Source: Phaeosaccion multiseriatum
Lineage: Eukaryota > Protista > Ochrophyta, other classes
DNA length: 64,000 bases
Direction: 5' to 3'
Assembly (NCBI GenBank): GCA_965112735.1
Contig: OZ218954.1
Location: 2,666,001 to 2,730,000, forward strand
The stretch's first letter is position 1, and each line of letters opens with the position of its first letter. The translations under genes and the position numbers were made by a program. Positions 1-64,000 of the stretch are shown in pieces. The notes under the pieces were generated by a model. That model saw nothing but the letters and a program-made list of their open reading frames with translations, had not been told where the DNA came from and searched no databases.

Positions 1-21
1 TTAATCCTTTGCTGTACACAG

Positions 22-3000
22 ATGATTCTCGACGGGCGGGTGTTCAGTTCCCTGATAATTCTGTGCATCCTCTTGGCAGGGGTCTTGGTTGGCTTGCAGA
101 CCTACCCCGATATTGGGGCCGCCCCTGTGATCACTGAGCTGGACAATATGATTCTCGGTATGTTTACCTTGGAGCTAGTGCTCAAGGTTATCTCCTTCGG
201 GCTCAAGCCGTGGCAGTTCTTGCTGGGCTCGCAAAAGGCCTGGAACTTGTTTGACCTCTTTATTGTCATCATGTGCTTTGCCTACAATGTGGAGAATGGA
301 TCGGTCGCTTTTCTCCGCCTACTGCGCCTAATGAGAGTTGCAAAGCTTGTGCGGGAGGTGCCCCAACTTCAGATGATCGTCATGGGCCTGGTCGGGGGCA
401 TGCGGAGCATCCTCTACATTGTCATTCTCCTTTGCTTGGTGTTCTATATATACGCCATTGCGGGTATTTACTACTTTCGAGGTGAGCGGCCAGAGAGAGA
501 GAGAGAGAGAGAGAGATATAGAGAGAGAGAGAGATAGAGAGGATCCAAAATATCCACTCATATCTCTCCTCTACCTTTACGTGCCTGCAGAGAACGACCC
601 GTTCCACTTCGACACACTCCCGGTTGCCATGGTCACTCTCTTTCGGGCGGCAACGCTGGAGCAGTGGGCGGAAGTGATGTACATCAATATGTGGGGTTGC
701 GACGTCTACACAGGGGACCTCTACATCAACAGTAACAGCTCTGCTGCAGCCACAAGTCCAGACATGCTCCTGTGTGATGCCCCTGCGGCCAACGCGTGGC
801 TAAGTATCTTCTTTTGGATCACGTTCATTGTCATCTGCGCTCTTGTAATGCTGAGCCTCTTCGTCGGAGCCGTCACCATGTCCATGACCGAGGTGCGTGC
901 GTTTGTGCTCTTCTCTGGCGCACCGTAAGCACCCCCCCCCCCCCCCCCTTAGCCACATCCCGTCGCTCCTCTCCCTTGCCTCCCGCAGAGTATGGCCATT
1001 ATGAAGAGCGAGAGGGAAGAGGCGAAGAGGGAGCGGCGTCTGAGAAAGGCGCAGCAGGAGGCTCAGGCCGCGCATGAGGAGAGGCGGCGGATCTTGAATG
1101 ACGTCGGTGAGTGACCGAGAAGGGAAAGAGCCAAAAACTTCTTTGGCGTGTCAGCAGACCTAATATATTATTATAATTACCAACCCCTACCGCACAGCTC
1201 GAGACATCGCAGCGGGCACGCACGACAGCACGCTCCAAGGCGCCATGAGCATGGAGATGACCGGTAAGGGCATGTGTGCAGCGGATCTAGACCGAAAGCT
1301 TGCTTCTTTTCCTCTTGCTGAATGGGAGTCTCCTCGTCTTTGTTTCTCCTCTTCTCAGCGCAACTCAAGTACAAAGCGCAGGCGGCCAAGGCGGCAGTGG
1401 ACAAGGAGGAGCTCACCAAGGACCAGCGGAAGATGCGGGTGCGAGGGCCTCAGGAGCAGAAACAATGGGCTTTGTCTGTCTTTCCCCACTCAAGTCAATG
1501 GTGTTGTTCTGTGTGTTTCTACCGGTCCTCAGACTTTGTTGGAGCGAGCATGGGGTGGACACGAACTATATCATGAAGACGAAGACATGAGCCACAAGGG
1601 CTGGAGGCAAAAGTACGCACGCCTGGCGGACTTCTGTGCGAATGTAAGTCTCTTCGGTTGGTGCGTGGAGCCTCGCTCTGTCTGAGCATCTCACCACTCG
1701 CGCCTCCCCCCCCCCCCTCCCCAACAAACCCCTCCACTGGCACTCGCAGTTGACAGAGAAGAGCGCGTTCAACAACATGATCACAGGATGCATTGTTATT
1801 GCGGCCATCACAGTAGGTGCGGCGACGTACGAGAGTGTAGACAACAGCTACTTTCTCCGGGCCTTCATGTGGGTGCTCGAGCACGTGATTCTGTGGGTCT
1901 TTACGCTGGAGATGGTCGTGCGCATCATTGCCGAGGAGTTCACGCCATGGTGAGTGTGCAGCTGGCGAGCTCGAGCCCGAGCCTGCCTCACTAGGGACGG
2001 TAGACTCGAGTGGCAGGCTTATACTTGCCCTCCCGTAAGCATACCCCCCCCCTCGCCCGTCGGCCCGCCCTCTGCCTGCTTACAGGATGTATTTCAAAAA
2101 TGCGTGGAACTGCTTCGACTGTGTCATCGTGCTCGGCTCCTGGGCTCCGTGGGGTGGCGTGCTGCTCGTCCTCCTTCGCCTGCTGCGTCTCTTGCGGATC
2201 TTGAAGCTCATCAAGTCGCTACCACAGCTTCAAGTCATCGTCACCGCTCTCATTATGGGTCTCAATGCCATCGGATTCATCGCCATCATTTTACTTATGG
2301 TACGTAACGTTCGTAGGAGAAGACTATGTTCACACGACGAGACACCACAATACAATCTTTTTTCTCCCCCCCCTCCTCTTCTCCTGCTCTGGTCAGTTTT
2401 TCTACTTCTTCGCCATCATCGGCATGCTCCTCTTCAGCGCGAACGACCCCTGGCACTTCGGACAGCTGCACTGGGCCATGCTCACCCTCTTTCGCTGCGC
2501 CACACTGGAGGACTGGAGCGTTGTCATGTATATCAACATGTGAGCGACGAGCTCTCAACAAGCTCTACGTCCCGCCAAGCACTGGCCTGGAAGCGAATCT
2601 TAATCTCTAACCTCATCCCATGTGCGTGCCCCCCTGTGCGCTTGCTGTGCAGGTACGGATGTGACGTGTACGGCTACGACGACTTCCCCGACCAATGCAC
2701 CAATCCGCAGGCGCAGTTCGCGTGGAGCAGCGCGTACTTCATCGTGTTCATCGTCATGGCCGCCTTGGTGCTGCTCACCCTTTTCATCGGAGTCGTCACC
2801 ACGAGGTGAGTTGGCGGACTCGGGCCTGTAGGCACGGGGAAGACAGATGCGCTTGCTCCACTTGGTTAGAATGAGAGCGCGTAGACCTTCAGTTTCTGGT
2901 GTTGGAGCAAAATCCAACGCCACGTTCACTCTCTTCTTTTGCGTAGTATGGAAGAAGCCACGGCGGATATGGAGCGCTGCCAGGAGACGGAAGAAGCCGT

Positions 3001-3942
3001 GCGGTACGTCAAGAAGCACTTCAACGTGCCCGACGAGCTGCTCGCGCTCTACCGACGCATCTTCAACTACCTCGACCTCGACCACAGCGGCTTCATCGAG
3101 GGGGACGAGTTGGGCATCGGCCTCGACCTTATCCACAAGAAGCCCCCGAGGGACGAACTACCCAAACTGCTGAGGAAGGTCGACGTGGACAACAGCGGGG
3201 AGATCGACTTTGCAGAGTTTTTGGAATTCATGTGTCAGGTGAGAGAGGAGGAAGGAAGGGCTCATGTTTGGCTTTTGTCTTCGTTACCTTTCGTGCCTCG
3301 TGCCGCTGCTCTCTGACGCATATATGCGCGTGACGGATATATGGTTGGTGCGCTTGCTTCGCCGTTCTTGAACTGTCTCAGCTCAAAGTGGCCGACAACA
3401 ATCGAAGCTCGCAAGGCCTTAGTAGTGGCCAGGTGAAGAGCAAGGTCATCGGCATCGTTGACGTGGTCACCGGCAAAGGCAAGGGCTCGAAGCCTCAGGC
3501 AGAGCCTTCTGGCGTTGATCCAACGGCTCAGTCTTCGCCAACTGGGGAAACTGGAGGAGAAGGTGCAGCCCAAAGCCCTTCCGACGCACCGGATATCGAG
3601 TATTCCAGACCCGAGCGAGACAAGGGAAGGGGCAGCATTACCAAGAGGCAGCGAAGAAGGTCATCCAATATAGACCAAGTAGAGGGGTGGGAACGACGCA
3701 AATCGAGCTTGGTCATCACCACCAAAGAGGGAGTCGAGTCGGGGGCCAAGAGCATGGAGGGCGATGAGAAGAACCCACGGCGGGCGGCTGGCGACGCCAC
3801 GCCTGCAGCACAAGCCGCAGAGACGGACAGCGAGGACGACTCTGACGACAGCAGCGACGACAGCAGCGACGACAGCAGTGATGATAGCAGCGACGATAGC
3901 AGCGACGGGGGGCCACCGCCTAAAATAAAAGGGCCGATCTAG
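22..3942 (+). CDS. Voltage-gated cation channel with two visible 6-TM repeats and C-terminal EF-hands; multi-exon, 5' end probably outside the window
   Basis: S4 segments FLRLLRLMRVAKLVR and LLRLLRLLRILKLIK; pore motifs TLFRAATLEQW and TLFRCATLEDW; EF loops DLDHSGFIEGDE and DVDNSGEIDFAE. GT-AG introns (e.g. 482-590, 893-988). The window opens on a pyrimidine tract + CAG acceptor. Confidence 0.9.
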
Positions 3943-4010
3943 CTATTTTATCAAGTTCTTAGGTTGTTATCATACACTCTCTCTTCTCTGTGCGCCACGC
4001 CACGGTCCTG

Positions 4011-6829
4011 CTATTTGTTGGCGAGCAGGGCGAGTTTGTTTGCAATAGCGACTCTGGCCATGTCTTTGTACGCCTTGTTGGCGGCCACCTTGTCCATGTT
4101 TTCGTATATCTGGCTGTAATGTCCGGGCCCACTGGGGGCTCCGCGCAGATTGGCAGACACGGGGATGCGATACCCGCAGTCCTTTTTCGAGCCCAGCTCC
4201 CCGTACCCATTGCTGCTCCCCCAGTTGGCAAAGCACTCGCACTCCCCAGTCCTTCTATTGCACACGCCTCTGTTGGAGCACGGTTCCTCCTCTGTGGTCC
4301 CCATGACGGACGTGTACCCCTCCAGAGTGGCGTTGTCGAAAGCGAAGGTCACATTCCCACTGCCGGCGAGCCCTCCATTGGCATCGTCGACAAGGAGGGA
4401 CGAGTCCGCGGTGAGGTCAGGCACATCCGAGTGCTCCGTGAGGAACGTCACCGACACCACTGCGGGGCTGACGGCCGCGGAGGACTCGCACAAAGAGCCA
4501 TTGTGGTAGTCCACCACCACCACATCGATGGATGTCAAGTCCTCCAGCGCCTCTTCCAGCTCGGCGCTGGTGGCGTTGGCTGCAATGGGCGCAGTCTCCT
4601 GCTGGCGAAAGGTCAGCGTGAAGGTGCCGTTGGTGGCGGCGCACGAGAGCAGCTGCGTCTCCGCAGAGTCGTCGAAGGTGGCGGGGTCGTCCCCGGTGGG
4701 GCACACCTTCTCAGTGCAGGCAGGACCAGTGTAACCGTCATCGCAGAGACAGCCGTGGATGCGGTGAGCGTCCCAGGTGTAGGCATTGTTGGGGTCTGTG
4801 CCGTATGTGGCCTGTGCCAGGTCCCCGTTATCTTCGGAGAACAGCGCAAGCTCTGCCATAGTCATGCAGCGGCCGTGGTCGCTGCACACGGGGCTGGAGG
4901 GGCCGTCGCTGCGCGGACACACCATGTACTCACAAGCGGCGCCGTAGAAGAGCGAATCACACTCGCACACGCCCGTGTTTGGATTGCACAAGCCTCCGTC
5001 TTGAGGTTGGAAAGGCACATAGAGAGAGGGAGAGAGTCAGAGGACGAGAAGACAAAGCTCAGAGCTCACAAGCTTGAAAGGCACGCGCACCTGAGCACTC
5101 TACTCGGACGTCGTGGGACTTTTCGTCCTCCGTAGGGTAAGAGAACCAGCTCAGGCCCGCTGGACATGGGCGTTGGGAGCAGTCGCCGGTGAGCCATCCG
5201 TCCACGCACTCACACGCAAAGGTGCTCTCGTCGCACGTGCCATGTCCGCTGCACGCAACCTCCCCTGGGCACCCCCCCGTCTCGGTGACAGCATAGCTTT
5301 GGAAACACAGGACAACACAGGCCAGGGTCGGGATACCAGCATTAGAAGACAAGAGAGGAGGAGAGAAGAAGAGAAAAGCAGTGCTGGGTGACCACGTTGC
5401 CAGCCTTCTCTCCAACCTACCCGCAATCGCCTCTCGTGCCGGGCCCTCCCAGTCCGTCGCTGCTGCCGAAGATGTCCGTATTGCTGTCGTAGCACTCGCA
5501 GCTCCCCGTGCGGAAGTCGCAAAGGCCCCGGTTGGAGCAATACTCATTCTCTTTGGTGCCTTTGACGGACGCGTATCCCTCGTTATCGGAGTCGTACACC
5601 GTACTACCGTCCGCCGTCACCTTCGGGTACAGTGAGTGCAACACTTGGCGTGAGACAAAAAGAGAGGGGCATGGGAGGCGAGGATGCGGTTGTGTACCTG
5701 GACAGGGGGGTCCAGCGAGCCTCCGGATAGAGAGCTGGTGAAGGCCCACATGGATTGCAGGCTGCCGAAGTTCTGCTCGAACTCCACAGTGATGACGTTG
5801 ATGGCCGTGGCATTGCACGCCCCAGAGCCCGGCAGCGAATAATTTACTGCCACCGATGGCACAATGGAAATTGCTTCGAGGGAGGCTTTGAGGTCCTCAG
5901 CCGATACATCATAGGCCATTGTGTCGGACACCTGTGAGTTACAAATCGCGACGGGAGAAGCACCTTTCAGTCATTGAAGATCGAGCAGGTGGGCAGCTTA
6001 TAAACCCCCAGTACCTTGTCTTCAAAGTAGAGCACCCACGTCCCTGACGTGGCACCACACACGACCACCTGGACCTCGTTGGCCTGGCCCGTGGTGAGCG
6101 GATCGTCCCCGGTGGGGCACTCCTTGAGGGAGCAGTCGTAACCCGTGTACCCCGAGTCGCACGCGCAGCGATGGAGCTTCTCACCATCCCACACGTCTGA
6201 GCAGCACAGGCCACAGAAGAGGTCAGAAGACAGATAAATGATTTGGGGGCAGGATGGGGCAAAAGGGACTAGCTTACCGTCATAAGAGTACTGTTCCGCA
6301 TCACTGTCTCGGTAGTCGGCCGCATAGTCCGTGAGAGCCAAGCACTTTCCGTGGTCCGAGCAGCGATTGGGGCACATTGAACGCTCACAAGCACTACCCG
6401 TGAAGCCCTCCATGCATTTACACCTGTGGTGTCGGGGAGTGGGGACAGGAGAACAGAGTTTCCATCGATCAGGTCACGAAGGATAGAGAGGGCCGTCATG
6501 TAGAGCCTCCTCTGAGAGAGGGCCGTCATGTAGAGCCTAGTTCAAGGCGTTTCCCTTGTCACCTACCTGCCCTTCTTCAGATCGCATTGGCCTCTGTTCG
6601 AGCACGTGGCTGGTGCGTGAGCCTCGTCAACGCCAGAGGCCTGATCGCTCCAGGCCAATCCAGTGGGGCAGCTCCTCTCTGAGCAGTCCCCCCCCTCCCA
6701 CCCGCTCCAACATTCACACTTGTTGTAGTGGTTGCAGTCACCGTGGCCACTGCAGCGATTCGCACACATCCCGACCACTGGCCGCACCAAGGTCATGAGA
6801 GCAAACACTGCTGCTAATACCATGGACAT
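4011..6829 (-). CDS. Secreted EGF/tenascin-like Cys-rich protein, tubular mastigoneme (SIG1/Ocm-like) family, two tandem modules
   Basis: Signal peptide MSMVLAAVFALMTLVRPVVG; repeated CSGHG.C, CSNRG.C, CPTGDDP and W-D...-C-x-CD.GYTG motifs; multi-exon with GT-AG junctions. Confidence 0.8.
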
Positions 6830-7253
6830 TTTCTTGGTGCCTTGTCTTCCCCGCTTGGCGCTGGCGCAACCGTTGCTCAATGTACCACCCTGTCCTGCGA
6901 AAGCCCGCTTCCTGCTCACGCCAGACCCAGCACGCCCTCCCACCCCAGAATCCCGGCTTTGAAGCTCTCTGGCCTTATTCATTGGCTCCCACCTTCCCCA
7001 TCGGAGGTGACGCCCCCCCCAGCTCATCCCGCCCTGTATCCTTTGCTCGCCGTGAGACAGCGTTTGTGAGGAATTTCTGTAACAGCGTTTCCCGAGGGGG
7101 TTGTAGCTAGGTGTGTTTGGGTTTAAGAGGCCCAACCAGAAAGTGGGACCAGCCCTGGATGGCCTTCAGTGCCAGGGAGAAGAGCTCAGCAGCAGCCCAC
7201 GCAAGGGCATAGCAGCAGCAGGAGGAGGAGGATCCCCCGGGGAGAAGAGCAGG

Positions 7254-10200
7254 ATGGGCGGGATGCGCGGAGCCTCGCACAAAAGGGTGGAAATCGTGCT
7301 GAAGCTGCCCCAGCTGCAGAACCTGATCAAGAGAGACCCCAAGGGCTACGAGGAGGAGTTCCAGCAGCAGCTCAGGAACCTGTACAGCGAGATACAAATC
7401 TTCCAACTGAAGGTGAGTGGCCAAGCCACGGTTTTTTGTTGCTGTCACGAGCCCGCGCTCTGAAGCACCTCCTTCCAGTGGCACCTCTTGGCCTCTCTCC
7501 CTCCCCCCCTTCTCTCCTCTCCTGGCCACTGAGAATCCCGGTTCACACTCCCTGATCGGCTCGTCTCTTCTACCTACCTGCAGCCGTCGAAGGATAGCGA
7601 CAGGTTTGGAGAGCTCATCTCTTTCACCTCTCATGTGGCGCACCTCTTTCCAAAGTGAGTGAGTGAGTGAGTCTCTGCGGGTGTGGCGGGACAGGGGGTG
7701 CGGAAGAAGGACTTGTGCGAGAGGGCAGCATGTCTGACTCCCCTTTGCTTCGCCATGTCGTGCCCTCCTCTCTCCAGGCACTGCAAAGATTACCCGGGCC
7801 AGCTCATTAGCCTCTTGGAAGAGCACGCAGGTGAGCAGCGGCCTTGCCTTTAGAGCTTTCTGTCCCCAAGGCTTTGAGAAGATGCTTCCTCTCCTCGTGA
7901 GGGATAACTTCTGTCCTCTGATGGCTCGGAGGCTGACCGTGTCTTCCTCCTCTGGCGTGGTCCCCCTTGTCTGCCCCCTTCAGCCACGCTCCAGCCAGCG
8001 CTCCGCGTCAAACTCGTACAGGCCCTGATTCTCATGCGCAACCGAGGGGTGCTGAACCCCACGGACTTGCTGCAGGTGTTCTTCAAACTGTTTCGAGTTA
8101 AAGACAAGGTAGGCTTGCTGCTCCACGTTGAAACTTCCTTGGCGAGAGCGTTTCTGACTCCGCGAGTACGTGCTTACACCTCCTTCAGAACCTCCGCAAG
8201 CTGCTCTTTGCGCACATCGTGGGAGACATTCGGAACATCAACCTCAAGGCGCGAAACGAGAAGGTAGGAGAGAGGGTCTGAAGGGTAGGAGAGAGGGTAC
8301 TTGGAAGGAGCCTGCTCTCGATAAGGCTCGTGCTTGCTTCCCCCTCCCCTCTCCTTCCTTTCCCTTCCACCCCTCGCTCCTTCAAAGCTATCGGTAACGC
8401 ATGCATGTCCGTCCCCCTACACCCCCCGTCCCCCGCTCTCAGCTGAACCGAACGCTGCAAGGCTTCATGTACGCCATGCTGTCTGACGTGAGCGGCAGCG
8501 AGGCGTGTCTGGCAGCCAAGAAGTCTCTCGACGTCATGGTGGAGCTGTACCGCTGCAAGGTGTGGACCGACAGCAAAACTGTCAATGTCATCGCCTCTGC
8601 CCTCAACAGTCCTGACACTAAGCTGGTAAGCACACATTCAAGACAGAGAGGACTACAGGCATAGCTCTCGTCGGGTGCTGCTACCCTGGCTTGCCGCAGA
8701 CTATGTGGTGGGCGAGTCAAACTGTGGCTCGCTGGCCCATCACATCCATTCTCTTTCCAGACTGAGCCTTGTCCAGGTATTCAATGACTAACTAACTGCC
8801 CTTCTGTTCATACCCAACACATGTGCCTCTCCCCAGATGTGCACGGCTCTGAATTTCTTCCTCAACATTGACGGGAGGATCGCCGATGACGAAGATAACG
8901 ACGGGATGGAGACCACAGAGGTGAGCGGAGCATACCCTCCAGAGTGGGAAGATGAGGGGCGCGTCGCGTGACAAATGAGCCCCGCTCCTCAACGGAAAGA
9001 GGGGCGAAAGAGGCGTTTCCTCTCTCCAGCGCATCCACCAATCCACCCTGCCTCTCTGTGCGCAGGTCAACGAGCACGAGCACGCCAAGAAGACTGCAGC
9101 CAATGCCACCAGGATTAAGAGAAGCAAGGCTGCGAATCGGAAGGTTCTGCGAAAGAAGACGAGCGAGAAGGAGAATATGACGCACCTGTTTTCTGCCATT
9201 AGTCTTCTCAACGACCCGCAGGGAGTCTCAGAAAAGGTGAGAGGGCAACAGGGTCGATAGCACAGCCACAGCACAGCCACAGCACAGCCACAGCGCAGCC
9301 ACAGCTATGCAACCAAGTTGGGCCCATCATAACGCATCGCACTTCCACCCCACCAACCACCCCCTTGCCCTGTCTGTGTCGGTGTTGTTGCCGCTGTTCT
9401 GTGTGGACTGTGACTCACCTGTGACCTGTGACCAGGTGTTCAAGCGACTGCGTGCCTCCAAGGAGCGCTTCGAGGTGAAGCTGCTCATGATGAACTTCAT
9501 CTCCAGAGCCATCGGCAGCCACGAGCTGCTGCTGCTGCCCTTCTACAGCTACTTGCAACGTTACGTGCAGAGCAGCCAGCGCAACGTGACCAACATCCTG
9601 GCCTTTGTGGTGCAGGCTAGCCACCACCTCGTCCCTCCGGATGAGCTTGCCCCCATCATCAAGTCTGTGGCCTACAACTTTGTCACGGAGGTGCGTAGTG
9701 GAAGAGGTTATGCCGGTGCGGGGTAAGGAAGGACCGTTGCTCTGCTGGCCGCCGCGCGACCGTCTTTGCTTTCACCAAGCAGGCTGCTGAGGAGAAGCGA
9801 CAACACACAGAGAGAAGCCGCCTTCGCCCCTCTTATCCTGTGAGCAGTCCATCGCCCTCACCGCCCTTACCCCCTCCCCCCCCTCTGCCCACTCCATCCT
9901 CGGTGGCTGCCCCCCTCCCCTCTCAGCGCTGCGCTTCGGAAGTGATCTGCGTGGGCATCAACGCCATCCGCGAGATTGTGCACAGAGTGCCAGCCCTGCT
10001 CGACGAGGAGGACATGGACGACTTCGTTCAAGACCTCGCAGCATACAGGTTGGTTGCTTGCTCGGTTAGTTGCTTGCTTGCTTGTTTGGTTGGGCCGCTA
10101 GGGCTGGCAGGGCGAGGAGAAGAGGGGTGACATGGTCACATTCTGTGCATCAAGGCCTGTCCTACCCCTACCTCTCCAGCGGCCCCAGCGCCTTTGTGCC

Positions 10201-11797
10201 TTGACCTGCCTCCCCAGCTTCTTCTCACAAAAGCCTCTCCCGCTCGGTTTGTCGTCTGATGCGTTTGTCTTGTCCGTTGGTGTTGCCTTGCCACTGCAGC
10301 AAGTATCGCGACAAGAGTGTGGTCATTGCTGCCCGTGGCTTCGTGAACTGTGTGCGAGATGTGTACCCGGCCCTTCTCAAGGGGAAGGATCGGGGCAAGT
10401 TCCACGACAAGGCGGCCCGGCCCGCCAAGTACGGAGACACCAAGGTGCACGAGGGCGTGGAAGGTACGTGTCTGGGTGGTGGATGGAGGGTGAATGGATG
10501 GTGGATAGATGGATGGCAGTGGATGGATGGAGGGTGGATGGAGGGTGGATGGATGGTGGTTCAAGATAAGTGGGATATGGCACGCGGTGGGGGGGGGGGG
10601 GGGGGGTAGATGGTCGGAGGCTGCTTGGTTGGGCTGTTCGGCATCTGCAAGCTGCGTAAGGTGCTCTGAGGCAGAGCTTTAGACCAGTACGGTCTCGCGT
10701 ACTCCTGCTGTTGGGGTGTGGTTCTCAGCTGTCGCCTCCACTCACCTTTGGTTTCCTTGTGGTCTGCTTGTTCCACCCTCAGGCGCGGAGCTCTTGCACC
10801 TGCACGAGCAAGGGCTCTTACCCTTCGACGAGATTGATGACGAGGACGGCGGAGAGCTCGGCGAGGAGGAGGAGGAGGAGGAAGAGGGGGAAGACGGCGA
10901 GAAGGAGGAGGAGGAGGAAGAGGAGGAGGAGGAGGAGGGGAAGGGGGAGGAGGAGGAGGAGGAGGAGGAAGGGGAGGAGGAGGAGGAGGAGGAGGAGGAG
11001 GAGGAGGAGGAGGCCCCGCAACTCGTGCCTGTGGCTGCGGCTGCGGACGGACCAGTCGATTTGCGGGCCATCAACATCCCGCAGAAAGACAGGATTGATG
11101 CCAATCGCGTCCTCACCGCGGAGGACTTTGCGAAGATCAAGAAGCTCAAGGTGGCGGCGGGACGGGTGAGTAAGACAAGAGGCTGAGAGAGAGACAGAGA
11201 AGACGGGGGGGGGGGGGAGAGAGAAAGGAGGAGGGAGAGGTAGATAAAGGGAAGGGATAGAGAGGCGATTGGTTGCATTGGGTGTCTCGGATGTTGGGGG
11301 ATTTCAACCACTGAGAACCCTTATCGCTCCTTCCCTTCCCCTCCACGGATGCAATGTGCGCTCTTCCGTCTTTCGTCACGAACACGCTACAGGCGCTCAA
11401 GGATCCAAGCTACAGCAAGAAGCGCAAGCTGCAGGAGGTGGAGGAGGACGATATGGAGGACGAGGAAGACGACCAAGGCCAAGACAACACGGCGGTGTCG
11501 GCGGAGGACCTGCAGGGCTACAAGGTGAAGCGGAGAGCCACCCTGGAGGAGCGCCTCACCTCTGTGCTGACAGGGAGGGATAAGTTCAAGGAGCGCACGC
11601 ACGCAGGAGGGCTGACCAACAAGGAGAAGGGTCGCAAGAAGAATTACCTAATGCTGAGGAAGAGCATGCAAGTCAAGCAGAAAACCAAGATGGCAAGCAA
11701 GGTCATCAACAGAGCGAACAGGAAGAAGGCCAAAGGGAAGGGCCAAGAGCACTCAGTGCAGCTGGCTCGGGACAAGAGGAAGAAGAGAAGGACATGA
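7254..11797 (+). CDS. SDA1: Ribosome biogenesis protein SDA1, multi-exon
   Basis: N-terminus [19 protein letters not shown]; [21 protein letters not shown], poly-Glu region, RVLTAEDF; C-terminal GLTNKEK.RKKNYLM. Confidence 0.93.
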
Positions 11798-11849
11798 GGT
11801 GCTAAGCGCCTCCGCCTCAACGTACAATATAGCGTACATTGTAATTGTG

Positions 11850-13940
11850 TTAATTCTGCTTTAACTTGCGCTTGGACCAGTACCTTGAAAAGGCTTGCCA
11901 CCCTGCACCCGCAGCACACGCCAACGCCGCGACCGCATAGAGCGCCAAGCTAATGCGGTGCAGCGTCTGGCCCGTCTGCCCGCGCGGAGCCCAAACTTGC
12001 CCGGGCAAGGCGCGCTCCTGCTGCTGCTGCTGCTGATCGGGAGGTGCACAAACCATGGTGAAGGTGATGTGAGTGTTGTACGCACCCTCCAGCAAGCGCA
12101 CAAAGGCCGCGGTGTGTCGCTCCAGCTCGGACACCTGGCTTGTGCTCAGAGCGAAGTCGTGAAGGGCAAAGTAGCTGCTCGCTCGCTGCCTCTTGAGCGC
12201 CATGGTGTCCCACAGCGCAGAGGCCTCTGCCAACTCCCCCGGCGATAGGACTTGATCGAGGTGAGGCTCCACGCTGCCCACCTGCCGCAACAGAGCCTTG
12301 AGCCCCGTCATTGCGGAGGCCAAGGGCCGCACCACTCCCAGCCGAGCGTACGAATCCTTCTCCACGAAAGTCAAGTCCCTCTCGGCCGTCCTCTCGGCCT
12401 CGGCTGCCCACAGGTGTTCAGACCTCACCTCGTTGACCACGGGGTCCCACACCAGCGACTTGGGCATCACCCCCCACACAAGCTGCACAAGGCATCCCAG
12501 CACGTCGCCCTTCCAAGCCCCTGATAGAGCAGAGGCTCCTTCCCCGTCTGAGGGTGTTTGTGTGAGGATGGACAGCACCATGTCGGGCATGGCGACACTT
12601 TGCGCTCGGTCCATGAGAAGGGCGTGAGGAGGCCGGAGAGAGAAGACGACCAGGGGCACGGTCCTCTTGGTAGCGTCGTGGCTAACCCCTTTGGAGCGTA
12701 AGAATCTCCTCACCCATCCCTGCAGCTCCTCAGCGTCCAGGGAGACGGCACTCGTGCTGCTGATCCTTCCATTTGACGTCGTCGTGGTCCTATGGTCCAA
12801 CAGGGACAACTGCAGCCCCACCGCCAGCAGGGGGGCGTCGCTCAGCAGCTCAGTCTGTACATCCACCACAAGTCGCATATCCACACCTGCTTCCTCTCTT
12901 TGAGCCACAAGGAAAGCCTCCAGCCCCCGCACCTGCGCCACATCCGCCTGGGAGCACTGATCTGGCGCGTCGCACACCAGAAACACCTGCACAACCACCT
13001 CCTCGCCCGCCCCGCCAGCCGCAGTATCAGCAGCAGCAGCAGCAGCAGCAGCAGCCGCCGCCGCAGCAGGAGCCCCTCCACTCGAGTCCGAGAGCTGGGC
13101 CCCACCCATGCCACCGGGGGAGAGCAGCATGGACGGAGCAATCAGCTTGGCCACCGTTCTCTCCGTCAACACTGCAAGCGACGCGTACAAGAGAGGCGCG
13201 GAGCCTGCCCTCATCGCTGCATCCACGTCGGGTATGTGAATGGGCAGCACCCCCCCCCCCCCCACGCCACCAGCAGGTCCATGGGGGGCTGCACTCAGGT
13301 CTAACCACACGTACCGCTCCTGCCCAATCCACCCCCGCGTACCAAATCGTGCTGTATGGCTTTTGCTCCCCCCCTGCGACAGAGCCGTGTACTGATACTG
13401 TTGCTGTTCAAGGTCGCCCCCTCGCTTGTGCACGGAAGGGTGGAGCAAGTACACGCGGTAGGAGGAGGTTGAAGAGCGCCTCACGTCATTCTGAATGAGC
13501 TCATCAACGACACGCACATCCACATCCAAGCTCTTAGCCGCTGGATGAGACTCCTGCTGCTCCTGTACCTGCGTGGTTATGGCCGCCTCTACCTTCCGGA
13601 TGAGCGACGGCTCCGCGTAAGAGACCTGGTACAGCGTCTGGAGCTTCAGGTCGAGCGCCGATAACACGTATCCACCGCCTTCCCGCTGCTGCACCAGCGA
13701 GAGAACGGGCAAACCATTGGCGGCCTCTGCCTTGACCTTGCTCTGCGCCGCAAAGTACGAGAGGAGAGTCTTGTCGGACAGGAAGGCGCCGCTACGTCCG
13801 TCCCCGTGGAGGCCCACAAGCACCACGTCCACTACCAACTCTACTCCATAGCTTTCGAGCTCGTGCAGCATAGCATGGGTGCATAACGCATCGTCGTCTT
13901 CGTGCCGGTGGTCCTCAGCGAAGGAGAAGATAGGGGACAT
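11850..13940 (-). CDS. Uncharacterised 696-aa protein with C-terminal transmembrane helix, intronless
   Basis: Long uninterrupted ORF; GWIGQERYVWLDLSAAP resembles a motif of a conserved plant/protist unknown-function family; hydrophobic ISLALYAVAALACAAGAGW followed by a basic tail. Confidence 0.75.
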   Translation of the reverse strand: MSPIFSFAEDHRHEDDDALCTHAMLHELESYGVELVVDVVLVGLHGDGRSGAFLSDKTLLSYFAAQSKVKAEAANGLPVLSLVQQREGGGYVLSALDLKLQTLYQVSYAEPSLIRKVEAAITTQVQEQQESHPAAKSLDVDVRVVDELIQNDVRRSSTSSYRVYLLHPSVHKRGGDLEQQQYQYTALSQGGSKSHTARFGTRGWIGQERYVWLDLSAAPHGPAGGVGGGGVLPIHIPDVDAAMRAGSAPLLYASLAVLTERTVAKLIAPSMLLSPGGMGGAQLSDSSGGAPAAAAAAAAAAAAADTAAGGAGEEVVVQVFLVCDAPDQCSQADVAQVRGLEAFLVAQREEAGVDMRLVVDVQTELLSDAPLLAVGLQLSLLDHRTTTTSNGRISSTSAVSLDAEELQGWVRRFLRSKGVSHDATKRTVPLVVFSLRPPHALLMDRAQSVAMPDMVLSILTQTPSDGEGASALSGAWKGDVLGCLVQLVWGVMPKSLVWDPVVNEVRSEHLWAAEAERTAERDLTFVEKDSYARLGVVRPLASAMTGLKALLRQVGSVEPHLDQVLSPGELAEASALWDTMALKRQRASSYFALHDFALSTSQVSELERHTAAFVRLLEGAYNTHITFTMVCAPPDQQQQQQERALPGQVWAPRGQTGQTLHRISLALYAVAALACAAGAGWQAFSRYWSKRKLKQN

Positions 13941-14112
13941 GAGGTAGAAAGGGGGGACCCCTCTGGTCCTCAGCGAAGGAGAGGATGGGGGTCATGAGGT
14001 GTAACCCGCCCTTTGTCTCATGGTACAATGTATCTCCCTCGACTCGGGCCCAAAATCGTTACTTTTAGTCACGACTGATTCGAGACGCCTTGCGCCTTGC
14101 CTTGGAAGAGAG

Positions 14113-15853
14113 ATGAGTGAGGGAGAGGGGGTGGCTGCCGATGCTGCTTCTGCAGTTTCCGATGCTGCTTCTACAGCTGCAGCTGCACCTGCCCCCAAGG
14201 TGGAGTCGGTAGCGCAGGAAGCGCTGCCTGCCAAGAGGGAAGGCGGATCGGTAGAAGCAGGAAGACAGGGAGAAAGAGGAGAAAAAGGAGAAGAAGAGAG
14301 AGGGAACAAAGATGAGGGGCCAATAGGAACACATGCACCTCCACCAGCACCACCACCACCACCTGCAGCAACTCAGAACCCCGCACCAGCAGACGATAGA
14401 GCGCTCACGGAGCTTAAAGAGACGCTGGGCAAATACAAGCGCCTGCTATCCCTGGCGCGTCGGAGCATCGAGGAGAACCAGAGGGCGATTGGGGAGAAGG
14501 ACGGCATCATCCACGGCTTGGAGGGCGCGCTCGAGGCCGCGGAAAGGGCGTCACAACAGAGTGCAGCGGCGAGCAGAGCGGGTCTGGTAGGCGAACCCAG
14601 GGCTCTTCTGCGTCGGGTTTGGCAAGGAGACACCTTGTGGTGTCTGTTTGAGTATGATAGCAATGGGGTAGGTGGGGGAGGCGGGGTCTCCTCCTCGAAG
14701 GCGTGGAAGAGCTTCCCAGACGAGGGTGCTTGCGAGGACTACATTCGCAAGGACGCCGGAGACGCGCTCATAGTGCCCCCCGTGTCTCTGAGCCCGCAAG
14801 AGTGTGCCGCAGTGAGAGACGAAGCCAACGAGAAGGTGGCCAAGATCAGGGAAGAGTTCCGGCGCTACCGGGTGAAGGCTGAGTTGGCACGCAAGCAGAA
14901 GGACGCTGAGGTGCGCCTGGCCTCCATGGAGAAGATTGCGGAGAAGAGCAGGCGTATCTCGGGCTCGCAGGGCAGCATGGGCTCAGCGATGGGGGGCGAT
15001 GTGGCTCTGACCAACGAGATAACCAAGCTGCAGGCTGCACTGGCCGATCAGGATGAGATGTGGCGCCAGGCGTATGACAAGCAGGTCAGAACTTGCGTAC
15101 TTGTTTGTTCCACTTGCTCCGCCTCCACGCCCAACGACATGCCTTATCGCTGTGTGCGTTCCTACTCTTGTCTCTTTGACTGCTGCAGGTACGAGAGACG
15201 GAGCAGCTCAAGCGGGCGGGTAGCGAGGCGGCGTTGGCGGCGCAGTGGCGAGAGCGCTACGAGCAGTGCATGCGAGAGAAGGAGGATGCCCTAGCAAAGC
15301 TCGGTATGTTCAGTCAGGATGGAAGCAGCAAGAGAAGCAGCGGCAGCGCGAATGTCGCGAATGGCGTCCATGTGGACCCTAGCAGTAGAGACGGGTACGC
15401 TAGTCTTATGCAGAAGCACGCTGACCTGAAGGAGGAGTACAAGACTTACCGCAAGAAGGCCATGGCCGCTCTGAAGAACGCGTCGCGAGGAGGTGGCGGG
15501 GGGGGGGGCAGCAGCAGCTGCACCTTATGGCAGGAGTAGGCCCTAGCGCCGACGCCACCCTCCCTTACTTGCGAAACCTCATGGTGCAGTACCTGATCAG
15601 CGGCGAGCCGGAGGCCAAGGAGCACATGGAAAGGGCCATCACTACTGTTCTGGAGTTCTCGCCCGAGGAGAGGAAGCTTGTAGAGGAGAGCAGGGCCAGC
15701 TCGACATGGATCTCGGGGGCCATGTCGGGCCTGTGGGGGGGGGCAGCAGCTCCCGCGGCGGGTGGCGGGAGTGGCGCGATCAGTAGCAGAGCAGACGCAA
15801 CAGCAGCACCAGTCGCACCGCCCGCACCTGCCCCATCACGGCCGCGGCGATAG
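14113..15853 (+). CDS. Coiled-coil golgin with C-terminal GRIP domain; apparent frameshift at a poly-G run near 15498-15508
   Basis: Long coiled-coil; GRIP motif YLRNLMVQYL...MERAITTVLEFSPEE; one intron at about 15085-15189; alternative in-frame ATG at 14020. Confidence 0.8.
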
Positions 15854-15881
15854 AAGAGTTAAATGTATGTACAAAGGCGGG

Positions 15882-16836
15882 CTAATCGCTGCTACTATCA
15901 TCGCTACCGTAATCACCAAGCCCGAGGAGACCACTCGGCTCCTCTTGCTTCGCTTCTCTGGTCTCCCTTGTGGTCTCCACTGCTCTTGGTCCCTCGTCTT
16001 TCGCTGCCGCGGCTGCTTCTGGTTCGCCTTCGGCTTTCCTCTTCCTAGACGACGTGCTTCCCTTGAGTTTTGTCGAAGCCTGTCCCTTTGGCTTGAGCTT
16101 GAACTTCGGAGGAGGGGGTTTAGCTTTGGAAGGCATTTTACCCTTTGCACTAGCCGCAGCAGCACCACCTGCCGCCTTTGGCGCCCCCTCTCCATGTTGC
16201 TCGTCAGGAGCACTCCCAACCTGCGCACCACAAGGGAGGTCACCAGCAATGCACAGCAGCAGCAGGAGCAACAGCACCACATACAAAAAGGTTTGGTGGG
16301 CTGCTTTGGTGCGTGCTTGTCTAACCCTTGTCGTTGAGAACGTACCGTGGAGAGGATCTGGTTGGCCTTGGCCATGGAGAACAGCTCCAGCTCCTGCTGC
16401 TCCCACTCCCTTCTCTTATCCTTGGCCATCTGCCGCTGCTCCTGCACCCCCTGTAGATACTCGGCCTCTTCATCGTCTAGGGCCTTGGGCGGCGCGAACA
16501 TTTGCTTTCCCACAGCGTCATACTCCTCCTGCTTCTTGTCCCGCTGTGTTCGGGGGGGGGGGGGGTACAGTCAGCAAATAAGAATGAGGGATGAGAAGCA
16601 AGCGCGTCATCGATGACTATCCTCAGTAGCTAAGTGGCAGAGAGGAAGAGCTGAGGAGAAGTCGTCAATGGGCTCACCTGGGCTTGGAGCTGCTCCCACA
16701 GGGGCTTATTCAGGGCCTGCTTTGCTCGCTCTTCCGCAGCCTTCACCTCCTGGCTCTCCACACGCTTCTCATCGTTATACTCTACTCCATCCGAGGACTC
16801 CAGCACGGAGGTGCTCACGAAGCCAATGGTCGTCAT
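15882..16836 (-). CDS. FAM192A/PSME3IP1 (Fyv6)-like protein, 3 exons
   Basis: GFVS..., KPLWEQLQAQ|RDKKQEEYD, PKALDDEEAEYL; C-terminal LLGLGDYGSDDSS. Confidence 0.8.
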
Positions 16837-17000
16837 TCTCAGAGAGAGAGAGAAACAGCAAAAGCGGGGCAAGCGGGGCAAGTTGACCAATTGTATATTC
16901 GATATGACTCACAGATGGAACGCGTCTCAGGGGGGAGGAGAGATCGGCAAGACCAAAAATAAGAAAAAATTGTCCACGAACGGCTACAGGTGGGAGGGTA

Positions 17001-18296
17001 ATGAGGGCCGTCGTGGCAGATGAGACTGGTCTGGTCAAGGTAGTGCAGCTGGAGACCAATGAATGTCTCACCGTGGCGGGCCAGGAGGAGCAGGACCGAG
17101 AGGAGTGTGTGGCGGCCTTGTGTTGGGATGCGACTGCTGCCGCTGCTGACGAGCCGTACAGGAATTTCCATCTGGCTCGGAGGTGTGGGCTGTTAGAAAG
17201 GTGGGCCATATCGAGCGAGGCGAACGGGACCACGCTTCGTAGAGCTGGTGGCAGCGAGGCAGAGCAGCGTCGCAGCTGTTCGAGAGACATGGTTGGACTG
17301 GCGTGTATGCCTTCGACGGGTATGATTGTATGTTGCAGCTCGACAGGGGAGGTACACGTGGAACGACAGGAGGAGCAGGGGGGAGGGACGCAGGAGGAAG
17401 AAGGGGAAGGGGGGAGCAGTGTCTTTCAGGTGGGTGGGCCGATCAGCGGAATGTGTGCTGGAGAGGCATCGAGCGGGGCGCCCATGTTGGCATGTGGAGG
17501 CAACGAAAACGATTTGAAGGTGTGGGACGTGCGAACGCAGAGTCTGTTGTGGAAGGCCAAGAATGTGCCGCACGACAAGCGGCTGCAGCTCAAGATTCCC
17601 ATATGGGTCACGGCGGTGGCGCAACTCAGAGGGGAGACCTCAGGAAACATGGCAGAGCTCGTCACGGGAACCGCTCATAGGCACGTGAGGATCTACGATA
17701 CCCGAGCAAGGCGGCAACCCGTGCAGACAGTGGACCACGGGGACTACCGCATCACCGCCTTGAAGGTGTGCCCACACCGCCTCGAGGCCGTCGTGGGGGA
17801 CTGTGCTGGAGGCTTGACTGCGCTGGACCTGCGCACCATGAAAGCACGTAGGAGATTCGTGGGGCCGGCAGGGGCCGTGCGGAGCCTCTCCTTCCACCCC
17901 ACCCTCCCTGTGTTTGCGTCGGTGGGCCTGGACAGGATGCTGAGGCTGTTCAACGTCGATGACGGGCGGGAGTGCTACAAAGTGTATCTGAAGCAGAGGC
18001 TGACCTGTGTCATGCTCACGGATGAAAAGGAGAAGGCAGGGGCGGTGGGGGGAGGAGCTGCAGCGCGGGGGAGAGAAGGGGGGGGGGCAGGGGACGAGGA
18101 GTCATCAGGGGAGGAGTCAGGCCTTGAGTATGATATGGGGCAAGGCGGAGGAGAGGCAGGGGGGGGCGGCTATGAAGCCAGCAGCAGCGACGAGGATGAC
18201 GAGGACGAGGAAGAGCTTTCCGAAGGTGAAGACGAGAGTGAAGAGGAGCAGCCTCGCGCAAGTAGTCGGCCCCGAAAGCGAACAAAAAAAGCATAG
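17001..18296 (+). CDS. WDR74: WD40 ribosome biogenesis factor NSA1/WDR74, intronless
   Basis: DETGLVKVV, GGNENDLKVWD, WKAKNVPHD.LQLKIPIW, RIYDTRARRQPV, GLDRMLRLF, VYLKQRL. Confidence 0.92.
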   Translation: MRAVVADETGLVKVVQLETNECLTVAGQEEQDREECVAALCWDATAAAADEPYRNFHLARRCGLLERWAISSEANGTTLRRAGGSEAEQRRSCSRDMVGLACMPSTGMIVCCSSTGEVHVERQEEQGGGTQEEEGEGGSSVFQVGGPISGMCAGEASSGAPMLACGGNENDLKVWDVRTQSLLWKAKNVPHDKRLQLKIPIWVTAVAQLRGETSGNMAELVTGTAHRHVRIYDTRARRQPVQTVDHGDYRITALKVCPHRLEAVVGDCAGGLTALDLRTMKARRRFVGPAGAVRSLSFHPTLPVFASVGLDRMLRLFNVDDGRECYKVYLKQRLTCVMLTDEKEKAGAVGGGAAARGREGGGAGDEESSGEESGLEYDMGQGGGEAGGGGYEASSSDEDDEDEEELSEGEDESEEEQPRASSRPRKRTKKA

Positions 18297-18525
18297 ATTG
18301 AAAGCGCCTTTAACACTTCTTCACACTGTGGGCGCAGCTCCCCCCCCCCCGCCTCCTCCCGACTCCCTCCACCGATGCCAGGCGGCTCTCTACCGCTTCC
18401 TTCCGCCCGTCAAGCCCCTCTATTGGGGCGTAACGTACCCCCGCTGTTTCACCCCTTCCCCCTCCCCTCCCCGCCCTATGCGGCACCTATGTATCCGCTG
18501 TGCCGATGAGGGAGCCTATTCTTTC

Positions 18526-18846
18526 TCAAGCAGCCGCGTAGCTGAGCTCTAGGTGTACATTTGGGCTGAGAAGGAAGCGGTTGAGCGTTTGGAGCGCCAC
18601 GGTGGCCTGAGCGTCATTTGGGGAAAGGCGAGAGGCGAGAGGCAGCCGCAGACACGCACGGAGTCGAGGGTATGTAGGAGGGGGAGGGGGAGGGAGGTTA
18701 AGGCTGAGCCCTCAGAAGACTGCTCTTCTCAACACCCGACGATAGCCCCAAGACGAGGTCCATGTGATGGCTCAAGAAAGCACCAGCTTGACACGAAACA
18801 AAGTGAGGGCACCCTCAGGCATGGCGGCCACACGCCCAAAGGCAGG

Positions 18847-18888
<42 letters not shown>

Positions 18889-20331
18889 GACCAAACGGAC
18901 GGATTTGGTGCTCTCCGAGAGAGAGGAGAGAGTGACGCGCACGCACACACGCACGCACCTGCATTTGGTCTGCAAACTCGATGAAGGCAATGCCCGCTTT
19001 GCCCTCCACCATGCGGACCTCCTTGTATCCGTTGTGTTGGCTGAACAGCACAGCCAGCATGCTCTCCGTGCACTCGGGGGGCAAGTTCTGCGCGAATAAG
19101 ATGCGGTTCGGGACTGGCGTGGCAAGGGGGGCACAGCAGGCATGGGCACAGACGGGGGGAATTCAGTCCGTCAGTTACGAGCCTGAAAGGGCCTGGAAGA
19201 GCCCTCTACGTTCGAGGGGTACCTGCACCCAATCCTCCCCGAAGCTTTGCTTTCCTCCCACAGGAAGGGGAAAGGAGGGCTGACTTACGATTGACCGCCG
19301 GGGCCACTGGGGGCGGGGCTTGGCTGGCAGCAGGGGGAAGGAGGCCCGCAGGTGTCGGAGCGGCAGCTGCTGGAGGTGCAGCGCTGGAGGGGTTACTCTT
19401 CTCCGCTGCTGCTGCCTCCGCCTCGGCCTGAAGGCAAGCGCAGATGGCAAAGAGTGAAGGGGTGGAGGCGCCGGCACCAGGGAATGCACAGCTTCGTGAA
19501 TGGAGAGACCCCAAAGTATCGCGCTCCATCGACAGCAGACAGGGGCAGCACACACACCACGCAATCGCACAAGCAGGGAGAGAAGCTCGCACCACCTCTT
19601 GTTACGATATAAATTGGGATGCTTTATATCGTAACACCTCTTGCCCCCCGCTCGCCGACCCCACAGCGCGAGCGATACCTACCTCCTTTTTGCGTTCTTC
19701 TCTTCTCTTCTTCTCCTTGGCATATGTTCCGTCCCGCCGGGCGGTCTTGTCGCTCTTGTGGTGGGCGAACTGCACGTCCAGCGGCTTCCCGTAAAAGTTA
19801 AATCCCTAGTCATGGAAGGTGGTGCGAGAGGGCGGAAGAGATGAGTGTCACAGGCAGAGCCAGGAAGCTGGTGGCAATCTCACTTGGCGTTCTTCCACAC
19901 TCTCCCTGCCCATCAAAGCCACTCCATGCACGCCTACCTGCATATCTTTCAGCGCCGCCATAGCCGATGACTGCTCTTCAAAAACCACCCATGCTTGCCC
20001 TCGTAATTTGTTTCCCCTGTCGAGGCCAGCACAGCAAAGCAAACACAGAGAGAAGTGGTGCGATTAGACAACACAGACGGCAAGGCCTTCTCCTCCTCAA
20101 GCCCCCCCCCCCCTCGCTGGCGGCGGTAGCAATCCCGCTCTCTGCGTGCACCCCCTCCCCTCCGACACCCCAGCCTTACCTCCTGGCCACGAGACTAAGG
20201 ATTCGGCCGTATCGACCAAAGCAGCTGTGGAGACTCTTCTTCAACACCTCCTTCTTGATCTTCTCGTCAATGTTATGCACATAGAGGGTGTGATTGACCT
20301 GCCCAACCTCAGCCCCTCCATTGGCCGCCAT
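18526..20331 (-). CDS. Spliceosomal U1A/U2B'' (SNF family) two-RRM protein, multi-exon
   Basis: [40 protein letters not shown]; second [11 protein letters not shown]...GIAFIEF; last exon [26 protein letters not shown]. Confidence 0.9.
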
Positions 20332-20570
20332 TTCACTTCTTTATCTTCGCTTCTCTACTGTGGGGTCTTCCACAGAGATGCTCGGCACGGCGGGGGGGAG
20401 GCGTGGACCAAGAGATCCTCTGTATTATATCCACAACTGTGCTCGCCTATGAGGAATCAACAAGATAGGGGGGGGGGGGATTGGGATATTGGAAGAATAC
20501 GGGTATGGCAGGAGTTGGGTGACCTGACGCCCAATTAGGATACTCCAATCACCTTAATTACCTTTCAGGC

Positions 20571-20831
20571 GTAAGCCGGAACGCTATCGCCGGCGCAGCC
20601 GACGCGCTACCAGCTATTGCCAGCGTCGGCCGGCATTCTATCAGCTATTCCCCCCCCGACCCTCCGCCTCAGCTATTGGACTATTGCGCCCGGCCGGGGG
20701 GGGGGGGGCGGCAGAAGCCGGCCTGCTATTCGATGCTATCAGCTATTGATGCGTGCCAACGGCGCGCTGTTGGGCTCGAAGGGCGAATAGCGCAGCTATC
20801 GGCGATGGCTCATTAACGCGTCAGGGGTCGA
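20571..20831. repeat. Short GCTAT-rich interspersed element, copy A
   Basis: About eight GCTAT(T/C) motifs; ends GTAAGCCGG and CGCGTCAGGGGTCGA recur reverse-complemented at 35983-35991 and 35690-35704. Confidence 0.55.
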
Positions 20832-21719
20832 AAATAGTCTATTATTAGTACGTGAACTCGAGTAACGAGGGCCCGTTCGTCGGACAGTGGGCACGAACAA
20901 AAGGTTTTAGCATCTCAAATGGGAAGCTGGACCCGGCCGTCTGACGCTGACTGGAGCTGGGGACCTGACCTGACGCCGGCCGGAACCGGGAACCTCAGAA
21001 CCTTGAGGGGCCGACGGCAGCGAAGGACGTTACAACTGTACAGGCTGTTCTTGGGGCGCGAGATGCCCACCCCTCTCCGTCCTGCTTCCAGCATCTGCTT
21101 CCAACATCGGATCTCTCCGATCCGCGCCCACGCCGTATTGCTCTCCTCTCTGGCAATCAGGGGCGCAGTCGCCACCGGCTCTGCCTCCCTACCGCTCGGA
21201 CCACTCGGACCCCCTCCGATCAGCAGAGGCTGACGACCTGACAGGCTGCAGGGGCGTGGCGCGACTCCTTCACACTCACTCTCCTCTGCAAGAGAAGACA
21301 GAGCGTAGGGCCTGTACATGCTGTGGGCAGGAGCCTAAGGACTCTGCTCCTCTGCTCAAGGTGGTTTCAGAAGGGGGGCGGCGCCAGACTCGACACGGGC
21401 AACAGTCCCAACAGCGCCGCCCTCCCCTCCCGACAGGTGACTTCTCGCCGGAGCGAAGGACCCGTTACGACAAGGTAAGGCCAGCTATGGCCAGATGATC
21501 GCACCCAGAGGTATGGCTAGATGGTGGCAGATGGTGATGGTGCCGGCCCCCATGCTCAGCGCAAAGCTCACGAGGGTTGTCGGGCGGGGGAGCACAGCCA
21601 ATCCAGTCCGGAGCTCACAGCTCTTCTTCCTCGAAAATTAATCAGGAGTGGTCGGGAAGCAGATTCGTCCAAGGGAGTGCAAACAATCCCGAGTCTCACT
21701 GCCTCACAGCCTCACAGCC

Positions 21720-22394
21720 TCACAGCTCGCCCCACAAAGTCAGCACCTCCCCCTGGTGGGCCGGGAATGCACCCTTTTCCTCCTCCGGGGCAATGCGGCG
21801 CTCCGCCACTGTGCGCTGCCTGAAGCGGGAGAGGTGCGTCTGGCGAGCCCAGTCCAGCGCCACTCCGGCGGCATCCAAGCTGCACCTGATGAGGAGGAGG
21901 TAGCGGCGGTCGGGTGGGTGGGGACAATAGAGAGGGTGGGGAAGAGACGCAGACGGCAGGAGAGGAATGGAGGTCGAGAAGCCAATGGGAACAAGTCCCG
22001 CAATGAAATGAGTGGAAGCAACGCACGAGACAGCCTCAGACATAGGTCTGTCGCCAAAGCTAACCATGTGGATAGACAGATAGATAGATAGACAGATAGA
22101 TAGATAGATAGATAGATACATTGGAGCTTCCTCCAGAGCACTCCCCCTCCCCCCCTTGCGACTGTTCGTGATTCGTACATTTCGTTGAGACAGGCCGTCT
22201 GCAGCGCCCCCCAAGCCTTCTTGCCGTGGACCCACACCTCGTCCTCCGTGTTGGTAAAGGCACTGACCGAGAGGGGCGTTATCATCTCCTCGCCACCACC
22301 GGCCTTACATTCGAGTGCACCTTCAGCGAGTCGGAGAGGGGTAAGAAGGGATTACGGGCGGCGGGCAATGCTGTTTATGAGCTGGGGGGTACAG

Positions 22395-22429
<35 letters not shown>

Positions 22430-25400
22430 GTGGCTTAAGCTTGTTCGGGGGTGTGGGGGAGAGGAGCTCGGGAAGAAACGAACCCTTAGAAAGCCGAGCA
22501 CAAGTGAGCAAAAGCACAACCCGGCCGTACCTCGCGCCTGGGCGGCACTCCCGCTTGCCCCGCAGGGTCCAGCTCTAGCCAGCAGCGCCATGCGCTCCTC
22601 CATCATCACCATCTGAGAGGAGAAGTGTTTCACGCCCAGGGGAGGGTGAGGTGTAGCAGTGGGTTTACAGCAATCGACTGCGAGCAAGATCAATCACGAC
22701 CCTCTCATCGTCTCCTTTCTCTGTGGCTGCGAAATCATTGTCCGTCCATCGGCCTGCCTGCCTCACTCAAGCAAGTGCCTAGCCTGGCCCCCGAACTGAG
22801 CTGCCCCCTGCCCTTGCCTGTCTACCTCACCTTGAGTCTGAGGTGCAAGTCCTTGGCGACTCTCTGCCCGCTGTGCAGCACCAACACGTAGTGGTCTGCA
22901 CTCTCCAGCCACACCGCCTCCAGAGCCGCCTGACAGGTGAGACGAAGCGGAACAAGGGAACGGAACAAGCGCTTTGGAATCAGACTACAGATTGAACATG
23001 TGCAGTACACGACTCCCAGCGAGCAGATGCTGCATGCAAAGCAAAACCAAACCTCCTCAACGCCAAGACTGAAGACTGCCCGCATCTACCCACCTGTGCG
23101 CCGTCTGTGTCGTCACCCCCAGCAGCGTAACGAGTAACGTCCAAGGGCCCGTGTGGCCAGCTGAACGAGTTGAGGGGGCCCGCGGAAGCCGCGAGGGCCG
23201 CGGGTAGCACCACGTGCAGGGCTACATCGTCCTCAAGAATGCTGGACACAAGAGAAAAAGGCACACCACAGCACAGCAGAACGGAACCGGACGGAGAACG
23301 GAGACATGAGCCTCCCTCCCTCCCTCCCTCCCTCCCTCCCTCCCTCCCTCCCTCCCTCCCTCCCTCCCTCCCTCCTTCCCTCCCTCCCTCCCTCCCTCCC
23401 TCCCTCCCTCCCTCCCTCCCTCCCTCCTTCCCTCCCTCCCTCCTTCCCTCCCTCCCTCCCTCCTTCCCTCCGTCCCTCCCTCCCTCCCTCCCTCCCTCCC
23501 TCCCTCCCTCCTTCCCTCCTTCCCTCCCTCCCTCCCTCCACCCCCCCCTCCCTCCCTCCCTCCCTCCTTCCCTCCCTCTCCTTCCCTCCCTCCCTCCCTC
23601 CCTCCTTCCCTCCCTCTCCTTCCCTCCCTCCCTCCCTCCCTCCCCCCTTCCCTCCCTCCATCCCTCCCTCCCTCCCTCCCTCCCTCCTTCCCTCCCTCTC
23701 CTTCCCTCCCTCCCTCCCTCCCTCCTTCCCTCCCTCCCTCCCTCCCTCTCTCCCTCCAAGGTCAGTCGGCCCCGCCCTCGCCCTCAATCTGCAGCTCTGG
23801 TCACTCACTGCGTCTCTTCTTCGGGAAATAATACGCACCTCAAACTTTGGAGAGCACTCAGTGTGAGGGCGAGCTTTGCCGCTCCTCCATCATCTTCGCC
23901 CTTCGCCTCGCCCAAGCCCGCTTCTTCTCCGCCGCACACAAGCACGATGCTGAGGGCCAGTCGGCGCCACACAGCGACGAGGCTGGGCGATGGCAGCAGC
24001 GAGTCAAGTGCCGCACCACCAGCAACAGGGTTCGAGGGAGAGGCCTTGCTGGAGGGTTGTGTTGCCGAGCACGCCAGGGGGATGAGAGTCACGTTCGCGC
24101 ACTTTGGGACCGCCGTCTCTACACTCTGCGAAACGGCAGTAAGCCTACTCTGCGAAACGGCAGTAAGCCTACCCAAGCACTTGCTGCCATGCCTGCCCTC
24201 TCTACTCTGGAGGCCCCCTTCCTCTTCCTCCTGCTCCTGCTGCTGCTGCTGCTGCGGCGGTCGAGGGGAGGAGCAGTACACCACGGCTGCAAGAGAGTGA
24301 GCTGCAAGCACGCTCCGCATCACTCGGCCCACTTCCTTGCTTAACCACAAGCAGCCCAGCCCGTCACCCCCACCTCGCGCAGCAGAGGCGACAGAGGCTC
24401 CCGGTGGGGAGGGGAGGGAGATGAAGCTGAGGCCCGGTGCTGTGTCTCCTACGGCAGCAGCCCGCCGCTGGACAGACCCCCCTCCCTCCCGGCAGAGCTG
24501 CTGCTGCTCCTGGGTAGACAGGAGCCCACGACCAGCGTCGAGACGGGCTCCAGGGGGGCCATTGCCAATCTCCCTGAGCGCAAGGGCGGGGGGGGAGAGC
24601 CCGCGTCAGTTTCAGTTCACCCACAAGTCTGTCTCTACGGGTCAGGGGATGGCATGCACTTACTCATTGTCCACGGCGCCCAAAGCGAGAAGCACCTGTC
24701 CACAGGCGGCGCTTGTTGCGGATTTTCCTCCTTGCTCCTCCTCGTCCGTGTGCACCAACAAAACTGTTACAGCGTACTTGCTGCCAGGGCAGTCAGGACG
24801 ATAATGAGGCGGGCAGGGGGGGGGGGGTGGGTGGACAAAAGAGGCGGGTTACGGAGTCGACAGTTCAGGGGACGACCGGCCCAGTGAGTAAGTGCACACA
24901 GCAAGCACGCTACGCTGAGGGCAACGAGTTCCGCGACAGCGCTACGCCAGTACAGTACCTTCCTGTGGAGACAAGCATTCTGTATGTCGGTTTCATCTCC
25001 CGCGCCTGCTCCTGTCCAGCCACGACCAGGAGGAGCACTGACTGCTGCTGCTCGGCTCGTGGCTCAGAGAGGCGCGTCCGGCTACCACTGGCAGGTGCTG
25101 CGAAGGGGAGTACCCGGCCCAGCGCTTGCATCGCTCTGCTCCATGCTGACTCTGACGACGGCAGCGGTGCTGGTGCTTGACCACTGCGGCGAATGGCCAA
25201 GGGCGAGCGACACGAATTTCAAAGCAAGTAGAAAAGGCGGAGGTTGAAAGTTGAGTTGACTGCGCTTCGCTGGGGGTGAGCAAGCGACTGAACACGGAAA
25301 AAGAAGAGCCACCAACTATCAGAGCTGTCGCTGGCCACGGACAGTCCTGACCCCTGGGACTGCAGGCTCACCTCGGCTGCGGTTGCGGCTGCCGGTCCAC

Positions 25401-25842
25401 CTGGGCCACGCCTTTGCGAGTGTTCCCCTCGTACTCGGGGTGCATAGGGTCGCTGACGAGGGTGAACGTTGCAACGCCGGCGAAAAGGGCGAGACTCTGA
25501 GAGAGCAGAGCTCGTTCCCCACACCCCCCCCCTCCTGCCATCGCCCCTCCCGAGTCTTCACATGCCTGCCGGGCGCGCAAGGCGCCATTCCCCGACCTAG
25601 GGTGGGAGGGGAGGGAGGGAGGGAGGTGAGGGCGGTCAATCAGTGCTCCCCGAAGCCTTTCTCCAGTCCAGTCCAGCCCTGCCCCGCCCACCCCACGCCA
25701 CCGCTCCAAAGCCCTCACCAAAAGAGCGCTCTCAGCCAGTCCACCTCCCCGAAGAACTGTCCGCTGAGCTCGACGGAGTCCACCGCGGCCAAGCTGGATG
25801 AACCTGCTGCACTCTGCAGGCCCCCCCGTGCCTCCCTGGAGG

Positions 25843-25881
<39 letters not shown>

Positions 25882-27035
25882 CAGACAGACAAGACAGACA
25901 GACAGACAGACAAGACAGACAAGACAGACAGACAGAAAGAGAAGGGGTTGAATTGCCAGCAGTGGGCGAGAGTGGCCGTGAAGCCTTCTGCCAAGTGTTT
26001 GAATGCCGTACCTTGTATTGATAGCGTGGGACAAAAGACCGAGGAGGCTCTTTCCAGGCACAACGAGGGGGTCTAGGACCCATACGTACCTGGTTGCAAG
26101 CAAAGGGACAGACAGGGGAAAGGGTGTTGTGAATCAAGCCAATCCAGCGCCCGCGGGTACGCCTAGAGCTCCGAAGCATTTCTCACTTTGTCGTGGCCTG
26201 CAGCGCGAGATAAAACCGCCCTGATACCCTCCCCGGCCCCGCTCCTGCCCCTGCTCCTGCTCCTGCTGGTGCCAAGTCTCCGCTGGAGAGAGTCAAGGTA
26301 AGGTCGATACCCGTGCTCTCGAGTCTGCTCCTCCAAGAGGACGTCACAGCCGAGAACGAGCCCGGGTTCCCGACATTAAAGAGACATACCCAAACCTGTT
26401 GGGCCGAACAACAGAGGTCAGTGGGCACTTTGTTTTCCGGTGCGGGGGGGGGGGAAGATTCGCTTTGCACTCACTAACCGCTCTGGGCTTGACCTCGAAG
26501 CCGTAGACTACTTTCAATTGAGCATCGAGCTCCTTGCTACTGCTACTACCCTCCCAGTGGTTAAGGACCAGCTTGCATGCCGTTGATTGCGTGTATGTGA
26601 GAGGCGAAAGGAGGGGAGGGGGGAGGGATTGGGCACAGTTGAGGGAGGAGGGGAGGGTTTGGCAAGGGAGTGCGGGTTTTGGCAAGGTAATATCGCCTTC
26701 ATTGCGGCTGCATCTGAGTTTCAGACTCGTATCAGGTAAATTGAGCGTGGAAAAGGGAGGTTTGAGTACATCAGAGAGAATTTGGACCTTGAAGAGGTGC
26801 AGAAAGTGTATTGTCTCACCGTGGTGTCTGAATGCGACTGCGGGGCCCAGCTAGACTCCAGCTTGAGCAGGGCTTCGACTTCAAAGCCTCGCTCCTCCCT
26901 CCACTCCTCCGCTTTGGAGAAGGGCCTGGGGGCATCATCGCGATGGGAGGAACGACGCGCTCCGTAAAAGACCAGCACGAGAAGCACGAGGCTCGCTACG
27001 ACCTGAGTGAGCCGCCTTCCTACTGTGGGGATCAT
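21720..27035 (-). CDS. Type II membrane, plant-type two-domain glycosyltransferase-2-like protein with degenerate acidic motifs; many exons, 3' end approximate
   Basis: N-terminal TM VVASLVLLVLVFYGA; LVLNHW...AQL, QVWV, GRFYLALQATTKYVWVLDPLVVPGK.LL.LLSH, FSWPHGP and EAVWLESADHYVLVL match remembered plant GT2-family motifs (GRFQMALQ, DDDMIPGK, FDWPHGPK, ESWYP..LLLEDD). Confidence 0.7.
23311..23757. repeat. (CCCT)n microsatellite, intronic
   Basis: Direct reading; lies inside an intron of the minus-strand GT2-like gene. Confidence 0.95.
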
Positions 27036-27206
27036 TACTCTCGAGTAACCCTCCGGCTTGAACCCACCATGGCAGGCGTGGCTGCTGAAAGGGGAATGAA
27101 AGAAAGAAACATAGAGGATTGCCGGTCGTCGCCAGGGTGGAGTACAACACGCACGGTTGTTGACATAAGGGAAAGCGCCTCCAGTTGAGAAAATTTCTAG
27201 CTTTAT

Positions 27207-29790
27207 ATGGCTCCTCCCTCGGCGTCCCCTCCAACGTGCCCTTTGCTTCTGCGCTCGCTGTGTATTCCATTGTCGGTGTCTGCAGTAGCAGCCGGGCAAG
27301 TTGGTCGAGAGGATGTTGACGGGGGCTTCGAGCAATGGGGATGGCTGGCGATAGCAAAGAGTGCGGCGTTGGAGGTGTGGCTGTGCCGCTCGTCCACTGA
27401 CTCACACCAGCAGGAGCAGGGAGACTATTCGCCGGAGGATGGAGACGAGGAGAAAGAGGGGGGCGCTCTTACTCTCGAGGCGTCGGTCGACTTTGAGTGC
27501 AATGTTGTGGGACTCGCCGCAGTGCCCCTTCCTCCTCCAGTGGATGGCACTGGCAAAGACGAAAAGGGCGAGGATTTGCTCTTTCTCCTATCTGGCGATG
27601 GAAGCTTCTCGCTACTGCGGCTCTCGGGACAGACCAGAGAAGAGTGCGGGCAGCTGGGCGAAAAGGCTGACGAGGCGAGTCCGGGCTGCAAAATTGCGTT
27701 GCACTGGCTCCTGACAGGCACCCTCGCGCCTCCTCCACCCCCGCATACTACTGCAAGGATGGTTAGAGGGCAGGTCAGGCTATCCGTCACCAGTGTGCAA
27801 GCAGAAGAAGAGGGTGAGGGAACCTGCATCGTCGCAGTCGCGGCATCCCTGTGGGAAGGAATTTTGACTACTCTTATTCTCTATCAAGAGGATGGACGAT
27901 GGACGGGGCAACCCCCCCGCAGCAGTAGCTGCACACTGCTCTCGCTAGCCGGCCTGACAGGTCTACAACAACCCGTCCCCACCCCCACCCCAGCAATGGC
28001 CTCAGCGGTAGGGGGGGGCTCTGAGGTAGGTAGGCCATATGGGGCGAGGGGGCGTGCTCCCAGGGGCTGTAGCTCTGGGCGTGGCTGCTCCACTCTGCAT
28101 GCAAGTCTGAATCTGACGCGTGGGGATGCCGTCCCCCGCCCCCTGTCTGGGGGATCGAATGTGTTGACAGGGAGGTGCACGTTCACGTAGCAAGCGCTCT
28201 GCTCACCGCCTTTTGCGCCTGTCCCTCTTTGCACCTCTCACCCTCATTCAAACCTTGTGCCTCTTCCTTTTTCATGCGACTAGGCTCCGCTCACGGCTAT
28301 CGATATCTGCTTTCTGCACGGAAGGGGCAGCCAGACTGTGTCGGGGGAACCGCTGCTTGCTGTGCTGCTCGCAGATCCCAGCGCCCTCCACGTGCGTCGC
28401 CTGCACCCCATACACCTGCACTGCATCAGCATCGACGTGGAGAGCGGGTCAGTCGGGGCGGTCTGCCGGGGCACAGGGCACTCGCCTGGGCGGGGGAGGC
28501 GAGACAGCGAGAGAGGAGGGTAGTGGCAAGCGAGCCTGGCGTTGCAATTGTCCCCCTCTTTTCACTCCGCTTTGACCTACTCTCCCTGATTGATCCTCCC
28601 TCTGGCTGCCCCCCCAGCGGCTGTCTATCGTGCGTGTGGCGTGTGGAGCACTTGCACCCCGGGACCCGAATGGCAGCCATGGAGGGAGGTGCCTTGCTGC
28701 TGGCATGCCCCGGGGGGCTAGCCGTGTACAGATTCGACGGCTGCGTAGCTAAAGTCGACTTCTCGGCCCCTTGCGAGGGAGGTGGGGTGCAGTCGTCTCT
28801 GCAGGTGCGGATGTTGGTGATATCGATCGGCTCCGGATTCGACATCTGTGGCTTGTGGTCTCGTATGATGACACTGGTACTCTGACGCCTCCCTCCCCAA
28901 CCCATCCCCCAGCCCATTACAAGCATGATGGCGTTTGGCGCTCGAAGACACGGGCAGCAGCGGTTCCTGCTCGCGGACAGTGGAGGAGCCCTGCACTGCT
29001 GCCTAGTACAAGTCCAAGGCGGCCCAGGCGGAGAGGGGAGCGCCATTCAATGTCGGAGGGTTGCGGTGCGTGGGTATCCCTCGAAGGAGGACGGTGATAA
29101 AGAAGCGGTGCTGCCAACGGTGAGTGATGTGATGACGGGAAGGAAGTTGTTGCGAAGCCCCGAGCGCCGTGCCCCAGCTTGCGGAGAGACCAAAACTAAA
29201 AAGACCCGCCCACTGCTGACTGGCACTCTCGCGCCATGCAGGTCACGTGGCTCATCGGAGTGGGGGCTCGAACTCGAACCCCAACACGAGACAGCTTCAT
29301 CTTCGCCGCTTCGCCCTCGGCCCGCTCTCAGCTGCTGCGGGTGGACGAGGATGCGAGGAAGGGGCGGGGCTTGGCGACTGGCGACGACCTTCGCGTGTTG
29401 GTTGTAGATAAGGCCGCTGCAGACACCTTGGGGCCTGTGATGGACTTGCTCGCGTTGGAGGAGGAGAGGGTCGCTTCGAGCAGCCCTGTCGGCTTCGGGG
29501 AGAGCACAGAGCAGCTCGAGGCCCGCGAGGCTATCAGGACCAAGGCTGAAAACAATGACGGAGACGAAGACGAAGGCCAGAACGGGGTGCAGGGAAGCCT
29601 CGGGCTAGTCATGGAGGAGGGGGATGCGGGACCGCGGCTCGTGCTGGCGACAGGTCGCCACCAGGTGAGGCTCTGGAGGTGAGGTGTGAGGCACACACAT
29701 GCGGCGGGGTGACGCCTCAGATGGACATCTCTTAACCTGCGCCCCTCTTTCACACACTGCACCTCTCTGACTTACTATTCCACTCTGGTC

Positions 29791-29826
<36 letters not shown>

Positions 29827-32800
29827 GTTTATGTGTACGTGTGCATGCGTGTGTGGCGAAGGACGGCGCCCTGTGCGTGGTGGAGGAGGGGCACTCGCTG
29901 CACACCTCTGCACAGGGAGATTCCGGCCTGCCCCTCGGTGTATTCATGTGGGCTGTGCCGCTCTTCCGAGCCACAAAGGAGAGGGGCAAGCACAAGCACA
30001 AGGACAAGGACAAAGACAAGGACAAGAGCCAGCAGCAGCAGCAGCAGCAGCACTTGCTCGTGTTTGCGGACCGGCTGCGAGACACCACCCTCACCATGAC
30101 GTGGTCTGCAGAGGAAGGAGCCACCCCTGCGCAGGAGCGGGATGAGAAGGCAGGGGGTGAAGCAGGCGCCCCCTTCTGGCCGGTGCCGTCCACGGCAGCC
30201 GCGCTCTTTGTGGGCGCATTGAGCGGACGGGAGCATGACTACATTGTGCAGGTAGGTGCTTTAGAGCTTGCCCACCGGCTTCTCGGTCGGGCCCCTAAGC
30301 TGCGCTGAGCTGTGCTGAGCTGTGCTGAGCTGTGCTCGCATTCCTCCTGGCCTAGTGCCGTGTGCTTTCCCCACAAATCTAGAGCCCGGACACGCCCGCA
30401 ACTGCTCGTAGAATGTGAAAGTGACTGACTCCCAAAAGTGCCCGCCAGTATTGCCTCACGTCTTGTGCTCGTACATCCCTCTAAAGGTGACGAAGACAAG
30501 CGTGTTCCTCGTGGCCAGCGCGCCGCCTGCTGCCCCCACTCTGGCCTCTCGGTGGGACCTTTCCAGTGCGGAACAACAACATTGCCGAACCGGAGCGGGG
30601 GACGAAGGAGTGTGTGGCGGCGGGTGTGACGTTAGAAATGGCACACACTCTCACTCTCCAACGTCCCTCTCCGATGCCCATAACCACATCCAGCACGCGG
30701 CTGTGAGCGGCTCTTGGGTAGTGCTGGCTGCAGGGCAGAGCATCGTCCTCCTCCACGCCACCCCCGACGGGCGAGAGGGAGAGGCGAACGGCAGAGGCAG
30801 CGTTGGCGGTGTTGGCGGTGTTGGCGGTGTTGGCGGTGGTGGCGGTGGTGGCGGTGGTGGCGGTTTTGGCGGTGTTGGCGGTATTGGCGGTTTTGGCGCC
30901 CCCCCGTCCCTTGCGAGACTCCGTCAAGTGGGGCAGACTCTTCGTCCTTGCCGAGAGGGCGCGTCAGTGTCAGTGTCAGGACTGGCGCTGTCGTTGGTGT
31001 GTGGGTCGTCGTCATCACGCCCTGCACACACGACGGAGGCCTCTGTGGGGTTGTTGGTGGCGATGGCGTTCTGGGAGTCCAATCGCATTGTCGTATATCG
31101 GGCAGCAGGGGAAGGCTTTGAGCGCAAGACCGTACTGGAGGTGGAGCTGCCTGGAGGGTACAGCGTGGTCACCTCTCTGGTGTTCTTGCCACCGCCCATC
31201 GCAGCAAGAGAGAGCGGGACAGTCACCCTGGCTGCTGGTTTGGGGGATGGACGCGTGTTGGTAATACTTTGCTCGCACAAACAAGACGCAGGCGGGGCGG
31301 GGGGGGGCTGCTTGGAGTTGCGCAAACTGTGGCCTTTCAAGGTGCGTTTTCCCCTTCTTCTCCTCCCTCCCCTCGCCTGCAGCGCATTCACATCTTTCTC
31401 CCTTCGACCTATGCCATGAAATAGAGAGGCTGTGACAGCCCTCACTTGCGTACTCGCTCACTCTTCTCCCTGTGTGCCGCCCTGTTCACGACACACCACC
31501 ATACCACAGGTTGGGAGAGAGCCCGTATCACTCACCGTGGCGGATCACCATCACGATCAAGAGGTTGAGACTGCCGCAGGAGGAGCAGGAGTAGCAGGAG
31601 TCGGGCCCAGCAAGGGACCCACCAAGGAGGCAGAGGCCAGGCCTTTTGTGATCGCCAACAGCAACAGCGATGCGATCATTCGTCTCGTGCGACGCTCGAC
31701 CGCCGCAGAGTGGAGCGTGACGTGCACCCGGCTGTGGAATGCGAGCACGCAGCGACGGCGGTCCATGGCTGCAATGAGGGGCAGCAGTCAGCTTGTGTGG
31801 CTGTCTGAGGGCACCCAAGCAGGAGACGGGTGCGTGTGAGTGCGTGTGAGTGCGTGTGAGTGCGAGTGCGTTTGAGTGCGTTTGAGTGCGTGTGAGGGCG
31901 TGTGAGGGCGTGTGTGAGTGCGTGTGGTGTGTGTGAGTGCGTGTGAGTGCATTTGAGTGCGTGAATGCAGCACACCAGACGAGCGAGGAGAGGAATGAAT
32001 CGAATTGCCCACACCACGGCAAAGCAGGCGCTGTTGACACATGTCGTGAATCTCATTCCAATGGCTGCCGCCGGCGAATATGCCTCGTTTGTGTCTCATC
32101 ACGCACGCCACCATTTCACCCTCACTCCCCCTCACCCTCACTCCCCCTCACCCTCATCCTCACTCACCCTCACCCTCACCCTCACCCTCACCCTTGCCCT
32201 CATCCCCTCAGAGCCGAAGATGGGACGTCTACCCTACCCCAGAGCTCCCCCCAGGCTCGGCTCAACTTGAACTTCGGAAGCATCACATGGGAGAAAGCGG
32301 GGCGGTGGCGGCGCAAGAGCGTGGGCAGGAGCCCCCTGTCGCTCTGTTCGCTGCCCGGCTGTGGCTGCGTGGCTGCAGTGCTGCAAGGTCGGACCGGGGA
32401 CACGCAGCTGGGCCTCTTTCAGGTGGAGTCACATGGGCAGGCAGCAGGCATATGGGCATATGGGCAGGCGGTAGCACAGGAGAGGGCAGCTCGGAGAGGG
32501 GGGGGCGCACCACGCCCTCCTCCGCCTCTTTGAGTGCCGCGCCGCAGACCACTTAAGCACTGATTGAGTGTGTGTGCGTGTGCGTGTGTGTATGTGTGTG
32601 CGTGTGTGTGTATGTATATATGTATATATGTTTGTGTGCTTGTGTGGCTTCGCCTCGCTGCCACCCCCCCTCCCCTCGCAGGCGGACAATCTCGAAGACT
32701 TGTGGCGTGGTCGGTGAGCGCAGAAAAGAAGGAGGACAAAAGCATTTGCAGGCCACAGAGAGCCCCCCCCCCTCCTGTCGATTCGACTCCACACCTAACA

Positions 32801-35414
32801 CGCATCCCACCCACGTGTCTCACAACCCGTCGTCGTAACCTCTACCACTCGTCCTTAGGGTCGGCACGGCGCGCACGACCATCAGCTCCATCTGCCGAAT
32901 ACAGGCCGCCCCCGAGCTCCTGACCACCGCCAGTCGGACTGCAGCAGGGGTCCAGGCTACGGCAGCTAGAGGAAGAGCACCTAAGAAGAGTGGGAGGATG
33001 CCCAAGCGCTCGCAAGGCAACTCGGCTGGCGAGCTACTTGCCGTCGCCAGCTGTGAAAGACAGACCTCCAACCCCTCCAATCCGCTGGCAACAATGGCCG
33101 GAGGAGCTCCTCCCGCCCCGCTGTCGTCTGTGGCAGTGTACGAGGTGACCACCACGACATCAGTGTCTGTGTCGTCAGGAGGAGGAGGAGGAGGAGGAGG
33201 AGGAGGAGGAGGAGGAGGAGGAGGAGGAGGAGGAGGAGGAGGAGGAGGAGGAGGAGGAGGAGGAGGAGGAGGAGGAAGGTGCGAGAGGACTCTCCAGCCC
33301 TGCGGCGCCGTGAGCCACATCGAAGGAAGTATCTGCAGGTGAGTAAGTACCTTCTTCTCGGCACTCGGCTGCGGGGATCGGCTTGTACGTTGTCAAAGAG
33401 TAGCGCACTCACCCACTAACGCACACACGCACACACGCACACACGCACTCGCACACGCGGGCCCCTTTCTCCCCTTTTGCATGGCACACACGCAGCATAG
33501 CCCCTCTGCGGGAGTCACTCATCGCCGCCGCCAACGACTGCACGGTGCTCGTCCTCGGCTGGCGGAGGGCTCCCAACGCTCAGCAGGTGAGAGTGAGAGG
33601 AGGAGGAGGGGGAGGGGGGGTTTATTAGAATTTTCCTTAGAGGCTCAGTTTGAAGCGGGATGGGTGTGAGTATGTTCCGAGTACAAGCCTCCCCTTCTCT
33701 TTCCCTGGACTTGTGGCATGCCTCCACTCTCGTTCATGCTCTTTTCATCAATATATCCCTCCTCTACGTCGCAGCAGCCAGATGAAACCGTTGCAACCGC
33801 CGAAGGCTTTGAGCTTTGCATCAAGACGAGCCGCCCCACCCCGTCCAATGTGAGTGCCAGTGAGGAGGCAGGAGAAGGTCCATTGAAATGGAAGCGCGCA
33901 CTGCCCTGCGCTGGTGTCCACGTGTCAACATGCCCTCTCCCCCCCCCTTCATTGTGTGCAACCCCTCCTCTCCCCTCTCTCTCCTCCTCTCCCCCCCTCC
34001 CTCTCTCCCCCTCCCTCCCTCCCCTCCCTCTCCCCCTCTCCCCCTCCCTCTCTCCCTCCCTCCCTCCCTCCCTCCCTCCCTCCCTCCCTCCCTCCCTCCC
34101 TCCCTCCCTCCCTCCCTCCCTCCCTCCCTCCCTCCCTCCCTCCCTCCCTCCCTCCCTCCCTCCCTCCCTCCCTCCCTCCCTCCCTCCCTCCCTCCCTCCC
34201 TCCCTCCCTCCCTCCCTCCCTCCCTCCCTCCCTCCCTCCCTCCCCCCCTCCCCTCCTCCTCCATCTTAGGGCTGCATCACAGCGCTGGCGACGAGCGGGG
34301 GAGTCGTTGCCGTGGCCGTCTTGCTGCACTCCGTTTGCGTGTACATACACAGCTCAAACGAAGACGATGAGGGCAGGGACAGTAACCACACCCTCAGCCT
34401 GTTCGCTCAGGTGGGGAGGCGAGAGTGTGCCACAGAGAGCAAGGGGAAGAGGAGGAGCATGAGGATGAACATGATGAGGATCCATCCTTCCTTTCCTGCT
34501 CTGGTCTTTGCTTCTCACAGCTCCTTGTCTCACCCCCTCCCCTTTCTCTTCGCACATCGTACGTGCACAGCACTCGTCTGGGCGCGTGATGACATCGTCG
34601 TTGTTGGTGCTGCTCCCCCCCCCGGGAGAGAGCGGGAGTGAGGGCGGTGCCCTCCGCGTAGTGGTGAAGGATCAGAGCAGTGGAGTCGTCGCCGTGTTGC
34701 AAGAGGGCCTTCGGGTAGAGAGCGACAGCGCCGGACAGAACCCCGTGGAGCTCGTCATCGGGTGCGTATTCAGTCTGTCTGTCAGTCAGTCAGTCAGTCA
34801 GTCAGTCAGTCAGTCAGTCAGTCAGTCAGTCAGTCAGTCAATTCATCAGCCAATCACTCAACCTCTGAAAGAGAGTGGGTGGAGCCTGTACCCGAGTGTA
34901 CCTGTGGCATGCCTTACTCACCACCAACCCACCCACCGCGGCCCCTCCCTTGCTTGGCGACAGGTCTCTGTGGCGAGCTCAAGAGCCCCTCAGCTGCGTG
35001 GCTGCGGGGCCCACAAGGTCAAGGACAAGGACAAGGAGAAGGAGGGGGCGCGATGCTTACCCTCCCTTCATCGCTGCCTCGGCGACGGGAGCCCTCGTGG
35101 AGGCGACGGTTCTATCCAAGGACTCGTACCACAAGTTGGTTCTCCGGCAGGACAAGTTACTCCGGCACCTCCGGCAGCAGTCGCATGCACGTGCCTCGCA
35201 TGATGAGACCGCTGCTCAGTCTCTGTCTCTGCACGCCCCTGGCCTTGCCCCTATCCCTGTTATTGCCCCCGTTATTGCCCCCGTTAATGCCCGTGTTAAT
35301 GCCCCTGTTAATGCTGGCGCCGAGCTGCTGCCGCCCCTCTACGGGTGGGAAAGCGACATGGGGCAGTGCATCAATGGAGACTTCCTGGCACTGGCGGAGG
35401 AAGACTCAGACTGA
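27207..35414 (+). CDS. Divergent DDB1/RSE1/CPSF1-family triple beta-propeller protein (DDB1-like), many exons
   Basis: LAIAKSAALEVW, EDLLFLL, RFLLADSGGALH, TLGPVMDL, LVLATGRHQ|DGALCVVEEG, LAAGLGDGRV, ITALATSGGVVAVAVLLHSV and C-terminal CINGDFL align in order with remembered DDB1 motifs. Confidence 0.75.
33178..33276 (+). repeat. (GGA)33 coding repeat giving poly-Gly in a DDB1-like exon
   Basis: 33 perfect GGA codons in frame with AVSHIEGSIC. Confidence 0.85.
34050..34250. repeat. (CCCT)n microsatellite, intronic; absent from the duplicate copy near 37630
   Basis: Direct reading. Confidence 0.95.
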
Positions 35415-35689
35415 GTCACCGTGTGCTACGCCCTCCTACCGGCGAGGAGGGGAACCGTGTATATATATGTAAATACTTCCCTCAGGGGCAGAAGGAAGTA
35501 CTGGACTGGCTGGGGTCCTTGTTCCCCAACTGTAAGACTGCAGTGACAGATGGCAGAGTTGCGGTGGGATCCCCTCTGCATGCTTTACCGAGAGATTCAG
35601 CGATAAGCAAGGCGACAGTTCCACGACCATTCCACTCCCTCCCTCGACCTCTCTCGATCCGAGTCGCAATGTCGCAATGTGCACTTAAA

Positions 35690-35991
35690 TCGACCCCTGA
35701 CGCGCTATCGCCCACATTCTCGATAGCGGATAGCGGATAGCGGATCGGCTGGCGCCGCCGAGAGCGTCGGCCCCTGACATGGTTCTGAGAACCAGGAACC
35801 AACCTTGGCCCTCATTGTCGACTCATTGACCTCATCATTGCCTTATTAGATGGCTCTCCCCCAGAACCTGGAACCTGCCTGGCCGGCTGGCGCCGGCCAG
35901 AAGCAGGAACCAGGGTCGCCTCAGAACCATGTCAGGGTCCGAATAGCGGATAGCACACCCCCACAACCCCCCCCCCCCAAAGCCGGCTTAC
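35690..35991. mobile_element. Short GCTAT-rich element, copy B, MITE-like with an internal 18-bp inverted repeat
   Basis: CCCTGACATGGTTCTGAG (35772-35789) and CTCAGAACCATGTCAGGG (35920-35937); GATAGCG x3; termini shared with 20571-20831; absent from the paralogous position at 38438. Confidence 0.5.
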
Positions 35992-36160
35992 TGTTCCCGG
36001 CCGTATCACTCTGTTATTATGTCCCGGGGGGCACCCCTTCCCCCCCGGGGGGCAAAGCTCATTCTCAATCCTCTCGTGCCACTCCATCCACTCCTCAAAA
36101 AATCTTTCTTGTAGTTGCCCAGCCCTGGCAGCCACTGCAAACCCCGCCACTGAAGATACG

Positions 36161-37450
36161 ATGAAGACTTCCAGCATGGCCCGCCGCATTGATTCGTGGG
36201 TGAAGCCTTGCCTCGTGGCTGCCCTGTGTCTGGTGGCCTCTTCATGGCCTGCGGCAGGTTTCGCCGATCAGCCGGAATTTGTGTTGCCTGAAGACTCCGG
36301 GGCACGCCCAAGCTCTGCTGGTCCTGCTGGTGGACGAATGGTTCCATCGAGCGCTCGGTACCATGCTGGGGGGGGGTTGCACGCTGCTGCCCTTGCTCCA
36401 GCGGCCGGTACCGGCGGTGGGGCCGCGGGAAAGGCACGTGTGGAGGCGCTGGCGTCTACTGTTGATGCTGCCGCTGCCACCGCCGCAAGGAGGGCCTTGC
36501 AGGAGGAAGAGTTCACTAGTCACGATCATGATATGGACGGCTACAACGACCACACGCAGGATGGGGGCGATGAGCAAGAGGACCACGAGGACGAGGACCA
36601 CGAGGACGAGGACCACGAGGACGAGGACCACGAGGACGAGGAGCACGATTCCGACGAGTTCACTAGTCACGATCATGATCAGGACGGCTACAACGACCAC
36701 ACGCAGGATGGGTTCACTAGTCAAGATCATGATCAGGATGGGGTCGATGAGGACGAGGGGCACGAGGAAGAGGAGCACGATTCCGACGAGTTCACTAGTC
36801 ACGATCATGATATGGACGGCTACAACGACCACACGCAGGATGGGGGCGATGAGCACGAGGACCACGAGGACGAGGAGCACGATTCCGACGAGTTCACCAG
36901 CCACGATCATGATCAGGACGGTTACAACGACCACACGCAGGATGGGTTCACTAGTCAAGATCATGATCAGGATGGGGTCGATGAGGACGAAGGGCACGAG
37001 GAAGAGGAGCACGATTCTGACGAGTTCACTAGTCACGATCATGATATGGACGGCTACAACGACCACACGCAGGATGGGGGCGATGAGCACGAGGACCACG
37101 AGGACGAGGACCACGAGGACGAGGACCACGATTCGGACGAGTTCACCAGCCACGATCACGATATGGACGGCTACAACGATCACACGCAGGATGGGGGCGA
37201 TGAGCACGAGGACCACGATCACGAGGACCATGAGGACGAGGACCACGAGGACGAGGACCACGAGGACGAGGAGAATGGGGTCGAGGAGAATGGGGACGGG
37301 GAGCGCGGAGACGGGGACGAGGAGGTCGCGGCTGAGGAATTATCCAATCAGGCCTCCCCTTCTCTTTCCCCAGACTTGTGGCGTGCCTCCACCCTCTTTA
37401 ATGTCGTTTTCATCAACACATGCCTCCTCTTTGCCGCGGCAGCTAGATGA
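36161..37450 (+). CDS. Secreted His/Asp/Glu-rich repeat protein 1 (429 aa), hydrophobic C-terminal tail
   Basis: Signal peptide CLVAALCLVASSWPAAG; propeptide ending RRALQ; 6 FTSHDHD(M/Q)DGYNDHTQ repeats plus 2 variants; EDHEDE spacers. Confidence 0.8.
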   Translation: MKTSSMARRIDSWVKPCLVAALCLVASSWPAAGFADQPEFVLPEDSGARPSSAGPAGGRMVPSSARYHAGGGLHAAALAPAAGTGGGAAGKARVEALASTVDAAAATAARRALQEEEFTSHDHDMDGYNDHTQDGGDEQEDHEDEDHEDEDHEDEDHEDEEHDSDEFTSHDHDQDGYNDHTQDGFTSQDHDQDGVDEDEGHEEEEHDSDEFTSHDHDMDGYNDHTQDGGDEHEDHEDEEHDSDEFTSHDHDQDGYNDHTQDGFTSQDHDQDGVDEDEGHEEEEHDSDEFTSHDHDMDGYNDHTQDGGDEHEDHEDEDHEDEDHDSDEFTSHDHDMDGYNDHTQDGGDEHEDHDHEDHEDEDHEDEDHEDEENGVEENGDGERGDGDEEVAAEELSNQASPSLSPDLWRASTLFNVVFINTCLLFAAAAR

Positions 37451-38437
37451 AACCGCTGCAACCGCCGCAGACTTTGAGCTGTGCATCAAGACGAGCCGCC
37501 GACCCCATCCAATGTGAGTGCCGGTGAGGAGGTAGGAGGAGGTCCATTGAAATGGAAGCGCGCACTGCCCTGCGCTGGTGTCCACGTGTCAACATGCCCT
37601 CTTTCCCCCCCATCATTGCGTGTAACCCCTTCCTCTCCCCCTCCCCTCCTCCTCCATCTTAGGGCTGCATCACAGCGCTGGCGACGAGCGGGGGGGTCGT
37701 TGCGGTCACTGTCTTGCTGCACTCCTTGTGCGTGTACATACACAGCTCAAATGAAGACGATGAGGGCAGCGACGGTAACCACACCCTCAGCCTGTTTGCT
37801 CAGGTGGGGAGGCGAGAGTGTGCCACAGAGAGCAAGGGGAAGAGGAGGAGCAGGAGGATGAACATGATGAGGATCCATCCTTCCTTTCCTGCTCTGGTCT
37901 TTGCTTCTCACAGCCCCTTGTCTCACCCCCTCCCCTTTCTCTTCGCACATCGCACGTGCACAGCACTCGTCTGGGCGCGTGATGACATCGTCGTTGTTGG
38001 TGCTGCTTCCCCTCCTAGGAGAGAGCGGGAGTGAGGGCGACGCCCTCCATGTAGTTGTGAAGGATCAGAGCCGTGGAGTCCCTTCATCGCTGCCTCGGCG
38101 ACGGGAGGTCATCCGGCTCAGTGTTGCAAGAAAGAATGTGTTTTGAGGTTCATTGTTACGCACTTGGGCATGGAAGCACTCTGGCACTGGCGGAAGACTC
38201 AGACTGACTCACCATGTGCTACGCCCTCCTACCGGCGAGCAGGGGAACCCTGTAATAAAAAAAAAACATAAAAAAATACTCGTCGCCTCAGGGACAAAAG
38301 GAAGTACTGGGGTTTTCATTCCCCCACTGTAAGAATGCAGAGACTCAAGTTTAACCGAGAGATTCAAAGATAAGGCGACCGTTTCACGACCATTCCACTC
38401 CTCGACCTCTCTCGATCTCTCGATCCGAGTCGCAATG
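37352..38437 (+). pseudogene. Degenerate duplicate of the DDB1-like 3' region and its downstream flank (source 33688-35672)
   Basis: Colinear similarity to 33688-34690 and about 35385-35672, with a 1-nt indel near 37500 and large internal deletions near 38080-38180. Confidence 0.85.
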
Positions 38438-38695
38438 TGCCCTCCCGCCAAAAAGGGAAGACCTCACCTACTCATCTGGATTTGGTCACTTGAAGAGAAA
38501 AGGAATAATAAAAGGAATGGTCGACGAGGGGGCGGACTCTCACGTACGCGAGGGTCATGGCGCGAGGGGAGAAATTTGAGTGCGCGCGCTATGCCGGTCT
38601 CCCGGGGGGCAGAGGGTTCGGAGTGGCACGTGAGCCTCAAATCTTTATTATTTGCCCCCCACAAACTGAACCCTCAGTCCTACAGCAGAGAAAAA

Positions 38696-41097
38696 ATGAC
38701 TACCAGCAGCAGCAGTATGGCCCGCGGCATGGCTCGCCTGGTGAAGCCTTGCCTCGTGGCTGCCCTGTGTCTGGTGGCTTCTTCATCGCCTGCGGCAGGT
38801 TTCGTCGATCAGCCGGAATTCTTATTGCCTGCTGAAGATTTCGGGGCACGCCCAAGCTCTGCTGGTCCTGCTGGCGGACGAATGGTTCCATCGAGCGCTC
38901 GGTACCATGCTGGGGGGGGGTTGCACGCTGCTGCCCTTGCTCCAGCGGCCGGTACCGCTGGCGGGGCCGCGGGAAAAGCACGTGTGGAGGCGCTGGCGTC
39001 TACTGCTGATGCTGCCGCTGCCACCGCCGCAAGGAGGGCATTGCAGGAGGAAGAGTTCACCAGTCACGATCATGATCAGGACGGCTACAACGACCACACG
39101 CAGGAGCATGAGTCGTCCGACGAGGAGGAGGAGCCCGAGTTCACCAGTCACGATCATGACCAGGACGGCTACAACGACCACACCCAGCATGACTCCTCGG
39201 AGGAGCATGAGTCGTCCGAAGAGGAGCCCGAGTTCACCAGTCACGATCATGACCAGGACGGCTACAACGACCACACGCAGCATGACTCCTCGGAGGAGCA
39301 TGAGTCGTCCGAAGAGGAGCCCGAGTTCACCAGTCACGATCATGACCAGGACGGCTACAACGACCACACCCAGCATGACTCCTCGGAGGAGCATGAGTCG
39401 TCCGAAGAGGAGCCCGAGTTCACCAGTCACGATCATGATCAGGACGGCTACAACGACCACACCCAGCATGACTCCTCGGAGGAGCATGAGTCGTCCGAAG
39501 AGGAGCCCGAGTTCACCAGTCACGATCATGATCAGGACGGCTACAACGACCACACCCAGCATGACTCCTCGGAGGAGCATGAGTCGTCCGAAGAGGAGCC
39601 CGAGTTCACCAGTCACGATCATGATCAGGACGGCTACAACGACCACACCCAGCATGACTCCTCCTCCGAGGACACTACGGTACGTCAAAGGAGTCGAACT
39701 TCAAAGAATTTGTTTTGCTTTTTCGCTTCTCAGCCCCCCCTTCTTTGGCTCACTCCTTGTAAATGCATGCCTGCGCCTTCCCTTCTTAAAATGTCTCTGC
39801 AGGCTCCCCCCACCGCTGCACCCACTGCCCCGCCCACTGCACCACCCACGGCTCCTCCTACGGTGAGTCAAGCAGTCGCCATGTCTTCGCTCAGTCGGTC
39901 AAGAAGCTCATTGGCTCACTCACCCTCTTTTGGTTTCTCTACCCGCCTTCCCTTGTTGCTATCGTGTCGCCGCCGCAGGCTCCCCCCACCGCTGCACCCA
40001 CTGCCCCGCCCACTGCATCACCCACGGCTCCTCCTACGGTGAGTCAAGCAGTCGCTATATATTCGCTCAGTCGGTCAACATGCTCAGTAGTTCACTCACC
40101 CTCTTTTTGTTTCTCTACCCCCCTTCCCTTGTTGTTGTCGTGTCGCCCCAGGCTCCCCCCACCGCTGCACCGGTAGCTACCACGGCCCCTGTGGCCCCCA
40201 TGACCGATGCCCCTGTGGCCCCCATGACCGATGCCCCTGTGGCCCCCATGACCGATGCTCCTGTGGCGCCCATGACCGATGCCCCTGTGGCCCCCATGAC
40301 CGATGCCCCTGTGGCCCCCATGACCGATGCCCCTGTGGCCCCCATGACCGATGCCCCTGTGGCCCCCATGACCGATGCCCCTGTGGCCCCCATGACCGAT
40401 GCTCCTGTGGCGCCCATGACCGATGCCCCTGTGGCCCCCATGACCGATGCCCCTGTGGCCCCCATGACCGAGGCGCCTGTTGCCCCGGATGTGACCCCCG
40501 CGGGAACCACGGCGCCCGTTGCCCCGGATGTGAACCCCGAGGGCGAGTGCATGGTGCCCTCGGCCTGCGCAGCCACTGAGGCCGACATCGAGCAGCTGGC
40601 TCTGTCCCACAAGTGCATCACCGTGGACACCGCCTGCGGTACTGACGATGCGCCCGCCGGCTGCAACTTTTTCGGCCTGGGCCAGGACTGCAGGTGAGGA
40701 TGTGTGGGGCGGGGGTATCATAAAGTAGAGGATTTCGTCCCTATCCTTGGCATTGTCTCATGCTCTTCGTTTTTCGGCTCCTCGTCGTTGCTGTGTTGTT
40801 CATTACCTACTCAGGGCCTGCTACATGTCGTGCGAGGGAGCCATGATGCACCTCGCCGCCTACCCGTCCACGCCGGACTCGGAATTCTTCTTCTGCCCTT
40901 CCACGGGCCTGACCTACGACATGTGCACCGACGAAACCCCCCCCGATGACGCGGGCGATTGTGTGTGCGACGGCTTTGGCGAGTCTTGCTTCATGGACAG
41001 CTCATGTGTGTTGGGTGAACTCGGATGCAACGTCCGCGGCATACTGGCTTGCCGCTTCTGTGGGTTCGGTGTCTACTCCGATATCGCATGCCCTTAG
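38696..41097 (+). CDS. Secreted His/Asp/Glu-rich repeat protein 2 with Pro/Thr/Ala mucin-like stalk and two C-terminal Cys-rich modules; 5 exons (38696-39679, 39803-39862, 39979-40038, 40152-40693, 40815-41097)
   Basis: Signal and propeptide paralogous to 36161; 7 FTSHDHDQDGYNDHTQ repeats (93-bp period for the last six); APPTAAPT exons; 12 APVAPMT(D/E); GCNFFGLGQDCRACY and GCNVRGILACRFCGFG; canonical splice sites in frame. Confidence 0.85.
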
Positions 41098-41961
41098 ACA
41101 ACGGTGTTGCACTTCGTCTGTTACTGTCGTTGTACTCCGGCTGGTGTTGTCGTTGTAAGTGTTCGTCGCTGATAACCTTGATCCCAGCTGTAGCAGCAAA
41201 GAGAGTGTTAAGCTCGTATTTTTCAAGTCGCATTTTAAACGCAATGTAAGTGATTACTCTTTACAGGCGCTCTTCTCCACCCGTGCAAAACTGCGAGTGG
41301 TATATCTGTTGTCAAATCGGTTCGGTACGAAGCAAGCGGCCGGAGTTTCCCCATCTGTTTCCGGCCGTAGCGACAGCCTGGGGCAAGCTTCCAGCAGGAA
41401 GGTGGAAAAAAAGGTGGGGACGCATCACTCAGCCCTGCTGGACAGGCTCTACTACACGTTCGCTTCCGGGCGTCGTGATGAAAGGTGAAACAAGACTAAG
41501 TCAACTTTCCTCCACATCCCCGGGGGCTCTACAGAGCTGTACAAAGAGGGGGGGGGAGGAAGAGGGATTGTAGAGAGGGAAGGGGTCAACTCTCAATGCC
41601 AGCCTCCAGCTTACTTCCTTTCCCCCAGCCTGCTAGTCTACTTACAGCTACTTGTACCTGAGAAATTTTGAAGCTTTTCGGGGGCCAATTTCACGTGCGG
41701 TCCATCCCCTCTGCGCCGAAGCTCCTCTACCGCGGGAAAAGTACTTTGCCACTATACACGACATTACTTAGCCGAACTGGAAAAGGAAAGGGAAAGGAAA
41801 ACGTGTCTCTCCATCTTGTAAAGTGAACATTCCTTTTCCCAAGTAGATAGAAGTAGCCAAAAGCATTGGATAAGGCGAGCCATTGGCTATATCGTCCGCT
41901 GGACAGGGCTTACACAATAATCGGCCCTTATACACGCGTCCTTCGGGATGAGGCCAAAAAA

Positions 41962-42117
41962 ATATTGTATGTAAACACTCGATTTGCGTAAAAACCGCCC
42001 AAATCGCCGGGTAAAGTTGTCAGCATTTGCAAGAGCACTCCCCCTTGCCGCCCGATCCCTAAAAAACGGGGCGATTTGTGCGATTTTTACGCAAATCGAG
42101 TGTTAAATAAAATATAA
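41962..42117. repeat. AT-rich inverted repeat (MITE-like or hairpin)
   Basis: 41974-42008 and 42070-42104 are reverse complements at 33/35 positions, about 60-bp spacer. Confidence 0.8.
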
Positions 42118-42158
42118 AAATGTAGGACCCCTCAGTGTGAGAGTGCTTTCTGTGCTCC

Positions 42159-44960
42159 TCATTGTGATGCTCCTTTGCTCTGACCCGCGCGGCCTCCTCT
42201 CCTGACCTTGGCAGAGGGGGGGAAGAGCGTCCCTGCCTTGGTGAGCTCTGCGTCCGCTTGATTGAGGATGGCAAAGTCATCCTCCAGAGGCATCACCTCC
42301 CTGCTGCTACCTGCCCCCCCTGACTTCTTGGGAGCCTTAGGAGCGAACAAGTTGGCCAGCGAAAACGGGTTGCTTGTTTGCTCCTTCCTCCCTTCCGACG
42401 CCGCCGGCTCCCCTTCCTCGAGGAAGCCGAATGCCTGACGAAACTCTCTTCCGTTGGATTGGATGTCGTTGGCAAGGTGGCAGGGGATGATGCGCTGAAA
42501 AGCCCAGCCTGCTACTTGGTCTGCCCACTCCAGCGTAGCCTCTGGTGCCCTGTTGAGAATGAGCTTTTGGAGGATGGGCGCCACGAGCAGGCCCCCCTGC
42601 AGGGCGTTGAAGGAAGGAACATCATCCCGACTCCACTAAGGGGTGTGGCGGGAGGCAGGCGGCAGCGCGAGCGGGTGGGCGGGTGGGTGGGTGAACACAG
42701 GGGAGGGGGGGGGGTAAGAGAGATTGGGAAGATGGGCCACACACACACCACACACACACATAAGCTCAAAGCAGGGAGGTAGGGAGGGAGGGAGGGGGAA
42801 GCAGTAGCAGCAGCATCAGCAGCAGGAGCGTGAGCAAGAGCAGCAGCAGCTTCGAGGAGAGGGCGAGGTACGGTAGCGGCTGTGCGCCCCAACGACTTCG
42901 CAGGGAGGGAGAGACTAACAACTCTACATGGATACATCTATCATCGATCATCGATCAAGCAAGCTGCCTGGGCAGCTCTCAGCCCAACACAGCGCAGCTC
43001 CACCCCACCCCACCCTGGCCAGTTGCCCAGCGTAGTCCCTCCTACACTTTACCTTGAAGGGGAAGAAGCCTCCCCAACCGAGCTCCTTCATAGGTGACTT
43101 GTCGGCTTCCTTGTACGCCTCCCCCAGGTCCAGCACGTCGATGGCGCTCGGCTGGAAGAATAGGCCGAACTGTGCTCGCGCACACACACACGCGCACACA
43201 CACACGCGCACACACACACGCACACACACACACGCGCGCGCAAACAAGCACATACAGCACGCAGCACAGGGAAAGCAAAAAGGGGCTGATAGTCAAATGG
43301 AAAGCCCATCAGCCAGACCTAACATCCTTGAGGGGTGGCCTGCTATCGGTGCCGGTCTGCGTGCCATCTCCTGCTGCCGCTCCATCCCTCGCTCGCTCGT
43401 TGGCTCACTCCCTCTGCTCACCTGCACAATCCTTCGCCATCCCTTCTCCCTCACTGCGGGGGTGTCCTCGACCTTCTCGGAGCCGTCGTCTCGGGCGTGG
43501 AACAGCAGAGAGCGCGGGTCTGCTTCCAAGATACCAGGCACCTCCTTGTCCACCTTCACCACCACATCCGTCACCAGCAAGGTCTTGGTGGCCTGTCTCA
43601 CACACACGAGAGAGGGTGGACATGATTCGATATGACAGGCATAGATAGTATGGTGAGAGCAGAGCAGAACAGAAAGGGGAGAGTGAGCGAGGTGAGGGAG
43701 CTAGAGTGAGCGGAGTGGAGTAGCTCGAGCAGAGGCGCTGCCTCCCCCCCCCCCTCCCCCGTCCCCCCTCCTTGCTGCTTCGCTTGCCTTGTGGAAGAAG
43801 GCAGTCTCTCCGAAAGCTCCAATCTTGTTCTTGGAGGGGAAAGGTCCCAGTACCGCGTGATCGAACTCGCTGGCCCATGGGGCATCCTCTACTGCCCGTG
43901 GGATGTCCTTCACCTCCCTTGCCCCGAAGCCGAGCCACTGAGTGGGCAGGTTGAGAGGGAAGGCATACTGCCCAGGCATGACGTATACACTCGCCTTGGG
44001 GAAGCGCTGGGCAAAAGGCCCCGCGAACACCTATACAAGAGTCGAGCACCAGCCACAGCGAGCAGGACAGCCAAAGCCAGCCAATGGGTGGAAGGAAGTC
44101 AGCGTGGGCCCGGCAGGCGGCTCAAGTACAGCGTCTTCGGCAATCAAAGAGTTCAGACGAGACAATGATCCCCCCACCCCACCGAGGCGGCAGCTGCACT
44201 CCCACTACGGCTGCGCAGCAGTCGTACCTTATGTTCCAGCCCAAGCGTTGGTAAGACAATATACTTGACAGCCCCGTGCTCCTCCTGCTCAAGACACGAC
44301 ACGACGGAGAGGCAGAGCAACTCGCAACTTGAGTGCAGCGGGGGCAGGAAAGCGCCGGTCTGTGTAGGAAGCAGAGCTTTCCCTCGCAGAGAGACATATA
44401 CATACCTCGAGAGCCTTGACCATGTCGATGCACTGCTTCGTGGCCGCCAGAGGGGCGTACACCAGCAGCCCCCCCTCCTCCAGCTTAATCACCGTCATCC
44501 GCGTTGGCACAAACACGTACAAAATGCCCTGGAGCTGGTCGAACGTCCACACTTTACCTGGGACTACCTCGGTCTGTAGAGTGGCTCGCTTGGTGTACGG
44601 AGCAATGGGGAGCACGAACCACAGAGGCCAATCTATGCCTGCTGAGTTAGCCCGAGCAGAGCCACCAGAGGTCGCCATTCCCAGCGTGCTTCCCCTCCGC
44701 CGAGACGTGGAGCGCGACGCAGAAGAGTCACACGGGAGCTCCCGAGATGCATCTGATCCTAAGGCGCAGCCTGGCCGTTCTGCTGCCACTGCTGCTTGTG
44801 TTGTTATTGCTGGGTTTGGGTTTGCTCTTCGCGCCGGGCAGGGCGTGAAAGTGAATGCTGCTCCTCCTACCAAGCACACCATCAGTAGCAGGTAGCCGAG
44901 TGCACTACCCTGAGGCTGCAACTGCCGCTGTCGCTGCCGACAGCATCGTACTCGCATCAT
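42159..44960 (-). CDS. DUF4336 (metallo-hydrolase-like) protein with probable bipartite plastid presequence, multi-exon
   Basis: WPLWFVLPIAPY.KR.T...EVVPGKVWTFDQLQG, RMTVIKL..GGLLVYAP, ETAFFHK|ATKTLLVTD, RIIPCHL; signal peptide ending GGAAF. Confidence 0.88.
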
Positions 44961-45132
44961 GACAACACTGAGAGATGGGTGACGATGTGACTCGCCGGAG
45001 ATGGCAACAAAAGACCCCTTTGGCCTCCACTGCCATTTGTAACTGCGATTGGACTCACCGGATATAAAGCAACTCACCGGATATCCGCGTTGGCGCCGCT
45101 GCGCTGCCTATCCACAGAGACATCGCTCGCTC

Positions 45133-47175
45133 ATGACAGAGGAGGGCAGCGAGAATGGGTGGCTCGACCGCTACTTTCTGCTGAGTGAGAGAGGGAGCTC
45201 CGTGTCTCGAGAGGTTCGGGCAGGATGTGCCAGCTTTCTAACGATGAGTTATGGACTACTCGTCAACCCCCAGATGCTGGCCTTGGCGGGCATTCCGCAG
45301 GAGGATGCGGTTGTCGCCACTGCCGCTGCGTCGGCAGGCGCTTCCCTCCTGGTTGGACTGGTAGGGAACCTGCCCTTCGGCCTGACGCCAGGAGTGGGGC
45401 TCTCTTCCTACCTTGCGTATAGCCTGGTGCTGACTGGCATCTTGGACAAGACTCAGGCGTTGACTTGCTGCATGGTGGCAGGGTTTTTGGTGGCGGCCTG
45501 CACGCTGACGGGTCTGTCGCATTACATCACGGACCTGACCCCCACGCCCGTGAAGCGAGCCATTGTGGTGGGGATGGGGCTGCTCATCGCGCTCATCGGC
45601 CTGGTGTCTGTAGACCTTGTTGTGGAAGACGAGGACTCCATTGTAGCCTTGGGCGATCTGACAGACTCCCAGATCATTCTAGCGCTGACCGGCCTGACCC
45701 TTATTGTGACACTTAGCATCCGGAAGGTGCCAGGCGCCCTCTTGCTGGGCATCGTGTTGATCTCCTTCACCTATTGGGTTTTCATCGGCGGCTTTCCCGA
45801 CAAGGTGGTGCGCTGGCCAACCCTGGAGGATTCCATCAGCGACAACATCAGCTTCGGCTCCCTGAACTCTAGCTGCATCATGCCGATACTGGCCTTCCTC
45901 TTTGTCATGCTCTTCGACGTGTCGGGGGTCATGTTCGGTCTGAGCTCGCTGGCGGGGCTGCAAGACGACAAGGGCTCTGTCCGGGGGGGTACGTCGTGCT
46001 ACCTGAGCTGCGCGGCCGGTACCATTATGGGAGGGGCCATGGGTACTAGGTAAGCAGCTCGTGTGGCTGTGGCTTCCTGGGCAGTCGGGAGTAGAGTCAC
46101 GGGCTCGTTGCTCACCACATGCTAAAATACCCGCACCGCCCCCCCAGCATTTGTGTTGCCCACCCCTTAAGCATTGCGCTTGCCCTCCCCCCCCACCTCC
46201 TCTCTTTCCCCCCTCTACTCGCCACCTCGCCACAGTCCGGTCATCTGTGCCGTTGAGAGCGCCGCGGGGGTGGAGGAGGGCGGGCGGACCGGGCTGACAG
46301 CGGTGACGGTGGGCCTGCTGTTCCTGTCCAGCCTCTTCTTCTCGCCCCTGTTTGGAGAGGTACCCACGTGTGCAACATCGCCTGTGCTGGTGCTCGTCGG
46401 CGCCATGATGATGAAAGAAAGCAGGTGAGTGATTGTCTGTGTTGGGCACATGCATGATGGAACACGTGCCTCAGTAAACACGCCTGCATTTGCTCGACCT
46501 CCCCCTCACCCCTCGCTCCCCCCCCCCCCTCACCCCTCACTCCTCCCCCCTCCCCCCTCCTCGCACCATTTCACCCATTCTTCCTCTTTGCTTCCCTTCC
46601 CCTCTTCCCCTCTCCCCCCCACAGCTTCATCAACTGGAACAAGTAAGTGCTCCGTGTGTACTCGCTAGCACGGCACTCTTCCTCTTTCCCCACTGCACCA
46701 GTCCCTCCTCCCTCCCACCTTTGCCAACCGAGTCCTCCCCCATTGCCCTCCCCCCCCCTTCCGTCCCAAGCCCTTCACCCTAAGCTACGCACGCACCACC
46801 CTTACGTATCGCTACCCTTGCCCTCGTTTTCTTGCATGTGCCGTACCCTCCACTCCTCCACTCCTTCCCTCTCTCAGTCCGAGGGAGGGGTTGCCTGCCT
46901 TTCTGTGTGTGGCTATGATGCCGTTCACATACTCCATCCCCAATGGCATTCTCTTCGGCGTGGGTGCTTCGCTGGTGCTGTACTTTACGACTGGCGACTT
47001 TTTGAAGGCCTGCAGTACCTCCCAATCCGACGACGATGACGATGACGAGAACGCCCCTCAATCGCAGGCTGCCGTCTTGGACGGCACCAGTGGATCTGAC
47101 TCGCATCTCCTGGGGGGAGAGGCCCATACAGGGACCGGAGGGACCTCAACATACGGGACGCTTGCCCCCCGATAG
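45133..47175 (+). CDS. AzgA/AZG-like purine (adenine/guanine) permease, NCS2 family; 4 exons
   Basis: [43 protein letters not shown]|[30 protein letters not shown]. Confidence 0.92.
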
Positions 47176-47305
47176 CCCTACGGCGGGCCCTTGATCTGAT
47201 AGCCCTACGGCGGGCCCTTGATCTGATAGCCCTACGGCGGGCCCTTGATCTGATAGCCCTACGGCGGGCCCTTGATCTGATAGCCCTACGGCGGGCCCTT
47301 GATCT
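47171..47305. repeat. Five perfect tandem 27-bp repeats GATAGCCCTACGGCGGGCCCTTGATCT
   Basis: Direct reading; the first unit overlaps the permease stop codon; no spacers. Confidence 0.95.
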
Positions 47306-48304
47306 GACGCGGAAAGACCGCAGAGCACCCTTTACGGGGGGGGAGAAGGGGACAAGCGTCGCTCCGCCTCCCTCGGCGGCGAAGAAGCGAGGCAAAGGCA
47401 CTCAGCTGCACTTCGCCGCTGCACTGCCCGCGCCTCTCCCGTCCTCTCTCTGCGCCACCACTTCTGAAGGCAGGGGAGGGGCGGGTTGTATCGTTACAAC
47501 AGAGGGAGGACGAGAGGCGGCGGGCTCTAGCCGCGCTTCCTCAGTGTTCTGCGCAGCCTGCTGGCGTGGTCCCGAACGGAGACAGGGAGGATGGCAACAA
47601 TGGACACCACATAGACTTGCAGTAGATGGCAGTTCATGGCCTCATGACATGATAGTGCTCCCAGGCCATCGCCCACCGGGGTGAAATGGCGCCACGAGGG
47701 GACGACTTGTCAACCGACACTGCAGCACATGGAGTGGAGAAGAGTTTCCGACAAGACATGTGGCGCTTTCGCATTCGGATGGGGTACCAAGGGAAGAGTG
47801 GGAGGAAGATGGCAGGAAGGGAAGCGCCGCCGAATATTGACCTGCCTGGCATGGCACAGTTTGATGGGCGGGGCAAAGTCGGGAGGGAGGGAGCAGATGC
47901 GAGCGGCGAGCGGCTGGCAGACGGACAAGGGACTGAAGAGGTGCAGCACGGCATCAGACAAGAGGGGCACACTTCGCTGTGTGCCGTCCCTACGAAGCAC
48001 TGGTGTGCACAACACAGAGGGAGGGAGGAAGCACTCCGCCGAGCTGCCCTCCTGAGCGTGCAGCGGACATGACAACAGCAGGATAAACAACAGGACCACA
48101 ACAGGACAACAACAGCACCAGAGGGACCTCTTGTCTCAACACAAGGCACACATGTGCATTCCTGCTCAGTCTCCGGCCTTAGTTCTATCCTCCTCAGTCT
48201 CCAGATATAAGCCCCATAGGAAGAACGTTTCAGTTTATGTGACTTTATCATTATCGACCCCTTTTTTCGAAATCGAAGCTTCTGTGCTTCTTCCTCCAGA
48301 ACAG

Positions 48305-48338
48305 CAAGGGTACTTAAAAGTTACTTTAAGTACCCTTG
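48305..48338. other. Perfect 14-bp stem hairpin in intergenic DNA
   Basis: CAAGGGTACTTAAA-agttac-TTTAAGTACCCTTG. Confidence 0.85.
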
Positions 48339-48615
48339 GGAACAGCGTCTGAAGATTACACTGTCTCTGGCCACACATCTCTTCCACGTCTTCGGTGCTC
48401 CCCTCTGTCCTGCTGGTGCGTCCACTGCCATCTCTCCACGCCATATGATCACTGGTAGTCGCATCGGTCCCATCCCGGCTACGTGTCCCGCCTTCTTAAG
48501 ACCGAGCATAGCGACTAGTTTTCTATTTCTATTGGTCGGGGATGAAGTACATCTGAAACTGACACTGAAACGCCATGGCTCCGTACAGTATTAAGAGGAG
48601 GAGCCGCCCCCCGCC

Positions 48616-49335
48616 CTACCCGCCTGCTTCTGCTCCTTCTTCTGCCTCTTTCAACGCCTCCCCAAAGGCCTTCTCCCTCCAGCGCACCAAGCCGCCTGCG
48701 CCCCCCTCCCCGCCCTCCCCCGCCCCCGACGGCCCCAAAAAGCCATCCGCCTTGAAGGCGCTGAAGGGCTGTTGGTCCAGAAGGGCTCTAGCGTCGCTCA
48801 CGTCCCCAGTGATGGTCTGTACAAGCTCTGGGAAGGAGGCGAACTTGCGCTCCCTTCGCTGGAAGCCCACGAGCACGAGGCGAAGCGTCTGTCCGTAGAA
48901 GTCTTCCCCACTGTAGTCAATCACGTGCGCCTCTACAATCTTCTCGGGGTTCTCCTGTGCTCCACACAGACAAGGGGACAAGAGGAAGGAGAGGATAAGA
49001 GCAGCAGCGGCAGCGATTCGGCAGGGCAGCGGGCCATGGCAAATAGGCAAAAGGGCGGTGTGGCTCATGAAAGGGGGGCAGAGCAGCGGGTTTGGCGCTC
49101 CTCTCTTGCTCTCTTTCATCGCGACCTTCTCCCTCGCCGAAGGCAAACAGTCTGAAAGGCCAGCAACACCATCACCCCCAAGTCCTTCAGGCACACGAAC
49201 CTTTCCTTCGAAGGACGGCGAGTACCCCACGTTAGCGATGACCTTTTGCGGTTCCTGGGCTTCTCCTTCTGCCCCCTCCACCAAACCCCACCCAAAGTAC
49301 ACCCCTATTGGCGAATACGAGGGGAGGAAGGGAAG

Positions 49336-49381
<46 letters not shown>

Positions 49382-51394
49382 AAAGGGGAAAGAACTCTGT
49401 TAGCGTTTGAGTTTGGAGTGCGAAGGAGACGAGGCGAGAAGCGTTTTGAAGGTCACTGGAAGGGCCTTTGATTTCTACAGAGAGAGAGAGTAGGCCTCAA
49501 CGCACATACATACATACATACATACGTAATACATACATACATACATACATACATACATACATTCATTCATTCATACTGCACGCTTGGACAGACAGGCGCC
49601 ACTGAAACATCCAAGCCCTTCCCAGCCCCACAGCTTATGCTGCTGCACTGCAGTCACTGCGTCGCACTCACCCGTGGGCATGTTCTCCAGCGCGTCGTTG
49701 AAGAGACTCTCCGGTAGATTGGCCGTGGGCACGCCGATCTTCTTGCTCCCCCTGCCATAGCCCTGCGACACCTCGCCCCTGAGATACACGCACTTGGCCA
49801 GCTTGTTGAAGTGCATGCGGGTGAGGGTGGCGAGGTAGAAGTCAGGCTCGTCGCTCAGCTCAGAGAGAGTCAGGGGAAGGAACTGCGGACGGGGGGAAGG
49901 GTGGGGGGGGGGGGGGGGCATTGATTAGGGCAGGGCCAGGGGTAGGTATATGGGTATAGGTCTAGATAGGTGCGGATGATTTTCAGAGGTTGAAGGGATG
50001 GAATACGGAGCGCGGAAACTCCAGAAGAAGGAAGGCCAAGGCTTACGTAAGTATACCCCTTCCAGGACACAAAAACACAAGAGAGAGGCTTTTAGCTTTG
50101 TACGCCTCCATGTATACCCCCGTCGTACCTCGGTCATCTTTTTCAGCTGTTCTCCCGAGGGAAGAGGGTGTGGTACGACGGAGGGGTCTCGTTGGCCGAG
50201 CATTTTGACAAAGTCTGCCCCGAGGGGGTGCGAGATGACTGCTGTTCCGCCCACCTTGAGCACGTCGGCGGCGTGTGCCAGCTGCTGCCGCTGATCGAAC
50301 ACGTTCCCAAACACAGCGTTGAAGATGACGCTGTCTGCCAGTACCCTGCGAGAGAAGCGCCACAACGGCCCCGTGGAGGACGAGGGATAGGCACGGCCCC
50401 AAAGGAGGAGGGTGTCAATATGTGGCTTTCGGCCGGGAAGCGCAGGGTACATTGGTGACCCGCTTGTACGAGCGTAACACGGCCAAGCCATTCACCCTGT
50501 TCCCCTTTGTCATCCCCCCCTCCCCCCCCCCCCCCCAGCGCGCCCCCACAACAGCACCGGCTACCCCTTCCCTCCTCCACGCACCCTGGAGGCGGCGTCC
50601 AATCCACAAAGTCTGAGCGCACGGCCGTCGCTTCGGAGTGTCGTTCCTCGAAGATTTCAAGCATCGTCGCCGACAAATCAATACCCGTCACATTCTGAGG
50701 TGCCACCTTTCGCCGCTCCTCCAGAAAGGGCAAGAGCACTCCTGTCCCCGTCCCCACATCGACGACGGTACCTCCTTCCGGCGCTTGAGTGGCATCAACA
50801 ATGGCCTCGAGTTTTGAAGTCACGTCCTCGGGATGCTCCAGAAGGCGTCTGACATTGACATGTGGTATGGAGGAGCGGTCATGGGGGAGGTGATCCCACA
50901 AGGCATGGGGAGGGAGGAGGAAGGGACGCTTTCACACAGGGGCAGGCAGGCGGAGGAGGAGGGAGAGAGCACAAGCATGCAAAGACAAGATGCTTTCCTG
51001 ATGGACTTACTCGACTTGCTCCCATTTCTCGAAGATCTCCTGTTGGCGCGTGTTGTGTGAATCCCTGTCAAGCACACGGGAGCGCCAGCACGAGGCAAGA
51101 GCAACGCATTGGACACATTGACATGCACAAAGAGAGAGTGGAAGAAGCAGCAGCCCACCTTTCGCTCGACGGCACCCCATCTGCACTCCAGCCTGTTGAC
51201 GGCCTCTCCCTGAGCCTGGACTTGTTGGCTCGGCCTTTGCCGCCGCTGCTGTTGTGCTGCCTGGTGCAGCTGTAAGGCGCAGCCCTCCTCGTGGTCGGGC
51301 AGAGCGGCGTTAGGAAGGACTTTGCTCGTGGTGCCAAGAGACAAAGTAACAAGACTCTGGACGGATGCACACGGCATCTTTGCCCCACCCTCAT
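48616..51394 (-). CDS. Class I SAM-methyltransferase - riboflavin kinase fusion protein with probable plastid presequence, multi-exon
   Basis: VLLLCLLAPRAKSF presequence; VVDVGTGTG, GIDLSATML, DSVIFNAVFGN, LKVGGTAVISHP; then GEVSQGYGRGSKKIGVPTANL, GVYFGW, NVGYSPSF, EAHVIDYSGEDFYG. Confidence 0.88.
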
Positions 51395-51709
51395 GCTTTT
51401 GCTTTTGCTTTGTTTCTTCTTTGCTTCTTGTATCATTTTTGATCCATTTTTCATTTTTCACGAATTGTGTCCAAGTTCCACGCGTGTTGGTGCTCCAGAA
51501 CCTGCTTTGGCAACAGCGCGGAGGAGGACTCCGCTGAAACAATCGGGCCAAAGAAAGCAGACAAGGAGTGCCGCAGAAGAGTGAAGCAATAGCAGCATCA
51601 GCATTAGTATCAGTAGCAGGAGCAGCAGCAGCGGCAGAGGGGCTGAAAGGGAAAGTGCCAAGTCGTTCGAAGTCCTTTGGGAGGGGGCACGACATTGAGT
51701 ACGACGGAG

Positions 51710-53574
51710 ATGAATCGTCGGCCGCCTCTCGATTCCAAGTCGCGTGAAGTGAAGGTAGTCCTTTTAGGAGATACAGGTGCGTGGCGTGCATGTGTGCAGT
51801 GGCAGAGACGGGTTCTGTATCGGACAGCGCGCGCCCGGCAGATCAGTCAACGGAGCGAGCTTTCCGATGGCGGGATTCTGTGAGACCGGCGCTAACGGCT
51901 TTGGAATCAATCTACTACAGGAAGGGGTGGGATGACGTGACCAGTGTGTCGGACTATGGAGAGGAAGGGAAGGGAGGGCTTGAGGAGCAGAAGGAAGGAG
52001 GGAGAAACGTTTTTGATCCTTGAGCTTTTCTCGGGTGTTCATCCTCGCTTTCCCTCTTGCCACCTACCTTGCCCACCCGTCTATGTCTCTCGCTCTCACT
52101 CACTCCTGCACTGGTACCTCCCTCCGACCGAAAACAACACAACGAGCAGGTGTAGGCAAGTCCTCGCTGGTGTTGCGCTTCGTGACCAACAACTTTAAGC
52201 CCTACAGCGAGAGCACCATCGGGGCCTCCTTCATGAGCAAGATGATCATGCTGGACAACGTTCCTATCAAGTTCCAGATCTGGGATACGGCGGGGCAGGA
52301 GAAGTACCATAGGTGCGGTGTCTGGGGCGGGGAAAGAAGGGTGGAGTGGCCCTGGCCCTGCAGCTTCAAACGGCCTCTGCCTCGGAGGGGCAGACTGATT
52401 GGGGGGGGAGAGGCAGGAATGAGAACGACCAGAGGAAAGAGGACGTTATCATCGACGCGGTGCCCCTCCTACGATCTGCCATGTCTCCCTCCCACCTCCC
52501 CTCCCTCATTCCTGCCCCACATTCTAAGTCCCTCTTTTCCCCTGCCGGCACTTGCTCCATCCCTCCCTCGTGCCTCTCCCCACCATCTTATACCAGTCTG
52601 GCACCAATGTACTACAGAGGAGCGGGAGCGGCCATCCTTGTGTACGATATCACCAACAAGCAGTCCTTCAAGACACTGAAGGACTGGGTCAGCGAGCTGC
52701 AGACCCAAGGGCCCCAGGTTTGTGGTGTACTGTACTCGGAATGGGGGGAGGGAGGGAGGAAGGGGCGCTTTTCTTCCCCTTAGCGCACAGTTACAATTAG
52801 GGGGGGGGGGGGGGAGAATGTCCTGTCCCGCAAAGTGCGCAAAGTGGACATGCTTGACATCGACACGAAGGGCGAACTGTACTCTACTGTACAGTACCGT
52901 CTGTGCCTTGCCAGAACGAGGGGGAAAGAGAGAGCTTCCAGCCTGAGAGCCGGCTGAGTGGCAAACGCACTTTCACTGGGGAAAGTAGAAGAGCGGCCCT
53001 GACTTGATTTTAGCATAACAACTCTCTCACTCACTCACTCACGCACTCCCTCTCACTCTCTCTACCGCCTGTCTGCCCCCTGCCCGCCCCCTACCGACTG
53101 TTGCACTGCACTGACTGCAGGACATAATCATCGCCATCGCAGGCAACAAGGGTGACTTGGAGGCGGACAGGGAGGTGGATGCCTCTTCGGCCGAGGCCTA
53201 CGCGCAAGAGATCGGAGCCATGTTCTTCGAAACAAGCGCCAAGGACGACACCAACGTCTACGACATCTTCGTCGACATTAGGTGTGTGTGTGTGTGTGTG
53301 TGTGAGTGTGAGTTTTGTCCAGGGAGCACGTCCCCTCCCGGCTGGTGTGTGCTTCCTATACGTGGTACCTCCTGCCCCTCATGTCACGTTCGTCTCTCAC
53401 GCATTACTTTTGCTCTTCCTTTACTGTGGCCCCTCTTCGCTTCCGGTCGCCTCTGCTCCTCTCCCCCCCCCCCCTCCCCGCAGCAAGCGGTTACCCGCCC
53501 CCTCTGCAGACCGGGCCCACGCCCCCGACACCATTGCCCTTGGCGGCAGCAGCCCAAACACGACGTGCTGTTGA
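51710..53574 (+). CDS. Rab GTPase of the Rab5/Rab22 group, multi-exon
   Basis: LLGDT|[24 protein letters not shown]|[21 protein letters not shown]-terminal CC prenylation motif. Confidence 0.95.
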
Positions 53575-53764
53575 ACACCGTCCTTGGCCTTTCATTCTTC
53601 AAACAAAACGCCACCATGTTAATAATACACCCCTTTTTCTTTTTCGGAGGCAGGCAACACGTCTCTGATCCCACTAAGACAAGTCTTAAAAGGCACCCAC
53701 ACAGCACAACCCACCTCTTCCTTCCTTGCCCTCTCCCCTCTGCCCTCTGCCCCCATCTATGTAT

Positions 53765-55420
53765 CTATCCTTTGAGCGGCTTCAGTCCGAGCTTGGCCCT
53801 CTCGAGGTTCCAGAACTCGACAGTGCCTTCCTTGACCTTGGCGTCTTCCCCCTCTGCTTTGCTGCCAGTGCTCTTGTTGCTCTTGTCCGACTTGAACAGC
53901 CGACTGTATCTCTTTTCCGCCTTCCTCTTCTTCTTTTCTCGCTGCTTCTCGTCTGCATCAGCCCCCCCGCCACCCCCGCCGCCCACCTCTCCCTCCTCTT
54001 CCTCTTGGTCCGCCTCCTCTGCAGCAGCAGGCGAGCCTCGTCCGCTGTCCTCGCCCTTCTTGCCGCCGTCATCTCTGCGATACCTGCTTCCCCGTGCTTC
54101 GTCTCTTCTCTCATCTCTGTCGCGCCCTCGCCTCCTGTCCCTCTCTCTGCTCCTGCGGTGCCCTCCTCTCCCTCTACTGCGGCTGCGGCTGCGGCTGCGG
54201 CTGCTACCGCTGCTACTGCGGCTCCGACTTCTGCTGTCCGCCCGGCCGCTCCGCCTTCTTTGGTCTCTGCCCCGGCCTCGGCCGTGGCTCCGACTGCGGC
54301 GCCTGTCCCTCCTCCCGCTGTCTCGTTCTCTCCCTTCGTCGCGTCGACGGCGCTCATTCCTGCTTCTGCTCCTACTCCTGCTCCTGCTGCTACTGCTCTC
54401 GCTGTAGCTCCTGCTCCTTCTTCTCCCCCCCCTACTCCGACTGTCACTACGCCCTCTCCCTCCCCTTCCACGACGCCTGTCGTAAGACCTGTCATCTCTC
54501 TCGCGACTCACGCGGTGCCTCTTGCTTCTGTCTCTATCCCTGTCTCCATCTCGACGTGGACTCTCTTCCCGCCGCCTCCTCCTATCTCTGCTGTCACCCC
54601 TCTCCCTCGATCGCTTGCTCTCTCTTTCTCTTGTACCATTTCTATCACTGGAATCACCTCCCCGCTGCCGTTTCCGCACCTCCTCACCCGCCTTCTTCGC
54701 GTTACTCTCCTCGTGATCCTCCACTTCCATCCTGTCCTCTGCTCGTTCCCGCTTCTGCTGCTGCTGCTTAGCCTCTCCTCCTCCTCCCCCCCCCTCCGCC
54801 CCCTCCTCCTCCTGCTGCAGCGACCCTTCCTGCTCAGCCAGGAGGGCCTCCGCCTCCCAGTCTCCCTCGAGTCCAGTCTGATAGGGCTTCTTCAGCAGTC
54901 GCACATCCTCCAGCGCCTGGCGGGCAGGGAGACGTGGAAGTGCAATATCGCAAAAGTACTCTGCGTGCAGCAGCTCGTCTACGATCTGATCAATAGTGGT
55001 CAGCTGCCACCCGCCAACATTCCTCAGGCGAGCCTTGCGAAGGTCGCAGTACAGCGGCTCGAGATAGTGGTAAATGTCCTTGGGCCGACCCACCAAGCGC
55101 AGGTAAAAGCAGCCCAACAACCTCACATACTTGTACTCTTCGTTCTTTATGAACTCGAGCACAATCTCCTTCTCCGGTTGCAGCTGCAGCATCTTCAGCA
55201 GCAGGCAAAGGAACTTGGTCGGCTTGTTGTTCCCTCCGTAGGTGCCGCCAATGTACTGAATGTCCAGCGCACGATCCACCAGCGTCTCAACCGTCAGCCC
55301 GAAGCACTTCTCCTTCCAGTACATGTGGTTGTAGATTTTCGTTCTCGTGATCTTCTCCACCAGCATCTGGGGATCGGTGCCGTGCACTGAGGCCGCCAAA
55401 GGGTCCGTCTGGTTGGCCAT
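53765..55420 (-). CDS. PRP38: Pre-mRNA splicing factor PRP38 with RS/RD-rich tail, intronless
   Basis: MANQTDP.A.SVHGTDPQ.LVEKI.R.KIY..YWKE.CFGL, KPTKFLCLLLKMLQLQP, KYVRLLG.FY.R; C-terminal N.ERAKLGLKPL. Confidence 0.95.
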   Translation of the reverse strand: MANQTDPLAASVHGTDPQMLVEKITRTKIYNHMYWKEKCFGLTVETLVDRALDIQYIGGTYGGNNKPTKFLCLLLKMLQLQPEKEIVLEFIKNEEYKYVRLLGCFYLRLVGRPKDIYHYLEPLYCDLRKARLRNVGGWQLTTIDQIVDELLHAEYFCDIALPRLPARQALEDVRLLKKPYQTGLEGDWEAEALLAEQEGSLQQEEEGAEGGGGGGEAKQQQQKRERAEDRMEVEDHEESNAKKAGEEVRKRQRGGDSSDRNGTRERESKRSRERGDSRDRRRRREESPRRDGDRDRDRSKRHRVSRERDDRSYDRRRGRGGRGRSDSRSRGGRRRSRSYSESSSSRSRSRSRSRNERRRRDEGRERDSGRRDRRRSRSHGRGRGRDQRRRSGRADSRSRSRSSSGSSRSRSRSRSRGRGGHRRSRERDRRRGRDRDERRDEARGSRYRRDDGGKKGEDSGRGSPAAAEEADQEEEEGEVGGGGGGGADADEKQREKKKRKAEKRYSRLFKSDKSNKSTGSKAEGEDAKVKEGTVEFWNLERAKLGLKPLKG

Positions 55421-55686
55421 GGTGCCCGCCAATGCTCAAAATCGGCTCAGGTGCGCTCCTCCTTCCGCCGCCGCCCTATCTTTTCGTTCTTCTTACTCGT
55501 TTTTTTCCTTATGGGCGCCTCTGCACAGGCAGCGCCCGGAGATCTCTGAATATGAAGGCTGAGCGCAGTTGACCAGAACCGGACTTCATTTCATTAACAT
55601 AGAGGCGGCCCCCCGGGGTTTGGTGGTTCTCCACACGACCGACGACAGAGCAGAGTGGGAGTAATTAAGAGAAAGATTGAACCAAC

Positions 55687-56760
55687 ATGGGTGGCGAGGT
55701 AAGTGGAGCGTCCGGGATGCAGATGGGTGCAGTGGGAACTTCCATTCATGAGTGAAGGGGGAAGTGCTTTACTGTTGACGCAAGAGAGCTTTGTCCCAAC
55801 ACCTTCTCTTCTTTTCCTCTCCCTCTCCCCTTTTCACTCACGGCTTTTCCATCCCTGCTCTGGCCACAGCATTCAACGCCATACCAATGGGTGCGGGAGC
55901 AGACGGGGGCCTATGATGTGACGAAGGGCTTTTCCAGAAGAGTCCCATGGAACAAGAAGGAGGGGCAGGACTACATGAAGGATGGAGACGTGCTGACGGA
56001 GAAAGAGTTCAACGAACGCACACAAGAGCAGACCACGCAAGCCAGGGAGCTTAAAAAGTACGACGCCGATGGGCGCTTAGACCGCTCAGACTACCAGGCT
56101 CCCGCTTGGTTCTTATGGAGGCAATATGTGAGTGCCTTGGACGCCGACCTACCTCGATCGCTCCATACCCCTTGTGTGTGGAGTGCATCTGCACGAGCAG
56201 CCGCCCTCTCATTCTACCTCTGCTTGAGTTGCACCTTATGGGGCTGAAGAGATGAGGGAAGGAGAATGAAAGAGAAGGCGGAAAGCAGCACTCCTAACCT
56301 ACCACACTTCCTTTCCTCCTCTCTGCGTGCGTTACTTTCACTGCAGCCCAAATCGGAGCCCGACCCGGCTACCCGTTTCCGCAACCCCGACCCGGCAGAG
56401 AGGTTAGTACATGGGCGGCGGTGTTTGGTGCCGCACTACAGGGATAGAGGCCGACTCACAGTGTTTAGGAGAGAAGAGGACGTTAAGAGCGAGCATCACC
56501 ATTCTCTTCCCCATCGTTCGTCATCGGAATCTCTTCTCCCTCTCTCCCTCCTCCACGCCCTCCCTCCCTCCCTCTCTTTCTCTCTCTCCTCCCTTCTCTC
56601 TCTTCCAAAACATCTCATCCCCCTCCCCATCCCTGCTGCTGCTGCTGCTGCTGTCTTCTAAACATCCACGAGTAGGAGGTGCAGCACATATGCCATGAAG
56701 CTCCTGGCTGGCCGTGTGGCGGACTTTGGTCTAGAGATGGGTCCTGGGCCGGACAATTAA
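55687..56760 (+). CDS. Small hypothetical protein (about 135 aa), 4 predicted exons
   Basis: ATG GGT GGC GAG|GTAAG; exons 55870-56127, 56347-56402 and 56676-56760 join in frame with canonical splice sites; no recognised domain. Confidence 0.55.
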
Positions 56761-57097
56761 GGCACTGTAGAATGTATATATATACACACAACAACGGAGG
56801 ATGCACGAGAGCCTCACCTTTGCTGTGTAAGCGTAGCGGACAAGTGAGTTGCAAAGCCGGAGCTGCAAGCAGCAACAACCCTTCTACATTCAGGACTGCA
56901 CCCCACTGCTGGCGAGACTGACGTGGTGAAGGAGGAAGGAAGGAAGAAGCTATATTTAGGACAAACAAGGTTGTTACAAAAACTAATCAATTGTGTATTG
57001 AGATGATGAAAGATTTAGAGATGAGAGAAGAGATGTGTACATGACATGCATCGCGTCGCATCCCGACCCGTGGATACTTCATATACATATAGCACCC

Positions 57098-58054
57098 TCA
57101 GGCCGCAGCGAGCTGCACCCCACAGGGTTCTCCGTCCCTCCCCGCCACGAGCTCCAAGCTGTCAAAGACCTTCTGACTGAAGTCCACGCGTGCCTCCAGG
57201 TCCACTCGCGAGAGGGTCGGTACCCTCAGCACCAGAGGGACAGGCTTGCTTACAGCAGCAGCAGCAGCCGGAGCAGCAGCCCCCCCCCCGCCCCCTTCCT
57301 GATCGCTGACGGGCGGAGAAGAGGCGTCGTCCTCCGCGCACGCACCCACCTCGAATCCCCCCTCTGAAGAAGCCGAAGCGTCTGCGCCTACGCGAACAGT
57401 GCCCGTAACCGCCGCCAGCCCCGCGCTGGGTGAGTCGAACGTCAACACCAGCTTGACCCAGCGGGCCCCGAGCGCCACCGGCGGCTCTGCTTCGCTCGAA
57501 GTGCCCCCCCCGGTAGCTCTCGCCGCCGCGTCGACGAGGTGAAGTTGGTTGGGAATGACTGCCATCTCGAGAGTCGCAGCCACACTCTTGCTGTCCAGGG
57601 GCCTGGCCGCGGCGGCGAATGCGACCGAACCAGCGGTGCCACTACCCTCCATGGAGGATTGCCCATTTGGCCGGGCTCCTGCTCTCTTACCCAAGTTGTT
57701 CCTCACAAGCAGCCCTTCCCCTTTGATGCCGATTGTCTTCGAGTCGATCAGACTGCGCCTGCCGTGCTCTTGCTCTTGGGCGCAAGCTGGAGAGTCCGCA
57801 TTCGCATCAAACACGACCTTCACCTCGCCATCCACCATCACCACCCGAGCGCAGTGAATGAGTTGGCGCGACAGCGTGAGCAGAGGCTCTGCTTCTGTGA
57901 TGCTCGAGCTGCGCGTGGCTTCGGCTTGGGAGGAGGAGGAGGAGGAGGAGGCGAGGGTGATGTTCTCGCCTTGCTTTGCTCTCTTGAGCACCTGCTCTTG
58001 CATGAGGTACACGCCACTGGCCAGAAACGCCTCCACCAGCTCCTCGATCGATTT

Positions 58055-58147
<93 letters not shown>

Positions 58148-60923
58148 ACAGGTCGACAGTCAGGGCGAGGACAGTGGGCGTCGGGACGAGGGCTCGCTGA
58201 GGAGAGGAGCAAAGCCAAACCGAAGAGGCAAAGAGGGGGGGTACAGCGGGGCAGTATGCCTCGGCGATTCGTCACCTGCCGCCTACAAACAGCACGTCCA
58301 CTTGCACCACCAGCAATCCCTCCACGCCCCAAGCCTCGCTCGGGCTCTCTGCTGCACCACGCACGCACCTACGCACGTCACGCACGCACGCACACACGCA
58401 CACACGCACACACGCACCCATGCACTTACCTCCTCAACGTCCTCGATGTTGCTGGAGAGGCAGCACACCGCGTCGAGCTGCGCCGCTGTCAGACCAAGGT
58501 CAAGCTCCGTCATGTACCTCCTGAACACATCCGTGGCTGCCTCTAGCGACACCTTCGGCTTGCCAGCACCGGCGCTACTGCCAGCGTCAGCACCAGCACC
58601 AGCACCAGGGCCACCAGTGTCAGTGACACAAGTGTCAGCGCCGGCCTGCCCGGTCTCCCCTGTCTCCGTCGCTGCGCTGGAGCCTGCCCCCTCCCCCCCC
58701 ACACCCCCCGTGGTCCTTCTCTGCAGCATGGATATGAGCTTGGCCTTGACCTCTGCGTGCGTGCGGCCCTGCAGAATATGCTCCTCCGAAACGTCTGTGG
58801 TCTGCAGCAGCGCCTTGCGCTTGAGCAGGCCCTCTGAGCTGAACATACTCTCGATGGTACGCGAAGCCGTCCGCACAAATGCCTCGTACCTGTGATGGTG
58901 GTTGTGTGTTGTGGGAGGGATGGAGCATGTGAGGTGGTGGGGTTGTATAAAAGGCTCTGACGTGACACTCACTGTCCTCCAAGACAGGAGTATGCACTTC
59001 CAGACCGCCCCCCAACACACACACGGCTCACAGTCTTCCTCGAGCGGCAAGAGCGGGAAAGAAGAAGCAGCAAGAAGGAATTATCTGGTTCCGTCTTGTC
59101 TTCGTCTAGCTTGTCTTCTTCTGCATCCTTCTTACCGAATCATTCCGTCCATTATGGGTGCTTCGCTGACGAGGAAAAGGACGTGCAGGCGCGAGAGAGT
59201 GAGCAGCTTGGCGTTGAGCAGGACGCGTGTGACTTGTGACACTCGCAGCTGCCCCGTGTAGCCGAAGGAAGATGCCCGTACACTCGATCCGTCCGGCCCG
59301 CACAGCCTGGGGGTCGGGGGTGGGGGCGGGGCGTGGGGTGGGAATATCGAATGACTGAGCGAGTCGAGCAGCAAAACTAGACAGCTGACTAGTGGCCTTC
59401 AACAAGCAAGTGCCGCCGGAGCGAGGGAGTAAGTACTGCAACCGAAAGAATCGCACGACTGCTAGTTAGCTAACGACTGCCAGCCTCTCCCAGCTGGTGA
59501 TGGAGGGATTGGTGAGGAACGATCAGTCTTGCCTTGATCTCCTTAGCCCTTCTCTAGCTAGCTCCTTAGTGAGGCACTTGCTCACTCACCTCTGAGCAGC
59601 CTTGACCTCCTCTTCCTTCATGAGCTGCATCAAGTACTTCTCCATGTCTGTGGCGGCGGCCTCGGCAATGGTGTTGCTGATGGTGGTGAAGCGAGCCTTC
59701 TCAATGGCGATTCCTACCTTCTTGTAGTCAAGCTGACGAGGAGCGAGGAGGAGGAGGCAGGAAGGAGGAGCACGCAAGCAAGCAAGCAACAAGCAAGCAA
59801 GCAAGGGAATGCCAGGCGGCGAGGCAGCCAGCACCGAGCCGTTCGAGTGAGAAGAGCACGACACGCACACCGAACACCAACACGCATCCGGCAACGAAGG
59901 ACCGACCACCACAACACCCCATGCCCCCCCCCCCCGCCTCCCCCCACGTACGCTCCTCTTACCATTCCCAAGTGATTGACAGGGATGAGGTGCAGCATCA
60001 AATTCTCCTCCGTGTGCGTGAGTTGCCAATGCCTGATGCACTTTTTGAACTGTACCCTCGGGATGAAGCCTGTGCCTGTTTCGTCGCGTATCTTGCACTC
60101 CTCGATGGTCTGCTGCACGTGCTTGTCGAAGTCGAAGTCATAGACCATGCTGCTGTGCACGGCTTCCTCGTCGATGACGGCCCTCTCCATGGCCATCTGC
60201 AGAGTAGAGCCGACAGGGCAGAGCACAATGGAGCAGAGCGTTTGGGAGAAGGAGGGAAGGAGGGAAGGAGGGAAGGAAGGAAGGAAGGAAGGAAGGAAGG
60301 ATGGATGGAAGGAAGGAAGGAAGGAAGGAAGGAAGGAAGGAGGGAAGGAAGGAAGGAAGGAAGGAAGGAAGGAAGGAAGGAAGGAAGGAAGGAAGGAATG
60401 AAGGAAGGAAGGAATAAATAAGGAAGGAAGGAAGGAAGGAAGGAGGGAAGTCGGAAGTCGAAACGAAGGAAGGAAGGAAGGAAGGAAGGAAGGAAGGAGG
60501 AGGGAAGTCAAGGCAGGAACTTGCCGTCAGCAATCAGCAGGCTGAACAAAGCAAAGCAAAAGCAAAAGAGGCAAAGCAAAAACAAAGAGCACGCTCGCAT
60601 GAGCCCCCCCACCCCGCACCCGTATCGCACCCATCGCTCACCGTTTCTCTGGCCTTGGCCCGCGCCCTAAACGCCACAATGAGGTCCAGCACAAGGGGGA
60701 TGAACTCTCTGAGGTCGAGCAACCCGTCGTCGTTCTCGTCCACCTCCGCGATGAGCAGCTGCACCTCGTGCTTGGAGATGCCCAGCTTGGCAGACTCGAG
60801 CACCGACGCCATCTCGTCCTGGGTGATGAACCCTTTGTGCTCCTTGTCGGCCTTCTCGAACAGCCCCGTGAGCTTGGTGTTGATCTCCTCCTGCGTTTTG
60901 TCCGTGTCCACCCGTCCACCCAT
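57098..60923 (-). CDS. Multi-EF-hand calcium-binding protein, multi-exon
   Basis: FEKADKEHKGFITQDE, EVDENDDGLLDLRE, RDETGTGFIPRVQ; in-frame exons separated by microsatellite-rich introns. Confidence 0.72.
58058..58144. repeat. (CA)n microsatellite, intronic
   Basis: Direct reading. Confidence 0.95.
60250..60500. repeat. (GGAA)n microsatellite, intronic
   Basis: Direct reading. Confidence 0.95.
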
Positions 60924-61011
60924 TGATTTCGTTCAGTCAGTCAGTCAGTCAGTCAATCAGTCAGCCAATCAAGCAATCAATTAGTGTTAGCAAGAGCAGT
61001 GGTTGAGAGAG

Positions 61012-63158
61012 TTATTTCTGTAACGGCACTATACGGCAGGGAGAAGGATTGTCGTGCTCAAATGCCCCTCGTGCTGCGACACTTGGTCTTACCGCTGTCA
61101 TATCGACGTTGACAGACTCGATGACGCCATGCACATGGCTGTCCTCCGTTGAGCGCTTGGATGCGCACGCCTGATGTTGCCGTCGGCTGTTCACAAGAGC
61201 CTCTACCTCCTCCAGCATCAGCTGCCTACTACCGATCTCCTTCCGATCGTGAATGATTCGGATGTCCAAGACGCCGTCGAAGGGCTTTGCACAAAGCACG
61301 CGAAGAAAACAGATCCAAATTTCCCCTTTGCTCCCGGTCTCCAGGGGCTTGCTTCCCTGCACAAGCAGCTGTTGCTGAGGATCGAGGTTCAACGAGTCGG
61401 AGGCGACGGAGACGGGAAGGGAAGTATGAGGGAGTTAGTACGAGGCTCGGAAAACGACAGCCCTTTCCTTCCCTTCCCCTCCCCACTCACACAACGCTCA
61501 CCTCGCCCCGGATGGAGCTTGGCGGCGTCGTCAAGATATCCTTTCCTTCTGACGAGGACAAGACCAAGGAAGAAGTCGCTTCTTCCTTCTTCACCCTCTG
61601 CTCTGCCTCCTCCCCCGTGACGAGAGCAGCTGCTACACTAGATGCCCCTCCTTTCGAACCATGCTGCTGGTGGCCTCCGGGCCTGACGAAAATGTCCATT
61701 CTCGGAGCAGCGGTGAGTTCCTCATCATGCAAGTGCATGTCGTCCATCATAAGACTTCTCGTGGACCCTTGCACCCCAAGCGACGCCGAGTGCTGCAGCC
61801 GGCATGGCCTGGCATGTCCTTCTTCCGACTTGTGCTTCGCTGCCTCCTCACGCTGTTGCTGCTGCTGTTCTCGTTGCTGCTCCTGCTGCTGCTGCTGCTG
61901 CTGCTGCCGTTGCTGCTGCTGCCGTCGGGACTGTGCTCTCTTGTTCATCACCCCTCCCGTTTTCGGCCTAATCCTTGCTGATGCAGATTGTTGATTTGTA
62001 ACGCGAACTGAGCTCCCCTCCTTCTCATAAAGCGGCGTGTGTTCAGTAGGTGCGCTCACCCCTCGAGGAGGGTTAGCCAGAGTGCTCACACTCTCTCTGG
62101 ACAGAGTCATGGAGCTGTCCTTGCCCAGCATATCGGGCTTCGCCGGTCGACTCACAACGCTGGAGCTGAAGCCATCATCTCTGGGATCCCCCCCCGCCCA
62201 GCGACTAATGTGGCCGCCAGGGGCTCTATTCATAATGTGGCCCGCAGTTCGATCCGTCTTACGCATGCTTAGAATCCTGAGCTGTCTCTTGCGGTCTTTC
62301 CTGTAGCCCTTGACCGGGTAGCAGCTCCTCGTGCGCGATATGCGCTGCATCATAGCCTGGTTCTCGCTGTCGATGATGTATCGCTGGCGCTCTCGTGCCC
62401 TTTCCCGACCTTTCCCCAACACCCCGTGTGTGCTTTTGCCAAGCCTGCTTGTTCCCGACAAGCCCCCCTCCTGCGGTTCCTGTTGCTTGACTGGCATCAG
62501 CGCACCCCTCCTGGAGTGTATCATCTCCAATGCGTTCACAAGCTTGTCATTCTCGTACGCAATCTTCTCTGCACGCCGAGCATCTTGGAAAGTCTTGGAC
62601 ACTCGGTCGGCCACGAAGGACGGCACCACACTGGGGGACACCTGCGGAGGCAGTGGGCAAACGGAGGAGGCCCATGATGAACAATCAAGGCCAACGTGGA
62701 CTGGCTCCTCTCTTTAGCAGATGCGCAGAGCTCTTCCCAAGGACCTTGGCGCTAATGACGAAGACCCAGCAGATACGTAAGACATGTATTGGCTCCTGTC
62801 TTCCTCAGATACACAGAACTCTACACCGCTCAGAACTCTGCACCGCTCACCTGGACGACTGCTTTGGTGCTAGAAAGCTGCTTGATGTGCTTTGTATACC
62901 TTGAAGAAGAAACAAGCAGGCGCAGGGCGCAGGCATGCAGGCATCAGCACAGCAACTCAAACTCCTGTATAGATAACAGCAGGCGACTCACCTCTTGCTA
63001 ACGTTGTTTTTGTACACGAGCACATTGCCAGACGGAGGTTCCCTATTGTGAAACACTGGAGAGCCGCCTCCTCCTCCTGCGGACCACCCGAAGCCCACAC
63101 CTCCTTCTCCACCGGGGCTCGGGCATGGCGGACCAATGGAGCTCGCGAGCTGCGACAT
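61012..63158 (-). CDS. CFAP97/Hemingway (KIAA1430)-like protein with long low-complexity extension; 3' end uncertain
   Basis: GNVLVYK...R|YTKHIKQLSSTKAVVQ, EKIAYENDKLVNAL, RERQRYIIDSENQAMMQRI; spliced exons 62991-63158, 62850-62899, 61502-62641 and about 61012-61375. Confidence 0.6.
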
Positions 63159-63800
63159 GGCCGCTGCCAAGTGTCCACCCTAAGAGAGAGGGGAGATGTG
63201 GGGTGCGCAGAAAATTCTGTAACGCCGAGCCTGTGTGTGTTGGGTGTCGAGACCCAAAACCAAAAAAAAATCAAAAAAATCTGCCTTGTCTTTAGCGCAC
63301 GGTGAGCGCGGCCGTCTACCCTCTGCTACCCGACGGGGAAGGGAGTGGCGGCGCCCTCAGCTGCGCCCTTAGCTGCACCCGTAGGTGTACCCTTTTCGGG
63401 AACGGACGGGCCCAGTAGGTAACGTTGCTGCTCTTCCACTGCCTAGTCGACCCCCGCCGATGGGGTGGTCGCACCTAAGAGGAGGCGTACGTCGCACGGG
63501 GCGGCGCAGAAGAAGGGAGCCGTCCTGTCCTGCCCCAAAGGAGAGGAGAAGGAGCCGTCCTGCCCCGAAGGGCACAAGAAGGAGCCGTCCTGCCCAAGGA
63601 GGAAAGAACGGCGCTTGCAAGGGGCCGACAGGCGCACAGTCGCACCCGCGCCCATGAGCAAGGTACCGACGGCGGCGAGGGGCCGTACCGTATGGGGAGA
63701 TGGGGAGAGGCCACATGACTAGTAGCCCCCCTCAAAAGGGCGCCTTTCTACCCACAATCGTCCGTCAATATACCACTCGCTATACAGCGCGCCGTGCTTC

Positions 63801-63986
63801 TCAGCCCACGTCCGTCCACTCCAGCTGGGCGGCGATCATAACGTGATCCGAGGGTTCGTCGTCGTTGGGCAGTGGCCCCTCCACGTCATCCCGATGCCGC
63901 AGCTCCTTCACCTCCTTCGCCTCCAGGCCTCCCGCGAAAAACACATAGTCCAGGCAGTCGATGAAGGGCTCCTTTTCGTCGCGCAC
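63801..63986 (-). CDS. Last exon of a CCR4/nocturnin-like endonuclease/exonuclease/phosphatase (rest outside window)
   Basis: FIDCLDYVFF and LPNDDEPSDHVMIAA motifs; CAG acceptor at 63987-63989. Confidence 0.85.
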   Translation of the reverse strand: MRDEKEPFIDCLDYVFFAGGLEAKEVKELRHRDDVEGPLPNDDEPSDHVMIAAQLEWTDVG

Positions 63987-64000
63987 CTGTTGTTCCCACC

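Follow-up and report, generated by a model that had tools for sequence, protein, structure and literature searches.

An old tandem duplication of ~3.7 kb lies in the window, the 64,000-nucleotide stretch of Phaeosaccion multiseriatum DNA analysed here, and our data support its having created a chimaeric open reading frame (ORF), P1, in which an acidic repeat gene appears to continue into the copied end of an intron. We estimate a probability of about 0.6 for the reading we favour as a whole: an old duplication, a neutral intron-derived tail, and a P1 that is live and read through the junction. Under this reading, a single ~3.7-kb tandem duplication had its breakpoints in a putative intron of the source gene and in an exon of a secreted repeat-protein gene. 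The downstream copies keep the parental arrangement, with the second repeat gene (P2) intact, and the upstream source gene keeps its 3′ exons. P1, the truncated upstream copy, enters the copied end of the intron in frame and reads on for 32 codons to a TGA, which falls in the following copied exon in a frame other than that exon’s own; the source-gene fragment copied behind it is decaying.

Using a repeat search and self-BLASTN, we identified two units in tandem and in the same orientation. Unit 1 (33684–37348, forward strand, 3,665 bp) contains the source gene’s 3′ end region, the DNA between the genes and P1, the truncated repeat gene, while unit 2 (37349 to ~39656, forward strand, with no placement of its right-hand end possible past 39656) contains a decayed source-gene 3′ part (37349–38438) and the 5′ part of P2. 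The units are joined by collinear blocks pairing 33684–33989 with 37349–37654 (87.6% over 307 nt, E = 5e-106 by self-BLASTN), 34234–34687 with 37627–38080 (94.3%, gap-free), 35385–35672 with 38181–38438 (~70%, gapped) and 36172–37193 with 38713–39656 (73%). These blocks confirm the proposal of a first-pass annotation that the sequence from 37352 onward duplicates that from 33688 onward, although the true in-frame partner is 33687, one nucleotide away. Its further proposal, that a tandem duplication gave rise to a chimaeric ORF, is upheld by the adjacent units, the single new junction and an ORF (36161–37450) that crosses it. The junction (37348/37349) joins the acidic-repeat ORF to the copied pyrimidine-rich 3′ end of a source-gene intron; one breakpoint is in an intron of an RSE1/DDB1/CPSF1-like gene and the other at the 3′ end of the acidic-ectodomain exon of a secreted repeat-protein gene. 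The outer copies are parental in structure, P2 being intact with five exons and the source gene retaining its own 3′ exons.

The source gene (27207–35414, forward strand; multi-exon, with only its 3′ part modelled) has exons at ~33470–33586 (a), 33775–33849 (b), 34270–34410 (c), 34571–34761 (d) and 34964–35414 (e), all with GT-AG boundaries and compatible phases. The whole basis of its DDB1-like family label is one Pfam match, that of the ORF at 30415–31416 to the second beta-propeller domain PF23726 (E = 5.1e-8; score 32.9 bits, cut-off 30). CPSF_A (PF03178) was not detected at this locus, while three other loci in the genome do match it. Exons b, d and e had no Pfam match at E up to 10, the best match of exon e to the three bona fide CPSF_A genes had an E of 0.09, and a homologue search for mapping the exons returned spurious matches only. 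Where the source gene and its C3 copy differ by exonic indels, most of the lengths are divisible by three (27, 9, 12, 21 and 36). The source intron (33587–33774, forward strand) opens with GTGAGA (donor GT at 33587–33588), is pyrimidine-rich and ends in a CGCAG/CAG tandem acceptor (AGs at 33773–33774 and 33776–33777); read through from the upstream exon, it contains an in-frame TAG. On the basis of the GT-AG ends, the pyrimidine tract, the read-through stop and the compatible phases, we infer that the segment from which the tail originates, the last 88 nt of this intron (33687–33774), is intronic.

P1 (36161–37450, forward strand, 429 amino acids, TGA at 37448–37450) begins with a predicted signal peptide (~36161–36259), a hydrophobic stretch (VKPCLVAALCLVASS) after basic residues that is common to paralogs of the ZIP transporter family. 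An N-domain, His/Asp/Glu-rich repeats (36506–37261), a P1-specific acidic linker (37262–37351) and the tail (37352–37447, forward strand) follow; residues 116–397 are 49% D+E and 15% H. The tail reads ASPSLSPDLWRASTLFNVVFINTCLLFAAAAR before the stop, and of its 32 codons, 29 come from the intron 3′ end and the rest from 9 nt of the exon that follows, out of frame. This match to the pyrimidine-rich end of a GT-AG-bounded intron bears out the earlier suggestion that intron DNA was the probable source of the P1 C-terminus, as does P2, which retains the stalk and Cys exons, the suggestion that the tail replaced those domains. The source intron is itself open in the tail’s frame, reading ASPSLSLDLWHASTLVHALFINISLLYVAAAR to the same TGA. 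Its mean Kyte-Doolittle hydropathy over the best 17-residue window (KD17) is 1.99, compared with 2.04 for the tail, the highest value anywhere in P1 and one reached by only 3.4% of random 20–60-aa read-through tails. In length, the 32-codon read-through is about the chance median (35 codons for random read-through). The tail was hydrophobic at birth because a T/C-rich polypyrimidine tract in that frame gives Leu, Phe, Val, Ile and Ala codons, and it has been open, this long and hydrophobic from the duplication onward.

The intact paralog P2 (38696–41097, forward strand; 1,929 nt, 642 amino acids) has exons at 38696–39679, 39803–39862, 39979–40038, 40152–40693 and 40815–41097, in frame and with all introns GT-AG, and is laid out as a signal peptide, an N-domain, acidic repeats, a Pro/Thr/Ala stalk and a Cys-rich end. 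At least 82 matches to the Cys module occur across the genome. The N-terminal module has three paralogs with the Pfam Zip domain (PF02535, E 1e-22 to 4e-25), which in each of them follows the same signal peptide and His-rich repeats. ZIP (SLC39) zinc transporters have His-rich extracellular N-termini, and the signal peptide, N-domain (42–49% identity) and repeats are common to them and to P1 and P2; the repeats DSDEFTSHDHDMDGYNDHTQDGGDEH are identical at the protein level and 90% identical in DNA (ZIP genes at C3:1546.5k and C13:2444–2447k). In contrast, the whole transporter domain is missing from P1 and P2, whose exons had no Pfam match and in which the multi-pass Zip domain, with its HNFxDG and HExxxE motifs, is absent. 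P1 and P2 are ZIP ectodomain-only relatives, not members of the ZIP family, and the ZIP origin of their signal peptide and His/Asp-rich ectodomain is new here, as are two findings set out below, purifying selection on the P1 repeats and the lack of a consensus splice donor before the junction.

A GPI-like or membrane tail on P1 is plausible. In the best GPI-type reading, a candidate omega-site at S401 (S401-L-S403, assigned by eye) is followed by a spacer (P404–T411) and a 17-aa hydrophobic end (L412–A428), then one Arg, at the extreme C-terminus of a protein with a putative signal peptide. The genome encodes parts of the GPI transamidase, namely Gpi16/PIG-T (PF04113; 119 and 111 bits, E = 2.5e-33, C16:556.8k) and Peptidase_C13 (PF01650; 145 bits, E = 1e-40, C7). 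The P1 product would combine a signal peptide, a ZIP-derived His/Asp-rich ectodomain and a GPI-signal-like or single-pass hydrophobic tail, and would have moved from a secreted or wall-bound state, as for P2, to a membrane-tethered one.

An assembly artefact at the junction, whether from uncollapsed haplotypes or a mis-join, is highly improbable, and nothing positive speaks for it. The units diverge by 2–18% depending on the block, are separated by many deletions, some longer than 600 nt, and also differ by a 271-nt microsatellite, a miniature element (MITE) and different repeat arrays. The two are not alleles, one being a copy of only part of the other, with rearrangements; the junction sequence (37262–37470) occurs once in the 22-contig, 67-Mb assembly, with matches to its right part confined to the source. 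We regard it as doubtful, but with more in its favour, that P1 is a dead by-product, never translated, whose ORF and tail survive simply through the rarity of stops in GA/CA-rich repeat DNA. The repeat region has two other long open frames (412 aa, and 339 aa antisense), so the open ORF alone is weak evidence for P1, and P1 had no match in the protein collections or metagenomes searched, whether public protein or transcript-derived. Its promoter is uncertain because the 5′ flank (35673–36160) is not alignable with that of P2 (38441–38695) and carries a MITE-like repeat (35767–35942, unstranded, with 23-nt inverted ends) that sits ~220 bp before the P1 start codon and has no counterpart ahead of P2. 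Candidate places for this repeat number at least 520 genome-wide. Once ZIP outgroups are used for polarisation, the signal-peptide-region changes that fall on the P1 branch look neutral (~5 non-synonymous to 1 synonymous, by eye), and the omega of the tail is not separable from 1. Against this, the P1 repeats are under purifying selection, and in no frame but the correct one, which makes P1 probably a live gene: compared with the ZIP-C3 repeats, omega is 0.15 (P = 0.002) and exceeds 1 in the off frames. Among the P1 units themselves, pN/pS is 0.44 in frame and 1.2–1.6 out of frame (4 synonymous and 0 non-synonymous differences between the units at 36653 and 36887; 5 and 2 between those at 37019 and 37136), although inter-unit conversion can distort such tests. 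The N-domain has an omega of 0.25 between P1 and P2. Finally, P1 held 1.29 kb in frame while the source-gene fragment of the same age in unit 2 lost its first acceptor AG and the counterparts of ~34688–35058 and 35090–35385, and acquired a 1-nt deletion in exon b′ that shifts the frame before the old donor at 37514. The P1 mRNA could be a target of nonsense-mediated decay via old introns kept downstream of its stop.

We infer that the P1 mRNA reads through the junction, because the last 900 nt upstream contain no consensus splice donor; the GTs before the junction are only GTCGAG (37280) and GTCGCG (37325). Alternative splicing, for example from the weak donor at 37325 (GAG|GTCGCG, phase 0) to the AG at 37441–37442, would turn the tail into an intron and give P1 a C-terminus of 24 aa encoded by the copied exon b in that exon’s own frame (LDETAATAADFELCIKTSRRPHPM, with the stop codon at 37515–37517). 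In favour of this, the copy retains the polypyrimidine tract and, of the tandem acceptor, the second AG; the phases are compatible and the frame-3 ORF ends at 37517. We nonetheless consider such splicing unlikely, as the donor lacks the +3 purine and +5 G found in all eight inferred local donors (GT[A/G]NG, including those at 40039 and 40694), the first acceptor AG is lost, and the P1 DNA before the junction shows no homology to the end of P2 exon 1 or to intron 1 (P = 0.28 and 0.8), homology that a hybrid intron would require. Equally improbable is that positive or stabilising selection shaped the tail into a signal for GPI attachment or an anchor in the membrane. The first-pass counts of change do stand: 17 substitutions separate tail and source across 96 indel-free nt, and the next 150 nt have 9 substitutions and one 1-nt indel, a significantly smaller share (Fisher P = 0.005). 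Hydrophobicity, rare among random tails at this level, was held or slightly raised (simulated mean KD17 of 1.51 after 17 random changes against 2.04, P = 0.12), and the GPI transamidase genes are present. However, the suggestion that the tail may be under selection is not supported, given that the stop, length and hydrophobicity were already in the source, that dS (0.35) exceeds dN (0.16; omega 0.47) with the same omega off frame, and that divergence is at the neutral level (17.7% against 16.1% in a 3′UTR/intergenic block and a P1/P2 synonymous divergence of 0.15–0.25). The probability of no stop after 17 random changes is 0.70, and the tail is without an outgroup, the C3 copy beginning at 33834. 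Change in the tail since the duplication appears to be what neutral drift would produce, and the true anomaly is the low divergence downstream of it.

On the favoured reading, P1 is an ordinary example of a known route to new gene ends and not a new class of mechanism. When a tandem duplication in Drosophila has its boundary in coding sequence, the copied 5′ end recruits formerly non-coding DNA as its new 3′ coding end; Rogers et al. (2014) reported 143 and 96 recruitment cases, plus 78 and 38 chimaeras, in two species (PMC4069613). P1 would likewise have recruited non-coding DNA as a 3′ coding end. Unlike those cases, both of its boundaries are in genes yet the recruited part is intron, so that no domain of a second protein was gained; it is also algal and old (~16–18% neutral divergence). 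The Drosophila gene Hun Hunaphu (Arguello et al. 2006, PMC1463047), a partial duplicate that lost its 3′ coding part, continues for ~99 bp (33 aa) in the non-coding DNA beside it, nearly the same length as the 32-residue P1 tail, but its transcript ends were established by RACE and positive selection by population data. According to Vakirlis et al. (2020, PMC7005711), T-rich non-coding DNA tends, when translated, to give transmembrane-like hydrophobic stretches, as with the P1 polypyrimidine tract and its 17-aa hydrophobic end; the segments described there were born as free-standing ORFs, whereas that of P1 was joined to a secreted protein that already existed.

Should P1 be expressed in this way, it would be a clean and fully traceable example from neither animals nor plants, with both parents adjacent for comparison, in which one duplication truncated a secreted protein and supplied both a stop codon and, from the polypyrimidine tract of an intron, a ready-made hydrophobic anchor. 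The His-rich ‘repeat proteins’ of this alga, as cast-off ectodomains of ZIP metal transporters, suggest a hypothesis for this orphan family, namely metal binding at the cell surface. It is conceivable, though we hold it only tentatively and think it rather unlikely, that P1 regained an anchor in one step: its ancestor with P2 would have been a ZIP ectodomain minus the membrane domain, the duplication would have given P1 a hydrophobic GPI or transmembrane tail at its C-terminus from the polypyrimidine tract of an intron, and the product would have been selectively kept as a surface-tethered, His/Asp-rich, metal-binding ‘antenna’ or decoy. The P1 tail occupies the place of transmembrane helix 1 in the ZIP parents.

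The chimaeric ORF P1 (36161-37450; 429 aa) ends in ...EELSNQ/ASPSLSPDLWRASTLFNVVFINTCLLFAAAAR and a stop codon. Its last 32 codons (37352-37447, hereafter the tail) derive from the copied end of a likely intron of an upstream RSE1/DDB1/CPSF1-like gene, the source gene. A repeat search and a self-BLASTN of the window (C5:2666001-2730000, 59% GC; the eukaryote is rich in introns and its assembly has 22 contigs totalling 67 Mb) confirmed the tandem duplication proposed in the first-pass annotation, with unit 1 at 33684-37348 and unit 2 starting at 37349. Collinear blocks pair 33684-33989 with 37349-37654 (87.6%), 34234-34687 with 37627-38080 (94.3%, gapless), the 3'UTR/intergenic stretch 35385-35672 with 38181-38438 (~70% with gaps; mismatches 16.1%) and 36172-37193 with 38713-39656 (73%). 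The in-frame correspondence described for the start of the duplicate exists, but it pairs 33687 with 37352, one base away from the earlier figure. One tandem duplication would give the observed layout A-[U]-[U]-B, where A is the 5' part of the source gene and B the stalk and Cys exons of P2, the intact paralog; the sole new junction is U|U, at 37348/37349.

The junction sequence occurs once in the genome. A simple haplotype artefact is ruled out, because the units differ by unit-specific deletions, a microsatellite and a MITE-like repeat and have diverged by 16-18% in unconstrained blocks. Origin through a hybrid intron or microhomology was likewise rejected: P2 intron 1 matches the junction at 15/16 nt and the source intron at 12/13, but these matches are not significant (P = 0.1-0.28). 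The right-hand breakpoint within P2 could not be placed; the last 155 nt of P1 before the junction are acidic low-complexity, P1-specific sequence, and this DNA gave no alignment with the end of P2 exon 1 or with intron 1 (P = 0.8).

In the source gene, ORF 30415-31416 matches the RSE1/DDB1/CPSF1 second beta-propeller in Pfam (PF23726, E = 5e-8, barely above the cut-off), but the C-terminal CPSF_A domain carried by three other genes of the genome was not found at this locus, and the earlier label 'DDB1-like' is therefore weak. Pfam returned no CPSF_A in 3' exons b, d and e at E values up to 10, exon e had no significant match among PDB sequences, and phmmer and BLASTP comparisons of exon e with the three real CPSF_A genes gave nothing significant. 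Exon mapping by homology was dropped, a 334-aa exon ORF having produced 4 weak spurious matches (bacterial SpaA or Ig repeats) against 1.84 billion representatives. The 3' end was modelled from sequence as exon a (ending at 33586), an intron (33587-33774) and exons b (33775-33849), c (34270-34410), d (34571-34761) and e (34964-35414). Every boundary is GT-AG with compatible phases, and read-through of the intron from exon a leads to TAG. Coding support for exons c-e comes from indels relative to a third partial copy on contig C3, which are multiples of three in 5/8 exonic and 2/9 intronic cases. These sequence features favour the intronic status claimed for 33687-33774, which is likely but not proven.

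Three more distant paralogs share the N-terminal module with P1 and P2: one gene at C3:1546.5k (L008:1032-2777) and two tandem genes at C13:2444-2447k (L007). All three encode ZIP zinc transporters (PF02535, E 1e-22 to 4e-25) in a single exon, with the same putative signal peptide and long extracellular His/Asp/Glu-rich repeats ahead of the transporter domain. The repeats of P1 and of the ZIP gene on C3 share 90% DNA identity, and the proteins are identical over DSDEFTSHDHDMDGYNDHTQDGGDEH. These ZIP genes are the parents of the module; sharing their putative signal peptide and repeats, P1 and P2 are ZIP transporter derivatives that keep the ectodomain only.

The exons of the source gene and of P2 were analysed one by one and, for P2 (38696-41097), only the summed length of its five exons (642 aa) was computed. 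P2 is an intact gene encoding, in order, a putative signal peptide, the N-domain, acidic His-rich repeats, a Pro/Thr/Ala stalk and a Cys-rich end. The latter (40515-41097; ...CNVRGILACRFCGFGVYSDIACP) is one member of a large family, for which a six-frame search of the genome gave at least 82 matches; the module had no match in Pfam, and the best ESM Atlas score, 0.77, came with no name. Two copies of it, at C5:3195271 and C5:3208026, are 96-98% identical and lie on the same contig at a distance of ~490-500 kb.

Several lines of evidence suggest that P1 is a live gene. Its repeats compared with the ZIP gene gave an omega of 0.15 (P = 0.002), while the two off frames gave values above 1, and the N-domain has an omega of 0.25 between P1 and P2. 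Among the repeat units of P1 itself, pN/pS is 0.44 in the reading frame of the ORF but 1.2-1.6 in the other frames; the two cleanest pairs show 4 synonymous vs 0 non-synonymous differences and 5 vs 2 (binomial P ~7e-4 and 2e-3, reckoned from site counts). Since pS in the unit pairs (0.23-0.33) equals or exceeds P1/P2 dS, at least part of the unit divergence arose inside P1 under constraint. Counting against a live gene, changes on the P1 branch in the signal-peptide region look neutral, the repeat region is open in other frames too and the 5' flank is unlike that of P2. Searches of public collections with the N-domain and the tail region, and exact look-ups, returned no relatives or transcripts of P1, and metagenomes gave no match to its protein or to a DNA pattern spanning the junction. 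Overall, we put the probability that P1 is a live gene at roughly 0.7.

Because no consensus splice donor was found in the last 900 nt of the P1 ORF, the transcript is expected by default to continue into the tail. Close to the ORF end, GT occurs only in GTCGAG and GTCGCG, whereas the eight local donors inferred here all read GT[A/G]NG. The tail is somewhat more likely than not to be part of the P1 product.

The first-pass annotation proposed that the tail may be under selection. Its substitution counts held up: the tail has 17 in 96 nt and no indel, and the 150 nt that follow have 9 and one indel of 1 nt (P = 0.005). Selection on the tail, however, is not supported: the source was already open in frame, divergence is at a neutral level and dS exceeds dN. 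Read in the frame of the tail, the source intron is open to the same TGA and gives ASPSLSLDLWHASTLVHALFINISLLYVAAAR. Random read-through within the window typically continues for 35 codons (median; P = 0.53 for 32 or more), and the probability of no stop after 17 random substitutions is 0.70. Because dS (0.35) exceeds dN (0.16) and omega (0.47) is identical to that of an off frame, the extra divergence is not protein-directed. At 17.7%, tail divergence matches the 16.1% of the 3'UTR/intergenic block (Fisher P = 0.75) and also fits P1/P2 synonymous divergence (0.15, or 0.25 in the signal-peptide part). Mean Kyte-Doolittle hydropathy in the best 17-residue window is 1.99 in the source intron reading and 2.04 in the present tail. 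Two features stay unusual: such hydrophobicity is reached by only 3.4% of random tails, and it was retained better than simulated (P = 0.12). This property is inherited from the polypyrimidine tract and perhaps mildly maintained. The tail and linker were also compared with TM1 of the ZIP proteins and the juxtamembrane linker before it, but homology was rejected: the BLASTP alignment is collinear, but shuffling gave P = 0.03-0.36, and we treat the collinearity with TM1 as positional coincidence.

Behind a putative signal peptide, the P1 ectodomain is His/Asp-rich (49% D+E, 15% H), and the very C-terminus of the protein consists of 17 hydrophobic residues followed by a single Arg. This arrangement appears to have the general form of a GPI-attachment signal, in which S401-L-S403 would be the candidate omega-site, followed by a spacer of 8 aa and the hydrophobic end; alternatively, it would be a minimal type-I anchor. 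If P1 is GPI-processed, the peptide ASTLFNVVFINTCLLFAAAAR would be lost. The genome encodes Gpi16 and a C13 peptidase.

In Drosophila, gene-truncating tandem duplications have recruited non-coding DNA as new 3' coding ends by the hundred (PMC4069613), and Hun Hunaphu took up ~99 bp of such sequence, adding 33 aa (PMC1463047); membrane-like segments are known to arise from T-rich non-coding DNA (PMC7005711). The P1 event is of this kind, found here in an alga; the donor was a likely intron and the recipient a ZIP ectodomain.

Unit 2 carries a decaying fragment of the source gene. A 1-nt deletion in its copied exon b' shifts the frame, which then meets a TGA where the old donor was; the tandem acceptor has lost its first AG, and two deletions took most of exons d and e. 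After the duplication, unit 1 gained a 271-nt CCCT expansion and, ahead of the P1 ATG, a MITE-like repeat. The (CCCT)n microsatellite (33940-34250, source-gene intron 2; +271 nt vs unit 2) and a (TCAG)n run (34770-34840, intron 4) vary in length among the three copies. The MITE-like element (35767-35942; ~176 bp, with 23-nt inverted ends, TCGGCCCCTGACATGGTTCTGAG) lies ~220 bp before the start of the P1 ORF and is missing from the P2 flank. Candidate places for it number at least 520 genome-wide, many 91-97% identical. The word TCGACCCCTG is present at 35690-35699, in the upstream region of P1.

The third partial copy, a dispersed one of the source-gene 3' end (C3:334508-335816, minus strand; L006:2509-3817), corresponds to window positions 33834-35470, with ~8-9% mismatch divergence from copy 1. 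Its start lies 16 nt upstream of the donor of exon b and is preceded by a short new stretch that opens with an ATG. It keeps its introns and is therefore a DNA-level copy. One donor is lost (GT to GG) and indels of 4, 7 and 1 nt break the frame; it is probably a relic. Intron 34411-34570, with copies at 37804-37963 and C3:335276-335439, folds over its full length into a single long hairpin with a purine and a pyrimidine arm (-64 kcal/mol). Its reading as an introner or a known RNA was rejected on the basis of three copies only in the genome, an Rfam E of ~0.6, a z of only -0.74 and no covariation; it may represent either a gene-conversion tract or an intronic locus for a hairpin RNA. No other part of the duplicated DNA is as conserved as this intron, with a divergence of 1.9% between units and ~5% to the C3 copy, below that of the flanking exons. 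It lies within 33783-34687, whose low divergence between units (5-8% overall) is a real oddity that gene conversion or an unknown constraint would explain.

Follow-up and report, generated by a model that had tools for sequence, protein, structure and literature searches.

Does the region between positions 48616 and 51394 of the window, the 64,000-nucleotide stretch of Phaeosaccion multiseriatum DNA analyzed here, encode one protein in which a SAM-dependent methyltransferase is joined to a riboflavin kinase, and, if so, where might such a protein act and what might it do? The locus is a seven-exon gene on the minus strand that joins these two domains. All of its introns are bounded by GT-AG, and its exons total 1425 nt, or 474 codons plus a stop. 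The exons, together with the intron next to the domain junction, are as follows.

Exon 1, 51159..51394, minus strand: predicted to begin at the ATG at 51394 and to encode the presequence; its frame is set by its own GT donor (51158) and by the acceptor of exon 2, which is in phase 2.
Exon 2, 51011..51064, minus strand: start of the methyltransferase module, an N-terminal helix with HN..Q...F, which aligns to R..HN..Q...F of the family with the Q and F conserved.
Exon 3, 50585..50848, minus strand: N-terminal half of the methyltransferase; it contains motif I (VVDVGTGTG), motif II (SDF) and, in GIDLS, the acidic residue of strand 2, and matches Methyltransf_25 at 3.7e-08.
Exon 4, 50129..50345, minus strand: C-terminal half of the methyltransferase, with FNAVFGN, SHPLG and VPHPLP; weak Pfam matches.
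Intron 4, 49883..50128, minus strand: 246 nt, phase 0, GT-AG; the orthologue alignment is contiguous across it.
Exon 5, 49672..49882, minus strand: the junction exon, with methyltransferase strands 6-7 in residues 1-22 (...DEPDFYLATL) and the first kinase strand plus GxGRGSKxxGxPTAN in residues 31-70.
Exon 6, 49201..49304, minus strand: middle part of the riboflavin kinase (VYFGW ... NVGYSP).
Exon 7, 48616..48954, minus strand: C-terminal part of the kinase, with the Glu of VEAH and GF.R.E.KF, followed by a Gly/Glu/Ala-rich tail of ~38 residues and the stop.

Intron 5 contains a CT repeat (49322-49397). In a search of sequencing runs, four datasets carrying the locus contain 0.96-0.98 of its words; because the introns are included, these datasets look like DNA, and the same search found no RNA run for this genome.

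Both domains are recognizable from individual exons in Pfam searches run exon by exon (cutoffs: Methyltransf_25, 27; Methyltransf_11, 21.2; Flavokinase, PF01687, 19.6). Exon 3 alone exceeds the cutoff for both Methyltransf_25 (34.4 bits) and Methyltransf_11 (26.7 bits), and exon 4 matches the C-terminal half of the methyltransferase weakly. Residues 31-58 of exon 5 correspond to Flavokinase positions 4-30 (25.5 bits) and exon 7 to positions 70-124 (5.7e-12, 46.4 bits), each above cutoff. No exon matches a HAD or an FAD_syn/FMN adenylyltransferase domain in Pfam or NCBIfam; the RibF models of NCBIfam match the kinase part alone, and for the methyltransferase no NCBIfam model reaches its cutoff.

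According to the preliminary description, the core motifs of both domains are intact, and the comparison with the family agrees. The methyltransferase signature is present, with VVDVGTGTG conforming to the (D/E)xGxGxG pattern of motif I and the Asp of GIDLS ending strand 2, as are the family-specific motifs HN..Q...F, FNA.FGN, SHPLG, VPH.LP and Y.A. The kinase motif GxGRGSxxxGxPTAN, with its GRGS and PTAN elements, is found in exon 5 as GYGRGSKKIGVPTAN, and the family-invariant Glu lies in VEAH of exon 7. This residue lines up with the E in ...METH... of the human enzyme (1nb0, aligned residues 72-143), a Glu with a catalytic role there. The fusion family has 64 columns with a conservation of at least 85%; the window protein keeps 58 of them and every conserved motif. 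Of the other six, one is the start Met, two fall at exon junctions and three are conservative substitutions. All 19 invariant columns of an 80-sequence alignment used to test the riboflavin kinase are likewise retained (18 scored directly, and the Gly of the codon split between exons 5 and 6 by hand). As the family profile scores better against human riboflavin kinase (1.9e-51) than against RibF (1.2e-25), the kinase is of the eukaryote type. Both domains are predicted to be catalytically active.

The junction of the domains lies within one exon. Intron 4 joins ...LKKMTE to FLPLTLSELSDEPDFYLATL..., which runs on within exon 5 into GEVSQGYGRGSKKIGVPTANL. In tblastn comparisons with the window, full-length orthologues match exons 3-7 in collinear order and skip no residue where exon 4 meets exon 5; in the case of P0033, the segment covering residues 220-288 ends at 50129 and that covering residues 288-359 starts at 49885. 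An AlphaFold model of the orthologue P0013 (pLDDT 88, pTM 0.86) places the methyltransferase at residues 40-245 and the kinase at 249-392, and in it two strands, at 225-233 and 236-243, precede the first strand of the kinase, at 247-258. Residues 1-22 of exon 5 align with these two methyltransferase strands and with the C-terminus of bacterial homologues, so the seven-strand sheet is complete, including strands 6-7, and a linker of only ~3 residues separates the methyltransferase from the kinase. The earlier proposals that both domains share one reading frame, that a phase-0 intron spans 50128-49883, and that the end of the methyltransferase runs on into the kinase within a single exon are thus all confirmed; that exon carries the last two methyltransferase strands together with the first kinase strand and its GRGS/PTAN motif.

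The preliminary description also considered this architecture unusual, which is not borne out. More than 100 listed algal proteins, named at most "riboflavin kinase" (in UniRef, NCBI and JGI), share the fusion, and they come from brown algae, diatoms, xanthophytes, a cryptophyte, chlorophytes and streptophyte algae; Ectocarpus, Pylaiella, Chrysoparadoxa, Fistulifera, Chaetoceros, Coccomyxa and Chlorokybus are examples. All 10 of the representatives examined, and most of the 240 listed homologues, have the same architecture. Some members stem from transcriptome assemblies (MMETSP, Trinity), indicating that in other species both domains reside in one mRNA. The window gene resembles these proteins in domain order, family motifs and tight junction, and the ochrophyte members also in the kind of presequence, and it is nearest to the proteins of Ectocarpus, Pylaiella and Chrysoparadoxa (~45-60% identity per exon). 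Its own presequence and Gly/Glu-rich C-terminal tail differ from those of its relatives and are species-specific. Our literature search turned up no publication describing a methyltransferase-riboflavin kinase fusion, nor a tested methyltransferase function for any of the algal fusion proteins. The gene is an ordinary member of a family that is known in databases but biochemically uncharacterized.

An apparent relative, Chlamydomonas reinhardtii RFK2 (Cre01.g025250), is a protein of 390 aa in which a Rossmann-like N-terminal domain precedes a complete riboflavin kinase, and its Venus fusion localizes to the chloroplast, where it is thylakoid-enriched. Inspection by eye shows its methyltransferase motifs to be decayed, with LVVGSGAVP at motif I and no D.G.G.G, NA.FGN or SHPLG, whereas the window protein keeps them all. 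RFK2 also carries a simple green-type transit peptide, in contrast to the predicted bipartite signal of the window protein. Given this apparent decay, the localization of RFK2 transfers to the window protein by homology only.

The predicted presequence encoded by exon 1 has a basic n-region, a hydrophobic core (VLLLCLLA; mean Kyte-Doolittle value of 3.44 over 8 residues) and the sequence AKS|F, with the Phe at residue 27, followed by a Ser/Thr/Arg-rich, acid-poor stretch (S+T 25%, R+K 17%, D+E 6% after the Phe). A signal peptide followed by Phe is the usual mark of import into complex plastids, and in nine ochrophyte orthologues, either named or among the best matches, Phe comes directly after the signal peptide. 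As the preliminary description had suggested, the N-terminus therefore looks like a complex-plastid presequence, and we consider it most likely that this predicted bipartite presequence directs the protein into the complex plastid.

Two readings depart from that of one plastid-imported protein. In the one, which is unlikely, there is no plastid targeting, and the N-terminus is instead a plain secretory/ER signal, a mitochondrial signal or the artefact of a wrongly chosen first exon. Exon 1 has no homology support in the orthologue comparison, which is consistent with such an artefact but is also expected of a presequence; the hydrophobic core spans merely 8-9 residues, and further candidate start codons, the in-frame ATGs at 51454 and 51436, would add a Lys-rich extension of 20 residues. 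Against these points stand the identical signal peptide-Phe pattern of the nine orthologues, the hydroxyl-rich, basic and acid-poor character of the region after the Phe, and the chloroplast location of RFK2. Moreover, a divergent Rab-like gene begins 316 bp away, leaving little space for another first exon. The other reading, which we regard as very improbable, invokes two products: a methyltransferase that ends through retention of intron 4, and a kinase translated separately, from an internal promoter or start site, at the Met in ...TRMHFNKLAK.... That Met does lie 8 residues ahead of the first kinase strand, a normal place for a separate riboflavin kinase to begin, and stand-alone methyltransferases are known in some picoeukaryotes and bacteria. 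However, no stop codon intervenes between the domains, the start of the kinase shares its exon with the last two methyltransferase strands, and orthologous transcripts of other algae contain single open reading frames. Retention of intron 4 would moreover stop the frame at 49925 and truncate the methyltransferase fold by its last two strands.

The kinase has the motifs, and probably the fold, of human RFK (1nb0) and Schizosaccharomyces pombe Fmn1 (1n05), both of which, however, are stand-alone and not plastid proteins; the kinase in the P0013 model has the six-strand beta-barrel of riboflavin kinases and superposes on 1nb0 with a Z of 15.5 and an rmsd of 2.3 Å over 127 residues at 35% identity. 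Fusion of the kinase to a second enzyme is also seen in plant AtFMN/FHy (HAD phosphatase-riboflavin kinase) and in RibF (FMN adenylyltransferase-kinase), where the kinase is C-terminal as in the window gene. The window kinase differs from these in having a class I methyltransferase as its partner rather than a HAD hydrolase or nucleotidyltransferase, and it resembles the human and yeast enzymes more closely than RibF. The modeled methyltransferase of P0013 shares its seven-strand fold and N-terminal helical cap with the small-molecule and lipid class I methyltransferases PmtA (8ys9), UbiG (4kdr) and Hvo_0019 (6f5z), with Z of 18.1-18.5. Identity to these is only 17-21%, and NA.FGN, SHPLG and VPH.LP are particular to the family of the window protein. 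The structural neighbors of the model form a flat, generic list (Z falling from 18.5 to 15) that gives no hint of the substrate. Toxoflavin N-methyltransferase was considered as a clue and rejected, as its Z of 16.6 does not stand out from neighboring matches.

The methyltransferase module also occurs alone, as proteins of ~200 aa, in Obscuribacterales/Melainabacteria, Acidobacteriota and Planctomycetota. These bacterial homologues end a few residues past DEPDFYL and have every family motif in common with the fusion proteins. A scan of the bacterial loci, using an 8-sequence alignment, found no flavin-related neighbors in Obscuribacterales, Acidobacteriota or Planctomycetota. The neighbors are conserved within Obscuribacterales alone (formiminotransferase-cyclodeaminase, an acyltransferase, CDP-diglyceride synthase and YibE/F) and differ in the other two phyla. 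In one picoeukaryote clade the methyltransferase is again stand-alone; an origin of this protein from a green alga was rejected, as the tree puts it inside the ochrophyte-side clade.

We consider it likely that the locus is a single nuclear gene whose product, of ~474 aa, combines two enzymes and belongs to the algal methyltransferase-riboflavin kinase family, with predicted plastid import and predicted activities. In the mechanism we propose, the bipartite presequence, consisting of a signal peptide and a transit-peptide-like stretch beginning at the Phe, would bring the protein into the complex plastid, where the C-terminal eukaryote-type riboflavin kinase would form FMN from riboflavin and ATP. 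This FMN would feed a plastid FAD synthetase, an enzyme that in green plants has no kinase site of its own. The N-terminal class I SAM-dependent methyltransferase, with its intact SAM-binding signature, most likely acts independently on a small molecule or lipid, and descends from the stand-alone family that is also present in bacteria. The two activities look separable, because the module is found alone in bacteria, is stand-alone again in one picoeukaryote clade, and appears (by eye) decayed in RFK2 with the kinase kept.

It is also conceivable, if improbable, that the methyltransferase is no longer an enzyme and only serves the kinase as a scaffold, membrane anchor or SAM sensor, which may be the situation in Chlamydomonas RFK2. 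The two-domain layout of RFK2 persists despite the apparent decay of its motifs, and the three-residue linker, together with the pTM of the orthologue model, suggests a rigid unit. However, the window protein retains all the conserved methyltransferase positions (the D and GxGxG of motif I, the strand-2 Asp, NA.FGN, HPLG and VPH.LP), and the same residues are conserved in the bacterial stand-alone homologues, which have no kinase to regulate. About equally doubtful is the proposal that the methyltransferase is a conserved uncharacterized enzyme with a substrate from flavin metabolism or from the metabolism of plastid cofactors. If so, the rigid three-residue junction, maintained from streptophyte to brown algae, would be explained by active sites working on the same or successive molecules, and the bacterial stand-alone homologues would offer an easy way to the substrate. 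The bacterial stand-alone copies, which lack flavin-related neighbors, give no sign of a functional tie between the methyltransferase and flavins, and the idea that the fusion protein couples FMN production to SAM status, or methylates a flavin, is speculative and not the reading we favor.

Riboflavin synthesis occurs in plastids. In the green lineage, chloroplast FAD synthetases no longer have an active site for riboflavin kinase (PMC2972280), and a separate plastid riboflavin kinase is therefore required. The algal fusion family is the obvious candidate for this enzyme in algae; the window gene adds one more member and leaves the picture of plastid flavin metabolism unchanged. The methyltransferase belongs to no curated family, has no close solved relative and receives no mention in the literature searched. 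Its interest lies in its conservation in several algal lineages and its occurrence alone in a few bacterial phyla, and it may reveal a novel methylated metabolite beside FMN.

The fusion gene at 48616-51394, which encodes an N-terminal SAM-methyltransferase and a C-terminal riboflavin kinase (Flavokinase), is an ordinary representative of a family that is widespread among algae. The minus strand of 48400-51700 was read and exon ends were placed by script, giving seven exons that total 1425 nt (474 codons plus a stop) and are separated by introns that all start with GT and end with AG.

Exons of the fusion gene
51394-51159, minus strand, exon 1
51064-51011, minus strand, exon 2, holding the family's N-terminal HN..Q...F motif
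50848-50585, minus strand, exon 3
50345-50129, minus strand, exon 4
49882-49672, minus strand, exon 5, the junction exon
49304-49201, minus strand, exon 6
48954-48616, minus strand, exon 7

The phase-0 intron proposed in the preliminary description (50128-49883) was recovered at 246 nt, in phase 0 and with GT-AG ends. Exon 5 translates into a 70-residue piece that begins FLPLTLSELSDEPDFYLATL and continues into GEVSQGYGRGSKKIGVPTANL, and family orthologues align with the window (tblastn) as collinear segments over exons 3-7, with gapless query numbering over the exon 4/5 junction. The 392-aa orthologue from Chrysoparadoxa was modelled with AlphaFold2 from an alignment of 80 sequences (pLDDT 88, pTM 0.86); in this model the methyltransferase sheet closes with strands 225-233 and 236-243, and the first kinase strand runs from 247. 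As the start of exon 5 corresponds to approximately residue 222 of this orthologue (tblastn), exon 5 accounts for the final two strands of the methyltransferase and the beginning of the kinase, in agreement with the earlier reading. Simple repeats and homopolymer runs occur in introns 3 (50346-50584; a G run), 4 (49883-50128; a long C run), and 5 (49305-49671; an (ATGT)n tract and then a (CT)n repeat, the latter at 49322-49397).

Domain tests were done per exon, and statements about the whole protein rest on these tests and on the orthologues. Exon 3 matches the N-terminal half of a class I methyltransferase (Pfam Methyltransf_25, 3.7e-08) and exon 4 weakly matches the C-terminal half, while exon 5 residues 31-58 match Flavokinase positions 4-30 and exon 7 matches positions 70-124 (5.7e-12). 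The exon 7 product can be aligned to human riboflavin kinase residues 72-143, an alignment that includes the Glu of VEAH, equivalent to the E in the human ...METH... stretch. The sole NCBIfam matches are sub-threshold generic methyltransferase models and the kinase part of RibF, and the exon-wise domain search gave no signal for a HAD or FMN-adenylyltransferase domain on any of the seven exons. In a structural search with the orthologue model, residues 40-245 form the methyltransferase (Z 18.5 to Hvo_0019, PmtA, and UbiG), for which no substrate class is deducible because the list of matches is flat, and residues 249-392 form the kinase (Z 15.5 to human riboflavin kinase). The kinase half is of the eukaryotic kind, with a family-profile score of 1.9e-51 for the human enzyme and 1.2e-25 for RibF.

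When the exon translations were entered as separate fragments into a 53-sequence family alignment, the window's copy agreed with the family at 58 of the 64 columns conserved at ≥85%. Of the six mismatches, one is the start Met, two fall at exon junctions, and the other three are conservative substitutions (Ala to Gly, Val to Ile, and Thr to Ser). The closest family members are those of Ectocarpus, Pylaiella, and Chrysoparadoxa, which points to an ochrophyte host. The methyltransferase half is conserved and has the appearance of an active enzyme.

The junction exon alone, searched against 1.84 billion representative proteins, gave 216 matches at E ≤ 0.001, many of them 390-680 aa long and aligned over the entire 70 residues at positions 250-450; all 10 that were examined contain methyltransferase and Flavokinase domains. 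Two full-length orthologues used as word-search queries each gave at least 120 proteins, nearly all with precomputed Pfam assignments to both domains. Those with a named source come, among ochrophytes and other non-green algae, from Ectocarpus, Pylaiella, Undaria, Chrysoparadoxa, Tribonema, several diatoms, and the cryptophyte Hanusia; from the streptophyte algae Chlorokybus, Mesostigma, and Spirogloea; and from chlorophytes including Coccomyxa, Chlorella, Auxenochlorella (where it is named RFK2), Scenedesmus, Chlamydomonas eustigma, Haematococcus, Ulva, Bryopsis, and Tetraselmis. Thus, the architecture, initially regarded as unusual, is frequent among algae and can be seen in public databases, where the proteins, if named at all, are called only "riboflavin kinase". 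Several of the sequences derive from assembled transcriptomes, which places both domains on one mRNA in other species. In a 429-aa protein from the liverwort Calypogeia fissa (P0348), the Flavokinase domain (281-413) is complete and the methyltransferase gives only a faint signal (154-209); bryophytes may possess a decayed form of the fusion.

The methyltransferase module also occurs alone. One eukaryotic copy (263 aa, family motifs present) is carried by an intron-poor eukaryotic metagenome contig of 28.8 kb, and the gene after it is on the opposite strand. Scanning bacterial and archaeal genomes with a motif around FNA.FG identified 20 loci, in Obscuribacterales/Melainabacteria, Acidobacteriota, Planctomycetota, and Acidimicrobiales. 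These proteins are 199-218 aa long (one truncated by a contig end), 34-42% identical across the whole module, and contain all family motifs, including DEPDFYL a few residues ahead of the stop codon, the exact point where the algal kinase joins. No flavin-related genes neighbor the bacterial modules at the scan loci, and neighbors are conserved within Obscuribacterales only. Six loci of that order (L006, L010, L011, L015, L017, and L018) have the module divergent from an adjoining three-domain formiminotransferase-cyclodeaminase gene, and genes for CDP-diglyceride synthase and YibE/F follow within a few kb downstream, an arrangement kept in that order only. In a quick module tree, for which SH-aLRT is the only support measure, bacteria and eukaryotes are separated (93), and the eukaryotes form two clades, one green and one containing the ochrophytes; the stand-alone eukaryotic copies fall inside the ochrophyte-containing clade, beside a fused member (97), a placement that reads as secondary loss of the kinase.

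Nine ochrophyte orthologues start with a hydrophobic signal peptide immediately followed by Phe (for example ...SCMA/F, ...HCQA/F, and ...FINA/F), the hallmark of import into complex red-type plastids. Likewise, exon 1 in the window encodes a basic start, the core VLLLCLLA, and then AKS/F, with Phe as residue 27; the following 52 residues are 25% Ser+Thr, 17% Arg+Lys, and 6% Asp+Glu. There is little space for another first exon, as the ATG of a divergent Rab-like GTPase gene lies 316 bp upstream of the fusion-gene ATG. This Rab5-like gene (51677-52679, plus strand; ATG near 51710; Pfam Ras 1.4e-18) and the fusion gene probably share a bidirectional promoter. Other nearby genes are a single 555-aa open reading frame (53765-55432, minus strand) in which a PRP38 splicing-factor domain (4.2e-62) is accompanied by a long tail rich in Arg/Ser/Asp/Glu. 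Downstream of the fusion gene, the interval 44289-46053 contains part of a DUF4336 protein (minus strand, 2e-21) and a xanthine/uracil-permease-like gene (plus strand, 1.6e-15).

In Chlamydomonas, a Venus fusion of the apparent two-domain relative RFK2 (390 aa) localizes to the chloroplast and is enriched at thylakoids (preprint 10.1101/2022.05.31.493820). Its sequence, from the supplement of that preprint, comprises a Rossmann-like N-terminal domain followed by a complete kinase, but its methyltransferase motifs are decayed, as judged by eye.

These observations fail to support a flavin link for the methyltransferase, without proving its absence. Three of them argue that the methyltransferase and kinase activities are separable: the module is alone in bacteria, alone again in one eukaryotic clade, and apparently decayed in Chlamydomonas. 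The kinase half most probably produces FMN inside the plastid. In green plants, a separate plastid kinase is needed because the chloroplast FAD synthetases are without a kinase site (PMC2972280).
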